Assembly (NCBI GenBank): GCA_001949185.1
Contig: BDGG01000001.1
Coordinates: 6,609,591-6,673,590 of the forward strand
Direction of reading: 5' to 3'
DNA length: 64,000 bases
Source: Ramazzottius varieornatus
Taxonomy: Eukaryota > Animalia > Tardigrada
This document shows, one piece after another, positions 1-64,000 of this stretch (position 1 is its first letter; each line of letters starts with the position of its first letter). A program made the translations under genes and the position numbers. Under the pieces are notes generated by a model, which was not told the DNA's origin, did not search any database, and worked only from the letters and a program-made list of their open reading frames with translations.

Positions 1-618
1 GCAAACTCGACGAGCCTGCTGGTTACCTGTATGTTGACGAGTTTATAACCCGCGACGTCGCACCGGAAGACGCCAAGAATATCAGCGCCAAACTAGAAAC
101 CTTGTACGAAATACGATTGATACTCGGACGAAAGTCTCTGCCCCTCCTTTGTTGAATGTCATATGAATGATGTTTTTCCTTGCAGCCTGTCAGCCTGCAG
201 CAATATGTTGGAGCACACAAAGGCCGAATCTCTGCGGCTGGATGAAGCGAAGAAGCTGAACGCGCAGCAGAAATCCGAGATTGCTTCGAAGGTACCTCAT
301 CCAGAAACTATCCATCTGGGAAGTAGTGATGTCGTCTCGTTTCTTTCGCTCCTGTAGGTTGAGGCCGTGAAAGTGCAGTTAAGTGACGATCTCAGTTTCA
401 ATGCGGGCAACTACGGTATGGGACACGACATGATGGGCCACAGCAAGATGGATTCCGGCAGTTCTCCCAAGATGGTCAAGACACGCTCCAAAAGGTATCG
501 TTTACGCTCGATACGACCGTTTCGCTGCGTGTTTTTTCTGCGTAGGGAACAGCGATGGATGGATGATTTATTCAGCCTAATATCGAAGATTACGAAACTG
601 CCACTTATAGCCTGCTAA
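1..618 (+). CDS. COPS7: 3' part of a COP9 signalosome subunit 7-like (PCI domain) gene; exons ~1-103, 186-291, 358-494, 546-618
   Basis: Spliced translation KLDEPAGYLYVDEFITRDVAPEDAKNISAKLETFLSACSNMLEHTKAESLRLDEAKKLNAQQKSEIASKVEAVK resembles the CSN7 PCI end (GxLDQ..LEVD..IGRD) plus C-terminal helices. GT-AG introns preserve the frame. Confidence 0.6.
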
Positions 619-1225
619 GAACCGCCCCAACGGGCGATTTTGTCATCATTGCGCAACTTTTACCCCTACTAAACAGAAGACATGATGTTCGAACAACATT
701 GGGAGCGGTAATTTTCCATAGAAGAAATATTGATCGAGTGATTGTCGTTCCTAAGTTGGCTGCACTTAATGTTGCGAAGCCGTTCTGTGTTTTGTTTAAT
801 TCACTGAGTAAATCACCCGTCCATCGCTGGCAGGGAAGGAGACGAAAGTGTTGTGGTTTACTTTTTAGTTCGAAATCAGGAGGACAAGCGCAGAAGATGA
901 ATCGTGTGTGAGCCAATGGACTGCAGTTCCAGAGATGTTTACACAAGGACGCAGTTGACATTATGGATGAGATTTTCTTTCTTTGAAAAATATGAAGTAG
1001 AAGTTAATAAGCGATTGCGCGGAATAGTTACGTGAAGTACTTACTGACCTTGAGACGACTTGCGTTATTTGCGGCAAAGTTTTGCGCGTTTAGTGGGACA
1101 ACGGCTGGGTGATGGATCGTTTTAGTCCCTTTGTACAGTACTGTATAAAGTCGACGCGGAAGTAAAGCGCAAGTTTTTGAAGTTTTCGCTTTTCGCCAGT
1201 CTTCCTTGTTGATGTGGCCTGTGGA

Positions 1226-1844
1226 TAGTGCTGGCAACGATACGGTATACCGATATCGTATCGAAATATATCGAATCTTTGCGATAAAATATGCGGCAGA
1301 TATCGTATCGAAAATATCGATATGAAACTCGTATCGAATAATGCAATAAAATATTCGGCGATATCGTATCGCGCCATATCGATATATTTTCGATATATCG
1401 ATATTTTGCTGAATGGCAAACTCGCCAGTGATATCTCGTTTACGGAAGACCATGGTTGATTCCAAAACTTGATTTTGGCCATGGTGTACCGAGCACACTC
1501 CGCCCATTCGGTTCTGGTACTAATTCTGTCCAGGTTTCCATGTGCTTGAAGTCTTGGTATAGTCATGTCTTTGCTGAATCCGACACTTTTGATCTTACTA
1601 ATACTTTATGTAGAAATCGACTTCTTGAGTTTTTGGGCTTGAACCAGTGGAATTCCGAAAAACTAAAAGTCCAGAAATACCGATTTATCGCTGCGATATG
1701 ATCCGATATATCGAAGATACGGTATCGGAAAATATCGTATCGAAATATCGATATCGAATGAATATCGAAGACCGCGATAAAACATCCGCCGATATTGTAT
1801 CGAAAAATATCGTATCGAATTTTATCGTATTATTGCCAGCACTA
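1226..1844. mobile_element. hAT-type MITE
   Basis: TIRs TAGTGCTGGCAA...TTGCCAGCACTA; exact 8-bp TSD CCTGTGGA (1218-1225 and 1845-1852); dense subterminal CGATAT/ATATCG repeats at both ends. Confidence 0.92.
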
Positions 1845-1868
1845 CCTGTGGAGTCAGCTGAACTTCTA

Positions 1869-2074
1869 CTGTATTCCCTCGAAAGTTCTGCGAATCACGT
1901 GACTGGCGCGGTAAATATTATCCGGCGGGGAACAGAAAGTATCTATACCTTCAATCAAAGACTGCTTCCCAGTCAAGTGTAACGATGGGCGACAATCGAA
2001 CAATCATCGATACTAGTGCGGGTGTAATTTACTGGCATGATGACGTAATTCGCAGAACTATCGAGGGAATACAG
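1869..2074. mobile_element. Tc1/mariner-type MITE, family A, copy 1
   Basis: TIRs CTGTATTCCCTCGA(A/T)AGTTCTGCGAAT, TA flanks; close second copy at 50972-51177. Confidence 0.9.
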
Positions 2075-2076
2075 TA

Positions 2077-4609
2077 CGAGGGAGGGGTCATTGAGTTAGC
2101 CATAAGAACCTTCGGTTGTTGAGTTTGCCGCCTGTTTTCGCCCGTTCTATCTGACATATTCTAACACATGTTTGGATGATTTGACAGAGAAAATGATGGG
2201 CTGTCGAATGGTACTTCTTGCGATGGGCTTAGGTTCCCAATGCATGCACAAGATCCACAGTTCGGCAAACTGTCAAACCCCATGGTAGAGAGCCTGAAGC
2301 AGAAATGAAACTAAGGCCACTAGAGGCGCTGCCGACGCGGTTTTCAATGCCAATAAAAATTATTTTTTTCACTGCGAGGCCAAATTTCCTACAGCAGTTT
2401 TGTTATCAACTCTGTCGGAATAAACATGGCGTCTCTCAAGTTGAAGACTGCACTAGAGGTCCATGCGTAGTTAACGATGCAAGCAGCGGTTCATGCGGTG
2501 AGACAAATGGGATGGGGGATACGGGAAACTGCGGAGGCGTACGGAGTAAACCGGCAGACGCTGGACAATCGGTTGGATGGTCGACACACCGGAAGTTATG
2601 GAAAACACCCAATATCCTCCCCACGAAGAAAATGCCCTGGAAGACTTACTGTTGAGCTGTACAGATACCGGGATCCCCTTTAACCGACAACACTGTGCAG
2701 CAGCAATCACTGAGATGAATAATCGACTTGGTAAGCTGATTTATCTCAATTTTAAGGTAATGTTTAAATTCCGGGCAGCTCTTATGGATTTCCTGTTTTT
2801 CCAGGCCTCCATCCACACAGCGCTCAACGATTAGCACTTTCGAAGATTCCTGAAGCGCCATCCACAACTATCGTTACGAATAACCCATGCCAATAGGCGA
2901 AAGAAGGAACGAGAGTGGACGCACGAGCTGGCGGACAGGTACATCGCTAAATTGACGGAGCTTCATAACGGAGGATTCCTCGACGAGCCAGATCAAGTTT
3001 GGAACTTGGAAGAATCTGCGTTCAACACGGCCAAAATGTTCGACAGAGTCGGTGGAAGGAAAGGAATGAGGCAAGTTTACTCCCAGTACGACTGAACAGA
3101 GAAAGAATTGGTGACTATCCTACCTTGTGGCGACGCGGCTGGACTCCAGCTTCCTTTTATGGCGCTGTTCTCCGGAAAACGTCACGTTCGATCTTGTCTG
3201 GATGGCACAGGTGGACACTGCTACCAGGGTGTGAATGATTCCGGCACTATGGATCAAATGCATTTCGCAAGCTATATCAAGATGATCGTATTTCCGGCAG
3301 TCACCAAAATGGAGGTGAGAAATCTAATAATACATGAGTTGTGCAGTACATCGTTACGCAGTTGTTTTTTGGGCTTGCTGGAATGCATTAGTTTTGACGT
3401 ATGACGTCATGCTCATTATAATTTTAGAATGGGATTTTCGTTGATCGACACTTCTCCCATATCAACAACTTCACTCTGACGAAATACATCAAGGAGTTCG
3501 AGGCGGAAACCGGAAAGATCGTGTACGTCTTTGCCCTACCTGCTGGCCAAACCAATCATCTGCAGCCTTTTGATGTCTCCGTCTTTGGGCAAGTTAAAAG
3601 AGCATGGGGAGATTTTTTGAGGCATCGCCGTGTTGTTATTGGAGGACTGGTGAAACTTTGGTCCTTTAAATTTCTGTGGAATCCACCTAAGTAATGTTCC
3701 GTTCTGTAAAATTTAGGCCACCAAGGATAACCTGCTCTCTCATCTCGTCAAACTGTGATTTCGCACTGATGAGTGCTCGCCGCAGCGCTTATTCAGCCCT
3801 GGGCGGAATCTTACCTCTGGATTCCAGAAATCGGGCCTCTTTCCTTTCAATCCTGAGGTTATTCGTGCGACTGTGAAGACTCGACATTGTCCTACCCCTC
3901 TCGATGAGACAGCGGACTCCACTCCGAAAGACTATTGCTCCAGCTTTGACCGTTTGGCTGACGTTTTGATATCTGAATTTGACATCGCCGGCCAAAAAGA
4001 TCAAGACGACTTCAAAGAATTCAGCAGGCTCAAACAGCGACGTGTAACTCCAGGCGCTGTTTGAGCCTGCCAAGCCAGAATTCGACAAGCATGCCAAGCC
4101 AGAATTCGACACGCTCCAGCTGCTATTCCCAAACCTCCAAAAATCGCTCCGGGCAGAAAGGCCCGTTCGGTGAAGCGAAAAGCGTCAGACAAGGAACCAG
4201 ACCCGAACCCAAGTGAAGTCTTAAACAGCGCTCCACTCAAAAGCACACGTGCCGTAAAGAAACAGAAAACGACTAAAGCTTCTAGCTAGAATATTCATGC
4301 AGGTTCCGCTGTTTTATCTAGTAGCTTACCTGAGTGTTCTGTGGATAATATCTGGTGTCAAACGAAGTGTTTTTATAGGACGATGATGTACGGGTTTCGG
4401 TTCTGCGATGGGCAGTCCGGTCAAGAAAATATTCATTCGGCTCTCGAAAGTATCAGCCTTTATAACAGCGGTACGCGCCTCGTACGGCAGTTTAGAAGAG
4501 CGGTATTGATTCTTTGGCTATTGCCCTGACTGTGCGCCACCACATACCGCAGCGGTGGCTAACTCAACAACCGCAAGTCGTTATGGCTAACTCAATAACC
4601 TCTCCCTCG
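2077..4609 (+). mobile_element. pogo-family DNA transposon (degenerate)
   Basis: TIRs CGAGGGAGGGGTCATTGAGTTAGCCATAA / TTATGGCTAACTCAATAACCTCTCCCTCG, TA TSD; internal transposase remnants. Confidence 0.9.
2426..4286 (+). pseudogene. pogo transposase pseudogene (psq-type HTH, CENP-B-type HTH, DDE_1 domain) with 3 predicted introns
   Basis: MQAAVHAVRQMGWGIRETAEAYGVNRQTLDNRL (HTH), RFLKRHPQLSLR, WNLEESAF, VTILPCGDAAG, FVDRHFSH, LPAGQTNHLQPFDVSVFGQVK, SGFQKSGLFPFNP; in-frame stops and frameshifts; introns ~2731-2804, 3315-3427, 3650-3716. Confidence 0.85.
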
Positions 4610-4715
4610 TACATTTGATACTGCAATGAAGAAAGCTCTTGCCTTCTCGTGGTCACGGGGGGTAATACATCAAACAGTGGCCCGCTGCACCACGTGACCA
4701 GGAGAAGGCATTAAC

Positions 4716-4955
4716 TGAGCAGTGGGCAGAGTAACTTAGGTGTTACGTGGTTTGAATAGCGATTGCGGAGAAACTGCGGACAAGCTCAGGGTCAGCTAGT
4801 TTGACATCAACACGCTTTTCTCATTGGTGCACTCGCTCGGAAAGTTACTAAATGAAGCAACCATGACGTCAGATGGCCAAACTTGAGCTCGTCCGCAATT
4901 TCTCAGCAAGCAGTATTAAACCACGCGACACCTGAGTTACTCTGCCCACTGCTCA
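4716..4955. mobile_element. MITE-like inverted repeat (~75-bp arms)
   Basis: TGAGCAGTGGGCAGAGTAACTTAGGTG... is matched in reverse complement by ...CACCTGAGTTACTCTGCCCACTGCTCA. Confidence 0.7.
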
Positions 4956-5863
4956 ACTTTCTTCACTGTAGTACTGCTGCGTGGGTGATGGGCGTGACAG
5001 CAGCTCGTAGGCACCTGGGTCCTGCCCATGGTAGACATGATACCCAAGGGACTCTGAATCGCAAACTCGTTAGAGGAAGCTCGAGCTCTAGACAGCACGA
5101 TCCTTCATTCAGGATAATTCCCCGATTTTTTCTGATTTTTTTTGACGAATTTTTCCAAGTTTCTGATGAGTCATGAGTCGTGATTCCGGATTTGATCAAT
5201 CAACTCTGTACTAATCATTCGAAGATGTTGGCTTATTGATTAATAAGGAATTGATAACCCTGTTGATAGTACCACTTCACGGCACTGCACGATCAACAGG
5301 GTATAATAATGCACTATCCCTGTACGTACCGCAGATGACTAATGGTAGAGACCACTTTCGGTGCCAAGAAATTTCTCCTTGTCCTTGACGCTACAAATTT
5401 GGCGGTTTATTTACCGTGGGTTCGTTAATCATACTTTATACTTGCAGGCACATTCCGAAGTATTTCCTGTACTTCCTCACTGACGTGCCGCTGCCACGAA
5501 CTGCGCCAGATGCCACCTTTAGTTCTGCGTCTTTTACAAACCGTTTTGCTGTACCACTGAAGAAAGACCTGAGCTCGAGTGGGATACTACTGTATCTTAC
5601 CAAACGAAATACGTGTGTAATTAACATCAATTACCTGCTTCCGTATCCAACTTTTCATCATATATGACTGGCTCGGGACAGTCGAATCTGTGCTAACAGT
5701 TGAGAAAATGACTGGTAAAACTGTTGTGATGTCCATCGATGCAAAACCCAGTCCCGAGGAAGAAAGATACATTCCATACCCGGATTGAATATCAACAGTT
5801 CTTTTACCGACAGTCGATTCATATAGTGACCACGATTGATCACCCCTGTCCTTCGTGACCTTC

Positions 5864-5998
5864 ATCAACGGTCAGCTGTCAATCAGTCGAGCATGAATGT
5901 GCAGTATCACACACGGTTAGCCCAGCGTGTCATTAATTACCCGATTTTATACTCATGGCGCAGATCTGTTCGACTGATTGACAGCTGACCGTTGATTG
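5864..5998. repeat. Short hairpin/MITE (~30-bp arms)
   Basis: TCAACGGTCAGCTGTCAATCAGTCGA...TCGACTGATTGACAGCTGACCGTTGA. Confidence 0.75.
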
Positions 5999-6435
5999 GC
6001 CGGTCTGGCGCGTGCTCACTACCCGGGACGGATTCACGCGTACGACTGTGTGGAGGATCGTACATACTGAGGATCAGAGATCCTATTAGTTGATCCTCCC
6101 CTGTACCGGAATGATTGAAAGCTGATCTTAACTTTCTTAAACGGCCACGTTGACCCGTCTCGCGAACTAAGAAGTATGGCCGTAAAAGAATCCATAAAGA
6201 ATGTTCGATGGGTTGGCCAGGAGGCTAAAAGCACCACCCATCGGTAGATGAAACAGAGCTTAAGGTCGTTGGCCGTCCTCCGCGTGGTAACGTCGTGCCA
6301 GGGATCTTCCTCATCTGCGATTTGATCCGGCAATGCCGGCTTGTGAAACCTGAACAAGACGCTGGTCACAGACATTGGAAACTTTCCGGTTGGACAGCAG
6401 TACTGGACAATGGGACTGGACAAACTTTTTTCAAA

Positions 6436-7035
6436 CCGCGTAAAAACACCACCGAAGCACGAAAACATTTTTTTATATTCTTCAAATGAAGCGAAGGGGA
6501 CACAGCATTGACAGCAAGCGACGGAAACACTCAGAAAGCGCAGTCCATTTGAATTTGAACAATTTATAAAGTTAAATCTAACAAATTTATAATATCATAA
6601 CACTTGTGGTGATCCGAAGAAATTCTAATGAAATGAATCAAAATGTCTACGAACCCGATGCAGCTTCCAGTTTGGAAAATTTGAGACATAATCTGCGCCA
6701 TAGGCCGGCAAACGAAACGTGAAAATCACCCTCTTGAGCAGCGCACGGGTCCATTGTTTGTGACTGAAAGCGTGCATCACTTGGCACAGCGGCTTTGTAC
6801 GTCTTGTTTACCGGCCTTTCGAAAACTATCAAAGCTGTATCGAGTTCGTAGACGATCTGATTTATCTTATTAGGATTTCAGTGGATCATTACAAGTATTT
6901 AGTTTTATAAATTACTCAAATTTAATCATCTGCGCTTTCTGAATTTCCATCGTTTGCTGTCACTGCTGTGTCCCTTCGCTTCATTTTGAGAATATAGAAA
7001 AATGTTTTCGTGCTTCGGTTGCGTTGTTACGCGGG
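6436..7035. mobile_element. Foldback-like ~600-bp palindromic element
   Basis: Arms of ~240 bp are imperfect reverse complements (CCGCGTAA...CCGAAGCACGAAAACATTTT...GAAGCGAAGGGACACAGCA vs TGCTGTGTCCCTTCGCTTC...AAAATGTTTTCGTGCTTCGG...TTACGCGG); no clear TSD. Confidence 0.8.
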
Positions 7036-8039
7036 ACCCTGAACGAGCTGGCAGGCTGTTGTCAGAGTCGTCTCCGACGATGGAACTGACGCGGGAAGTA
7101 AGCTGCATCTCGTCACCGACTTCTCCATAGCCATAGATCTCGACATCAGGTCACTGAAAATTCTTCTAGTTTATTTTGAAACAAACATTTTTCAAAAGAC
7201 AAAATCGGAAAATTACGAGACGAAATTTTAAAACCACTGTTAAAAAACGGTGCAGGAGCTCGCCACTTCGCGCCATTAATCCTGGGCCTCGTGGCCTCCA
7301 CCACCCCGTGCACAGTGGTCTCCGACGCCAGGCTAGTTTCCGGCGGGTTCCCCACGATTTCTTTGGTCCTCTAACGAGTCTTCCGGGATCGCTAGTTGCA
7401 GAGTCCCATCAGCATCTGCCACTAGCGTCGGTTGCACCGCAGGAGGTCGTCGTTGTTGGGCAGCAGCCCGAGGATCGGCAGCGACATCTTCGGTCTCCAC
7501 ACCGCCTTCGTTCTGCTCGTTGCCCGCATCTCCTAGCGCCTCTTCGGCTAGATAAGCCGCCTCGCCTTCCGGGTGCAGGGCAAAGGGCCACGGGGGAGCG
7601 ACGAGGTCCTCGACGGTGATGTTGAGGCGACCCAGAAGCGCGGAAATCAAGGCGTCCTGGCAATGAGCAGCTCAAAAAGAAACATATCCAAAAATGGGAC
7701 CATATGGTTCGTGACATCAAAAAAAATATAGTCAGCCATTTAAGGTGTTGGATTTTCTGTATGCCGACATTTACGAGCACGACAAGACGGGCCGGATGCG
7801 CCTGCGAACCATCCAGAATGAGTCGCACCCAGCTCGCTATCTCGCGGTGATGTCCAAGGCCAAGAAAACATTAGCGACGCCGATCCACCCACCTCTACAG
7901 CCACGTCACATTCCAGCTGGGCATCTGCGCCTTCCGAGCATATGCCAGATGCCAAGAGGCAACCTGATTTTCATTCAAAACGTTAACATAACTTACAGGC
8001 CTGCAGAGTGGCGTATTGCCGCTCCAAAGTGGCAATACG

Positions 8040-8309
8040 CTGGCTTTCGGAAGGCTCTTCTCCATTGCTCTGCGACGAGGAAGCATGGTACCCAGGAAGA
8101 CCGAACGGACGACAGTTAGGCTCCATAGTCGACATAATGGGAAATGTTCCTGGTGAGATTCCTGATGGAAATTCTATCCGGTGCGTCTTCCAGCTTCCCC
8201 AACAGAAAAAAGGACTAGTAGGACGGGTAGCTCAGTCCACCTAAGCCTGACAAAGGCTTCTTGCGTGAGGCTACAACGTTTTCCCTTCGAGAAAGTTCGT
8301 AGCTGAAGC
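8040..8309 (-). pseudogene. Decayed duplicate of the KAT8 terminal exon
   Basis: After an intact TTTGCAG acceptor it reads [51 protein letters not shown]; the real exon reads [52 protein letters not shown]. Confidence 0.85.
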
Positions 8310-8723
8310 CTGCAAAGAAAATGGAATGCGACTTGAACTACAGACTGACTGCAGTGTTCGACTTCTGCAGTGAAGATCTGGTAAACAGAATACCAGCAGG
8401 TCTGATCCGGCTTCAACTTATTCTACATCTCTGCAGTTCATTTACTTCGAACGCCCTACGAACAGTGGTCTTTCCAGTCTTCACAAAGACAAGTGAATTA
8501 GGATTGAGATCATTCAAGAGGTCATACGTACTGATTAGACGATTAGCTGTGATTTATCAGTAACCTGTATACAGTTCCGCGACATGTAACCATTTCAGGG
8601 TGCACATTAGACATCCATCACGTTCTTCCGCAGTTCAAATCGAAACCCGAACTGAAAAAGGGAATTTCTCGTTAAACAACAAAACATTGGACTCAACGCA
8701 GTGATACAGAATAGAAACGCTGT

Positions 8724-10811
8724 CTAATCATCAGGCTCAGAATCCGAAGTAAACTCATCATCGTCATCGTTCTCCATGTCATCTTCATCCACAGCCATCT
8801 CCGAACCCACATCCGACTCTTCGTCCATATCCACCTCATCGTCATTCAGTTCCTTCTTCGCCACTTCCGGCTTACTCGGTCCGGCATTCCCCATCTCAAT
8901 ATCGGGTTCCGGTTGAGCTTCCACGACATCACCGACGAGGACTACCTCCTTTGGCAGCAGTATGGGCTTCTGGGCACCGCCATTCCTGCTGCGGTTGACG
9001 GCTGGTCGAACAGGCTTTGGCGGAGGTCTCCACTCGGCTATAACGCATTCATGGTCCACCAGGAGCTTCGGCCGTTGGAACTCTGCGGCCAGCAGGCATT
9101 CTTGGACGATCCTCGGGTTCACGCAGAGCACATGATGTCCTTTCCAATACTTACACAAATTTAGGCTTTGCAGTGTGTCAATTATGTCGTTTTCATGGAT
9201 GTGGCTGATGGCGCTTAGATCTTTGATGGAAATGCCAGCCGTTGCATCTTTCAGCTTCTCGAGAAGGATCCATGACCAGTACGATCTGTAGCTCAGCTTG
9301 CCAAGGTCTGACAGAGGCTTCTCGGGTGATCCCACGACGTTCTCTCTCCGAGAAAGTTCGTAGCTGAAACCTGCAACAGAGAAATATCGATGAAACACCA
9401 AATCAGTCAACCCAATCAAGCCGATTTAATCAACTCGATACACCGGTTGCAATGCATGACGTCAAAGCATGTGTTTTCTACGGTTACGAGCGTTACGGCA
9501 CACCACGACGCGCATCAGACACATGACGTCACAGGAGGTAACATAATATGACACAGTGCCTTACATACACATGACATAACATACCAATCAGAAATTTCCC
9601 GTAGCCTTTCCGTTGGTATGGCGGAAGTGTCATGATACAAGCCAGATTGTTCCCTTCCAGCGAATCTTTCTCTTTGGAGAAGTATCCCACGACGTGTGTG
9701 CCATCTTCGTCGTGCTCTGTCAGGATGTAGAACATAAAAGACTCCACGTCGAAGTAGAGCGTCTTGTGGTCCAGAAACAGTTTAGCAAGAAGACACAGGC
9801 ACTGGCAGTAGATCTTGGCTTCCTTCCCGTCAACCTCATACACGGAGACGTTGTCTTTCTGGTATATTTGCCTGCCAGGAGGGCCTTTCAGTGGACAAAC
9901 GTGCTTGTCATAGGTCTTCTTGTACTTCATGTATTTCATGCAAAATTCACAGACGTAGAGGATTTCTTGTTTGCCGTACTCGCCTGGATAGGGAGAGAAG
10001 TACCAGGTGTCGATGTCGTATCGCCCGAAAATTACCCGGTCGATGTATTTAACCTTGGTCCTTTCCTCGTGAAGCTTTTCTAACTTGGCCTGAAAAGAAA
10101 AGGACGGGCAAAGATAAAAGAACCCCGTAAACTCAATCATAAACAAGAAAAATGAAAAACGCTACACCACCCCAGGACAGTGCGCGAATAACGTCCTTAA
10201 AACAAGCAGTATCAAGGTCGTAACGGAACGAGCACTGCTGACCTCACACACGACAGCACGCCGCTTGATCGGGGTTTTGTAGATCTTACCTGTGAAGGCG
10301 CCAGTTCTGCCACACTGGGCTGAATATGGTTAATTTCGTCATGCTTCCTTCTTGCGCTTCGTGTGACTTTCGACACCTTCAGTTCCGAAGGGTTTGGAAT
10401 AGTCGATATGTTACTCGAAGAGGCGAGTGCGCGAACTGGTTCAGGCAACGGTGGTCGATCTGCCTCCTCGCAAACGATCCTATCCAGCCCAACCCATTCG
10501 TCCAACCGTCGATCTTGTCCGTCCAGATGGACGAAATACTCCGTCGCTCTTGTTCGTACACTAATCCTGGAATCCAGAACGATAGCGACGGCTGTGGTGA
10601 CGCCATCACGTAGCAGAATCTTGTATTTCTTGTCTCTTTGGGGCTCTCTCGTCCGAGAACGTAGATTCAGACCAGATGATGACAGAATGAAGGGAACTTC
10701 GTGAGATGGCTCATCCTTTGTTCGATTCTCCGTGTCAGGAAGGCTTGAACTGGCTTCGGTATAGTCTTGGGGGACAGCTCCATCCAGCGATTCCAGTCCA
10801 TCTTCCACCAT
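8724..10811 (-). CDS. KAT8: MYST histone acetyltransferase KAT8/MOF; exons 10811-10290, 10089-9585, 9370-8724
   Basis: Chromo-barrel ([17 protein letters not shown]), MYST zinc finger (CEFC..H..C), [52 protein letters not shown]; canonical splice sites; acidic tail. Confidence 0.93.
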
Positions 10812-11315
10812 TTTCTGGATAACCACGGCAGATCGTTCAATCAATCAGTGGCACATCCTCCTGTCAAATTAAACTCGACGGGTATATCATCCAGCGGATC
10901 GATTAGAGGCAGCGAATCACTTCCACCATCCCTCCCAGCATCTCATAAAACAGCAACCCGTGAATGTTTAGGGAAACAGATATCACGACGTCCAGAACTC
11001 TCAATTTTCGGAATCTCAGGCTCACGGGATGCGGACTGTCCGAATGTGGATTGTGGAACGAAAATTCGAGATTCTGACGAAATGAAAACATCGACGATCG
11101 ACTGCGTGCTGACTTGACTTAACTGGCAGAAAGTAACCACTAGATTGATTGACAACCGGGTGAGCCTTGATTGGCCGTATCGAAACCACAACAAAGAAAA
11201 CGTCGAAAAAGTCTGTTCATTATTTATTTTGCTCATTCCTTCGCTTACTGCTCCTGCGTCTTGCGAGAAGAAGCGTGTGAAGGGGTCTTTCACACTCCGA
11301 TAGAAAGGTCTCAGG

Positions 11316-12165
11316 ATGAAGAAACGTTTGGACATTGAGAAGATCGCAATTTCCGGTGGCAAAGTTCTGTTGAGTTCCACCGCTCTCCTGCCTGGTCTCG
11401 TTGGATATGGCAAGTTGACGATGGACATCGTTCAAAATCCACAAGACACCACGCTCTACCTGACAGCAGCTGTCTTCTTGCTGGACCTCTGTACCTTCCG
11501 ATACCTGTACCTGGATGACTTACAACCTCGCAAAACCCAAGCGCTGTTCCGCACGCCTGGATGGAACTTCCCCACAGCAGCCTTGTTCATGCTCGCATCC
11601 GTCCTCCTTTTCTTCGTGGGCATAATCTTATTCGGAGCGCCCATTCTGGAGTAAGTTGCAAGCCACAACAATCTACCAGACTGACGTGCAAATTTTTCTT
11701 CTTTTTTGCAGTTCGTCGATGGAGACGCTGACGTTAGCCATGCTTCTGGCTACCACCGCATTTCTCCCCTTCTGTTACGTGTATGCCCAACCTGTAGACG
11801 AGCTTCTCAAGGTACTCCAGACTGAGAAGTTAGATCTCTCCATGGAGAAGGCTCCACTTTTCCCAGGAATGTTGGCTGTAGTCGGCGCTTGGTGCGGCGC
11901 TGTAGTCATACCGCTGGACTGGGATCGTCCTTGGCAGGTGAATATCCAGTTCCCTACACGCAGTCAGTTTAATATCCCTTGACAGGCACGGGAGGTTTCA
12001 TCAATGTTTCTGCTTCAGGCGTGGCCGATACCTTGCTGTTACGGAGCCTTCGCTGGATACGCAGTGGGACATCTCTTGTTCATTTCCGCCTCGATAACGA
12101 GGAGCTTGCCCAGAAGGTATTCCGCTGTTCGACATCAACAAAGTGCAACTTCCAAGGCAGAATAA
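11316..12165 (+). CDS. PIGF: GPI-anchor biosynthesis protein PIG-F; exons 11316-11650, 11712-11937, 12019-12165
   Basis: Multi-TM protein with ILFGAP, GAWCGAVVIPLDWDRPWQ|AWPIPC..GAFAGYAVG, characteristic of PIG-F/Gpi11. Confidence 0.93.
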
Positions 12166-12586
12166 GGCAGTTTCTCCGTACCGTTTCGGCTCTGTTTCTC
12201 CCAGCCTGCTGTGGCGAAAGTCAGCCTGTCTTGTGATCTTGTTGTTGAAATTATTTGTCAGGTATCCGACATATCCGAACTCCGACTCGATTTTAATTCT
12301 GGAACCTAATCTTAGACATGTTTTTGTAAAAGGTAACAGTAAAGAGGAGATTCCACTCAACATAAAATGAAGCAAAAGGAGGCAGGAGAGGTGAAGCACA
12401 GTGGGAAGATAATGTAAGCAGTACTTTTGGCCCGCAAAATCAATTCAAGAACAGTACCGTGAATAGTGATGTCTTTCTGTAAATACTCTGCTCGCTCCCG
12501 ACTGCGTCAATCGGAAAGCTTACTACAGCACCACGAGGGACCAACCACAAGGAAACATAGAGAAAATCTATACTGCAAATCTATCG

Positions 12587-14544
12587 TTATTCGAGTTTAG
12601 GTTTCTTGTTCTGCTTTCGGTTCTCCGAATCTTTGGGTCGAGGTTTGATCAATGCCTTGACACCTTGCCCGAACCAACCGGGCTTGATGACTCCTTCAGG
12701 ACTGCAGGCTGGCTTGTCAAAGGTCTCGCCGTCTCTGAGTGGAATACAGATCCTAAGCAGGCGATCTTCGGTGGGTTGAAAGACGTCGGCAGTGAGACCC
12801 AGGTGGGCGAATACTCGTCGCAACACTTCATCACATTTACCGTTGATCTTCAGCCTGGCTTCGTCATCTTTGGGTGTCCATTGGAGATTCACTACGTAGA
12901 GATCGTGGTCCTTCCTCCACAGACCAGGATAATCTTTCAATATCTGTGGAGCAAAGGATAACCATTTCAAAATCTGATCCGCACTTTCTTCAAACGGAAG
13001 CCCGGCAAATGGTTCCCGATTTGGGGCACTTTTTCAGTCCTATTGACCGGAACAGTGCGCCACTTGGAAAAACACTCTTACTGTCCTCCAAAGTAGCGCG
13101 AGTTTCCATTGTTGTTGGCTGGCAGCATGCGCCAGTTGAAAAAAACGACTACGCCTCGTATTTTGTTAATATCGTAATGTTAATTATCGGTCTCACTTTG
13201 AGGCTGCTTCCTAGGGAAAGGACGACATCAGCACAGACAGCGTGGTCCAGGCCGGATCGCCAATTCATGGGGCTTTCGGTACGAGACTTCTCTCCGAAGA
13301 GGACGATGGTGTCTTTAAGCTCGTGCTGACATCGGTGACAAAAGCGACCAGTGCCATGTCGACGGAAGCGCGTCTTGGTCGTCACGTCAAAGGGACGGAA
13401 ATACTCGGCTTCGGGATCACAGTTTCCACATATCTCCATGTACATGTTTCCGTGAATCTCTGATAAATCCTCACGAGGGAAACCACTGCGAACATGCAGA
13501 CCGTCGCAGTTCTGCGAGACGATATACTTCAGATACCTGAAAAATTCCAAGAATCTCACTTGACCACCATTTCCTGTCACAACCATCACGAAAACCTCTC
13601 GTGATGGTTATGAGTTTGTAAGTATGTTCAGATGGCCCCTGTGCACCTGTACTCTTCACGGGAAGTCGCAAAACACTTGTCCAACGGGAACAAAGTGATC
13701 ACGTCTGAGTGCACGTTATCATCATTACACAGTGCATACTGCATAACAACCAAGTCAGGAGCATGACGTAATGCACGTACATACTAACTCATTTGCGTGA
13801 CACGTGCACGGCATTTTTCAGAGGATGACGTCATGTGTCTTTTTACTTGTTATGCCGGTACTTTTATGGTTGCTGTTTCGTTCTGTTTTATTCGTTGTCG
13901 TTACCCTTTTTCGTGAAGTTTCAGGAGAGCCATATGCGTGAAGGTTGGCTGTGCGGTTGTGATGTCGAAAGAAGCGTTGGGGTCGAGGTAGGGCTGCCCC
14001 TGCTCCATACGCGTCCAGACGCCGTTGGGCCCGCGGTAGTCTGGGATGTTTGCTGCTGTGCTGATGCCTGCTCCCGTGTACACGATGAAATGCTTGGACG
14101 TCTTTATAGCTTCAGCTAGGACCTGAAAGGACATATGAGTATTTGGCAGGTGGGAAAGGGAAGATTTCTTCCGAAGGAAGGTTCTACCTGGCATTTGGAG
14201 TCGAGGATCTCATCAATGTCGTGCGTTTCTCGTCGTCGCGCTTCATCGCGTTGCCTTGCAGCTTCTTGCTCACGGAAGCAGCGTTCTTCTCGGTCGAACA
14301 GACGCTCGTTTCGGTGAATGAAGATGAGATCTTTCGTCGATCGTTTATCGGGATGCTTTGCTGCGATCTTCTTTGCCTGGAAAACAACACACCCCAGTGC
14401 GACAGTGCAAGCAATCAAGGTAAGAAGTCGATGGTGTACCTTTCTGAGCAACTTGCTACCTTCTTCTCGCTTCAGGATCGCCGCCAGCTGCTCTGTCTTC
14501 CGTTTTTCCCGAGCACTGAGCTCGGACTTTGATTCCTCGTCCAT
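12587..14544 (-). CDS. SIRT7: NAD-dependent deacylase sirtuin-7; exons 14544-14440, 14376-14187, 14122-13905, 13536-13197, 12943-12587
   Basis: YTGAGISTAANIPDYRGPNGVWT, VSQNCDGLHVRSG, EIHGNMYMEIC, RHGTGRFC, DTIVLFGE, LGSSLK, VNLQWTPKDD, KINGKCDEV: class IV sirtuin, SIRT7 type. Confidence 0.93.
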
Positions 14545-15707
14545 CTTGCTTCATCCGAAAATCTATCGAAAACGACTATGGCAAAATGGACCAGAGAGAC
14601 ATTTGATGGGAAGAGCTGTTCAGTCTTCGCAGAACGGAACAGAATAAAAAGTTAATCTTCCACATTTTTACAGACTTGCAGTTGAACCACACGGGCAAAG
14701 CGGACTACCGCCAGACAAACCGCTTCGTCGAAGTCCAAGTCTAACTTAACACTGCACACCTCACAAGTACAAGTAGGGCTGTACCCTTGTGCTCAACCGC
14801 GCTCCGTTACGGCTACCAACCACTAGTCCTCCTTACGACAGGCCGTAAAACTTTGTTGATTGTGTTGATCTTGAAAGTGACTTACGAAGTTTCGCTTCCA
14901 AGATAAGCAGCCCTCGAGTAGCTTATCTCGAAAGCGAAAACGGATTATTCTCTGCACACTTGACTCAAAATTTCAAATTTTCATTTCTCAGCTGATCTCT
15001 GTCTGCGCAGTGCTTCCCGTTGCGAGATACCGTTTCTCGTATGGGCTTCTTGATACCTATTAGTGTCGGGGATGTCGACAGAGACTAGCCAGAGAGAAAA
15101 CCATGAATTTCAGCCTATTCAGGAGGCAAAGTTTGCCTACAAACATACCCCGCAAACCTCGCGCATTTCCACTCCCGTTTCTGAGACTTTCGAAAAACGC
15201 AATTTTGCCTCACTCACGACTAATCTCAGTTGATCAAGCAAGCTCAGATTTTAAATCAACCGTTTGCGACATAAACAGCTTGTCGTGAGGAGAACTACTG
15301 TTCTCCATCTGCTACCTACTGCAACATAGCCGCTCCCTCCACTTACCGGACCGCCCAAGTCTGGTGCAACTCGTTGATCGATAAAACGAAATGTTTTCGT
15401 GTTACACGATTACGGTGGAGTTTAGACTGCACTATTCAACCGAAAAGCCGCAGCCGAAGTCAACACCGCACTATGTTCTCGGAAGTCTGTATGAACAAAG
15501 ATTTCCCGAGCGATAGCAGTCTTCCGGAAAAACACCACCACTTCGTTTTACTCATCTATCGACGGCGCAAGATTAAGACCTAAACAGATGGACTCACCTT
15601 TCATGCGTTAGCTCTTAAAGCGTCCCAGTTGAGGTTTACGTTTGCGCTGTATGCAAATTGGTTTGCCGTCAGTGTTTTTCCACTCAAAAGCCACGGTGTT
15701 TCAAAAA

Positions 15708-17198
15708 ATGGGTTCAAGTATTCTAATCTTCCTTGCTCTGGCCGGAATTTATACGTCAGTTACTGGTAAGTCCAAGCCACTCTGAAATTGACACAGGATC
15801 CGTCACTGTTCTTCTTTCACGGATTTTTCCTACAGATGCAGCTGAACTTCGAAATCGTCGTCAAACCTTCGGCTTCGACGAAGTCGATCTCGTCAACGGT
15901 GCTTTGCTTGCCGACTGTGTATTCTATGGCGACAACACCGTAGACTGTAACGGTCGTCTAACATGCAAGCCCTCCGACCTCGAGGACCGTCCCACCATCA
16001 CCATGCTCGACCGTACCTGCCCAAAGACGCAAGGCCAAAAGTCGGGAACCTGGACCCGCGACCAAGTCATCCCCACCAACATGCTATCCGGTAACGGTGT
16101 GGGTCGTGAAGCCAAGTGCCAGTTCTACGCTAACCGCGGAACCGGTCATTTCAAGTGCACGAACACCCGAGGCGACTCGTGGAAGGGTGACTACACCGGA
16201 AGCATCAACACCGCATTCAAGCTGGGTCTTCCCATGTCTTCTACTTACGGACGAGGCACTGGACTGACCGGGGACGATGGTTATGGAACGGGATATGGTG
16301 CCGGCTATGGAACCACCAGAAGCCGCTATTACGGAGGCAATGACTATGAGACCGCCGGAAGTCGGTATGGAGACAACTACGGAAACACCGACAGGAACAA
16401 CTACGATGGTAATCGGTACTCGACCAGTATCGGCCTGAACGATCGTGATCGCGATTACGACAGACTGAACAGCGCCACCTACCCCAACCGTGACCGATAC
16501 TCGACCAGCTCGCGGGATGACTACAACCGCGATCGGGACAGCCAGTACGGAACCGGTGGCGAGACCACCTCTCAGGTCAGTTTTTCCATAAAATTAGCAC
16601 GAGTATTAATATTATATCAATAGTGTTGTGTATCATACTATCATGTAGAAAAATGGCGGTCAGTAATATGAGTTGCCGTTTCTCCTGTGGACCAACTAAC
16701 AAGTGCAATTAACAAGTCAACGTCACGATAGCTGTATGACTTATCGGCTAATCATGACCCCTTTTTCGGCAGGTTACGATGTGTACTTACAAAAACACCG
16801 GGAAGGGAACCTGCCGTGACTGTACCGAGAAGGTGAACCGCAAAGTTACAGATCGCGAGATCCGTACCACCAAGCACTACACTTGCTCGGGTCCCGAATC
16901 GAGAACTAGCTGGAGTGAGGATAATGGAGTGGCCCAAGCTGGCATGAGGCCGCAACCGTTGGCTGCTACCGAGAGGATTGCCTTCACCTGTGTCTTCCGT
17001 CCGGATGAGGTTAGCTCAAGAGGTGGTAAATTTGAATGTCACGGAGCCAGCACTGATGGTAACTGCGGTCTCACCAACGACGGATACGGCTCTTCCGGAT
17101 CCACCAACCTGTATGACCGCGATCGCGACAGTACAACGACCCAACGATGCTTGAGCGGAGAAAAATGGTCTGGTACTTACCGTGGTATTATTTATTAG
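15708..17198 (+). CDS. Uncharacterised secreted protein: signal peptide, RNRR site, two related Cys-rich domains separated by a G/Y/D/R/S-rich linker; exons 15708-15765, 15836-16575, 16773-17198
   Basis: MGSSILIFLALAGIYTSVT signal-like N-terminus; long open exons with frame-consistent GT-AG splice sites. Confidence 0.8.
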
Positions 17199-17507
17199 TC
17201 TACCCAGATTGTTTTCTGTCGAAATCAGGATACTTTGAAAATTCTATTATATTGGACACTACCAGCATCATCATGATCCACTACGGCCACCGAATAACAT
17301 TATCTCTGTAGTGGTATGGGTAAGCTTTCCATTTTGCATAATCGGAAGCTGGGCAAACAAACCGCGGGTGCAGAAGATCGTCAACTTGGGTGGCGCGCCC
17401 ATCCAGCCACCAACTTGAAATTCATGCGCCACTTGAGATAACGGTCTTGCAACTGTGTATTCTGTTTGCCCATCTCCCACTCCCAGTTAGCTTCGATAGG
17501 CTTAGGC

Positions 17508-18450
17508 TTAGGTCTTCACAGCCTTGACGACGATGTCGTCGCCGATGTTACTGAACTCCTGATCTTCCCGCAGGTTGACATCACTAGCACGGGCAATCTC
17601 GATGCCTTCCATCCCGTTGTTCTTCAGAGCTTGAACGTAGTCTTGTTCAGACAAGTTACACAGGTAAAGGGTTCGTCCGCCGACTTGGTAGAACGAAGCG
17701 TTGACACACTCGGACAGTATCAGAGCGCCCCCTTTCTTCAGATACTGCGCCATGCGACGGATGGCGTCTGTGAGGTCCCCGACATCTTTCACAATTGAAC
17801 AGAGCAGGAAGGACTCTGTGATGACATCAACCGGCGCAAGCTTCTCCGGTGCGAATGGGTCATCCTTTGTCAGGTCACAAGGTAGGATCGAAACCCAAGC
17901 TTTGTGCAGTAACGCTTCGTAGGCTTTCCAGTTTTCTGCCTGTCCATCCAAGTTCGCGGCGTACTGCGAAAATTTCATGGCGAGATATTTAAGTACTAAA
18001 GAGCAGCATCCTTGTGAATATCATCGCTACCTTGAAATACGTTGTCCAGTCCAGTGCATCAGGTTCTCCGGCCTTCCACTTTTCAAGCTGAAGATATAAT
18101 TGGAATAAAACAGGGTAACAGTTTTTCATGTACTGTATACGAAAACGTACCTCTTCGCGTGCCGCGGGAGAGAATTCCGCGCAGTAAATGTGGTCAAACT
18201 TTGTTGCAGCCGGCATAAGGTTAGCCAGACAGGCCCCCGTCGCAATGTCGAGGAAACGACCTCCGCCTTTCTCGCATTCCGATATGAACTTGTTGACCGC
18301 CTTCATGCAGAATCCAGAGGCGCTACTGGCGATTTGCTCCAGATTCCATTGTCCGGCTCCGTAGAACTGCTCCGCGTATTTTCGATGGTCAAAGTTTTCG
18401 ACATAGTACCGAGGGTCATAGGTTTCAGCCGCCATTCTTTTAGACATCAT
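17508..18450 (-). CDS. NNMT/PNMT/TEMT-family small-molecule methyltransferase; exons 18450-18151, 18087-18031, 17963-17508
   Basis: ENFDHRKYAEQFY, motif I FLDIATGA, IYCAEFSPAAREEL, LDWTTYFK, ILPCDLTK, YLKKGGALIL, FYQVGGRTLYLCNL match the family layout. Confidence 0.85.
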
Positions 18451-19587
18451 TGCACACACGTTCACAAAACCAACAGATATGTTGCTGTAACGACCTACGA
18501 ACTACTGTGTTATTATGATGCGTCAACTTACTTTCTGGTACTTCGATTTGTCAAGCCGTTCTGTAACTAAAAGGCACGCGACAAAACCATAGTGACAGCT
18601 GCCAGTCAGAGTTTAACCAATGTGTAAAATTTGGACAAAAGCAGAGAAAAACTGTTGCTTACGAAGCTGACTTGTCTATACCGATTACGCTGTGATCTAT
18701 TTGTAGCTTCCACTTGTGACTTAGGTGCTCGACCATGACCACACTTGGTGCCTCTGAAATTTTCAACTTCCGATACGTTAATCCCGAAGTTTAGAAAACT
18801 TCAACAAAGACCATTTTGTTTCTCCTTCCAACACATGTGACAACAATTCACTCACGGGTAATAAGCTGACAGTTTTGTCAATAGTCCCGTACTGCATGTT
18901 ACCGAACATGCCCACTGCAGCGCAATACATGTCAATCTCAGGCACGAAAAACACAATTATAGCTTATTTTAACCTACTCCCGCAACGTTTAGCCTTTTCA
19001 GTATGTATGAATGTATCACCTGAGGTGTTCGAGGACTTTTCATGAGGCTGGTTGAGCTGTTTGTTCAGAACTTCAGGAGCTGCTTCTTGGGCATCATGCC
19101 TCCAAAAAGCCGGCAGGCACTTCCCTCGTGCCTCTTACCCGTAGTATGAAAAATGCTCACGATTACGTCGGCCTCAGTAACGCAATAACCACCGATTTCT
19201 TTCGACGGATATTCTGATTGACAGGTACACTACTATTCATCGGTGGAGGCGGGAGGGGGGTCTCTTGATTATGCATCGCCCCAGGAGCTAAAAGTCCGTC
19301 GTTTTTGACCTTTTCAAGTCTACCCACCATGTTCTCACCGGTACAGCTCGATAGGGTAGCAATTTTATATTGACAAGCCAAAACTGCGGACCAGCTTTAT
19401 ACTGTAGACAGGCATGACTGCGAAAATGGCGACAACACACTCTGCGGTTTCAGAACTCGAAACTTGGTGATAACCGGTTGAGCCAAATTAAGTGGACATA
19501 TTCCGAAAATCTGTTGTAAATCTATCTCTGATTTTCAACGATTCGGTTTCTATTATGGGCGGCTATCGCCGTCATAAGTCGTTTTTC

Positions 19588-20614
19588 AATTTGACAGGTA
19601 TTTCTGCCAAGTTCCAACATTTGCTTGATATGGTGTCACGCATTGCATGATGTGGGGGCTCGCAGAGTCAAGTCCTGTGGCAGCTAAATCTTTCCCGTTC
19701 CCCAGATTTGTATGATATCGTGCCCACGATATCAAACAAATCTTTGAACTTGGCCAAATCACGTGTCATGCTATGTATACACTTTCGGCAATTCAGGCTT
19801 GCCGGTAATACCGAGAGTACCGCAGAAAACTCGGGAAAAGTAACCTAGCACAGTCTGCGTTTCCTACGATTGCGCTCGGTTCTAGGTGGAAACGAAGAGC
19901 GCATCGATTTATGTGCGTACACATGAATACAGACCAAACCTGCGTGTCTACTACAGAAGTGTCGTATACATGGGCAGTTGGTGCACCCACGGCCTGCCGG
20001 TATTCTGACTTCATAGACAGCAAACTGAACAACAAAATTACATCCAGGAATCTTTCTCTAGTTACGTTTCCGCACGGAAATTTAGTGTACTGTATGTCCA
20101 AGTTTCGCAGCTCTATGAATTTAGTGAGTAACAGTTGTGATGCATAGCGGTTTAATTTTTGATGGTGTTTCTAAACGGCTAAGAATTTGTTCACCCGAAT
20201 ACCTCCAGTTACTCATTTTGATCTGTACTTTACCGGAGGTATTAACGGTAAATCTGGAGGAATACCGATAGTTTAACGGCAAGTAGAGCTAAAATGCTTT
20301 ACTTTACCGAGTACTGAAAACACAATACCTGTTCAACACTGCCTTCCCCAAAGTTCATGCCATGCAATTTGGGGAAGGTAAAGCATTACCAAATTGCTTG
20401 CAAGAGAAACTTCGCCCAAAGTGTATACATAGCATGACACGTGATTTGACCACGTTCAAAGATTTGTTTGATATCGTGGGCACGATATCATACAAATGTG
20501 GGGAACGGGGAAGATTTAGCTGCCACAGAACTTGATTCTGCGAGCCCCATATCATACAATGCGCGACACCATATCAAGCAAGTGTTGGAACTTGGCAGAA
20601 ATACCTGTCAAATT
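19588..20614. mobile_element. Long inverted-repeat element (~200-bp arms) with a nested insertion at ~19794-20341
   Basis: 19588-19790 is a near reverse complement of 20413-20614; a hairpin centre CCTTCCCCAAA...TTTGGGGAAGG survives at ~20342-20378. Confidence 0.8.
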
Positions 20615-21474
20615 TACCTTTAGAAACCAATGATTTTCGGGTACGTGAGACCTTTTCAGAGTCACTTTTTACCCGATCAAGCGATCTGGACAAAACGTTC
20701 AGACAAAAGTTTAAGAACGTGAGCTACTTTTGGACGAGATTTGGCATTTAAGATCAGCATGGCAGAGTTTTCTACAATACTGTGAAATCTGTCCACTTGA
20801 CTAGCAACCTGTAGACATCATATTTATCGGGTCAGTCAGCTAAGGTTACAGTACGTCTGCAGTATCTCAATCTGCAGTACCATACCGCGATCGTGAGCCA
20901 CAGTGGATCGTTGATTCAAGAGGTTCAAAACAAGAGAAGCAGGAATACACGGAAAGAGTCATCTGGTGCAGACACGTCAGCGACAGATAGCATTGCTTCT
21001 TTCCAACGACCTTCACTTAGAGTGCCGGCTCAAATCGTAATGATATTGTTGACAATTGTTGTCAAGGCTAAGTAACCGTTTTGTTTGATTAACGTCACAT
21101 GTCAATCAGGACAATTACATGTACAGCGGATAATCCGCGCCTGGAACGTTTTGTGCTACTGTTTGTGCCCTTGTTTTGAAACGCGTTACCTCAGCCGACA
21201 GACTTTCGTCCACAAGACTATCTGTAAACTAAAGTTGACAGGTTTCTTCGTCAAAGAACAGAAAAGATTCTTTTGTTTGCTTTTTCCCGTAGAAAACTTA
21301 TCTTCTTGCCTCGCATACAATTCCATCTCAGTCGGGTTCGATTATGACCATCCCCATCGCCTGCTGCACACTCACCTGTTGATCGCGTGACTAAGCTTGA
21401 TCTCCGTCGAGCTCTGGTCGACCGTCTGTTTCCCACCGGTATGTGTAAATTACCATTGCATCGTTTGATCGAAA

Positions 21475-24400
21475 ATGAGACGAAGATCCATGCCACCTCA
21501 AAGGATGGCGCTGAGACACTTGACGGTTCATGACGCTAATCAGTCCCGATCAAAAAGCATCCCCGGAAGTCGTGGTGGGAAAGACGCCCCTCGCGTCACT
21601 CCAAGGACCTCCATGGGCAATATTGCTGTCGTCATCGGAGAAAGTATCGCGAATAACCAAAGTCAGACTTGTTCCTCGGTCAACCGAGCTCCCTCAAACG
21701 ACAAGGAGCCCGACCATCTTTTGAGCGGAAAAGTACTCGGTTGTCCGGTCACTTTCCTTAATGTGTTGTTAATGGGATTCGGATTCATGCTGAATGTCGG
21801 AGCTGGGGAAGCCACTTTTCAAATTCAAACGGTAGTTTTGAACAGCGTCAACGATGAATGGTTTCAAGGGACCCCCATACTGGGATATTCTTTATCGGCT
21901 ATCTGTAGCGGTAAGTTTACAAAAGCGGGCTGTCAAAATTATTGTAGTAAGCCTTCGTAGGATAAATAGGGTAGCGGAAGATGAATTCGATCGGAGCGCT
22001 GTGCTGAGTGGCGCACGTTCTCCTCCACTAACAATGAGAAAGTCCGTCACTTGTTATAACGATCTGAAAGAAACCACTTGCCTGAGTTGCAAAAGTCTTC
22101 CTCTTTGCAGCAACACAATTCATCGGATACGCCTTAGGACCACCATTCGTACGTAAGCCGATGAAATAATTAGCGGTAAAATTTCCTTGTACCTTATGTG
22201 CCTTCTTGATGGTAAGTTGGTTCCTATCTGCAGGTGGCGTTCACTGGGCCGAAACTCGGAATGGTTATTGGCTCCTTGTGCATTTGCTTTTACGTGGGCA
22301 CGTATATTCGGCCACTAACCATTCCATTGTACTTTGGATCAGCACTGTTTGGGCTAGGCCTAGGAGCTCTCTGGACGGTTCAAGGCTACTTCATCACAGT
22401 CAACTCTCTTCCTAAAGACGTCCTTCGAAACACCGGCATCTTTCTCGCGCTTTACCAGTCAAGGTGCATAAGTATACAAGCTGTCCCACTGTGGGACTCC
22501 CAGATAACTTAGTGTGGTCACAGTTCACTAATAAGCGGGGCATAATGCCTAATGGCTTTGGTGTGGCTCTGCTGTTCGAGGGATTGATCAGTCTTGTTTC
22601 TTCTAGTTTGACCAGCGCCAGTCTTTTTTACTTCCTCATGGTACGCGGTTCGTTAAGCATTACTTGGGAGACCCGGATCGTCGTCTTTTCGTCTCTGCTG
22701 GCGATCTCATTCGTTGGCGTTATTGCGTTCTCGCTTGTGGTGCATCCATGGACCGGAAAAATACCGCTGGGACCAGAGACAATCATTTCCGAACGTAGAG
22801 AGCAGCCATCTGTAGGCTCTGACCACACTCGGGGGTCCCGATCACCGGACGAACACCCCAAAACAGCCGAAACCCATCGTAGACCATGGTCGGCGTTTCG
22901 TAAGTGATTTTTGAAATTCTGAGTCAAGCTCGATGTCGGACCAGAGTACACATTTGTCTGACCATCGTTGTCTGCAGTGTCTACTGTAAAGTTCATCTGG
23001 ACTCGCAACATACTGATGCTGACTCCATACTTTATATACATTGGTAAGCAAAGTCTTGGTCTCTTCCAGTCTTGAACACGTGACCGACTTAGTTTGATAC
23101 TCCGCAACAGGATTCGAACAGTCGATGTGGAGCAACATATATCCCACTGCTCTGGGATATACGGTGAGGTTCGGAATTCTGCGAGAAGCCATGGTGGGTC
23201 TCAACGGACTGTTCGTAGGACTTGGAGAAATTCTAGGTAGGCAGTACGTAGGGACCAACAGCTCTGGTGTAGTACGACACCCGTCGGGTGGTATACGTCA
23301 CCCTCTTATTGTAGGGGGAGTATTTTTGGGACTGATGGGCACTAGGCTGAATGCTTTCGGGAAAGATGGCGCCCTACTCGGTGGCCTCGTCGTCCATCTG
23401 TTGGCATGCTACATGGCGTTCATCAATACGCCCGTCAGCGCATCACGGGGCATGACTGAATATCCCGCTTTTGTTGGCCCGAGGTATCCAAATGTCTCTA
23501 CGCGGATCTAACCAGACAGATAATCTGCAGATTTCTGTCTCAGCCTACCGTTTTTCGCAGTGCCTATATCGCCTTGACCACGTCTTTACTCTTCGGGTTA
23601 GGTATGGAACCGTATGATACAGTACTGTAGTGTATCGAAATTATTGCGCACTTAACCACGTGATGAGTCATCGTTGCCCAGCATGATCAGATGTTGTCAG
23701 TGCAGCCACGATGGCTCTCACCCGGGCATCATTTACTGTTCACGTGGTCGAGTGCGCGATAATTTGGTAGCACTACAGTACGATAAGTGGTGGTATCATG
23801 ACAGTTAACACTTAAAAGACCACGCAATTCCGAGCTCTGGGAGTATAAGGGAGGTAGATCACCGTCCCCAATTTTGAACTGGCTGAAATCATGGGGTGGG
23901 GTCAGAGCGGGCCAATCACCACATGTACGCTTCGCATTTGTCGAGTAACATGCGCCACCAAATGAACCAAAGTGCCAGACCTTTTTATTTTTGCTCTGAC
24001 CACTGGTCACACAGCATGGAACATACTGGAGCGTCTAAGACGGTACCAATGTACTAGCTCTGTGTCCAATTATTAAGGAGGCTTTCCGTCAGCCAGCTCT
24101 TGAGTAGAAATTTGGTCTGTCAACTCAACACACAATCTGGTCGAAAACGAAATAGTCTCTCGAAATATTCAGAAAGCTGCTGGCTAGTTCACGTCTTTTT
24201 TAACTGGGAGTGCCAAAGTTCTCGAAAGCAAACGTGAAAATTTGAGACGAAAAGGTTCAACAGTAGCCATTCCGCAAGGCTTTTGGGGTGCGCCAGGCAA
24301 CTGGGATACCCCCCTGGTCTTTTAAGTGTTAAGCAAGTGAAGCAACCACAAGAAATTATCCATGCTTGTATTTTTAGGCGACGTGATATGGTGCGCGCAG

Positions 24401-24793
24401 TTGATGGCCTATCTGGGAGAGGTCTACCGATACGAAGTGGTCTCCGTCTTTACCGTGTATCATTCGTGGATGGTAGGTTTCATAGTAACGAGTGAACTGA
24501 CCACCCGACCTACTCTAGTGTCTTGGAATGATCCATCTGAAGTACAACAGCCCTGAGCGAAACTCCTGGAAATGTTTCGCTTCTAGGCTATCGCGGCTGC
24601 AAGCCTGTTCGGGCTTTCTACCGTAATCTCGCTGCCGTATCTCCTCCTGATCATGGTCATTACCGCCGTAATATCCTTTGCTGGCTTCTGCGTCGCGGAA
24701 TGGGAGTTCCTCGCCAGACAACGATTCCTGCTGCATCTGAGACAAATGCAAAAGAAAGCAGAAGAAGGATCACAAATAACTCTTGCAGACTGA
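21475..24793 (+). CDS. MFSD11: UNC93-like MFS membrane protein (MFSD11-like), multi-exon
   Basis: NVLLMGFGFML...FQIQTVVLNSV, GPKLGMVIGS, LYFGSALFGLGLGALWTVQGYFITVNS...RNTGIFLALYQS, GFEQSMWSNIYPTALGYT, VGLGEILGG, LLFGLGD; last exon 24587-24793. Confidence 0.85.
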
Positions 24794-25349
24794 GATGCTT
24801 TCTTGCCATCACGTTTTCGCTTGGAGCTTTCCTTCGTCTATGTTTTAGCTTTCGGCACTTTTTGCTGTTTCTCGTTTGTTGGGACTGCCTGTTTGATTAG
24901 CTTTACTTATTTTCTGCACAGTATGAGAAAAGAACAGTAAATATTCACGACTTATACTAACAGAGAGTGTTCAGTTCGTCGGCTTGTCTTATGATATCTG
25001 GCTAGTTCTACAGTACCTCGAGCTGGGGTGATTGGAAGGAATAAGCTAAACCATGTTGAAAATATTTGGCCGAAGGCTAATAATGACTGAGTGACTACAC
25101 CCACGTAGACAACATGTACCAAGTACTGTGCGTACACCGGATTGAATCGAATCTACTGTACAGTGTACAAGATGCATCACTACTAGTGCGATTTTTTGAC
25201 TAGCTTAGTGGTTTGCGAGCTTTCATAAGGGCACTGTACGTAGTCGTCTGGACGCAGCTGTCAATGAAAAGTGGCACTAGCAGGGATGCATTTCGTACAC
25301 TGTAATCGTTGGCTATAATTGCATCGAAATGAAGAACTTGTTCTGGTAT

Positions 25350-26953
25350 TTAGGCTTTCGAGACAGAATGGACGGCCGCATGTGAGCCAGGAGCGACGCG
25401 GTTCTTCTTGCTGAGCTCTTGCCCGGGTGGACGAATGCAGCATGGCAGCAAGTGCGAGAAGAACTTCTTGAAGTGGTACCGGAAGCGCTCGATGGTGATG
25501 GCGTAAATCATTGGGTTCAGGCTGGCAATGTGATATATGGGCCAATAACTGGCTACATACATCTCGGTGGAGATACATTTGCATATTGGGTCGGCGAAAT
25601 TGGCCACGATCTCGTAAAAGAACCATAGACAGAAGAAGGTGCCCACCAAGATCATCAAGCTTCTCGTTGCACGTTGTTCTTTCCTAATTTCGGCTAACTC
25701 GGCTTGATTCTTGTCCTTTCTCTTTTCGTTAGCTGGTTTCTTGATTCTCGAGTGGTGGTGGCTCTGGATGGTGGAGACTGTCACCGAGGCGGAATGGCTG
25801 TCCTTCTCTAAGGTAGTGGTATCGGTGTGACCATTGGCTTCCATTAATTTGCGAATCTCCAACTGGCGCTTCCGTCGTTGGCGAATGTACAACAGGAGCC
25901 GAATATTACAGTAGCAAATGATACTCAATGGCACTGCAAACTCCACGAATGCTTGAAGTAGAGTCTACAAGGAAAACACATTCGTTTACGTCTGCGTTGT
26001 TCATTCTGCGGCCCGCTGTCTCCGGTATGATCCCGGTACAATACTTACCAGCCATGCAACGTCACGGAACTCAGAGTCACACGTTCCGGGTTCGATAACG
26101 GAATAACCCTGTAAAGGAATACCGCACATATCGACGTCCACGCTACAGAACTTGATTACAACCAGTGACCCGGATGGATTAACGGATTGTTCCTGGTATT
26201 GTTTGTATATCAAGTTGCGTGCTCATGGCCAATGTCATGTGCTTGATCCGAAGGTGTGGAAAAGATTACACACCCTTACGACGTCCCAGAAGAGCACCAC
26301 TGGTCCATAGAACAATATCGAAAACGTCCAGGTGAGCGCAATCCGCGTGATTGCTCGTTTGCTGGTTTCCTCATTGCGGTACTCAATCGGGTGAAGCACC
26401 ATTTTGTATCGGTCTAAATATAAGGCAGAAAGAGGGCTCATATCATCGTCGTCTGCTAGAACATCCCTGTTTGTCCGGTGGACTTACCATAACTGATCAA
26501 GCATATGGTTAAGCTCCCTTGCAGCGACGAAATGTAGTCTTCGAAAAGATACCATTTACACAGGCCGGCGTTACCTATCGGCCAACCGAGCTTGTACAAA
26601 AAGGAGTAACAGCCAAATGGCATGGAGAACCCGCCCATGAAGAAATCCGAACAGGCCAGGCTGACGATGTAATAGTTCTGGACCACCCGAAGCTTCGGAT
26701 CGGTCATGAAAGAATAAATGACGAGCAAGTTGGCTGTGACGGACCAGGTGGTGAAGATACAGGTATCGGTAATGAGGTAGATACAGAAAGGTAGCGGATA
26801 AAGCCAACCAAGGAAACTCGCGTCGGTCGAATTGGTCGCTTCGGACGAAACATTTTCGAGTGGACTCGGGGTAATATGGTCAAAGGTGTGATTCGAGAAA
26901 TCGTGTGCGAAATGACTGTCAGTATAATGATGCGCCTCATCCAAGAGATCCAT
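25350..26953 (-). CDS. Class A aminergic GPCR, histamine H3/muscarinic-like, 4 coding exons
   Basis: ANLLVIYSF..DPKLR..QNYYIVSLACSDF, TM3 Asp (FEDY), LISY|DRY, CDSEF, EFAVPL, RATRSL, LNPMIYA. Confidence 0.88.
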
Positions 26954-28228
26954 CTCGATGGCGCCCGATAGCAAGAACGAACACAGCAGCGAGATGCTGA
27001 CGGTGGGTGCACTCTATATTGGAAAAACCTCTCATCAGGCAAAGTGAATTAGCGTTGGAAGGAGTTAAACACCGCGCTGATCGAGCAAGTGGGACAGGAG
27101 CAAGTAAGTCTATGATACTTTTCTTTGAGTGTTACTCCGATGCTGAGCAGGCGCATTTTGTCACATATGGATCTGGAAGAAAGCGGCAAGGAAGAGGTAA
27201 TAAGAAAGCGGAGGCAGAAATCGATCTCAAGGCTGGGTAATGGAAGTTACCAAGGTGGAAGAGTATTTCCTAAAAAGCCAAGTGCAATAGTGACGACGGA
27301 TGACAGAATTGAGTTATGGCTAGATTGATCTGGGTGTCAGTTGCTGGAAAATAAGAAGGCACTTACCAAGCAAACCTGGTCGTCTTTGAGCTATGAAAGA
27401 ACAGTATGAAAACCGGACCTTCAAAAATTTGACACTGCACAGAGTTGCGTGCACGCACAAGTGGAATATGAAGGTGAGCGGAAATAATTATCGCTGAGTA
27501 CCGACTTCCGGAAGATAGCTCGAAATCAAAAGTAGACTCGGACTACAGCTGATTAGAAGGGACTCAATGAGGTTGCGTGAATCTCGTCATGACTCAGTAC
27601 ATAGGTTTGCACCTTGGATGTCAATCTATTTGTCACGGGCCCCCATCTGCGACCTAAGAACCGTATGCAGCGCAGTCAACGTAGAAGCCAATTCACAACC
27701 GTCGGTGAACATCTGAGAACAACAATTACGCGCCTCGCGAGGCAAAAAAGTGAGCTGATAGGGACACGCAAAGGGAACGATGATTGTGCCGGTTCGGCTT
27801 TGGCGTGCTAAGATGCATCCGGGTGTACGGTCAATCTAACGACTTCGAACTTCCAACGGTTTGCAAGTGTTATCTCCCTAGCCGTCAAGTGCTGGATTAC
27901 CAGACAGAATGTTCTACAGCTATAAGCGCAGAACAACGTGGTAATGTACAGTCTGCACCAGCCAAGTTGATCTCTTCACCTGAGCTTCCGCCTGAGCTTC
28001 CGTCAAAAATTTCAATTTCGCACAGTTAATTCCCGCTTTTTTCGTGTGTAATGTAGACCCTGTTCCATAGGTTGAGACATGCGTACGATGAACAGAATGA
28101 AAATCAGATTTGAGATTTTTTGCAAAGAGAAGGGGAGGAGTACCGAAACCTGAGCGTTGTAAAACGCTATCTAGAAACTCAGAAACGCCAGTTTTCCAAA
28201 TGAAATCTGTTTTGGCGTGTGACAAATA

Positions 28229-28490
28229 CAGTCCGGTCGATCGAAACCTGGTACTTACTTCTCCGATTTCGTGTTGAAGTCTGCTAATAATACATTCACC
28301 ACATAACACGACAAGCCAAGGTTGAAATTACATTACACGTACATTACACCGTAACTCTACTGGTGTGATCAAGTAATCAACTCGCATGTGAATCGGCTGT
28401 GTCGGTATGGCTCGCAGTATCGTTAATTATGCACGGTTTCTTGATTTTAAAATCGGACAATCAGGTCCGAGATTTCGAGCGACCGGACTG
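28229..28490. mobile_element. Tc1/mariner-type MITE, family C, copy 1
   Basis: TIRs CAGTCCGGTCGATCGAAA / TTTCGAGCGACCGGACTG with TA flanks; homologous copies at 51938-52193 and ~61262-61480. Confidence 0.85.
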
Positions 28491-30145
28491 TAACTTGGTT
28501 CATCTGTTGCAAGCTGAAAAGACCTGGTTTGCGGTACTCGCACTTCACTGTAGCTCAGTAAAAGCAATTTTCCGAGTTTTGCAGTATATTTCGTAGTCGA
28601 CGAGGAGCTGCTTTCTTGTCTGAACAAACTTGAAGTTAATTTTGCCGCATGTAGACAAACCTTTGTCCTAACTAACTCTGAAAGGATGTATGGATTGAAA
28701 GAGTTACCGTGTGTTAGGAGTTTTTTTCGCGAACATGAAAATCGTAAAATGGTCGCTGCATTATTTGTTGATCGCTTCAACTGTAGAAGATTTCTTTGGA
28801 TATCAACAATGAATTGTTTTGTTTGTCTTTTAAGTTCAGAACGGTTATCGATTAGTTTTCGGTATCTGGGGAAACATCGTTTAAACGTGATTTTTGAACC
28901 GAGTTCGGCAACTTCCTTACACATACAGATTTCCTTTTAGAAAGATGACCCCGAGCTCCTCGAAGTCAACGTTGTTTGACAGAAAATTTATCGAGCTTCA
29001 TCCTCAAATTCTACTGTATCCCCAGTTTTTGGCTGATGGGTGGTAGCGTGCGGCAACGGGGTCGAGACGTGATTTTCGTCGACCTTGATTGTTTGCGATT
29101 TTCACAGACTATAGTCCGGCAAACGTAAGGGTGGATCCATTATGCCATTAAAGCAGAGGCGAACATGAAAAACAAATATACCACTGTGTCCTAGCTCCTC
29201 AGTCCTTATGCATTATCAGAACAGATCACTGTCTTTCGATCAAGACTTTATATTAGGTGTGGAAGTATGACTTGTTCTCTATTTTAAAGTACCAAGTTTG
29301 AGAATTAGTTTACTCCGGTTTGGGCGTGTTTCATCCCAAACTTTTTATGATATGATGCACCATGATTCGGCGTTCGATTATGCTCGTGGATGTTTAAATC
29401 TTCCATGTTTGTCAAGCTGCGAATTCGGTTTAGCGAAAGTGACTGTTCTGTGGAAAACCTGTCACTCTCGGGATAACAATTTTTTCGAGCGCCCAAATCC
29501 CTTCGAAAACCTGGTAATGTCTGCAACTATTATTCTAGTGAACGTATTCCCAACGGCGCTATCAGGTGGTTTTTTTTAGAACATGGGGTGCCAAAGTTAT
29601 GCGAGTGGAAACTTGGGCACGAGTCTAGACACCAAATCTAGCCTCGCGAGAGTTCTGAGAGTTCGATCACGAATGGACTTCGGCCAGAAATAAAGCACTG
29701 CCAGCTGCATCTGCTGAACATGTTACCAAAGGTTTTCGGAAAGTCCCTGAGACAGCATAAATTCAGTTCGGACTACCTCACTAAAGTCGCGCACTTCGAA
29801 AGCTGGTCGTACAGCTGGAAAAACGGCAATTCTTGTTTTACAAATTCCACAATCTGCAATGAGAAACTGACGTTCATAGTAACGACCCAACTTTGGTCTA
29901 CAGGCTGACAAGATCCGCTTCGAAATTGAACCGGCCAGTGCCGGCAGAAGAGAGCGCGTCCCAAGCTGCAGCAAGCATCGTCCTCAGTCTGCCTTTGACT
30001 CTGTCAGGAAATGACGAAGATTATTTATGTACTTTATCTGGTCCCATTCGGTGCTCGGGTCCATTGTTCATTACAACAATATTACGGCCTCGTCACTGAT
30101 CAACAGTTCATAGCGTAGTCGTGCCATTGGCGAAATAAAATTGTT

Positions 30146-31284
30146 GGTGAGGGCTCCTCTCACCCCCGGTTTTAATTGACACACCACCGATGAGCTCCTC
30201 TCATCACTAATATTACACTTTTGACACCACCCACGGCTCATAGCACCACCATCCAGTATCTTATTTCAACTGGAAGTGACCGAACTACGACAAACTATGT
30301 AGTATGTCTGTAATTTATCGCTGGGCATCAGCCGGTGGGATGACAAAGAACTCACGGAAGTACCACAGTGTACAGTACATACTCATTTGGACAAACAGCT
30401 ATTCAAGAACGATAATTTCCGGGACGACCCTGCGATCGGCGTTAGGTTGTGGCTATGGTGCCCATTGGGCCAAATACGCCACCGCGTCCTCCGGCGTAAT
30501 GAAGGTAAAGTTGTCCTGGTACTGCAGAACAACTCACGCGTATGCGCGCCCGGGTCTACGCTTAACCTCTGTTGCGCTCTTTGCGGCAGTTTGCGCGAAA
30601 ACTCGAGATCACCCAGCTACGAAGATTTTGCCCGGAGAAAGATGCCTCTCTGGGGTTCTTCTTTGCAACAATTTCAGCAGCAAATACCAGCGCGAAGAAC
30701 GCACAGTCGACGCCGTTGACAGTTAACGTGGTCTTGTACTAATTCATTTCGACAGCGGAGTTCTTCCTCGCCTTGAGAATAGCACAGCTATAGGTCGTGT
30801 TTGACCTGCCAGGTCAACGCTACGCTTGGTTTGCTGTCAAACAAGCTCATATCTCGTGTGGTCGGATTCCATGCACTAGCCAAGAATTGATTGGCGCCAT
30901 TGAAGTGTACTTGCACACATGCGCTTGTTTTGTCAAATCCTCGAAAGCCTGGGTCGTGTAATCGGTCCGGCGCGAGTAATCCCGAAATGGCTCCTCCGCC
31001 ATGTTGGGCCAGCAGCGTGGCCATTGCTCATACAATGCTCGGGCAAACTGTCTGGTTCCGCACAACACGAGCAATTTCCGCCCGCAACAGTATGTACTCG
31101 ACACCACCGACAGTAATCCGATAGGATACGGGCTCACGTCCGAAGAACCGTCCAGCATCATCACTTTCGTGGTGGTGGTGGTGGTGAACTGGTGATTTTT
31201 TGGTTCATCTGACCACATTTCGTTTAACTAAACAAGTGGGAGAAGAGCCCATCGGTGGTGTCGGTGGTGAGAGAAGCCCTCACC
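30146..31284. mobile_element. Non-autonomous TIR element carrying a protease pseudogene
   Basis: Left end GGTGAGGGCTCCTCTCACC...CACCACCGATGAGCTCCTCTC is matched in reverse complement by the right end GAGAAGAGCCCATCGGTGGTG...GAGAGAAGCCCTCACC; possible imperfect 8-bp TSD AAATTGTT/AAGTTGTT. Confidence 0.75.
30590..31090 (-). pseudogene. Ulp1/C48-like (SUMO-protease-like) peptidase pseudogene
   Basis: AMATLLAQHGGGAISGLLAP...VQVHFNGANQFLASAW...MSLFDS...LVQDHVN, then frameshift to NGVDCAFFALVFAAEIVAKKNP..F..QNLRSW. Follows the H/D/Q-x-NG-x-DC pattern, with NHW changed to NQF and a stop codon. Confidence 0.65.
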
Positions 31285-31437
31285 GAAGTTGTTAGTATGG
31301 CAGATCAATCAATCAACAATCGGGGCGGGTTCGTTAGGTGGAACAATCAAGAGCTTTGATCAGAACTTCCGGGACAATCAGCTGTCTACCTCGTAAACCT
31401 GCAAGCCTAGTTTTCCTCTGGTATATTCAACGTATAA

Positions 31438-31562
31438 GGGATCGTTCGTTTATTACGTAAGAAAGATCAACGATACCTACCCTATCACCCCTCAAAGGAA
31501 ATTAATGAATGCCGCTTGAACCATTCATCTTACCGTGTCTTATGTAATAAATGAACGATCCC
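31438..31562. mobile_element. PIF/Harbinger (Tourist-like) MITE
   Basis: TIRs GGGATCGTTCGTTTATTACGTAAGA / TCTTATGTAATAAATGAACGATCCC; TAA flanks on both sides. Confidence 0.85.
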
Positions 31563-32053
31563 TAAACTCATTGCATTGGCTGTCTGTGTGTGTCACTTTG
31601 TGACTACGCGCCGCGCTTATGGCAGTATCAGCATTTACATCTGACCGGTTTTCTACTGTACACCGTTCATTACAGAGAATATGTTACCACTCCTGTTCGT
31701 TAACTTCGAATTCCCACTGTAGCAAAGGCTTACCCTCGCCCTTTTGTGACGTGTAACTACAACTTGCTTTCCGGAGCTCCCCTTATTTTCGAAGATAGCG
31801 TAATGGGATTTACGGTTCGCTAGTTGTGAAGAATGGTGGCTGCCCCAATATTCAAAGTTGTGATCAGCTGCTCCGCTTATGAGTGACGTCGAGGCACATT
31901 CTAGCTACAGTCGGACTTTCATCCGACGGTGGCAACTTGATCTCTGTATTTAGTAGTCTTGCTGTTCAATTGAGTTCCGGTCTATTCTTGCTGTGCACTG
32001 TGTAAAGGCAGTAGAAGCGCTTACGACGTGAAAATTTCCAGTCAAACCCGGCG

Positions 32054-32097
32054 TAGGGTTAGCGCAACCCGACCATGGTCGGGTTGCGACCACCCTA
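32054..32097. mobile_element. 44-bp hAT-like mini-element (two fused TIRs)
   Basis: TAGGGTTAGCGCAACCCGACCATGGTCGGGTTGCGACCACCCTA flanked by the exact 8-bp direct repeat ACCCGGCG. Confidence 0.85.
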
Positions 32098-33229
32098 ACC
32101 CGGCGATACAGACGACGTCTTTACATCCTAGAGGGAAGACTGGTACAGCCAAGCCGCTGGAAAACTTCGAATTTGGAATAACAGGTGAGGAATGGCAATG
32201 GTGAGCCCGACGTCACGACTGAAACGGATTTGTTAACCGTGTGCGTACTTTAAAGTGCCAATAAAGTGGGACAAGATCCGTCCGGGTCCGCGTAAAGAAG
32301 CCTCTCGGTACGCGCCGTATTGACTCTTATTTGTGATGTCGTAGCGAACAGCTGATCGATACGCACGTTGACCAGATATCTCACACACCATTCGCGCGGT
32401 CTTTTTAAACGCACCCGGGTCCAAATCTGTCTCGCATCATTGGCACTTTGAAGTACACTTGCACCCAATCGAGCACGTAGGCGAAGCCGGGTTTGCCCGG
32501 ATTAACCGACCCGACCACGAGCCGATAATCACATGAGGGGCACTACACACAGGCAACAACTTTTGCACACCAGCTACTGCGCAGCGGCATGGCTGGATTG
32601 ATGTGGTCAGCCTCGTGAATGAGCTTAACATTTTCTACCTCCGCAGTCATTACAAGTGTACGACAAAATAAACCGCTAAAAATGGGTGTTGAATGGAGCC
32701 AGATGGCTAGAGCCAATGAAATTTGCGCATACAGCAAAACCTAATTCTCATTGGATGGGGGGTAAGTGAGCTTCAGCTGGAGTGTTACGCCCATTTTTAA
32801 CGGTTAATTTTGTCGTACACTGTAGCCCCGTATCCTGTACCTCATGATCCAAAATACCGGTAGGCTAGATGGCAGTAAGAAGCAAGAACATAGCCTGCTT
32901 TTTATGCAAGGCAATCAGTCACTGGCATTAGCAACAAAAACCAACACGCATAAACAGCATAGTGGCGCTCTATACAGTATTGACGTTTCAACTTTGGAGC
33001 GGTTAACTGGCAAGACTTTGTTGTTGCAAGCGGAAGTTGTTCACTTCTTTTCCTCTAACGATCTTCTTAGGGCGAGGCTTGATGCTTCCCTGTTGTCTAA
33101 CCAGCAGGAGAGTCACCAGCCGCAAGACGTCGGTGCGCCTTACGGTGGTCAAATCGATCTTTTCCTTCAACGTTTTTGGCAGGAAGGGCGTTGATGAGTT
33201 CTGTGTTTCTGGCAATAGGAGCACTGTTA

Positions 33230-33581
33230 CCACTAGCAGCTTGCTGGTGTTGCCATACCAAACGGTTCACATTCTCTTCCTTTCCTCCTTGTTTTCCCAG
33301 AGGTGCGGCGGGGATAACTTTCAGCTTCCGGGTTACAATAGGTCACCTTCCAGAACCGCTGCTTCCCGTGCATTCGGCCTCTTGTGCAACACAGGTACTG
33401 CTTGCGAAGCCATCGATCTGGCAGCAGGCCTTGCCTTCATCTCGCCGTCACCCTGTAGCGAGGGATCTCGCCTCGCACCGTTTGTGCGTTTTTTGTTGCA
33501 GAGTGCAACTCGGCGTCCTTGGATACAGGCGGTAAACAGAAGGATTCCAGTCAATGAAGCAAACTTCGGTGAACTAGCCAG
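33230..33581 (-). pseudogene. Decayed small secreted Cys-rich protein gene, copy 1
   Basis: Clear nucleotide homology to 50780-51525. Reads LASSPKFASLTGILLFTACIQ...HKRCEAR...CCQIDGFASSTCV with frameshifts and stops; the ATG is replaced by CTG. Confidence 0.5.
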
Positions 33582-33701
33582 CTTATAGGAGTACACGGTG
33601 CTAAAGCCGGCAAAGAAAGGTCACATGAAATTAAGGCTCCACGAGCAATGTTCTTATGATAAAAGAATTACCGGCTTGGGACCCTGGGTATGCAGGAAGT
33701 A

Positions 33702-33831
33702 CTTTGCTTAATTGTGGGCATGGGCACGGAATTTAGGCACCGACAGAAAGCGGCAGGCGCCAGCTGCAAATAGCCAATCAATTGGAAGGCTGCGGCTTTC
33801 GGCCAGTGCTCATGCAAATGATTAGGCAAAG
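33702..33831. mobile_element. TA-flanked MITE
   Basis: CTTTGCTTAATTGTGGGCATGGGCAC vs GTGCTCATGCAAATGATTAGGCAAAG; TA on both sides. Confidence 0.7.
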
Positions 33832-35142
33832 TACGTGTACTGGTTAGGACAACCAGTTTCTCCTTGTCCGGATGGGTACATGGCTTACAGGCTCAACGTC
33901 AGGCTTAATTGCTCAGACATGCTCGTGGACCAGTTTTTAAAGCACTGTGTGGCCCTGTCCGCGAGACAAGAACCGCCCTCTGTTTTGTCAGTCTTTCCGC
34001 GCATTTTTAGGAAGGAGGTATCGGTGGTACTACTGGAACTGCATATGCTTGTCGGCATCTGGCGGACTGTCCGGTTAGGATGACCCTTGTTCTTGGAAAC
34101 TCGTCTTTGGGCATCGCACAAACTGAAATTATAGAAAACTGCAAGAAGGTTCGCGATGTCAACAAAGTACGCGAAGGCAGCCTTGACTGCTGGTTTTGTA
34201 CGGTAGGTCTTCGGCAATTTCGCTGTATGGTTTAGACAGCGGTATCGTTGCTGTGGACAAAGCTTAAGCGGCGCATAAAACAACCGTTTGATAAAACCGT
34301 TTCCCGCAGATGGCGTATATTAGTAGTATGGACCATACCTCTCAAGAGTCGAACACGCTTCAGAAGGGCGAACCACACATGGGAAGGAAACGAAACTGGA
34401 GATAATTGTCAGGTGTGATGGCTCAAAAGTCTGGATGCTTTCTCAATGGTAGAATGTATGGGTAAAGGCTTGGCTATGGGACAGGAGATGTTAGAAGACG
34501 TTAGTGTGCAAGGAACTTCGAAACACTGGATGGTTCGTTCAAGGACGGTGTCCACCTCAACGACATTCGTGCTCTCGACGGAATTCATTCTGCCGGTGTC
34601 CTCCTTCGATCACAACAGGACGTTCCGGGATTACAGGTTGATCTGATATGACTGGAATTTGCTCCCACGGGTCCACTCAGGCCTCCTGCGCATTCCGCAA
34701 ACTGCCCAAAGCAGGCCCCGTTGCCCAAGCGATCGGTAATGTGACTAAGCATCCACATAACGCTTTATGAGCAAGTTTCAGGACATTGCCAATGGCCTAA
34801 TATGCAGACAGTTGACGATAAATGCAAATTGAATGTTAATAAGTAAATGTTGAGCAAACTTACTGGTAAACCCAAAGCGTAAAAATGCATTTGAGTGGCA
34901 AAAACCATAACATAACCATGGCTATTTGCTCAATCATGCCCCACGTGTCGTACTTCAGGTATGAGAGAGTTTTTCTGTGACTTCTGCAGTTGGACAAATT
35001 TCTGGAAGAGAAATAGAGCACACGTTAATTATATGCTGTACAGAGTCAGCATACGTTTTCCCGATGAACACTTAAATCTCAGTATGTATACAGAGCAAAC
35101 AACTCGGCTCTCATTGTTGTCCAAAGTGGCGCATCTTTGCAC

Positions 35143-35811
35143 TCAAAATCTCCAAGAACGTGCGTCACTTAGTAGACCGACCTGGTCATGATAGTTTGCC
35201 GACCTCCCATATGATGCAGTGAACTTACTGAAAGCAAGGTTCTTGTAAAATCGGTCCTGTTTATTACCCATACGAGGTCCGAGCTTGAACGTGTTCTTGT
35301 GGTCGGGAAATTCTAGACCGAGGGCTTTTCCCACCGTCTTCTCGAACGATTTCCGGTTGTCAGTGGTTAGAGGTTCTTTGAGCTGCTCCGCGTAGTACGT
35401 CACAAGGCTTTTAGCCAGCAACCGACTGCCTGGCACAACTTCCAATGCGTTACGTATGACGCCACACGCTTCTGCAAATGCCATTCGTTCCCAGTCTCTC
35501 CTCTCACGTACGCGATTCTTGACTGGCTTCTTCTCACATTCCATCACAGCGTCGAATTCCTCGGGCAAATGCCGATCCGTTCCGGAGGCTGAGAGTTGAA
35601 TCCAGCTATTTTGAGAATCCGGATAACCATCCCATTTGCCGAAGTATTCCCAAGGAGAGCCCAAAACACTGGTCAGCTGTCGACGGTCCAAGACCTTCTC
35701 AACATAATACTCCTGGTGCTTGCGGTCAGCCTTTTGGTCACACTCGCTGGCAACGGAAGCTTCTTTCCCTTCAGTTTTTCCTTTCTTCTGTGCATCTGAA
35801 GATCTCTCCAT
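35143..35811 (-). CDS. Chromodomain + RFX-like winged-helix protein (222 aa), transposon-associated
   Basis: EYYVEKVLDRR...EYFGKWDGYPDSQNSWI is a chromodomain with aromatic-cage residues. VIRNALEVVPGSRLLAKSLVTYY...VGKALGLEFP...KLGPRMGNKQDRFYKNL resembles an RFX DNA-binding domain. Confidence 0.7.
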   Translation of the reverse strand: MERSSDAQKKGKTEGKEASVASECDQKADRKHQEYYVEKVLDRRQLTSVLGSPWEYFGKWDGYPDSQNSWIQLSASGTDRHLPEEFDAVMECEKKPVKNRVRERRDWERMAFAEACGVIRNALEVVPGSRLLAKSLVTYYAEQLKEPLTTDNRKSFEKTVGKALGLEFPDHKNTFKLGPRMGNKQDRFYKNLAFSKFTASYGRSANYHDQVGLLSDARSWRF

Positions 35812-36018
35812 TGTTCCATATTGAGGCAGAAAGACAGATTAACGACGGAAAGCTGCAGCAGAAGTAGGCGATCGTAGTTGAAACCAACTGAATGACCACT
35901 GTCCAACTATTGCACATTGGTAAGTTATATAGCCAAGCTCCAGTGTTAGACCCGAGCACTTGGCTTGTCTGTCCCATTACTGTATAGTGTTTGGCTGTGC
36001 TCTCTGTACGGGCAAAGC

Positions 36019-36081
36019 ACCCACTATGCTGCCATTGCTCACCCACAGTGGTGCAATTGCTGACCCATTCTGGTGCAATCC
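36019..36081 (+). repeat. Array of three 22-bp units (ACCCAYWSTGSTGCMAT); related copies at 38611-38628 (inverted) and 40863-40902 (2 units)
   Basis: Units start at 36019, 36041 and 36063; ACCCATTCTGGTGCA is exact at 36063, 40885 and (reverse strand) within 38611-38628. Confidence 0.85.
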
Positions 36082-36179
36082 GGTATGGGTCAGCAAGTCA
36101 CTTCGCAGTTCCGAATAACGCGAACAGCTTCCGATATTTTTCATTGGAGAGATGTTATTGGTATTATTCATTCATGTAG

Positions 36180-38970
36180 TCATGTAGATATTTGATGGCG
36201 GACCAAAATTATTCCTGAATCATCGTCGGACCAAGCCAGAAAAGCAACATGTTTTCGAAGATCGGAGGTAGGCAACAGAATATCTTCAGAAGGTCTAATA
36301 TAAAAGATATGAGGACACTCTGCCCTGAACAGCCCAGCAATTTTGTCTTCCATCTCATCCTCGTCCGGCTTTCTGAACAGTTTCGCATACACAAATGTGT
36401 GCAGAATATTTTTCTTCTCACAATCCATAACTGCTATGATCATGTCTATGTACATTACACGCTCGTTCACATCAGTAACAATGAACTCACTCTTCTGTTG
36501 CGACTGACTATGCTTTTTCGTTCTTACAACAATTCCCACTTCAGCCGCAGCTTTTCTGAAGCAGTGAACTCGGTCTCGCGACCAACATTCTTTCCTCCTC
36601 CTTCCTTCTCGTCTCACTTCCGCGTACGCTTCCCCGTCTTCGATCACATTAGATTGGCCACTCAACCGGCAAGTTCCGGCTGCTCCTTTGATGACGTAGG
36701 GTGATGCGGGCACTCCCATTAGTCTCTTTGCTGTTGTCACAATCTTGCTGTTTCCGAAACTCAGCATGTCTTCCATGCGTGCCGTGCACTCCTGCAGCTT
36801 TAGGAAACTGTCCATGATGTTCTTTGTGTGGTTGCAAATCTTGCGTGTTACTCGCCCTATCTCATTTTCCGGGCGATAGCAAGACGAAGGATGCAGCGGT
36901 CCGAAGCGTTCAATCGCGAGGGGCGAGTGGAGCATCAAATGAATAAAGTATTTCATTTGTTCGATCCCGAAATAGTCTTGGAAGGTTTTCACATATCTTG
37001 TGCATCTGCTCTCAATCTCCTTCAGAGATTCATGTGTGATCTCGTCGTGGGTGGCAAGCCACCCGATACGGCTCAGGAGACAGACGAGAAAGTAAAATCC
37101 CTCTGAACAGTTTCCCTTCAAGACGAAAGGTGCAGCGTGCTGTATGAAGAACTTGAGCTCGTGTGCCTTCCATGACTTGTAATCGTCCAGTGACCGCACA
37201 TTTCTGTTCTGATGGCCCGGTACAGCGACGGACATCCACAACCGCTCGATTACGTTCAGCTGCGCCCTGGTTGTTCCACTGTTACCATCGACAGTTATGA
37301 TCTGAGCGATTATCCATCGCACGACACCTTCATCAAACTGATGCATGATGTCCAGGAGGAAGGCCAGTACCACATCAAACTTATCCCAGAATCTGAGTAT
37401 CGCAGGTCTCCGAAAGCCTTTGGTCATTTTCTCCAGCCAGAAGAAACCTTTTCTCTTTCATGGTCATCTTTTCCCACTCTTCGGCGAAGTCGACGAAGTG
37501 CTGGTGAGTCTTCATTGCAACGTTTCTCGTGTACTGGTAACACATGCGGTGATTCATGCACTCTGCAACCTATGTAGAACAATTAATTTTATTCGGTGGG
37601 ATAATCACGATTTCTCGATTAACTGTGGTTTCTGTTGGTCCTGTTTGAGATATCCTTACCTGTAAACAGTAGATGCAACCTTCACCTGCGCTGTGGGAAA
37701 GATGACCGTTCAAGGCTGTTCGTTCAGGAGAGTCAGCCCAGATCGAGTGGACGCTTACACCGGAGCTCATCTGCACGTTCTCTTTTCTGGTCCACAGGAC
37801 TGGACGGAGACCGTCGTTTCCTTGCTGCAGTATCCGTAGCTGCCCTGTTAGGAAAAGCAGAAAGGCCTCTCTGTCCTTTGGTGGAGTCTCCCTACCCAAA
37901 CAAGTAGCATAGGCCACACGTTTGCTCTGAGTCGGATCGGGACATTTAGTACATGTACAAAAATGACGTACATCTTTCGGCTTGTACTTTCGCTCACTAA
38001 GGCCGTGTCGGCTCAAAGCTAGATGACCAAATCACGGTCTGCGGGGTTAATTTCGAGCCACCGTTGCCCATCGCAGACATCACGGAGAACTTTATCGCTG
38101 GATTTCTTTGTTTGGCTACTGCAGAAATTTCCGTAACGTTGCATAGTCGACGTTAATAGCTCATGCAATGGCTGAACCGAAAAGCAGTCCCCATCCTTCT
38201 CGATGCGCTTTCTGTCCCACTCGATATCGCAGACCTCACACACATATGTTCGGTTGGGTCCCTCATTCCGGACAGTCAAGGTGTATCCACATATCTCGTA
38301 GCTCGGAAGTTTATGTCCCCTCTTCTTAAACTCCGTTTTCTCCGGGCAAATATAAACCACGTGCTGCTTGTTGTGCCCAGGCTCTTCGCAGACGTAGGGA
38401 ATTTTATCCGTTTATCCACATCACTGGCGTGCCGTGGGGTGTTTATCACCAGAGAGAAGATCGCCATAAATTTATCCACGGTTGCATTGGATGTTCCGGA
38501 AGCCTTTGCAGCGTACATAATCATCATGCAGATTTGCTGTGTCCAACCGAGGACAGTGTGTTGTCCATCATCGTCTAAAAGACAGGATTACGTTCCTGCA
38601 AACAAAGACTGATTGCACCAGAATGGGTAAACCAGTGTGGCGCACTTTAGCACCGTTATGACACTAGCCCTGCGCAACTTTGAAAGGGGAACATGCATTC
38701 ACTTGCATTCCTGTGGCACTGCTCTCTTCTCTGGTCTCATCTTCGGAGTCCGTGCTGTCGGAATCCATGGAGAAACTGTCGTCGTCGAAGTTTTATCGAC
38801 AGTTGGATCACTGTTGGTAACCGCAACGTCCGACCTCCCAGGCAAGTCGTTCCGATTTCCTTTGCGAGGTAGTACTGTAGTGGAGATAACGTCTGGCTCG
38901 GTAGCTGACTTATGGCGTCCAGCTAATGAAACCTGGAGTTTGCTCAGTCGATCGCCTCTCCTGGCACGTA
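36180..38970 (-). pseudogene. CACTA/EnSpm (CMC) transposase, frameshifted, with introns
   Basis: YICPE...CEVC zinc cluster, DVCDGQRW, VLNVPIRLR..WPMLLVWVG, ADSPERTAL..H....GCIYC, LDIMHQFDEGV, SWKAHELKFF, IHLMLH..AIERFGPLH..SCYRPENEIG are conserved CACTA (Tnp2-type) motifs; stops and frameshifts around 37.4-38.4 kb. Confidence 0.85.
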
Positions 38971-39122
38971 AGAATGAATGACGCAGCTAATCAGACGCTG
39001 CGTACACTGCGTTCAACGTGCGTTCAGCACATTGCTGAATTATATTTCTAGAATAATTATGAACACCGAAATGAGCCGTTGAGAAACGGATCAGTTTTAA
39101 TCATCATTTCGGGCTACATCTG

Positions 39123-40830
39123 ATGAGGGAGGAAACAAGCCTGTCAGCCAAGAATTTGTCAGCCTTCCGACTCGAACACGGGATACTGGCCGTAAGTGTC
39201 TCTCTTTCTTTTGATGCGTTTTTAACAACAATCGAACTAGGGCTTGTTGTTCTAGTGACGGTCATTTTCCAGTACGACGATGACTACTACCACCTCCTTC
39301 CACCAAGCAAGATCTTTCCGGACAAGATTTTAGAAAGACACGATGAAGACATCAAGGAGAAGCAGCGGCATAAGAAAGAGCTTGAGCCAGGAATGAAGGT
39401 TCGTCTGTTTTGGACTGCTGCCTTCAACACGTCCAAAGCCACCGTCTACGCGGTGGGAGATAGCTTCAAAGACATGGGGCGACAGTTCACTGTGCTCGAA
39501 GAGGACCGAAAGAACAAGGGATGACGTCCAAGAACAAGAGATGACGTCCAAACGCAGTCGTCTTGTCAATCAAAGAGCAAGGAAAGAATGGAACAAGAGT
39601 GCATCTCCTCTGCACACCAGCAGCGACGAAACGGAGGAAGAAGACACTGACCTACAGTCACAACATTCGACAACAAAGATGTCCCGTCTTTCTCTTTTTC
39701 GGCCAAAGTCCATGAATAAACGATCCCCATCCCCTGTCTTCGCAGTCTCGAAGCCAGTGGACGGACGTCTTCTCTCTCCTACAAGCTCTGTTCATTCTTC
39801 TGAAGTGACAACAGTCAACAGTCCTGGTCCATCCGTTTCATATTTCCGTGATACAACCGGAGACCGCGGTATTGCTGTGATAAGTTATCAACCGGAACAC
39901 AAGAGCACACCGAAGAGGAATTATAAGATCCGGAAAATTTCACGGAAAACGAGTATTCGCCCAGCAAGGAGAAATGTTAGTAAACTTGATAATTCTAATA
40001 TGATGAATGATAAAATTGTTCACTGACAATGCTCATTGCAGACCGTGATAGCAATAGAGTTCATTCTGAAGATGGATACATGAACATGGCGGCGAAACAA
40101 AGATCAGGTTTGTGAATAAAACTAATTTCGACCACTTTAGTGGTACGGTAGCGTTTTGATTGCAATACTCTTCACAGCGCTGCGTTCGACCAGCCATCCG
40201 AGAGAAGTCACACCGACCAACCAAGTGGACGACGCCACAAAGGAAGCATGGGCCAAGAAGCGAGATATTTACAAGAAGAAATTTCAATGTATGCCCAGCC
40301 CATATTTCATATTTTAATTTTCTCGCAAAATAAGCTCCTGTCTTTCAGACTACCACAAGCTGCTGAAAATGAACGGAGCTGCAGGGAAGAACCGAAAGCC
40401 GATAGCCAAAGGTAACTCGATGTTCCACTGTTCTTTTCAAACAGCAGATCGTTTAGAATTCGCCTTGTATGATTGCCGCTGAGTTTTATGCTGCTGCACT
40501 CTTCAGATAGTATCTGCATATTGAGTTCAATACTGAATATTTCGTGCTGTTATAGTTCCCTTAATCAAATGGAAGTTCGAACGTGGACCGAAAGCCGATC
40601 GCGAAAGATTTCGTCGGTTAAGAAAGTCCGAGATGTGGGTGGACAAGAAAGGCTTAAGGAAGCTCCAGGAAAAATCCAAACACGCAACAGAGTACGCCCG
40701 GAAAGTCATGTTCCATCTGCTGATCACCAACGACGAAGTCATCTCGCTTTCGGAAATAAAGCCTGACGGTGTCGGGTTTGTGAAGTTGTTTGGACAAAAG
40801 AACTGGAATGCCTTCTACGGAAGTGCACGA
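39123..40830 (+). pseudogene. Divergent multi-exon transposon accessory gene with a putative C-terminal BEN-like domain, frameshifted
   Basis: N-terminal VIFQYDDDYYHLLPPSKI...LEPGMKVRLFW...ATVYAVGD, Ser-rich linker, then MWVDKKGLRKLQEKSKHATEYARKVMFHLLITNDEV, which resembles BEN helices; frameshift near 39520. Confidence 0.5.
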
Positions 40831-41114
40831 GTTTCTCTGCGCTTTCGTGTAGCGGCGGTTGGACCCACTCTGGTGCCAACGCACACCCATTCTGGTGCAC
40901 TCTCAATAAATCGGTACACTGGCGCTCCTCACTTAATATATTCGGTCTTCTTCCTCGCTGTACCGTCGAGGTCTCTTGGTTTAAACTGTTGAGACATACT
41001 CGAAAAGCCAGCCAAGATGGAAGCATGAACACCGGCGGATTTCTGGACACGAAAACAAACGACAAACTTACGAGATCCATTCAGAAGACTAACAGCTAAT
41101 ACAGCACACTGTAC

Positions 41115-41772
41115 CAATGTTTACGGTAGTTTTCACTGCGGTTGGAATCTACTACGTTACGTCGTATAGTTGGTTTCTGTCTCTTGCTTGCGTATAAAAT
41201 CTAGATTTGCCTTATTTTCCGCCTGATCCAAACTTTTTACTGCGCCAAACTTTCCCTTCGCGCGTCTACTGGCTCTTCGGTACTCGGTAAAGTAAGGTAT
41301 TTCGGCTCGCCTCGGAGGTGAAGTATCGTTATTTGGCAAAATCCACAGGTAATACCGCCGGTAAAGCACTGTCCAAGAACACTGAAAGTACGGCGAAAAG
41401 TATTTCGCGCACCTACTTTCGCCATAACGCTAACGTACAGTAGCTGCATGGGCTTCATAGTTCACAATGAGCGAGTGCGCACATGCGCTAGTTGGAGGAC
41501 GGTCGAACGTAGTACAGTGCCCTATATGAGCACTATGTTTGGGGCTCAAAAATGCTCATATTTCTGACAATTGGACGGAAGCGTCCAGTACTTTTGCGGT
41601 ACTTTCAATGATTACCGCCAGACTTCAGTACCCGTTATTACCGGGTAAATACCTGAAATACCTCCCGTAAGAAACAGGTGTCGCCTGTCGGTACTTAGTA
41701 GAGTACAAGTATTGCAAAATCGGTACTCAGTACAGGTATTACCGGGTAGTACCGGTATTTTGTTCAGCACTG
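41115..41772. mobile_element. hAT-like MITE remnant with TACCG/CGGTA subterminal repeats; left end uncertain
   Basis: Right end ...TTCAGCACTG (reverse complement CAGTGCTG); many TACCG motifs; shares TTACTTTACCGAGTAC with the insertion at ~20299-20314. Confidence 0.5.
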
Positions 41773-42290
41773 CTATCCCCGCCATGTAGCATTTACGGAC
41801 ATGAACCGTGATTGCGCGAAACCTTCGAAACCTTCGAAACCTTGCGTACTGTAAATATTCGATGCTATCGCGTAACACGTCATCGTACACGTGAGGTACA
41901 GCTTCTGTCCTGCTTTACTGCATGTTCCACCCCCTATGGAGTGCATCGTTGCGTACGTGTACGTACTGCGCGGACGTAGCCAAGGTTTTAGTGTATACCT
42001 GTAGCCGGTACATCGCTGATGCATCAACGCAATAGCGCAACAATCATGACGTAGCACGATCTGTCCGTCGTAATCGTTGCGCCTTCACCAAGTGTGCCAC
42101 ACTCGTTTCATAACGAAGGTTTGTCAAGCCGTACGGGCAACTTCCTGTATTGCCACCCGTTATCACTCACGCACTTTCTACCCGAACCATTTTGTTTTAT
42201 TTTTGTTATTTCCTTATAATTCGAAATAATTTTTATCTGAATTTTTCTGTACCATTTTACTTGGCATATAACACCCTGACTACCACCGTA

Positions 42291-42587
42291 CTCACTGTGA
42301 GTACAATACGGCACTTTTTCGCTCCTCATAATTTCATTTTTCCCGGTTTGAATCAAACTTTTTTTCTTTGCCTGGTCTGCGGTATTATCACCGAAACGTA
42401 GCTGATGACTACTGGTCAGTACAACTTCCGCAGGCTGGGAAAATCCTTACGATTTCGGGCACTTTTCCCAAGTTGGCCTTTACGGCCTGCCAATCTCCAC
42501 AATTTCGAAATTCTGAAAGTTGTCTATTGGCTAATTTGGGTTACGCCTTCCCTTTTCCTCTAGTTAAAGTTCTGTGCTCACAGTGAG
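42291..42587. mobile_element. TA-flanked Tc1/mariner-type MITE
   Basis: TIRs CTCACTGTGAGTACA / TGTGCTCACAGTGAG with TA flanks. Confidence 0.8.
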
Positions 42588-45500
42588 TACGCTGGTAATC
42601 TGTCAACACAAAAAGCTTGGTATTCAGGGTGACAAGAACTGTTTGAATATACCCTAGCGAGTTGCTACGGATCGAAAGATATTTTGTGGACATGACCGTT
42701 CGGAGAGTGTGATTGACTGGATCTTAAAAACAGTCCCTCAGTGGGTCATCGTGGGCGCTATGACACAAGTTCAGCTTACAGGATAGGGTTGGAATAGGTT
42801 TCCAGCCTCGGAAAGGTCCGCCGCATGGAAGTGACAAATCCCTCCGGCGGACCTTTAGTCAAATATCCAAAACTGGCAAACATGTGCATCAGAATGATCG
42901 ACAGAACACCACTTCTAATAGTGTGGCATTCTATACGGGAACCTGTTCCATTGTTTGGAAGAGGAAAACCAGAAAATTTGGGGAGAACGTCTCCGAAGTT
43001 TCCTTTTCAGTTGCACAGACTGGATCAGTTCGACTGCTATCCGTTATTGTCAAGTTTTACTCCCACGAACTCGAATACATCCGTTTGAATACATCCATTT
43101 CGGTCTCCCGATTACAGGTTAGGTGATTTTGATCACGTCGGTTTAGCCCGGTCAGTCCAGTCAGACTGAATTGGTACAGTATAGGGTAGCAACTGTAGTA
43201 CATATGTAATTCAGTGCAGGTTATAGTTGGCAGGATAATAATTCTCAAACCGCAAAAGTTTTCAACGTAGAAGCTGTATTTTATCTCACATCTACCTTTG
43301 CGCGAAGGGTCTCTCGATCGGAGCCGCACATTAGCCCTCCGCGGCACATCAGTACGTTACGCTTTAGCTCTGTGTTGAAAATGAAGCTGCGTAGAGCTTC
43401 CAACAACCTCGTTTTATTCGTGCAGCAAATAACCCCTCCTTTATGATGTCCTTCACCACCATTCGTACTTGTAAGATTGTTCATTAAACAAACCGAATTT
43501 TATTTAGAAAAAATTTAGGATCCGCGGTACCCACCTACGGGAAGCGGCGAGCGACCAGCTTGTTACTTATGCAGATTGGGCTCAAACTGGAAACGTTTTT
43601 TGTCACGTGCTGTACTTACGAATTTGAGCTTCTTCCCGAACTTAATGATGTGCAATGCAGTAGCAAAGTTTCCAACGTCTTCTTTTTCCTGTTGTTCCGT
43701 ACGTTTACAAATTATCTTGTGACTATCAAAGAGAGGTGACCACTGCATGGAGCGAGCGGACAAAAGTGGCGCGGACGAGGGAAATCATAGGTATGAATGG
43801 CACATTTTTTTGAACTCTCTTCGCTCAAAAAGTGGCTTGCTAGTTTTGCGGTGGAAGGCTTTTGCTAATATTGATTCGTTCGTAGGATGAACGCGTGTCC
43901 GGGACATCGGTCGGGCGTCGTCGGAACGCCAGCGCGTTCGCCTGCGTGTCACAGTTTTTATCCTGCCCCATGCTGTGATCAAACCTTCCCATACCACTAT
44001 CCGTATGGACAACTTTTTCCATCGTATTATCCACCCCCTTCCTGGCATGGTGTACCCTTCTTCCAACCATCCACCCCAACACTTTCCGCCTATGCCTGTG
44101 GAAACAGGCCATCCCGGATACCAGTCTTGCGCACGAACCAACGACACCACCTTTCACCCAGACAAGCCTTCCGTCAGTGTGCGAAACGATGAGACAACAC
44201 CAGCCGAAGATATCCCCAGACATCAAGCTATGCCTCTTTCGGACAGCTTTGGACAGAAGACCGACATAAAGCTGCCCATCTCCCCAAAGAGTATGAGGTA
44301 CTCGTAGTGGTCGACAGACCTATACTTGCAATTATACGTAACGGTTTCTCGCGTTCTCCATCAGCCTGTATCCTCCTCATGCATTATCATAGAAGGATTA
44401 CAGATCACTGTCGTTCGATCGAGACTTCACAATCCATTGCGGTCAGCCGCCGCGTTTTATGCGAGTAACTAGATCGAATTGCTCCCTACTAGGAATTGAC
44501 AGGAAGCAAGGAACCGACCAGTGAAGAGGAAAAAGTCGACAGCAATCCTGTTCGATCTGGCGTTTCCAACCGAGCACTTGGCAGCTTTCGTCTTCTTTCC
44601 CGAAGCCTCAAGTTAAAAGTGTCCTCTACTGACGAAACACAAACAGCGCAAACTCAGACAGAGGTCGAGGGACAAACCTGATCAAACGTTTTTGCTAGGT
44701 ACCGATAACTAGTATCAGTGTGAAGTAAAGTTAGCCTTCCAAAATGGGTAAGATGGATGGGCGGTGCTAGCAGAATGCCAGCCACGAGAAGAAAAGCTAC
44801 AGTCCAAGTGGAATCCTGGCTGGCAGTTCTGTATTCTGCACCGCCTATCCATCTTACCCATTTTCGGAGGCTCGTTTTGTCTTACACTGCAGTAACCTCT
44901 TCACAATCAGTCGCTCAATCGAAATCTGTCCGGGAACCGTGGAACATTAGATGATCAAGACAATCCATGCTTACGGCCTTTGACGGTTAGAGGTCTCGGT
45001 CAAACTGAGCGTCGATCGAAGGTCATCAATATGCAAGCACAAAGATCCAGAATTGAGCCCTTTGGCGCCGCTTAGCATATCGTAAGTGGACGCAGTATGT
45101 TCTTCTCGACCAAAGCCTGTTCCTGTCTTATAGTCAAATCCCGTCTACGTGCGGACTTGCCCCCAGCATTCGCTTCCGCAACTACATGTGTAGTCCAGCT
45201 ACAAATGTGGTCTGGACATGCCGAGATACGGTATTCGATTTCCAGCAACAACTGCTCTCAACTTTAAATTCACGGAACTGCCGGGCAAAGTTACAGGGTG
45301 ATGACGCCAAGTGACTACCACCTTGTAGTCCTCATGGCTCTCTCGAATGAGTGTGTTGGTCCTTTCTACTACTTTCCTTGGATTAAGTACTCGTTTTGCT
45401 ACCTTTCAGAGATAACCTTACCTGTAAATATGTTTATGAGAAGTCGAAGCTAGACCGGACACTGGGGAAGGTGCGAGCACGTAGTTGCTCCGGCTTTTCG

Positions 45501-46713
45501 CTCCTTCTCCCTCAGCAAAAAAAACTGTTCTCACTCATCTCCAGTTTTGCGCTTGAATTCTGATCGGAAGTTGTTTAGCTGTAACTTGCCTCTCGAAAAC
45601 GATATGCTTTGTCGCTTTACCACTCGTCGATTGAATGACACAACAAATTGAATAACATGTGGCCGAAATATAGGGCGGACGCAGAAAACAAGGTTTCTCG
45701 GAATAGTTTTGATCCTTTATCGGCAATCATAAGCATGAACGGGTAGCTGACTCAATGAGCTATTCAAGGGAGAACTCTTCTGATTACACCGAGCAGAGCT
45801 TGAGTGCAAAGAGACTTTGCGCAAAAACTGAGTTCGTGTAAATGAACAACTTTTCCGGCTTTTGAAGCAATTTTGAAATATTTTTTACCCAGTTTTCTGA
45901 CGAGTTTTCGTGACGTCACCAATGGTAGTGGTTAGCACAAAAACCAAACTACATGAAAAGTCGTGGAAAGCCTGAATATTTGGGCTGGAGCGTAAGATAC
46001 GATTTTTGCCACGAGAAGCAGTTTCCTGGTAAAACGGGTGAAATCGACGGTATTAATTCATCTGCGAGATTTGCATGGTATTCCTGCGAAATTCTTCAGT
46101 TTTAGATGAAAACTCAGATAGTTGTAAGTTCGCTAAAATCAAATTGTGGATGCGTACTTACACATGGAACTCCAGAAATCCGGTTTTGCTCGTGGTAAAA
46201 AGTCTTCCCCACCGGAAGACAATTTAATCTATTCCAACTTAACACTCCATGTATGCGAATAGGCTATACCTCAACGAAAGCAGCGTAAAAGTTGTACACG
46301 CAGGACGCGAAATTATGGTACAGCAAAATGATGGTACAGGCCTTTCCGCTACGGCGGTACGGAAGCACGTACGTACGCGACCGATTCACAGTAACACGTT
46401 TTCCGACACTTTTCTACGAACGAATTTCCATTTCGCCGTCCTTCCCGCCTGTCCCATATTTTTTACTATACTATAATTTCTTGTCTTGCGTGTACAAATT
46501 ATGTGAGGAAGCGAGACGATAACATGCAACCTGAATCATTTCTGTGCCAAAGTTCCAGGTGGTAGTCACTTGGTGTTGACCACCCTGTAGATTCGTCTCT
46601 GGAAAATCGTTCGAGTTCATCAGATAAAGCGGGAATGCGCTTTATCAAGGTCACGTTTGCAACAAAGCAATCCGACACACTTTAGGATAAGCCTCAAATT
46701 GCTTTATGGTGCT

Positions 46714-49700
46714 TTCAGATGGGCTGATGTTTTGAATCTGTGAGATTGGTTGCAGGTACTTCCCACCACTTTCCATCGTCGTGAACTCGTCTGTAAAGAG
46801 ATATACAAACGTTACAAATGGGTCTCCAGTTCCCACTTCATCACCTGGAGAGTGTGTGCCGCACGACGAAGAATGCAAGTATTAGTACCAGTATGGCACC
46901 AGAAATAAGACCGTAAAGCAGCCCCGAAGATTGCCCTGTAAAACATCGACTTGGTAAAGAGTCAGCGAAATAACAGAAAATTATCTCTGTTAGCTATCTA
47001 CATTCTCTACCACAAATTTTTGACGGAAGAACACGTCGAGATACGAGTAACAAGCTGTTTTTCGTAATAATAATTACCGTTTTCTTCAAAGCAAAGTTGG
47101 CCATCCAGTCCACACGTAGACAAATCACGAACAGGCCAAGGACCCTTCCAATCTAACGTGGCGTATTACTTCCAGTTCGTAAGTACTCGTGTCTTGAAAC
47201 AATATTGTTTATCAAAGGAATGTAATGGTTACCATGAAGGCACGGAATTAAACACCAACGCTGGATACTTCTACCTTCCTAGGCTCCGTATCTCAAACTC
47301 CGACTTAGCCGTCATCTGCCTCACGTGGACTGGAATGACGCGTTCGCCCAGTTCTCTAGTCCTCATGGGGCCGGTTGGCAAATCGAGCGTCCGGTTTCGG
47401 AGCTGATTTGCAAACAAAGCGCCATCGGAGAAGTCGTAGTGCACGCCTTTCTGGTACGCCTCGTTGAGAACCTAGACCGAACTAACTCGTGAACCGTTGG
47501 GTTATCCAACAATAAAAGATGTTCTGCCATGCGATGATCGCGCGACTCAGTACATCAACAGCATTGTGACTTTTAAACGAATACCGGCAAGGCAGTAATT
47601 CATCCACTGCAGTCTGGGTAGTGCCTGAGAGCGAAATTTAGGCTTAGAATGTCAGATGCAGTAACTTACCGGGGCGAAGATCATCAAAGCAGCGTATGAA
47701 CTAATGCAATGCGGTGAGAGCTGTCAAGAAAACGACCACCGTTACATAGATATCAAGTTTTACAATACGTGAGGAAAAGATGAGCTTATCGCAAAAACAG
47801 CGGCGCAGTCTAGCGCACAAAAAGGACGAAACTGTGGGCCGGGCAACGCGCCGTTTCAGGTGTCTAACTTCTCAGATAAAACTTATGGTCGAGAGATCCC
47901 TCACTGCTTTTACAGCCTATACTGATCCAAATGTGGCTTTCTTTGCTGTACTCGGGGACTTCGTACCGGAAAGTTATCCGAAAAGGGGTATCCGTATTTG
48001 ACTGGCGCCTATTGCTTCCAGATATCAGTGTAGTCCTTGTACTGTTTCTTGCGGGTGCTGTCCCCATAGACCGAACAGCTTTCCACCAAAAGTACAGAAT
48101 CGTATGCCGCTTTAGCAATCTGTAACAGACGAACAGCTCCCGTCCCTTGTTCAAACTGACGTGCTCGTTGCGAATAGTACAGTGGACCCTATCGCCACGA
48201 GCGCTGGCGCAGTGACCGCATACTCCTTTTGCACATGCAGGTCACGGCAGCAGTGGTGCGGCGTCAAAACACGTCTCAGAAAACAGGACTCCTTTTGGCT
48301 TCAATTGCTTTCTGTCAATATTGCCTTTCTGCGCAACTGTACTTTCTTACCCAGGAACTTTGAGCACCGCTACACTGCAATGCGGTGTACCGGTGCTCAA
48401 AGGTCCGCATCGTTTAACTGTTGCGTAATCTGAAATTCGTCTTCTGGCTAAGCGATGCTGGAAACTCTGGTATTTGAACGCAGTCATCAAACCATGCGTT
48501 CCAGCGGAGAGATACAAATGCGTCATATATAGCCGCATGTTTGCCGGATACGTCGGCAACAAGATGTATATTTGCTAAAAGGTTTGAAGCCTCAAAGGAT
48601 TGGAGTCCAAAAGGGTCTTTCGGAAAGCAAACTAGTTAACAGGGCAAGGGTCAAAAGGTTTTGCCAACTGTACAGGAAGGTGAAATGCTTTATAGGTATA
48701 CTGGTATAGGGCCGGACCAGTACCTGCTCATCGGTCCACGAGTTTTATCTTCCATACGGGAGAGAAAAACTCTTGGTAAAACTGGAGGATTTGTCGAAGT
48801 AGCTGTAGCGTAAGGTTCACGAAAAATTCTAGAAAACATCTCGGCTCATTTTGAACAGGGGTCCATGACAAACTTTTCACAACTAACGTAATAACCTGCT
48901 TGTATCCGTACCATGTTATATTCATCACTGAAGTCCGACGAGAAGTTTCCCATCGCAGGATAACGGAAAGGCGTCATTATGAGGTATATCTGGATGAATA
49001 TACAACAGAGAATGAGACGTTTCGGACAGTCTTCGTTTCGAAGTATGCCGTGAGCGTGCTCATAAAATCCCCGCCTGTCATATTCATTGCACTTGCACTG
49101 ATCTAAACGAATGAGTTATTTTACACTAACAGTGCACTAGATGGATATACTGTAAGACCTGAGGGTACCAGAAAATCCCGTAGGAACGTTCAAGACCCGA
49201 AGAAGAAGCACACTGTGAATAAACCATAGGGTTGCCGGTTTATTTAATTCCATCAAATGTTCTAGATTCAGTTGGGATGATGAAAATTCTCTTCATACCA
49301 CGACTTGTGGCACGAAGCAATTTCACAAGGCGTGGATAATCCGCTGGATGATTTTTGGAATTGAATGACAAATAGTGAAGTTGATGTCCTTCGCGCGTGG
49401 ATAAATCTCTGAGTACAGCTTGGCTAATCAAGTCGGCATATGGGTTGCTTCCCATATCGACCAAAATAAAAATGCTTCTCCAGTTGTAGGTACGACATAT
49501 AGTACGATAACTCTGACGAACATCGTGTAGGCACTTGACGAGGTCGTAATCCATGCGGGAGGAGCGACACCCAACTTGTTTTTAACAAATCCCGACGCGC
49601 TAGTAAACAAAAGAAATTTCATCCAGATCCAATCCAACTACCGGTACACTATACCGAAACTGGTACCGGTACTAGCAAAGTTGCTGCTGGCTACCTCAAA

Positions 49701-50259
49701 ATCTGGCTACCTCCCGCAAAATAAATGCAAATTCACGGCAACTATAGGCATGCGAAGCTTCGAAGCTAAAACCGCGCAAGGCGGACGGCTGGTTCGCAAC
49801 CTTCAAAGAGTAGCTTCCGGTTACGTTCAGTTAGATGACCTATATACAGGAAAAGCTAAAGTGTGAAATGCGCTGACCTCCGTTTATCAGGGCTTGGACA
49901 GATGGAACTCTTTCAGCTTCCGTCCGGTCCGCGAGTAAAGGCTCGAAGCTGTTGAGGAGATAGTAGACTGCGCTGGTTAGCCGTTCGACGTTGTCATTCC
50001 AGTCACCGCAAGTGTCAATGTTGTAATTGGTCGACTTAATGAGGTGTTGCTGTAGGTTTAGCGAAGGATAGAGGACCTTGATGTCTTCAAACGCTGAATC
50101 AAAGGCCGTACCAAAGAATTCATATGTACCAGCAATAGTCTTAGAAAACAACGCCAGTGTCATAATATCGATTTTCAGATGTTTCTTCCTCAGACCGAGG
50201 TTCCGGTGAAACAGTTGAAACAACAAGATTATGCAGCCGTAACTATTCTTGTTCCACAT
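46714..50259 (-). CDS. ANF-receptor (natriuretic peptide receptor/guanylate cyclase ectodomain-like) gene, possibly partly decayed; no cyclase seen
   Basis: Hydrophobic N-terminus, GTAFDSAFEDIKVLYPSLN, TYNWRSIFILVD, LLRATSR, VLNEAYQKG...NRTLDLPTGPM...GER, juxtamembrane WWEVPATNL; some exons are hard to splice cleanly. Confidence 0.6.
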
Positions 50260-50971
50260 CGTCCTACGACTATTCGCGTGAACGGCGGTGTAGGACCAAC
50301 GCACCCGCATCGATCAACATTACGGGAAGAGCCGTCACGGACACAAGAGCAGCTTCGGGACCAGGTTGTCGAATAACGCATGCTTTCTAAGTTCGGTATG
50401 GGCGCCATAAAATCGCAGTGCCGTTAAATTAAATTAGATCGCACTGGGAACAAATAGGAAGTGACAGGAAGCGAGGAGCAGCGCAGTAAACAGGAACCAG
50501 TACTTCTGCTCGACTGTCAGTGAGAGACACACAGCACTTATAAGGACACAGAGACGCAGTACAAGAAGACAGAAAAACAGGGTCCTCCGAAACGGCGCCA
50601 AGCTTGTTAAGGTAATTGTCAGCTGCAAAAGACAGCTCACCCGAGCGATCATTCTCCGACTGAGTCGCAGGTTATCATAGAGGACGCTACGACCCATATT
50701 GGCTGAACTAATTCTAGGCTGATTGAATTAATCGGATACTTCCAGAAGGGCCAGAAACATGCAGTTCACCTGTGCTTGCCCCTGCTTGAAGCTACCGCAT
50801 CAGCAGCGTGCTGAGGTTACCGATCCAAACAGAAGTCATTCGCTTCCTTTACTCCTTGTCTTCCCGGCGGTGCGGCGGTGCGGCGGTGAAACAATAATTC
50901 TTAAGATACAATAGGTCCCCTTTCCAGAACCACTGCTTTCTGCGCGTTTGGTTTGTTGTCCAACACACGTA

Positions 50972-51177
50972 CTGTATTCCCTCGAAAGTTCTGCGAATCA
51001 CGTGACTGTCGTGGTAAGTATCATCCGGCGGGAAACAGAAACTATCTATACCTTCAATCAAAGACTGCTCCCCAGTCAAGTGTAATGATGGGCGACAATC
51101 AAACAATCAGAGATACCAGTGCGAGTAGACTTTACTGATATGATGACGTAATTCGCAGAACTATCGAGGGAATACAG
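50972..51177. mobile_element. Tc1/mariner-type MITE, family A, copy 2
   Basis: Close copy of 1869-2074; TA flanks; an empty paralogous site is present at 33396. Confidence 0.92.
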
Positions 51178-51179
51178 TA

Positions 51180-51338
51180 CACGTGCCTGGCTTAAATGTG
51201 GNNNNNNNNNNNNNNNNNNNNNNNNNNNNNNNNNNNNNNNNNNNNNNNNNNACCAATCAATCAAATCAATCGAAGCACAGTCGCTTTCGTTCCGTTCCCA
51301 GCATTTTTGTCCATCCCCACATTTGGGCCAAGCGCGTG
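51180..51338. mobile_element. TA-flanked MITE, family B (contains the 50-N assembly gap at 51202-51251)
   Basis: CACGTGCCTGGCTTAAATGTGG vs CCACATTTGGGCCAAGCGCGTG; TA at 51178-51179 and 51339-51340. Confidence 0.75.
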
Positions 51339-51937
51339 TACCACTTGCAAAACCATCGATCTGGCTGCAGATCTGGATTACATCTCGCCGTCTTTCTGCA
51401 GGGAGGTATCTCGCCTCGCAGCGTTCGTGCAGTTGTTGTTTGCACCGTGAAACTCAACGGTTTTGGGCACAGGCGGTAAACAGAAGAACTCCAGCCAATA
51501 AAGCAAACACCACTGAACTAGCCATCTCATCGACGTACACGGACACAATTTTGTGATTTTACGTCCAATGCAAAGGGATCTTTCTCGACATCGAATAATA
51601 AAAAATGTTGATCGGTACCTCGATCCGAGTTTGCCGAGGAATGAATCGGTGAAATGTGGAAAAAATGGCCAAATTCACTCCAATATTACTGCCCCCTCCG
51701 ACTTAGAATTAAACAACGAATGTCTTCACTCGGCCTTTGTCTATTGATAAAAGTAATTTCACCCATTCTGACGCGTACTTTTAGTCGATCGAATGAATAA
51801 CGGTGTGGCGATTTTTGAGGCTGTAGCAAGGTGCGTGGTGTGAGTTGTCGTGCTGCGGCTGTTGAGAGTGCATTCTGTTGTGGTTTGCATCCCTTACTAG
51901 TACCAGAGAGACTAGAAGAGGTAGAGGAACCGCTGTA

Positions 51938-52193
51938 CAGTCCAGTCGCTCGAAATCCGTACCAAATTTTTGGATCTCAGTTCAGAGCCCGCCATACATT
52001 CACCATGCAGCATGCCATGCAAAATGCCAAAACTACATAACACAAGCACTACACCCTGTCTTAACTGGTGTAATCAAGTAATCAATTGGTAGATGACCAG
52101 CTGTCTGAGCATGACGCGCAGTGTGGTTAACTTTGAATGATTTTCGCGTTTTAGAAATGCGAAAATTTGGTAGGATTTCGAACGACCGGACTG
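51938..52193. mobile_element. Tc1/mariner-type MITE, family C, copy 2
   Basis: TIRs CAGTCCAGTCGCTCGAAAT / ATTTCGAACGACCGGACTG, TA flanks, internal similarity to 28229-28490. Confidence 0.85.
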
Positions 52194-53445
52194 TATATAC
52201 CGTAGAGGCGCAAAACATGGAAGCGGTAGAGGTACTTACCATTACGGCGAACAACACCATCGGTCCGATACGTACAGAGGCCACGCCCCGGCAGAGTCGG
52301 TTGCAATACGGTTACTTGACTGTTTACGGCTTATGGTGATGGGTTGCACTCCTACTTTCTAAGTATTTAGGGCTTGCCGGACCTTTGTCACAAACGCGGC
52401 GCCTCATGTACCTGCATACATAGTTACTGATAGTGGTCCTGACCACTGGGAAGGCCGAGCGAATGCGATTAAACATTTGTTGTTGTTGCCCGGATCACGT
52501 TGCGCATCTGTTTTGAGTACAGCGATTGCGATTTCAGAAAGCTTCATCATTTGCGACATCCATTGAAACCGTGACAGACTTAAAAGAGCCTGTCTTCGCT
52601 CGGCCTGATTACACAGCAGCTCGATCTGACAGGTTAAGCCGAACCGTCGGTTTCTCCGAGCAGCTAAACGTCATCCAAGGTCATACATTTGACCTCGACC
52701 TTTAATGTCGCTATTCCGACAAGTACTTTATCATTGGAAGACTGGCGTGACGTACCTACGCGTTGCTCTACCTCATCTAGTCTCTCTGTTAGTGCAAAGT
52801 TCGATCACGCTTGATATTGATTCTGATAGTGAGCAGTTTTTTCCAACGCGGAGCAACAATGCGCGCGAAAACCTGGCTGAGATATTCCTGTCATTGATTA
52901 TATCAATACAGTAACATTTGTACCATTTGATTCTACTGTCGGGACAACTCCAGACACCAGCATAAATTGACTGGTCTCGAAGACCAGTGGTCAATTGCAC
53001 CTGAAACTAAATGCATTAGATAGCCCGTTCAAAACTGCTCATGATATCATTAGCGGAATATGGAAGAAACTTGGATATGAAACACGGAAAGTGCCGTCCT
53101 GGACAGTGGGAAAAATTTCACAGGTGGCAGATTCTACTGATGCAGTCTCAGATTATGCGAGCGTCAGCGCTCAGACCTTCGGCTTCCAGACCACGATAAA
53201 AATTTGAATTTTATAAGCCAAGAAGCAACAGTACAATTCGAAACATTCAGACCCAAAAGCTTTCAGCTAAAACAACAGAAAACTAACACCACAGCGAACA
53301 GATTGTAAGACAGAAAACACAAAAACAAACTTCCCAAGGACGTGCTGCAGTGTAAAAGATCATTTTCAGTACCGGTGATTTTCAAACCAGCCACTTCTAC
53401 TCATTCAAATGCATACACATAACTTTAGTAAACCTGCCTTTTACA

Positions 53446-56394
53446 CTATTGGAAATTATACAGACTTCGTCGAGAGAGATTGCTGTTAGAGTCAACTTCC
53501 TTATGCTTCTCTTTTGGTCTACACCAAGGTAGCTGGATGATGGACAAGATGAAGCCGCCCAGTATCATAGAGCTACCGAAAATGACAAATGTCTGCCAGT
53601 AGCTCTTCCCGAAATACTCGATCAGAATTCCTGCAAAACGTCGAGACGGACAAGTCATACCGTTTCAAGAGCATTCCGACAGATGGGTTTCCGCGGCCCA
53701 GTTTGAATACAAACAGTTTTACTTCCAGAGTGTCCTTTTTTAACATCGGCTTGTTCGGAACACTCAGGGGCATCGCGGGGTAGAGTCGCCACGCTTCGCC
53801 TCGCATGGAAGTATCACAAAACTGTTCGCCCTTTTGGAAACACACTTCAGAAAATTTCAGGGGTGACGGATATTGTAGGTCAAACACCCAAGCGTGGGGA
53901 GTTCGATGTCGAAACGACTGTACGTGCAATTTTATGCTATATGTCGTCATCATGACGTCAAAGATCTGAGCCCCTCTAGATCTTCCTTACGTGGACGTTC
54001 GACCAGTGATGAGACTGCCAAATGGACTTCAGCATCGTGTTCGTCGATGTTTGATACACCAGATTGCATCCGCCGTTTGATTTTGCTTGGGGTCAAAAAT
54101 TTCGAAGTCGTTTCCTGGACAATTAGACTGGCAAATTCTTGTATTCGAATTGGGCCGCCGATACCCAAATGCTGTAACTCACGCACAAAATATCATGCGT
54201 ACCTCCAGTTAGGGGACCGACGAACGAACCCATGCCCTGCAGAAATAACTGCAGTCCCCACGCCGCGACAAACAGATCGTCACCCGCTAGGTCGAAGCAC
54301 ACGATAGGTGTCAGTGTATGGATAACTCCTGCAACCAAAAACGGTCTCCAACTGACAATAAGAAGTAAAAGACATAATTTGGGCATAGTGGTTTTTCACT
54401 CGTAATTCGGGCATTTTTTTTCTCAGCTCCTGTCGCGTGTGATTAACCGCTTCTTGTTTCTTGCGCTAGACTGATCTCTCTCCTGAAGGTCTCAGTAGGT
54501 CTGAGAGCGACAACACGTTGCAGATCACAGGAATTCGTCCTGGGGGAGATATGGGTCAGTCCAATGTTGAAAAGCATAAAGTTGTATCAAAAGACGTACG
54601 ATGAGAAATGCATCAAGCTTTGCCGATAAGGTTCAAACTTTTCGCGTTGCCCGAATTATGGTGCGAAAATCGATACGCCCGAATTATGTCGTTTACCTCG
54701 TACCGACTGCGGTTATTTTTGAATGTCGACTGTTTTCGAGCGGGACTGTACAGCGAAATGCAAGGCCAGGTTTCGCTACCACTTTCTACGGTATCAGGAC
54801 ACTCCGCCTTACCGTCAAAGACTCCAACAACGGAGCAAAAACTGGCATACGTCGTGAAATCTTTACACAGCATGGAAAGACACATTGCGGTGCCATTGAG
54901 TAACATCGCCAGAGACATGACTATCACTGGGTTCGAAGCTCGCTCCACCCATGGGATACTCATCAAGCCAGTAAGCAATTGTCCGACGATCGTGGCGATC
55001 CCCAAGATCGACGGCAACCACGCCGCTTGTACGTCAGTCACCGTATCATCCATCTCCTGTTCGATGCGCAGAACCAGGAAGTTGTACGGTGTGAAGATAC
55101 TCGCCGAGATCAAAAAGTCCGCAATCAAGTACAACATAAAGGCCCTGTTCCGAAGTACAGCAATGGGAAAGAGGGCGTGTAGAGCATTCTTGGCTTTGTT
55201 CGACCATGTGACGTCCTTGTCTTTCAGTCTGTCGAAAAGGTGAAAGTGGTGACTGGACTTCTTTACAGCCACGGGCCCTGTGCCGACCGACATCATGATA
55301 TTGGGCGCTGGCGGTTGACGGAACAGAAAGGAGACGAGGCAAGTGAAACCAGCTATGCCGGTCAGGATACCCATCAGGACGCGCCAGCTGTCTCGTTGAA
55401 CTGGTTCGGCCAGACCTTTGCTTAGCGCAAACGTCCCCACTCCGGTACCGGTTACTGCGATGGCCACGGCCAGCGTCCGCTTGTGGTCGAACCAGTCTAG
55501 GATGGCGACGGTTGACACGAAGTATGTCATGCTCAGCCCAATGCCTAGGAGAAAACCATGGTAAAAAACCGTGAATTGGGGTGAGGCCGATGTCTCGATA
55601 TTCAACCCAGTAATCGAAACAGAACCGATCGTCTGATTCCCATTGATTCGCCTAGAAGCGTACGCGTCGATGAAGCTGTGAGTTGGCTTCCAGAAGGAAA
55701 AAACAGCGGAAATGATTTTTCGTGACCACACACAGGGCGGGAGAGAGACTTACCGGTGACCAGTCCATATCCAATGATCACTTGCCATAGCTGCGTAGCC
55801 CATATACAGCCCGCTGAAGCGGCAGTCGCCAACAACGATCCAAAAAATGCGGTTCGAATGTGACCGAACGCCGTGTCGAAGGCACTACAAAGAAGACCTA
55901 AAGATAAGACAATCCGTTCTCAGGGGGAACAACGGTCGATCTGACGAAAATACCGCAGTATATCGTTGACTTACCAGAGCCAAGTACAGAAGCGGCGAAG
56001 ACGGAAGATACCAACGAAACCGACACGGTGTTATCATCGAACGTACGCTCCAGCATGGGCAGAAGTATGCCCATAGCGTATAGACGCGCCTCAATGAGCA
56101 TATGAACCAGAAAGGCGCCAAGCACAACAACCCAACCGTAGCCTCCATCCTCTTTTTCTTGTTCGACAGATATTGCAGTGCGGTGGTAACTCTCAACTGG
56201 GTACAAAACTCTTTGTCTACTGGGTTCGGGCTCAGGAGAACTTTCAGTAGTTTTCTCAGAAGAATTAGGCGTGATGTTTGGAGTAAGAAGATCTAAACAG
56301 GGAACCCTTGTTTTCAATGATGTCGCTCGTTTGTCCCACTCGAACGCAACGGAAAGTTCTTACCGATAGGAGTAAGACGTTGATTAGAATCCAT
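53446..56394 (-). CDS. Monocarboxylate transporter (SLC16/MCT family), multi-exon
   Basis: EDGGYGWVVVLGAFLVH (MCT motif A), YGLVTGIGLSMTY...WFDHKRTLAVAIAVTGTGVG, AAWLPSILGIATIVG, WGLQLFLQGMGSFVGP, YWQTFVIFG. Confidence 0.9.
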
Positions 56395-57717
56395 ATCCGA
56401 TCGAGATACGATAGAACGATGAATATACAATAATATCCTACCCGCTAAACGGCAGTGACGATATCTCTCTGGTATAACTTATGCGTGATTCTTGTCTTGG
56501 TTAATACGCTGAATGTGCCCTTCTCACGCCAAGATTTCCTGATCGTTACTAGGCTTCGTGCATCGTGCATCGTGGAGGACAGTTTCAGCAGCCCTGACGC
56601 ACAAAGCATCTGGTAGGATGATCGGTACAGTGTACATCGCTTTTCGCCACAAAGAAAACGATGAGACCCACTGATCGACTTGGCTTTCAGCGGTTTCAGT
56701 GACAGGCAGATGGCTGGACATGATCGTCTCAATTGTACAGTATGACGCAAGTATTTAGCGAAGTTATGTAACGTTTATTGTTCTTGTACAGGTATATGCA
56801 AAGACCAAAACTGAGCCATGTATTTGACCACGCCAGATTACTATGAATCTGTACTCAAGGGAAGTCTTCCCGTCGGATGGTAGCTGGACAGGTTCTTCGT
56901 TGTGGAGCTTCTCTTGACACTTGAGCAGTCTCGGCCGAGGGTTCGTGCTTAACGAGACGTAGCCTTGCTTCTGCATTCGTGGCACTCTCGGTATTGCGAC
57001 AATGGAAATAATTACGTGCGTGCATTCATTCTAGCCTGATGTGATCCGGCTCACAGAGATTAGCAATACAATCGAGATGCTAGCGAGGGTATAGAGGAAA
57101 CACTATACCTGGTCGCTAGATTCTACTACACTGAATGGGATGGGAGCGGTCTGTGGCACTCATCAGCTCAGCCCACCATCTTTTCACCAGCTTTACTTCC
57201 TCTAGATTAAGCAGTTTGGTCGCTTTTACAGCCAGCCGATCGCGAGGCTCACGAGAGTTACGCAACTACATAGCACCAAACCCACGATTTCCTCGAATTG
57301 GTACTTCGAAATGTAACTACAGTACTTTGAACGTACCGGAGTCTTGATGTCTGTCGCTGTAACACTGGATGATAAATCACGTTCCTGCAGCTGACTTCGA
57401 TCGTTTGCTTGCGATCGGTATAGTGACAAAGATTTCGCAGAACATGCTGTCTGTATGCGTCAGGCCATCAATAAAGCCAGAGCGGCGTCTCACAAAATCT
57501 GGCGTGAGGTAGAGAAGCAACCGGCAACGTGCACGCAGTTATGCAGTACACAGTACCGGGTGCTTAGTCTATATACAGTGCAGAAAATGCACCCCTACCG
57601 GTGGTCACGTGGTCCTGTGGCACTAAGGTCACTAACGTCACGTAACCACCAGGAGGAATGCATTTTCAGCACTGTAGTACGGTTATGGAGACCTTCGTAT
57701 GATTAGCGACACTGGTT

Positions 57718-60510
57718 ATGGAAATTCGTCGTCAACAGAATGCTGTTGTAGCCATCGTCACAATTGTGACCTATATCTTGTTCCCGACTGCATTTCTCAG
57801 TTCCATCCAGTTTGCCGGACCGGGTACGGTCGACATGGGCGTCGAGTTTCGTCCTTCCCAACTTGTAGCCGTGGCTAACGTTACGATCGTCACTTACGTT
57901 CTGTATCCTACTGCCTTCCTGACTTCTATTCAGTTCACCGGACCAGCTTTGGACATGGGCGTCGAACGGCTGAGAAACGAGTATCACTTCAACGTGACGC
58001 ACCGCTATGTCGGTTCCTACAACTGGTCAACCATCCAAGGAATGGTGGAGAACCTCTACCTGGTCGCCAAATTCTATTACAATGAATGGGACGGGAACGG
58101 TCTGTTCGCGCTCATCAGCTCGGGTCTGTGAACATGAAGCGCAAAACTCTGTCGTTCGAACTACAAACTCCTTCCTTTTCACGGATAGGACTGGAAGAGA
58201 CATTTGGCCTCGCGTCTTTGGCACGTGAATGGGGTGTTCCCTTGATAACTTCGTGAGTTCTCGATCAATCACTCATATCGCGAAGAGAATGGTCAGCTAG
58301 TCACTTTAGCCTTTCGTGCTTCAGAACGATGACGGATGAGAGCCTTAGGAATAAAAAGCGATACCCGACAGTGATTAGCCTCACACCCGTCGCTTTAATC
58401 GCGTACGCGGAAGTGATCGGGGCTGTGTTAGACAGTTTTGCTTGGACTTCTGTGTATACTGTAAGAGACGAGGCTGGTCCGGCACCCTTCTACCAGCTGT
58501 GGATTGCAACAGCCAAGGGTTACTTCGCGGAGAGGAAAGCCCAGCTCATGTTGAGGATGTACACTGGAAATACGGCCAAGAATGGCACCGCATGGTTCAG
58601 CGACGCGTTGCAAGAAGCCGCAAAATACAGTCGTGGTACGTGTCTATCTTGAATACCGCATATCATAAGTTCTGGACTCTGTTTCCTTTGCTTTTGTCCA
58701 GTTATTATTCTCACGATGAACGGGTATCGTGTTCGGGATTTCATGGTAAATATACTGGTGGCAGCACAACGTCCTCGTTGCATGGCTTTGAGGTGTATAC
58801 TACAGTATAAGATTGAGCCTGGCCCTACTGTCAACGACTGTAGCCGGCATACTTGTTACCTTGCTGCAAGTGTGTGTTGGAGGTTTGGTTACCGCCTCCA
58901 ACAGTTGTGATAAAGATCCCTAAAATCGTTATCCTGATGTCAGGCGCTCGATGGAAAACGGACCGAAAGCCATGCAGACGAACAAGGTAACCAGCAGGAC
59001 TGCCGCAAACGCTTTTGTAATCTTTATAGATCGCGGCATCACTTGCGGGGATGACCAACGGAGAATACGTAACTAAAAAATCAGATACTGCATATTGCCT
59101 GATGCTAACAGAACCCGACCAGCTTGCGAGGTGCCGTTTTATGGTCTAGGTATATTTCGCGTTTGTGCCTTACGAAGTACTACGTTCGGTCGGCGTCATG
59201 AGCTTCGAGAAAGCGGGCGATGACAACAACAATCAGGTTTTTTCCTCTTTACATGCAATGGATTGGTACAGGTTTTGTAAGGATCATCGAAGCCATCTCT
59301 AACCTTAGATCGCTGCCGAAGCTTTTCGGAGTTTACTCACAATCTCTCCGTGCAAATATTCAGAAGCCAGCTCATCACCAATCTTCCAGACGCGAAAAGC
59401 GCTTGTGGCGGAATTCACGCGGCGATCGCTAACAGACTACAATTTCACCTATCCACTTGGGGAAAAGGTTTGCGGAAATCTTAAGATTATGTCCGTGTTC
59501 ATCGATAACAACGTAATAAGTTCTACGTACAAGTTACCTTTTGCAGCCTAACGAATTCGTAATGGCCACGTACGACGCCGTCGAGATTTTTGGTCGGGTA
59601 GGAAGCTGAAAGCATGATTTTGAACTCACATTTATTGACTTACATGAATTAATCTGCATTTGCATGACCTTAAATTCATTCATCATAAAATAATCGTGTC
59701 ATCTCTGATTTTCTAGCTCGTTAACGAAAGCCTTGCCAGCAATGCTACACTTTCTGGTGCTTCACTTGCTCGTGCGACTATCAACAGAACGTTTGAACTG
59801 GACACAGGAAGTATCGTGATTGACAAGTTCGGAGAAAGACTGGTCAATCACTGCGTCTCGGATTTCGATACTCTTTCCAGACAATTCAAGGTTTCCGTGA
59901 TCAGCGAAAAGTGTATTTGTCAGACTTTTCCCGCAAATGCTTGAAACTATATCTTTTTGCCAGACTGTGTTGCTGTATTCAGCAGCAAAAAAAGTCCTGC
60001 TGAATGCGAGCAACACCTCGATAGACTGGGCCAACGAAGCAAACACGGCGCCACTCAACGAGCCACTCTGTGGTTATCTGCACAGCCAAGCCATTTGCTC
60101 CAGAGGTTCATCTTTCCACGCACACAATAAGAACGCGGTATTGAGCGGAAGATAATCCTGTGTTTTCTTCCTCCGCACAGAGAGCCATAAAGAGGTTGGA
60201 GACATTGCAGTGGGCGTTGCACTTTCAGTTCTCTTCGTCGTCGTTGGGACTGTAGTTGCGGTGGTTTTCAACCGGTATGTGGGTATCATAGGGCTGATCT
60301 CCAGCTCTATGGTTAGTCATTTATACTAGTTTTATATACTTCTGTGTCACATGGTCTACCATGCAGACCCCAAATCATAGGATTATTATGTTACGTCTCT
60401 CCACTATTCACTGTTGCAGAACAGCACAGAACGACCGAAAGTTCTTGTTAGATCGGTACCATATCCAACAAGTGAAGCTGAAACCGCAATCGCTCAACGA
60501 CGCCCTTTAA
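57718..60510 (+). CDS. ANF-receptor ectodomain + single TM + short tail (NPR-C-like architecture), multi-exon
   Basis: GPALDMGVERLRNEYHFNV, SLRNKKRYPTVISL, VLDSFAWTSV, AAKYSR|VIIL, AGMTNGEY|VY, YNFTY, TYDAVEIFG, INRTFELDTG..VIDKFGER, NEPLCGY...C, TM IAVGVALSVLFVVVGTVVAVVF, stop at 60508-60510. Confidence 0.85.
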
Positions 60511-61261
60511 TCCAAGCGGAAAAACAAGCTACGGCACAAACAGTAAGAGGCTGCACTGCATGAAGGCTGTTGGTGCACGGAATACAGCCCGCCTAAGCCA
60601 ACTTGCTACCACTCATTCTACCAAGGTCAGCTCGACTCGATTAGTTTTCCACTTCGAAATCAATTTTCCCCGGTTTAGCATTCTCTTTGCTGCCTCTCGG
60701 AAAATTACTGGCCAAAAATCTGTTTATGGAAAGTCATGATCGACGTTAACCTCGGAGAGGTGCTGAGTGAAAAACGCACCAACTTTTGTCATTTTTGTGT
60801 CCGTTTTCGAAACTGTTTTTCTCAGTTTACCGTTGGCATCCCGCGGTACGGTTAACCAAAAACAATTAGCACAAACATTGAACTAAAGGAAAAGTGGCTG
60901 GACCGCAAATCAACCGTTCTGGAAAACAGTCAAAATTTGTTTTTCGAAACCGAGTTTTCCCAGCAAAACGGTCAGATTCGACGGTTTTAAATCGTTTGTC
61001 AAATTCGCTTGGACCTTTTCTGGTCTTTCTCGACTCTTTCGGCTATTAGAATAGTTATATGTTTATTTACATCAATGTCAGGATAAGAAGACAAGCATGG
61101 AGTTTCGTAGACTGCGTTTTACCCCCCTGGCGGTATGTCTTCCCCACCGGAAGTCATACTAGTCAAGTTTTTCAAACAGCTTGTCACCATAACTGAACGA
61201 ATCACAGCTCAGTCGAAGCAGCTTGAGAAGTTACATGGAGAAAGGGGGAGCACGAATTTTG

Positions 61262-61480
61262 TTTTGAAGTCTGCTATACATTCGCCAGACAGCGCGATAA
61301 GCTAAGGTCGAAATTACATAACACATACATTACAGTACACCGTAGTTTCAGTGGTGTGATCAAGTGATCAACTCGCATGTGGATTGTGGACCGGCTATGT
61401 TCGGTATGGCGCGCAGCATCGTTAACTTTCTCCACTTTAAAATCTGAAAGTCAGGTACCAGATTTCCAGCGACCGGACTG
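61262..61480. mobile_element. Truncated family C MITE, copy 3
   Basis: Homologous to ~28274-28490; retains the right TIR ...CAGCGACCGGACTG. Confidence 0.75.
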
Positions 61481-61590
61481 TGATCGCCACTAATCGGCAT
61501 GTTGCAACTCATAACGCCTGCTGCTTGCAGCATGCGTTATGGGTCATGGCCGCAAGAGTTCATATGGGGTACGTCATATACTTCAAGCAG

Positions 61591-63222
61591 GTTTATTTGA
61601 CCTTCGGTCCATATGATTGACTGGAGTGCTCTCCTGCAACAAAGGAGGAGGCGATGCTAATAATCGGGTAATGGTATTCGTGCCTAATTGACATATTGCG
61701 TAGAAGATCCCATATGCATTACCCCGACCGAAGTCGACGGATATCTACAGCTCGTTCACGCCAAGTCGCTACCACCTCTTCATAAAATTCGTGTACATTC
61801 CAGAACGAAACTAAAGTTCTTAATCTAATTCTACATGATCTCCTTCTTGTCCAGCATCTTTTGAACACGACTTTCCCTGGACGAAAGTGATCGACGGATG
61901 ATTCCGAGGTTGAAGTCTGCACACACCCCTTGGAGGACCTTGCTTAGACCCGCTATGGTGGTAACCTTCCGTTCACCTAAAATTTTTTTCAAAATTTCGT
62001 TGATGGCATAATCCAGAGGAGCTAAGTCGGGGCTGTTGGCCATCCAGTGGTAGTGCAGGATGTAGTTCGGATGATTCGCTTCCATCCAGTTTTGCGTCAG
62101 AATCGCCACATGAGACTTTGCACTGTCGAAATGCACCATGACATCCTGCGGATTTTTGAGGTACAGCCGGGGAATGTCCTTTTTCACCATCGGCGACAGA
62201 ACATTGTCCACAATGTACGTAGGGCTTTGACATTCCGTTCCAACATATTCCGATTGCGGCCATGATCTTCTGGGGCCAGTGCTTCACCGGCTTTTTGCGC
62301 CACTCATCTGGCACCTCCAAAACTCCATCCGTGTAGAAATAATCTCCTTCGCTGTTGCAGTCGTCAAGAGTAATCCATGTTTCGTCCATCGTAAAGATTT
62401 TCTTGACTCTGTTACCCCATAGGTATGATATAAACAGCGTTCCGCGTTCATACTTCTGTTTTCTCTGCGCTTCCGTCAGGTGATGAGTCTTCTTCCTCTT
62501 GCGCGCGTTCAATCCCAGATCCCGATGGATGATGTTGCTCACAGCGCCAAGGGAACATCCTAGATTGCGGGAAAACTTCCGATGGGAATCTGGATGCTTT
62601 TTGAGAACTGCTCTCTTCACTTTTTTGGTGGTGTCCTTCGTACGTACCGCAGGGAGGTTTTGCGGAGGGAGTCGTTTCGCCGGTTTGGCCCATCCGATTT
62701 GCTCCTTTCCTTCTTCTCTCATTAGCTTACCGATCGTTTTATAATGGATAGGAGTTCCGAGATCGGCAAGTCGAGATGAAATCTGCTTGTACGACAAACG
62801 TTCGATGTGCACTGCCACGACCACAGCCTTCGTTTCAAAACTAGTTTTCGAACCCAATTCAGAACCGAACTCAACAAGAAATATCTTAAAAGATGCGGCA
62901 TGGAAAATAGAATATGAGCTCAGCTGAGATGATGGAAAAGCAATTACAGGGATTTTTGTTTACAGCCTAGTTTCAGGTGGTAGCGACTTGGCGTGAAGGG
63001 GCTGTATCTGGGTTCCGAGGCAATATGAATTTGTCGACCTGGTACCGTAGATGTTTTTTGGATTCGCCGTAGACTGCCCTCCAACCCGTTCGAAGTCTGC
63101 TGCTCAAAAGCGAAAGTGTGGAAATCATTTCGTCTACTTACGAAAACGGCAACGTTATAGCGTAGAGTTCATGAGGCGCTCTTTGGCCCAGTACAACTTC
63201 ACGTATCCTCCAGGAGAGAAAG
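61591..63222 (+). pseudogene. Fragment of another ANF-receptor paralog, split by the maT element
   Basis: VYLTFGPYD/GVLSCNKGGGDANNR matches VYFAFVPYE..GVMSFEKAGDDNNNQ, and EFMRRSLAQYNFTYPPGEK matches EFTRRSLTDYNFTYPLGEK of the upstream gene. Confidence 0.7.
61748..63004 (-). mobile_element. Tc1/mariner DD37D (maT-type) transposon with a defective transposase (62857-61831)
   Basis: TIRs CAGCTCGTTCACGCCAAGTCGCTACCACC / GGTGGTAGCGACTTGGCGTGAAGGGGCTG, TA TSD; FTMDETW, VHFDSAKSH and WMANSPDLAPLDY with 37 residues between the last two Asp; TTG in place of the start codon and a frameshift near 62215. Confidence 0.92.
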
Positions 63223-63744
63223 TAGGAGTTAAATATTATAACGGATAGATTTTCGTGAGTATTGAATTCGAAACGAGTCATAAGTCATAAGTGCATCGAT
63301 GTTTCCATAGAATATATGTATCCATCGTGCTTCTCAGCCTCCTCATAACACGCTGACAGTCTAACGTATTATTCATTTCATAAAACAACAACCATAGGCT
63401 CATAAATTTTTAAAGTGAGAGCAATTTATAGTGTAAACTCCTATAAATTCACAGCGAACTTGATAGACCTTTTCGTACAAAAAAAACAGAAGAACAGTGG
63501 CACGGACCTGATATGAAATATATTCGTCAAAAAAAACAAAGTCTGAGCACAAAGTCTGGGATCTCAATAAAAGGAAACGCAGACGAAAACGAAAATATTA
63601 ACTCATCGCACAATCAGCATAAAATCCAAAGAACTTACACAAAAAGTCCACCGAAGTAAACGAGAACCGTTCACTCAACCCAACTCAAGAATAAAAACCA
63701 CATACTCGGTCAAACTCTGTACAAAAAAGCAACTGACTTTCACT

Positions 63745-64000
63745 TTACTTTTCGTTGACCGGCCGACAATTCACCAGCCATTCATAAATTCTTGTATTCT
63801 GTTTCATGGACGGCGTCTTCTTCATCACAGCCTCTTTCTGTCCACCAAGAGTCACGGTTTGTCGGGGCGAATCCGGCTCGTCGTCGTCAGTGTCGACAGA
63901 GTTCACCAACTTGATCGCTCCCATGACTGAAACTGACTCTAACGCTTCTTCCTGGTCCTCCTCGTCAGACTCTTCCATGGCATCATCGGACACTTGGACA
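63745..64000 (-). CDS. 3' end of an unidentified gene extending beyond the window
   Basis: Open acidic C-terminal exon ending IYEWLVNCRPVNEK*, followed by AT-rich 3'UTR-like sequence. Confidence 0.55.
   Translation of the reverse strand, partial: VQVSDDAMEESDEEDQEEALESVSVMGAIKLVNSVDTDDDEPDSPRQTVTLGGQKEAVMKKTPSMKQNTRIYEWLVNCRPVNEK

What the first reader, a model, noticed from the sequence alone, without database searches (positions are those of the whole stretch)
35143..35811. Uninterrupted chromodomain + RFX-like winged-helix ORF just downstream of a CACTA transposase
Seen: a 222-aa open frame with a chromodomain (YYVEKVLDRR...EYFGKWDGYPDSQNSW, aromatic-cage Y/W/Y kept). It is followed by a segment that aligns by eye to the RFX DNA-binding fold (LEVVPGSRL...LVTYY...GKAL...FP...KLGPRMG.K...YKNL vs RFX YE..PG..L.R..LY..Y...FGK.I...FP...RLG.RG.SK..Y). 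Known: chromodomains read methyl-lysine and steer chromovirus integrases to heterochromatin, and RFX winged helices bind DNA. Inference: a transposon-borne reader coupling a histone mark to a DNA motif, for targeting or anti-silencing. It stays open while the adjacent transposase is broken, which is compatible with domestication.
Basis: partly seen in the sequence, partly recalled or inferred. Interest (0 to 1): 0.82.

Follow-up and report, generated by a model that had tools for sequence, protein, structure and literature searches.

The report
Transposon accessory gene: chromodomain plus RFX-like helix
The open frame is the second gene of a decaying DNA transposon in the tardigrade Ramazzottius varieornatus; it joins a histone-mark reader to an RFX-type DNA-binding fold, is typical of a whole clade of these transposons, and is not a domesticated host gene.

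Summary
Window 35143-35811 (minus strand) is an open 222-aa frame with an HP1-type chromodomain and a C-terminal winged helix. The predicted fold of that helix matches RFX5 and RFX1 far better than any other solved winged helix (VIA Z 10.7 and 9.1; next 6.0). No sequence profile detects it as RFX.

The genome is Ramazzottius varieornatus. The ORF lies inside a roughly 6.8-kb CMC/CACTA-like DNA transposon with 14-bp inverted ends and a 3-bp target duplication. It starts 369 bp downstream of the transposase frame, on the same strand.

Chromodomain and/or winged-helix frames sit downstream of 11 of 13 distant transposase paralogues (33-47% identity). One family adds a RING finger. Two families carry their own 22-bp-period motif arrays just upstream of this gene.

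Domestication is not supported:
- This copy lacks its 5' end.
- The ORF is open only because a private 2-bp insertion joins an out-of-frame ATG to the chromodomain, replacing the conserved N-terminus.
- Its private substitutions look neutral (2 synonymous, 8 non-synonymous).
- The other four copies are also broken.

Best reading: a relic copy of a TnpA/VANC-like accessory protein that links element DNA to methylated chromatin. This is a new variant of a known kind.

The parts
34724..40957 (-). 5'-truncated copy of a roughly 6.8-kb CMC/CACTA-like DNA transposon (family A). Its sense strand is the window's minus strand.
   Evidence: Four other copies plus one deletion derivative at 88-94% nucleotide identity share these limits. 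Copies L014 and L016 extend 540 bp further 5' to the true end.
34724..34737 (.). 3' terminal inverted repeat. It reads CCCAAGCGATCGGT on the plus strand, one mismatch from the family's CCCTAGCGATCGGT.
   Evidence: The same 14-mer lies at both ends of L014 and L016. L014 has a perfect 3-bp target duplication (CTG); L016 matches at 2 of 3 bases.
35143..35811 (-). ORF2 as it now stands: 222 aa, chromodomain plus winged helix.
35527..35715 (-). HP1-type chromodomain (residues about 33-95), with cage residues Y35, W59 and Y62.
   Evidence: The model shows three strands plus a helix.
35215..35499 (-). RFX-type winged helix (residues about 105-199).
   Evidence: The conserved F-P and T-x-K-L-G-x-R stretch aligns with the F-P and T-R-R-L-G-x-R of the host RFX domains.
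35734..35735 (-). Private 2-bp insertion (AA within an A run) that shifts the ancestral frame.
   Evidence: Absent from all four other copies.
35736..35819 (-). Ancestral start (ATG at 35817-35819) and the conserved N-terminal stretch with the K-G-K-x-L-P-L-P-A-S-V motif. In this copy it is out of frame with the chromodomain.
   Evidence: It is in frame in the other four copies and is homologous to the N-termini of P0001, P0014 and P0078.
36041..36077 (-). Two units of the family motif TGCACCAGAATGGGT, spaced 22 bp apart, 230-270 bp upstream of ORF2.
   Evidence: All 9 exact copies in the genome lie inside family A elements.
36180..37427 (-). C-terminal half of the transposase (415-aa frame).
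   Evidence: Weak but repeated DUF4218 hits across the family (best 5.3e-5), and a Plavaka hit at 1.4e-4 in the Hypsibius homologue. Private 1-bp deletion near 36204.
37434..37434 (-). Private 1-bp insertion that frameshifts the transposase.
   Evidence: Absent from L013, L014 and L015.
37573..38411 (-). N-terminal and catalytic pieces of the transposase, lying in two frames.
   Evidence: DUF1258 at E 0.12 here and 7.2e-4 in paralogue L025.
38614..38628 (+). One inverted copy of the family motif, just upstream of the transposase coding region.
40863..40899 (-). Two units of the family motif, spaced 22 bp apart, about 600 bp from the true 5' end of the element.

Best explanation
ORF2 is the accessory (second) gene of a tardigrade CMC/CACTA-like DNA transposon, seen here in a dead copy.

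Shown:
- It lies inside the element, on the transposase strand, between the transposase and the 3' inverted repeat.
- It encodes an HP1-type chromodomain with an intact aromatic cage, followed by a winged helix whose predicted fold is of the RFX type.
- The same module recurs downstream of most distant transposase paralogues in this genome: winged helix alone, chromodomain plus winged helix, or RING plus chromodomain plus winged helix.
- Two families carry their own tandem motif at a fixed 22-bp spacing just upstream of this gene.

Inferred: like TnpA of En/Spm or VANC of VANDAL elements, the winged helix binds the element's own family-specific motif arrays, while the chromodomain binds methylated H3 tails. 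The protein would then tie element DNA to repressive chromatin. That could steer insertion to heterochromatin, or it could recognise and regulate (de-repress) silenced copies of its own family.

The window copy itself is a relic. It has lost its 5' end, its transposase is frameshifted, and its N-terminus is replaced by a frameshift.
For: Identity and position:
- The genome is R. varieornatus.
- ORF2 lies inside all five copies of the repeat.
- Inverted ends and target duplication were found.
- The transposase has repeated weak DUF4218, DUF1258 and Plavaka hits, and Atlas neighbours at 0.97, one of them a DUF4218 cluster.
- A curated tardigrade repeat library lists CMC elements (PMC11071193).

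Domains:
- Chromodomain.
- RFX-type fold.

Conservation:
- A 184-aa homologue at 30% identity (P0019) keeps both domains.
- The winged-helix HMM hits same-strand downstream frames at 8 of 13 paralogue loci.
- A chromodomain lies downstream at 8 of 13 loci, and either domain at 11 of 13.
- Family D combines RING and chromodomain.

Motif arrays.

Relic status.

Precedents: VANC targets form family-specific tandem repeats (PMC5735166). Chromo domains have been captured by DNA transposons before (10.1101/2021.11.30.470311).
Against: - No binding, expression or insertion-site data exist. The link between the winged helix and the 22-bp arrays is positional only; the transposase or another element protein could bind them instead.
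- The arrays are internal and promoter-proximal, not subterminal, so a role in transpososome assembly is less likely than regulation.
- The RFX assignment rests on predicted structures built from shallow alignments (7-9 sequences).
- No Pfam RFX signal was found.
- Classification of the transposase rests on sub-threshold hits.
- In family D the chromodomain cage is partly degenerate.
Confidence: 0.78

Rival explanations
1. This copy of ORF2 has been domesticated. The host keeps it open as a chromatin or transcription factor while the rest of the element decays.
For: It is the only one of five copies without a stop or an internal frameshift in the chromodomain and winged-helix part. NCBI has a gene model over it, RvY_02393.
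Against: - A private 2-bp insertion removes the conserved N-terminus, and the frame is rescued only by an out-of-frame ATG.
- Private substitutions are 2 synonymous to 8 non-synonymous, against a neutral 1:3.6.
- Copy L015 has only one stop, so one open copy among five is unremarkable.
- Lesion density is about equal to that of the transposase.
- The gene model splices through the non-ancestral frame and ends in an exon outside the element.
Confidence: 0.05
2. Chromodomain and winged helix are not a separate protein. They are spliced onto the transposase as its C-terminal targeting module, as in chromoviral integrases.
For: The NCBI model RvY_02393 joins transposase residues 1-311 to ORF2. The arrangement is same-strand and tightly linked in every family. 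In L025 the chromodomain is in frame with the transposase.
Against: - ORF2 has its own conserved ATG and N-terminus in families A, D and E and in the free-standing homologues P0019, P0078 and P0014.
- The transposase has a conserved C-terminus followed by a stop (S-P-P-S-N-I/M-Y-M-T-T), also present in a 55%-identical homologue.
- The L025 fusion is a deletion that removes the first chromodomain strand.
- The gene model is a prediction, and it skips about 100 conserved transposase residues.
Confidence: 0.1
3. The winged helix is a generic winged helix, or the P4/D5 primase origin-binding type, and the RFX resemblance is incidental. Alternatively it is a non-functional fragment captured from a host RFX gene.
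For: - No PF02257 hit at E<=1, while 8 true RFX domains in the same genome score 28.8-70 bits.
- hhalign probability is only 4-8%.
- P4 origin-binding domain and viral primase-helicase C-terminal domains appear among the fold hits.
- The Atlas lead points to Pox_D5 clusters at only 0.79.
Against: - RFX5 and RFX1 stand more than 3 Z units above every other chain and are the top two Foldseek hits.
- The weak profile alignment falls in the structurally expected register, with F-P and T-x-[KR]-L-G-x-R shared.
- The domain is conserved across transposon families down to about 20% identity, so it is not a recent dead capture.
Confidence: 0.07

Closest known systems
TnpA of maize En/Spm (CACTA) elements
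   Same: A second, non-catalytic DNA-binding protein encoded by a CACTA-superfamily transposon alongside the transposase. It binds short repeated motifs inside its own element and is linked to epigenetic regulation of the element. This is established knowledge and was not tested here.
   Different: No sequence similarity was found. Here the fold is an RFX-type winged helix with a chromodomain. The motif arrays are internal and promoter-proximal at a fixed 22-bp spacing, not subterminal. It appears to be a separate gene rather than an alternative splice form.
VANC anti-silencing proteins of Arabidopsis VANDAL (Mutator) elements (PMC5735166)
   Same: A transposon-encoded accessory protein acting on non-coding regions of its own family. 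Its targets form tandem repeats that differ between related families. That is the pattern seen for the family A and family E arrays.
   Different: A different superfamily, kingdom and protein fold. VANC has no chromodomain, and its effect is loss of DNA methylation. Function here is untested.
Chromodomains of chromovirus (Ty3/Gypsy) integrases, and Chromo fusions to DNA transposons (10.1101/2021.11.30.470311)
   Same: A mobile element has recruited an HP1-like methyl-lysine reader. The known role is tethering integration to H3K9me chromatin. Fusions of hAT transposons with CBX/CDY-type Chromo domains are reported in a sponge.
   Different: It is fused to a separate putative sequence-specific DNA-binding domain, and in one family also to a RING finger. 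The superfamily is CMC and the host is a tardigrade.
RFX DNA-binding domain (PF02257; RFX1 1dp7, RFX5 8zjr)
   Same: The predicted fold superposes over nearly the whole domain (Z 10.7 and 9.1). It shares F-P before the wing and T-x-[KR]-L-G-x-R in the wing.
   Different: It is below detection by the Pfam profile. Identity in the structural alignments is 15-24%. There is no RFX dimerisation or activation region. It is encoded by a transposon, and the candidate target motif does not resemble an X-box.
Origin-binding winged helix of phage P4 alpha and D5-type primase-helicases (1ka8)
   Same: The same broad winged-helix subtype, also carried by mobile elements and viruses.
   Different: A much weaker match (Z 5.9; BFVD TM 0.4-0.5), and no primase or helicase context.

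Membership tests
Chromodomain (PF00385, HP1/CBX type) | Match to the Pfam profile at or above the gathering score | tested here: inconclusive
   The window protein scores 22.9 bits against a 25.1 cut-off, E 8.3e-5. Its relatives pass: P0078 41.9, P0019 25.9, family E 52.6 and 47.4 bits. The family profile against PDB HP1 gives 1e-9 over the full domain.
Chromodomain (PF00385, HP1/CBX type) | Three-residue aromatic cage for methyl-lysine (HP1 Y24, W45, Y48; established knowledge) | tested here: met
   The HMMER alignment to 1kna places Y35, W59 and Y62 on those positions. In family D the cage is degenerate (F, W, C).
Chromodomain (PF00385, HP1/CBX type) | Three-stranded sheet packed against a C-terminal helix | tested here: met
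   The model has strands 36-45, 54-61 and 69-72 and helix 85-92, but pLDDT is only 55-69. Foldseek hits HP1, Rhino and CBX chromodomains.
Chromodomain (PF00385, HP1/CBX type) | Binds methylated H3 peptides | not testable with these tools
   Needs a peptide pull-down or ITC.
RFX DNA-binding domain (PF02257) | Match to the Pfam profile | tested here: not met
   No hit at E<=1 by hmmscan. A genome-wide PF02257 search finds 8 host RFX domains but none of the ORF2 copies.
RFX DNA-binding domain (PF02257) | Profile-profile similarity to RFX domains | tested here: inconclusive
   hhalign against five host RFX domains gives E 0.0045-0.01 and Prob 4-8%, over 51-52 columns in the structurally expected register.
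RFX DNA-binding domain (PF02257) | RFX-type winged-helix fold (H1-S1-H2-H3-S2-wing-S3) | tested here: met
   VIA gives Z 10.7 (RFX5) and 9.1 (RFX1), with the next chain at 6.0. These are the top two Foldseek hits. This rests on a predicted structure only.
RFX DNA-binding domain (PF02257) | Binds an X-box through the wing | not testable with these tools
   The candidate site TGCACCAGAATGGGT is not X-box-like. Needs EMSA or SELEX.
CACTA/CMC superfamily DNA transposon | Transposase homologous to the CMC DDE transposases | tested here: inconclusive
   Only sub-threshold but repeated hits: DUF4218 (best 5.3e-5), DUF1258 (7.2e-4) and Plavaka (1.4e-4). An Atlas neighbour cluster carries DUF4218. No hit to Transposase_21.
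CACTA/CMC superfamily DNA transposon | Terminal inverted repeats with a 2-3-bp target duplication | tested here: met
   14-bp inverted repeats. The duplication is CTG/CTG in L014 and TTT/ATT in L016. Only two copies have both ends.
CACTA/CMC superfamily DNA transposon | Termini beginning CACTA/CACTG (CACTA in the strict sense) | tested here: not met
   The termini read CCCTAGCGATCGGT.

The most novel reading that the evidence does not exclude
A clade of animal DNA transposons encodes a modular accessory protein: an RFX-type winged helix, with or without a chromodomain and a RING finger. It would recognise both its own family-specific 22-bp-period DNA arrays and H3K9me-type chromatin. On this reading it acts as a sequence-specific anti-silencing or heterochromatin-targeting factor that co-evolves with its sites, an animal counterpart of plant TnpA/VANC. 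It would also hint that the RFX DNA-binding fold circulates among mobile elements and viruses.
Probability: 0.3. Interest if true: 0.75.

Novelty: new variant of a known kind. Interest (0 to 1): 0.55.

Why it matters
Transposons are known to borrow chromatin readers and to carry accessory DNA-binding proteins. The well-studied cases are retrotransposon integrases and plant elements. Here an animal cut-and-paste transposon clade pairs a methyl-lysine reader with an RFX-type DNA-binding fold in a separate protein. Each family has its own tandem candidate binding sites at a fixed spacing.

That gives a compact, testable system: one small protein, a 15-bp motif and a 56-Mb genome. It could be used to ask how DNA transposons choose or escape heterochromatin in animals. 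It also adds a transposon-borne relative to the RFX-type fold.

For annotation, RvY_02393 and the similar 'chromo domain' and 'RING-type' models in this genome are transposon genes, not host genes.

Tried and rejected
- Domestication was rejected on the 2-bp insertion, the neutral private substitutions and the truncated element.
- I first took the repeat limits 34723 and 40957 as the element's ends and found no inverted repeat there. The true 5' end lies 540 bp further out in other copies.
- I first counted the TAG at 37570-37572 as a transposase lesion. It is shared by three of four copies and sits in an intron-like stretch, so I dropped it.
- The in-frame transposase-chromodomain fusion in L025 turned out to be a deletion.
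- A profile of the C-terminal domain against PDB sequences gave only chance HSP90 hits.
- The Atlas search on the winged helix gave scores of 0.79-0.81, which are leads only.
- The word-based protein searches found only proteins of this genome.
- The metagenome scan with the transposase alignment found nothing. A second scan with the ORF2 alignment could not be built.
- The Chromo_shadow search of this genome was blank, but its control was uninformative.
Intron-split ORF2s of families D and E were examined exon by exon, by reference.

Full report
**Where we are.** The ORF's only close database hit, and the transposase's close hits, are Ramazzottius varieornatus proteins RvY_02118, RvY_02119 and RvY_02393. 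The window maps to contig C1:6609591-6673590 of a 55.8-Mb, 200-contig assembly. This is a tardigrade genome, not human and not viral.

**The observation.** Window 35143-35811 is an ATG-initiated open frame of 222 aa on the minus strand.
- Pfam Chromo matches residues 35-71 at E 8.3e-5 and 22.9 bits, just under the 25.1-bit cut-off.
- phmmer against PDB puts Drosophila HP1 first at 6.3e-6. The alignment places Y35, W59 and Y62 on HP1's three cage residues.
- A profile of the family raises HP1 to 1e-9 over the whole chromodomain.

For the C-terminal part, no sequence method sees RFX:
- hmmscan finds nothing at E<=1.
- A genome-wide PF02257 search finds eight host RFX domains but none of the ORF2 copies.
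- A profile against PDB sequences gives only chance hits.

Structure tells a different story:
- AlphaFold2 on residues 105-222 with a 7-sequence alignment gives pLDDT about 85 over the first 95 residues and an H-S-H-H-S-S winged helix. The full-length model agrees.
- Foldseek against PDB ranks RFX5 (8zjr_M, E 2.5e-4, TM 0.68) and RFX1 (1dp7_P, 4.2e-3) first and second. The next hit is at 5.5e-2.
- VIA-align 2 against 48,161 representative chains, independently of Foldseek, gives RFX5 Z 10.7 (rmsd 2.3 A over 80 of 82 residues) and RFX1 Z 9.1. The next are Z 6.0 (Cdt1) and 5.9 (phage P4 origin-binding domain).
- Viral models give weaker matches to C-terminal domains of P4/D5-type primase-helicases.

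**It is a gene of a transposon.** A 12-kb query finds four more copies and one internally deleted derivative at 88-94% nucleotide identity. The shared unit is window 34724-40957, with the minus strand as sense.
- Copies L014 and L016 extend 540 bp further 5'.
- They end in 14-bp inverted repeats (CCCTAGCGATCGGT), with a 3-bp target duplication that is perfect in L014 and matches 2 of 3 bases in L016.
- The full element is about 6.8 kb. The window copy has lost its 5' end, where MITE-like repeats now abut it.
- ORF2 starts 369 bp downstream of the 415-aa transposase frame (36180-37427), and its stop lies about 420 bp inside the 3' inverted repeat.

The transposase family gives sub-threshold but repeated hits to DUF4218 (best 5.3e-5), DUF1258 (7.2e-4) and Plavaka (1.4e-4). 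Its Atlas neighbours at 0.97 are fungal and arthropod clusters, one of which carries DUF4218. A curated tardigrade repeat library lists CMC elements (PMC11071193). I therefore call it CMC/CACTA-like; its termini are not CACTA.

**The module is a family trait.** The exhaustive HMMER search found few relatives, all unnamed and on short ENA or Logan contigs. They include P0019, a 184-aa protein at 30% identity that keeps both the chromodomain (25.9 bits) and the winged helix.

Within the genome, the transposase has 13 more loci at 33-47% identity. I fetched them.
- An HMM of the winged helix finds a frame downstream on the transposase strand at 8 of the 13. E-values are 5.7e-37 for L018 (part of the HMM's seed alignment) and 2.6e-13 for L035, then between 4.6e-4 and 6.5e-3 for the other six. 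The weak ones are credible because position and strand always agree.
- Chromodomains lie between transposase and winged helix at 8 of the 13. Either domain is present at 11 of the 13.
- Family E has a Pfam-passing chromodomain (52.6 bits), with an intron between the first helix and the rest of the winged helix.
- Family D has a complete RING finger and a chromodomain in one frame, followed by a winged-helix exon.
- Families B and C show only the winged helix.

The winged helix is thus the constant part, and the chromatin-facing modules vary.

**Candidate DNA targets.** The 15-mer TGCACCAGAATGGGT occurs five times in the element:
- as pairs 22 bp apart at 36041-36077, just upstream of ORF2;
- as pairs 22 bp apart at 40863-40899;
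- once inverted at 38614-38628, upstream of the transposase.

Shuffles of the window never reach this count. The layout is kept in the other copies. All nine exact genomic copies lie in family A elements.

Family E has a different motif, CGTCGCAGTCCGATG, at the same 22-bp spacing and the same place. It has two units in L026 and L029, 19 units in L036, and inverted copies upstream. Family-specific tandem targets in non-coding parts of the element are what VANC proteins of Arabidopsis VANDALs bind (PMC5735166). That the winged helix binds these arrays is my inference. Nothing here shows it.

**Not domesticated.**
- All four other copies lack two bases that the window has at 35734-35735. In those copies the frame starts at an ATG corresponding to 35817-35819 and encodes a conserved N-terminus (K-G-K-x-L-P-L-P-A-S-V), also seen in P0014 and P0078. 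In the window, that start is out of frame, and a different ATG (35811) reads the same DNA in another frame for 26 codons before the insertion restores the chromodomain frame. The 'uninterrupted' ORF is therefore a frameshifted gene rescued by chance.
- Private substitutions of the window copy are 2 synonymous and 8 non-synonymous, against 145 synonymous and 521 non-synonymous sites. That is neutral, and the other copies look the same.
- The window transposase has two private frameshifts, near 37434 and 36204. One lesion in 0.67 kb against two in about 2.4 kb shows no sparing of ORF2.
- Copy L015 has a single stop.
- NCBI model RvY_02393 splices transposase residues 1-311 to the non-ancestral ORF2 frame and then to an exon outside the element. 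It is a prediction and carries no weight.

**Mechanism.**
- Shown: the architecture, its linkage to the transposase, and its conservation.
- Inferred: an accessory protein that binds the element's own arrays and methylated nucleosomes.

Two outcomes are possible and I cannot separate them.
- Targeting of insertion to repressive chromatin, as with chromoviral integrases. Eleven of 18 transposase loci lie on contig C1, which is 16.7% of the genome (binomial P 2.8e-5). Local hopping would give the same pattern.
- Recognition and regulation of silenced copies of its own family, as with TnpA or VANC. The promoter-proximal position of the arrays favours this outcome slightly.

**Novelty.** Capture of Chromo readers by DNA transposons is documented (10.1101/2021.11.30.470311), and CACTA and Mutator accessory proteins are classical. 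In the library searched I found no report of either of these:
- an RFX-type winged helix in a eukaryotic transposon accessory protein;
- a chromodomain-winged-helix or RING-chromodomain-winged-helix gene in CMC elements.

I rate this a new variant of a known kind.

**Limits.**
Linkage outside this genome is therefore untested.
- The structures are predictions from shallow alignments.

Noticed in passing
L036:7619-8029 (G000:C1:6466618-6467028): The family E 22-bp motif is expanded to 19 head-to-tail units between the transposase and the chromodomain exon. Sister copies L026 and L029 have only two units.
   Followed up: partly
L031:4936-5586 (-) and L034:7897-8460 (+); gene models P0080, P0083: In transposon family D the accessory gene has a complete RING finger fused to a chromodomain with a degenerate cage, followed by the winged-helix exon. 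NCBI annotates these as RING-type host proteins.
   Followed up: partly
window 39123-39524 (+) and 39541-40026 (+): Two open frames of 133 and 161 aa lie antisense to the transposase inside the element. Another first-reader note calls them BEN-like. Pfam finds nothing at E<=1.
   Followed up: partly
window 40949-41271 and 41267-41774: High-copy short repeats, one with about 50-bp inverted ends at its other genomic copies (MITE-like), abut the truncated 5' end of the element.
   Followed up: no
G000:C2:602288-603327 and six other places: Eight PF02257 (RFX DNA-binding) matches over the cut-off in a 56-Mb genome, including a tandem pair 0.8 kb apart. That seems many for a small invertebrate genome.
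   Followed up: no
L036:3557-4657 (+): A Tc5/pogo-type DDE_1 transposase frame (E 5.3e-20) sits next to a family E copy, apparently a nested or neighbouring second transposon.
   Followed up: no
G000 contig C1: Eleven of 18 loci of this transposase clade lie on contig C1 (16.7% of the genome), mostly at 0.3-0.4 Mb and 5.1-8.3 Mb (binomial P 2.8e-5). This could reflect a repeat-rich region, local hopping or targeting.
   Followed up: partly
window 37563-37590 (-): A TAG shared by three of four copies sits in a pyrimidine-rich stretch ending in CAG, which looks like the 3' end of a short intron in the transposase gene rather than a lesion.
   Followed up: no
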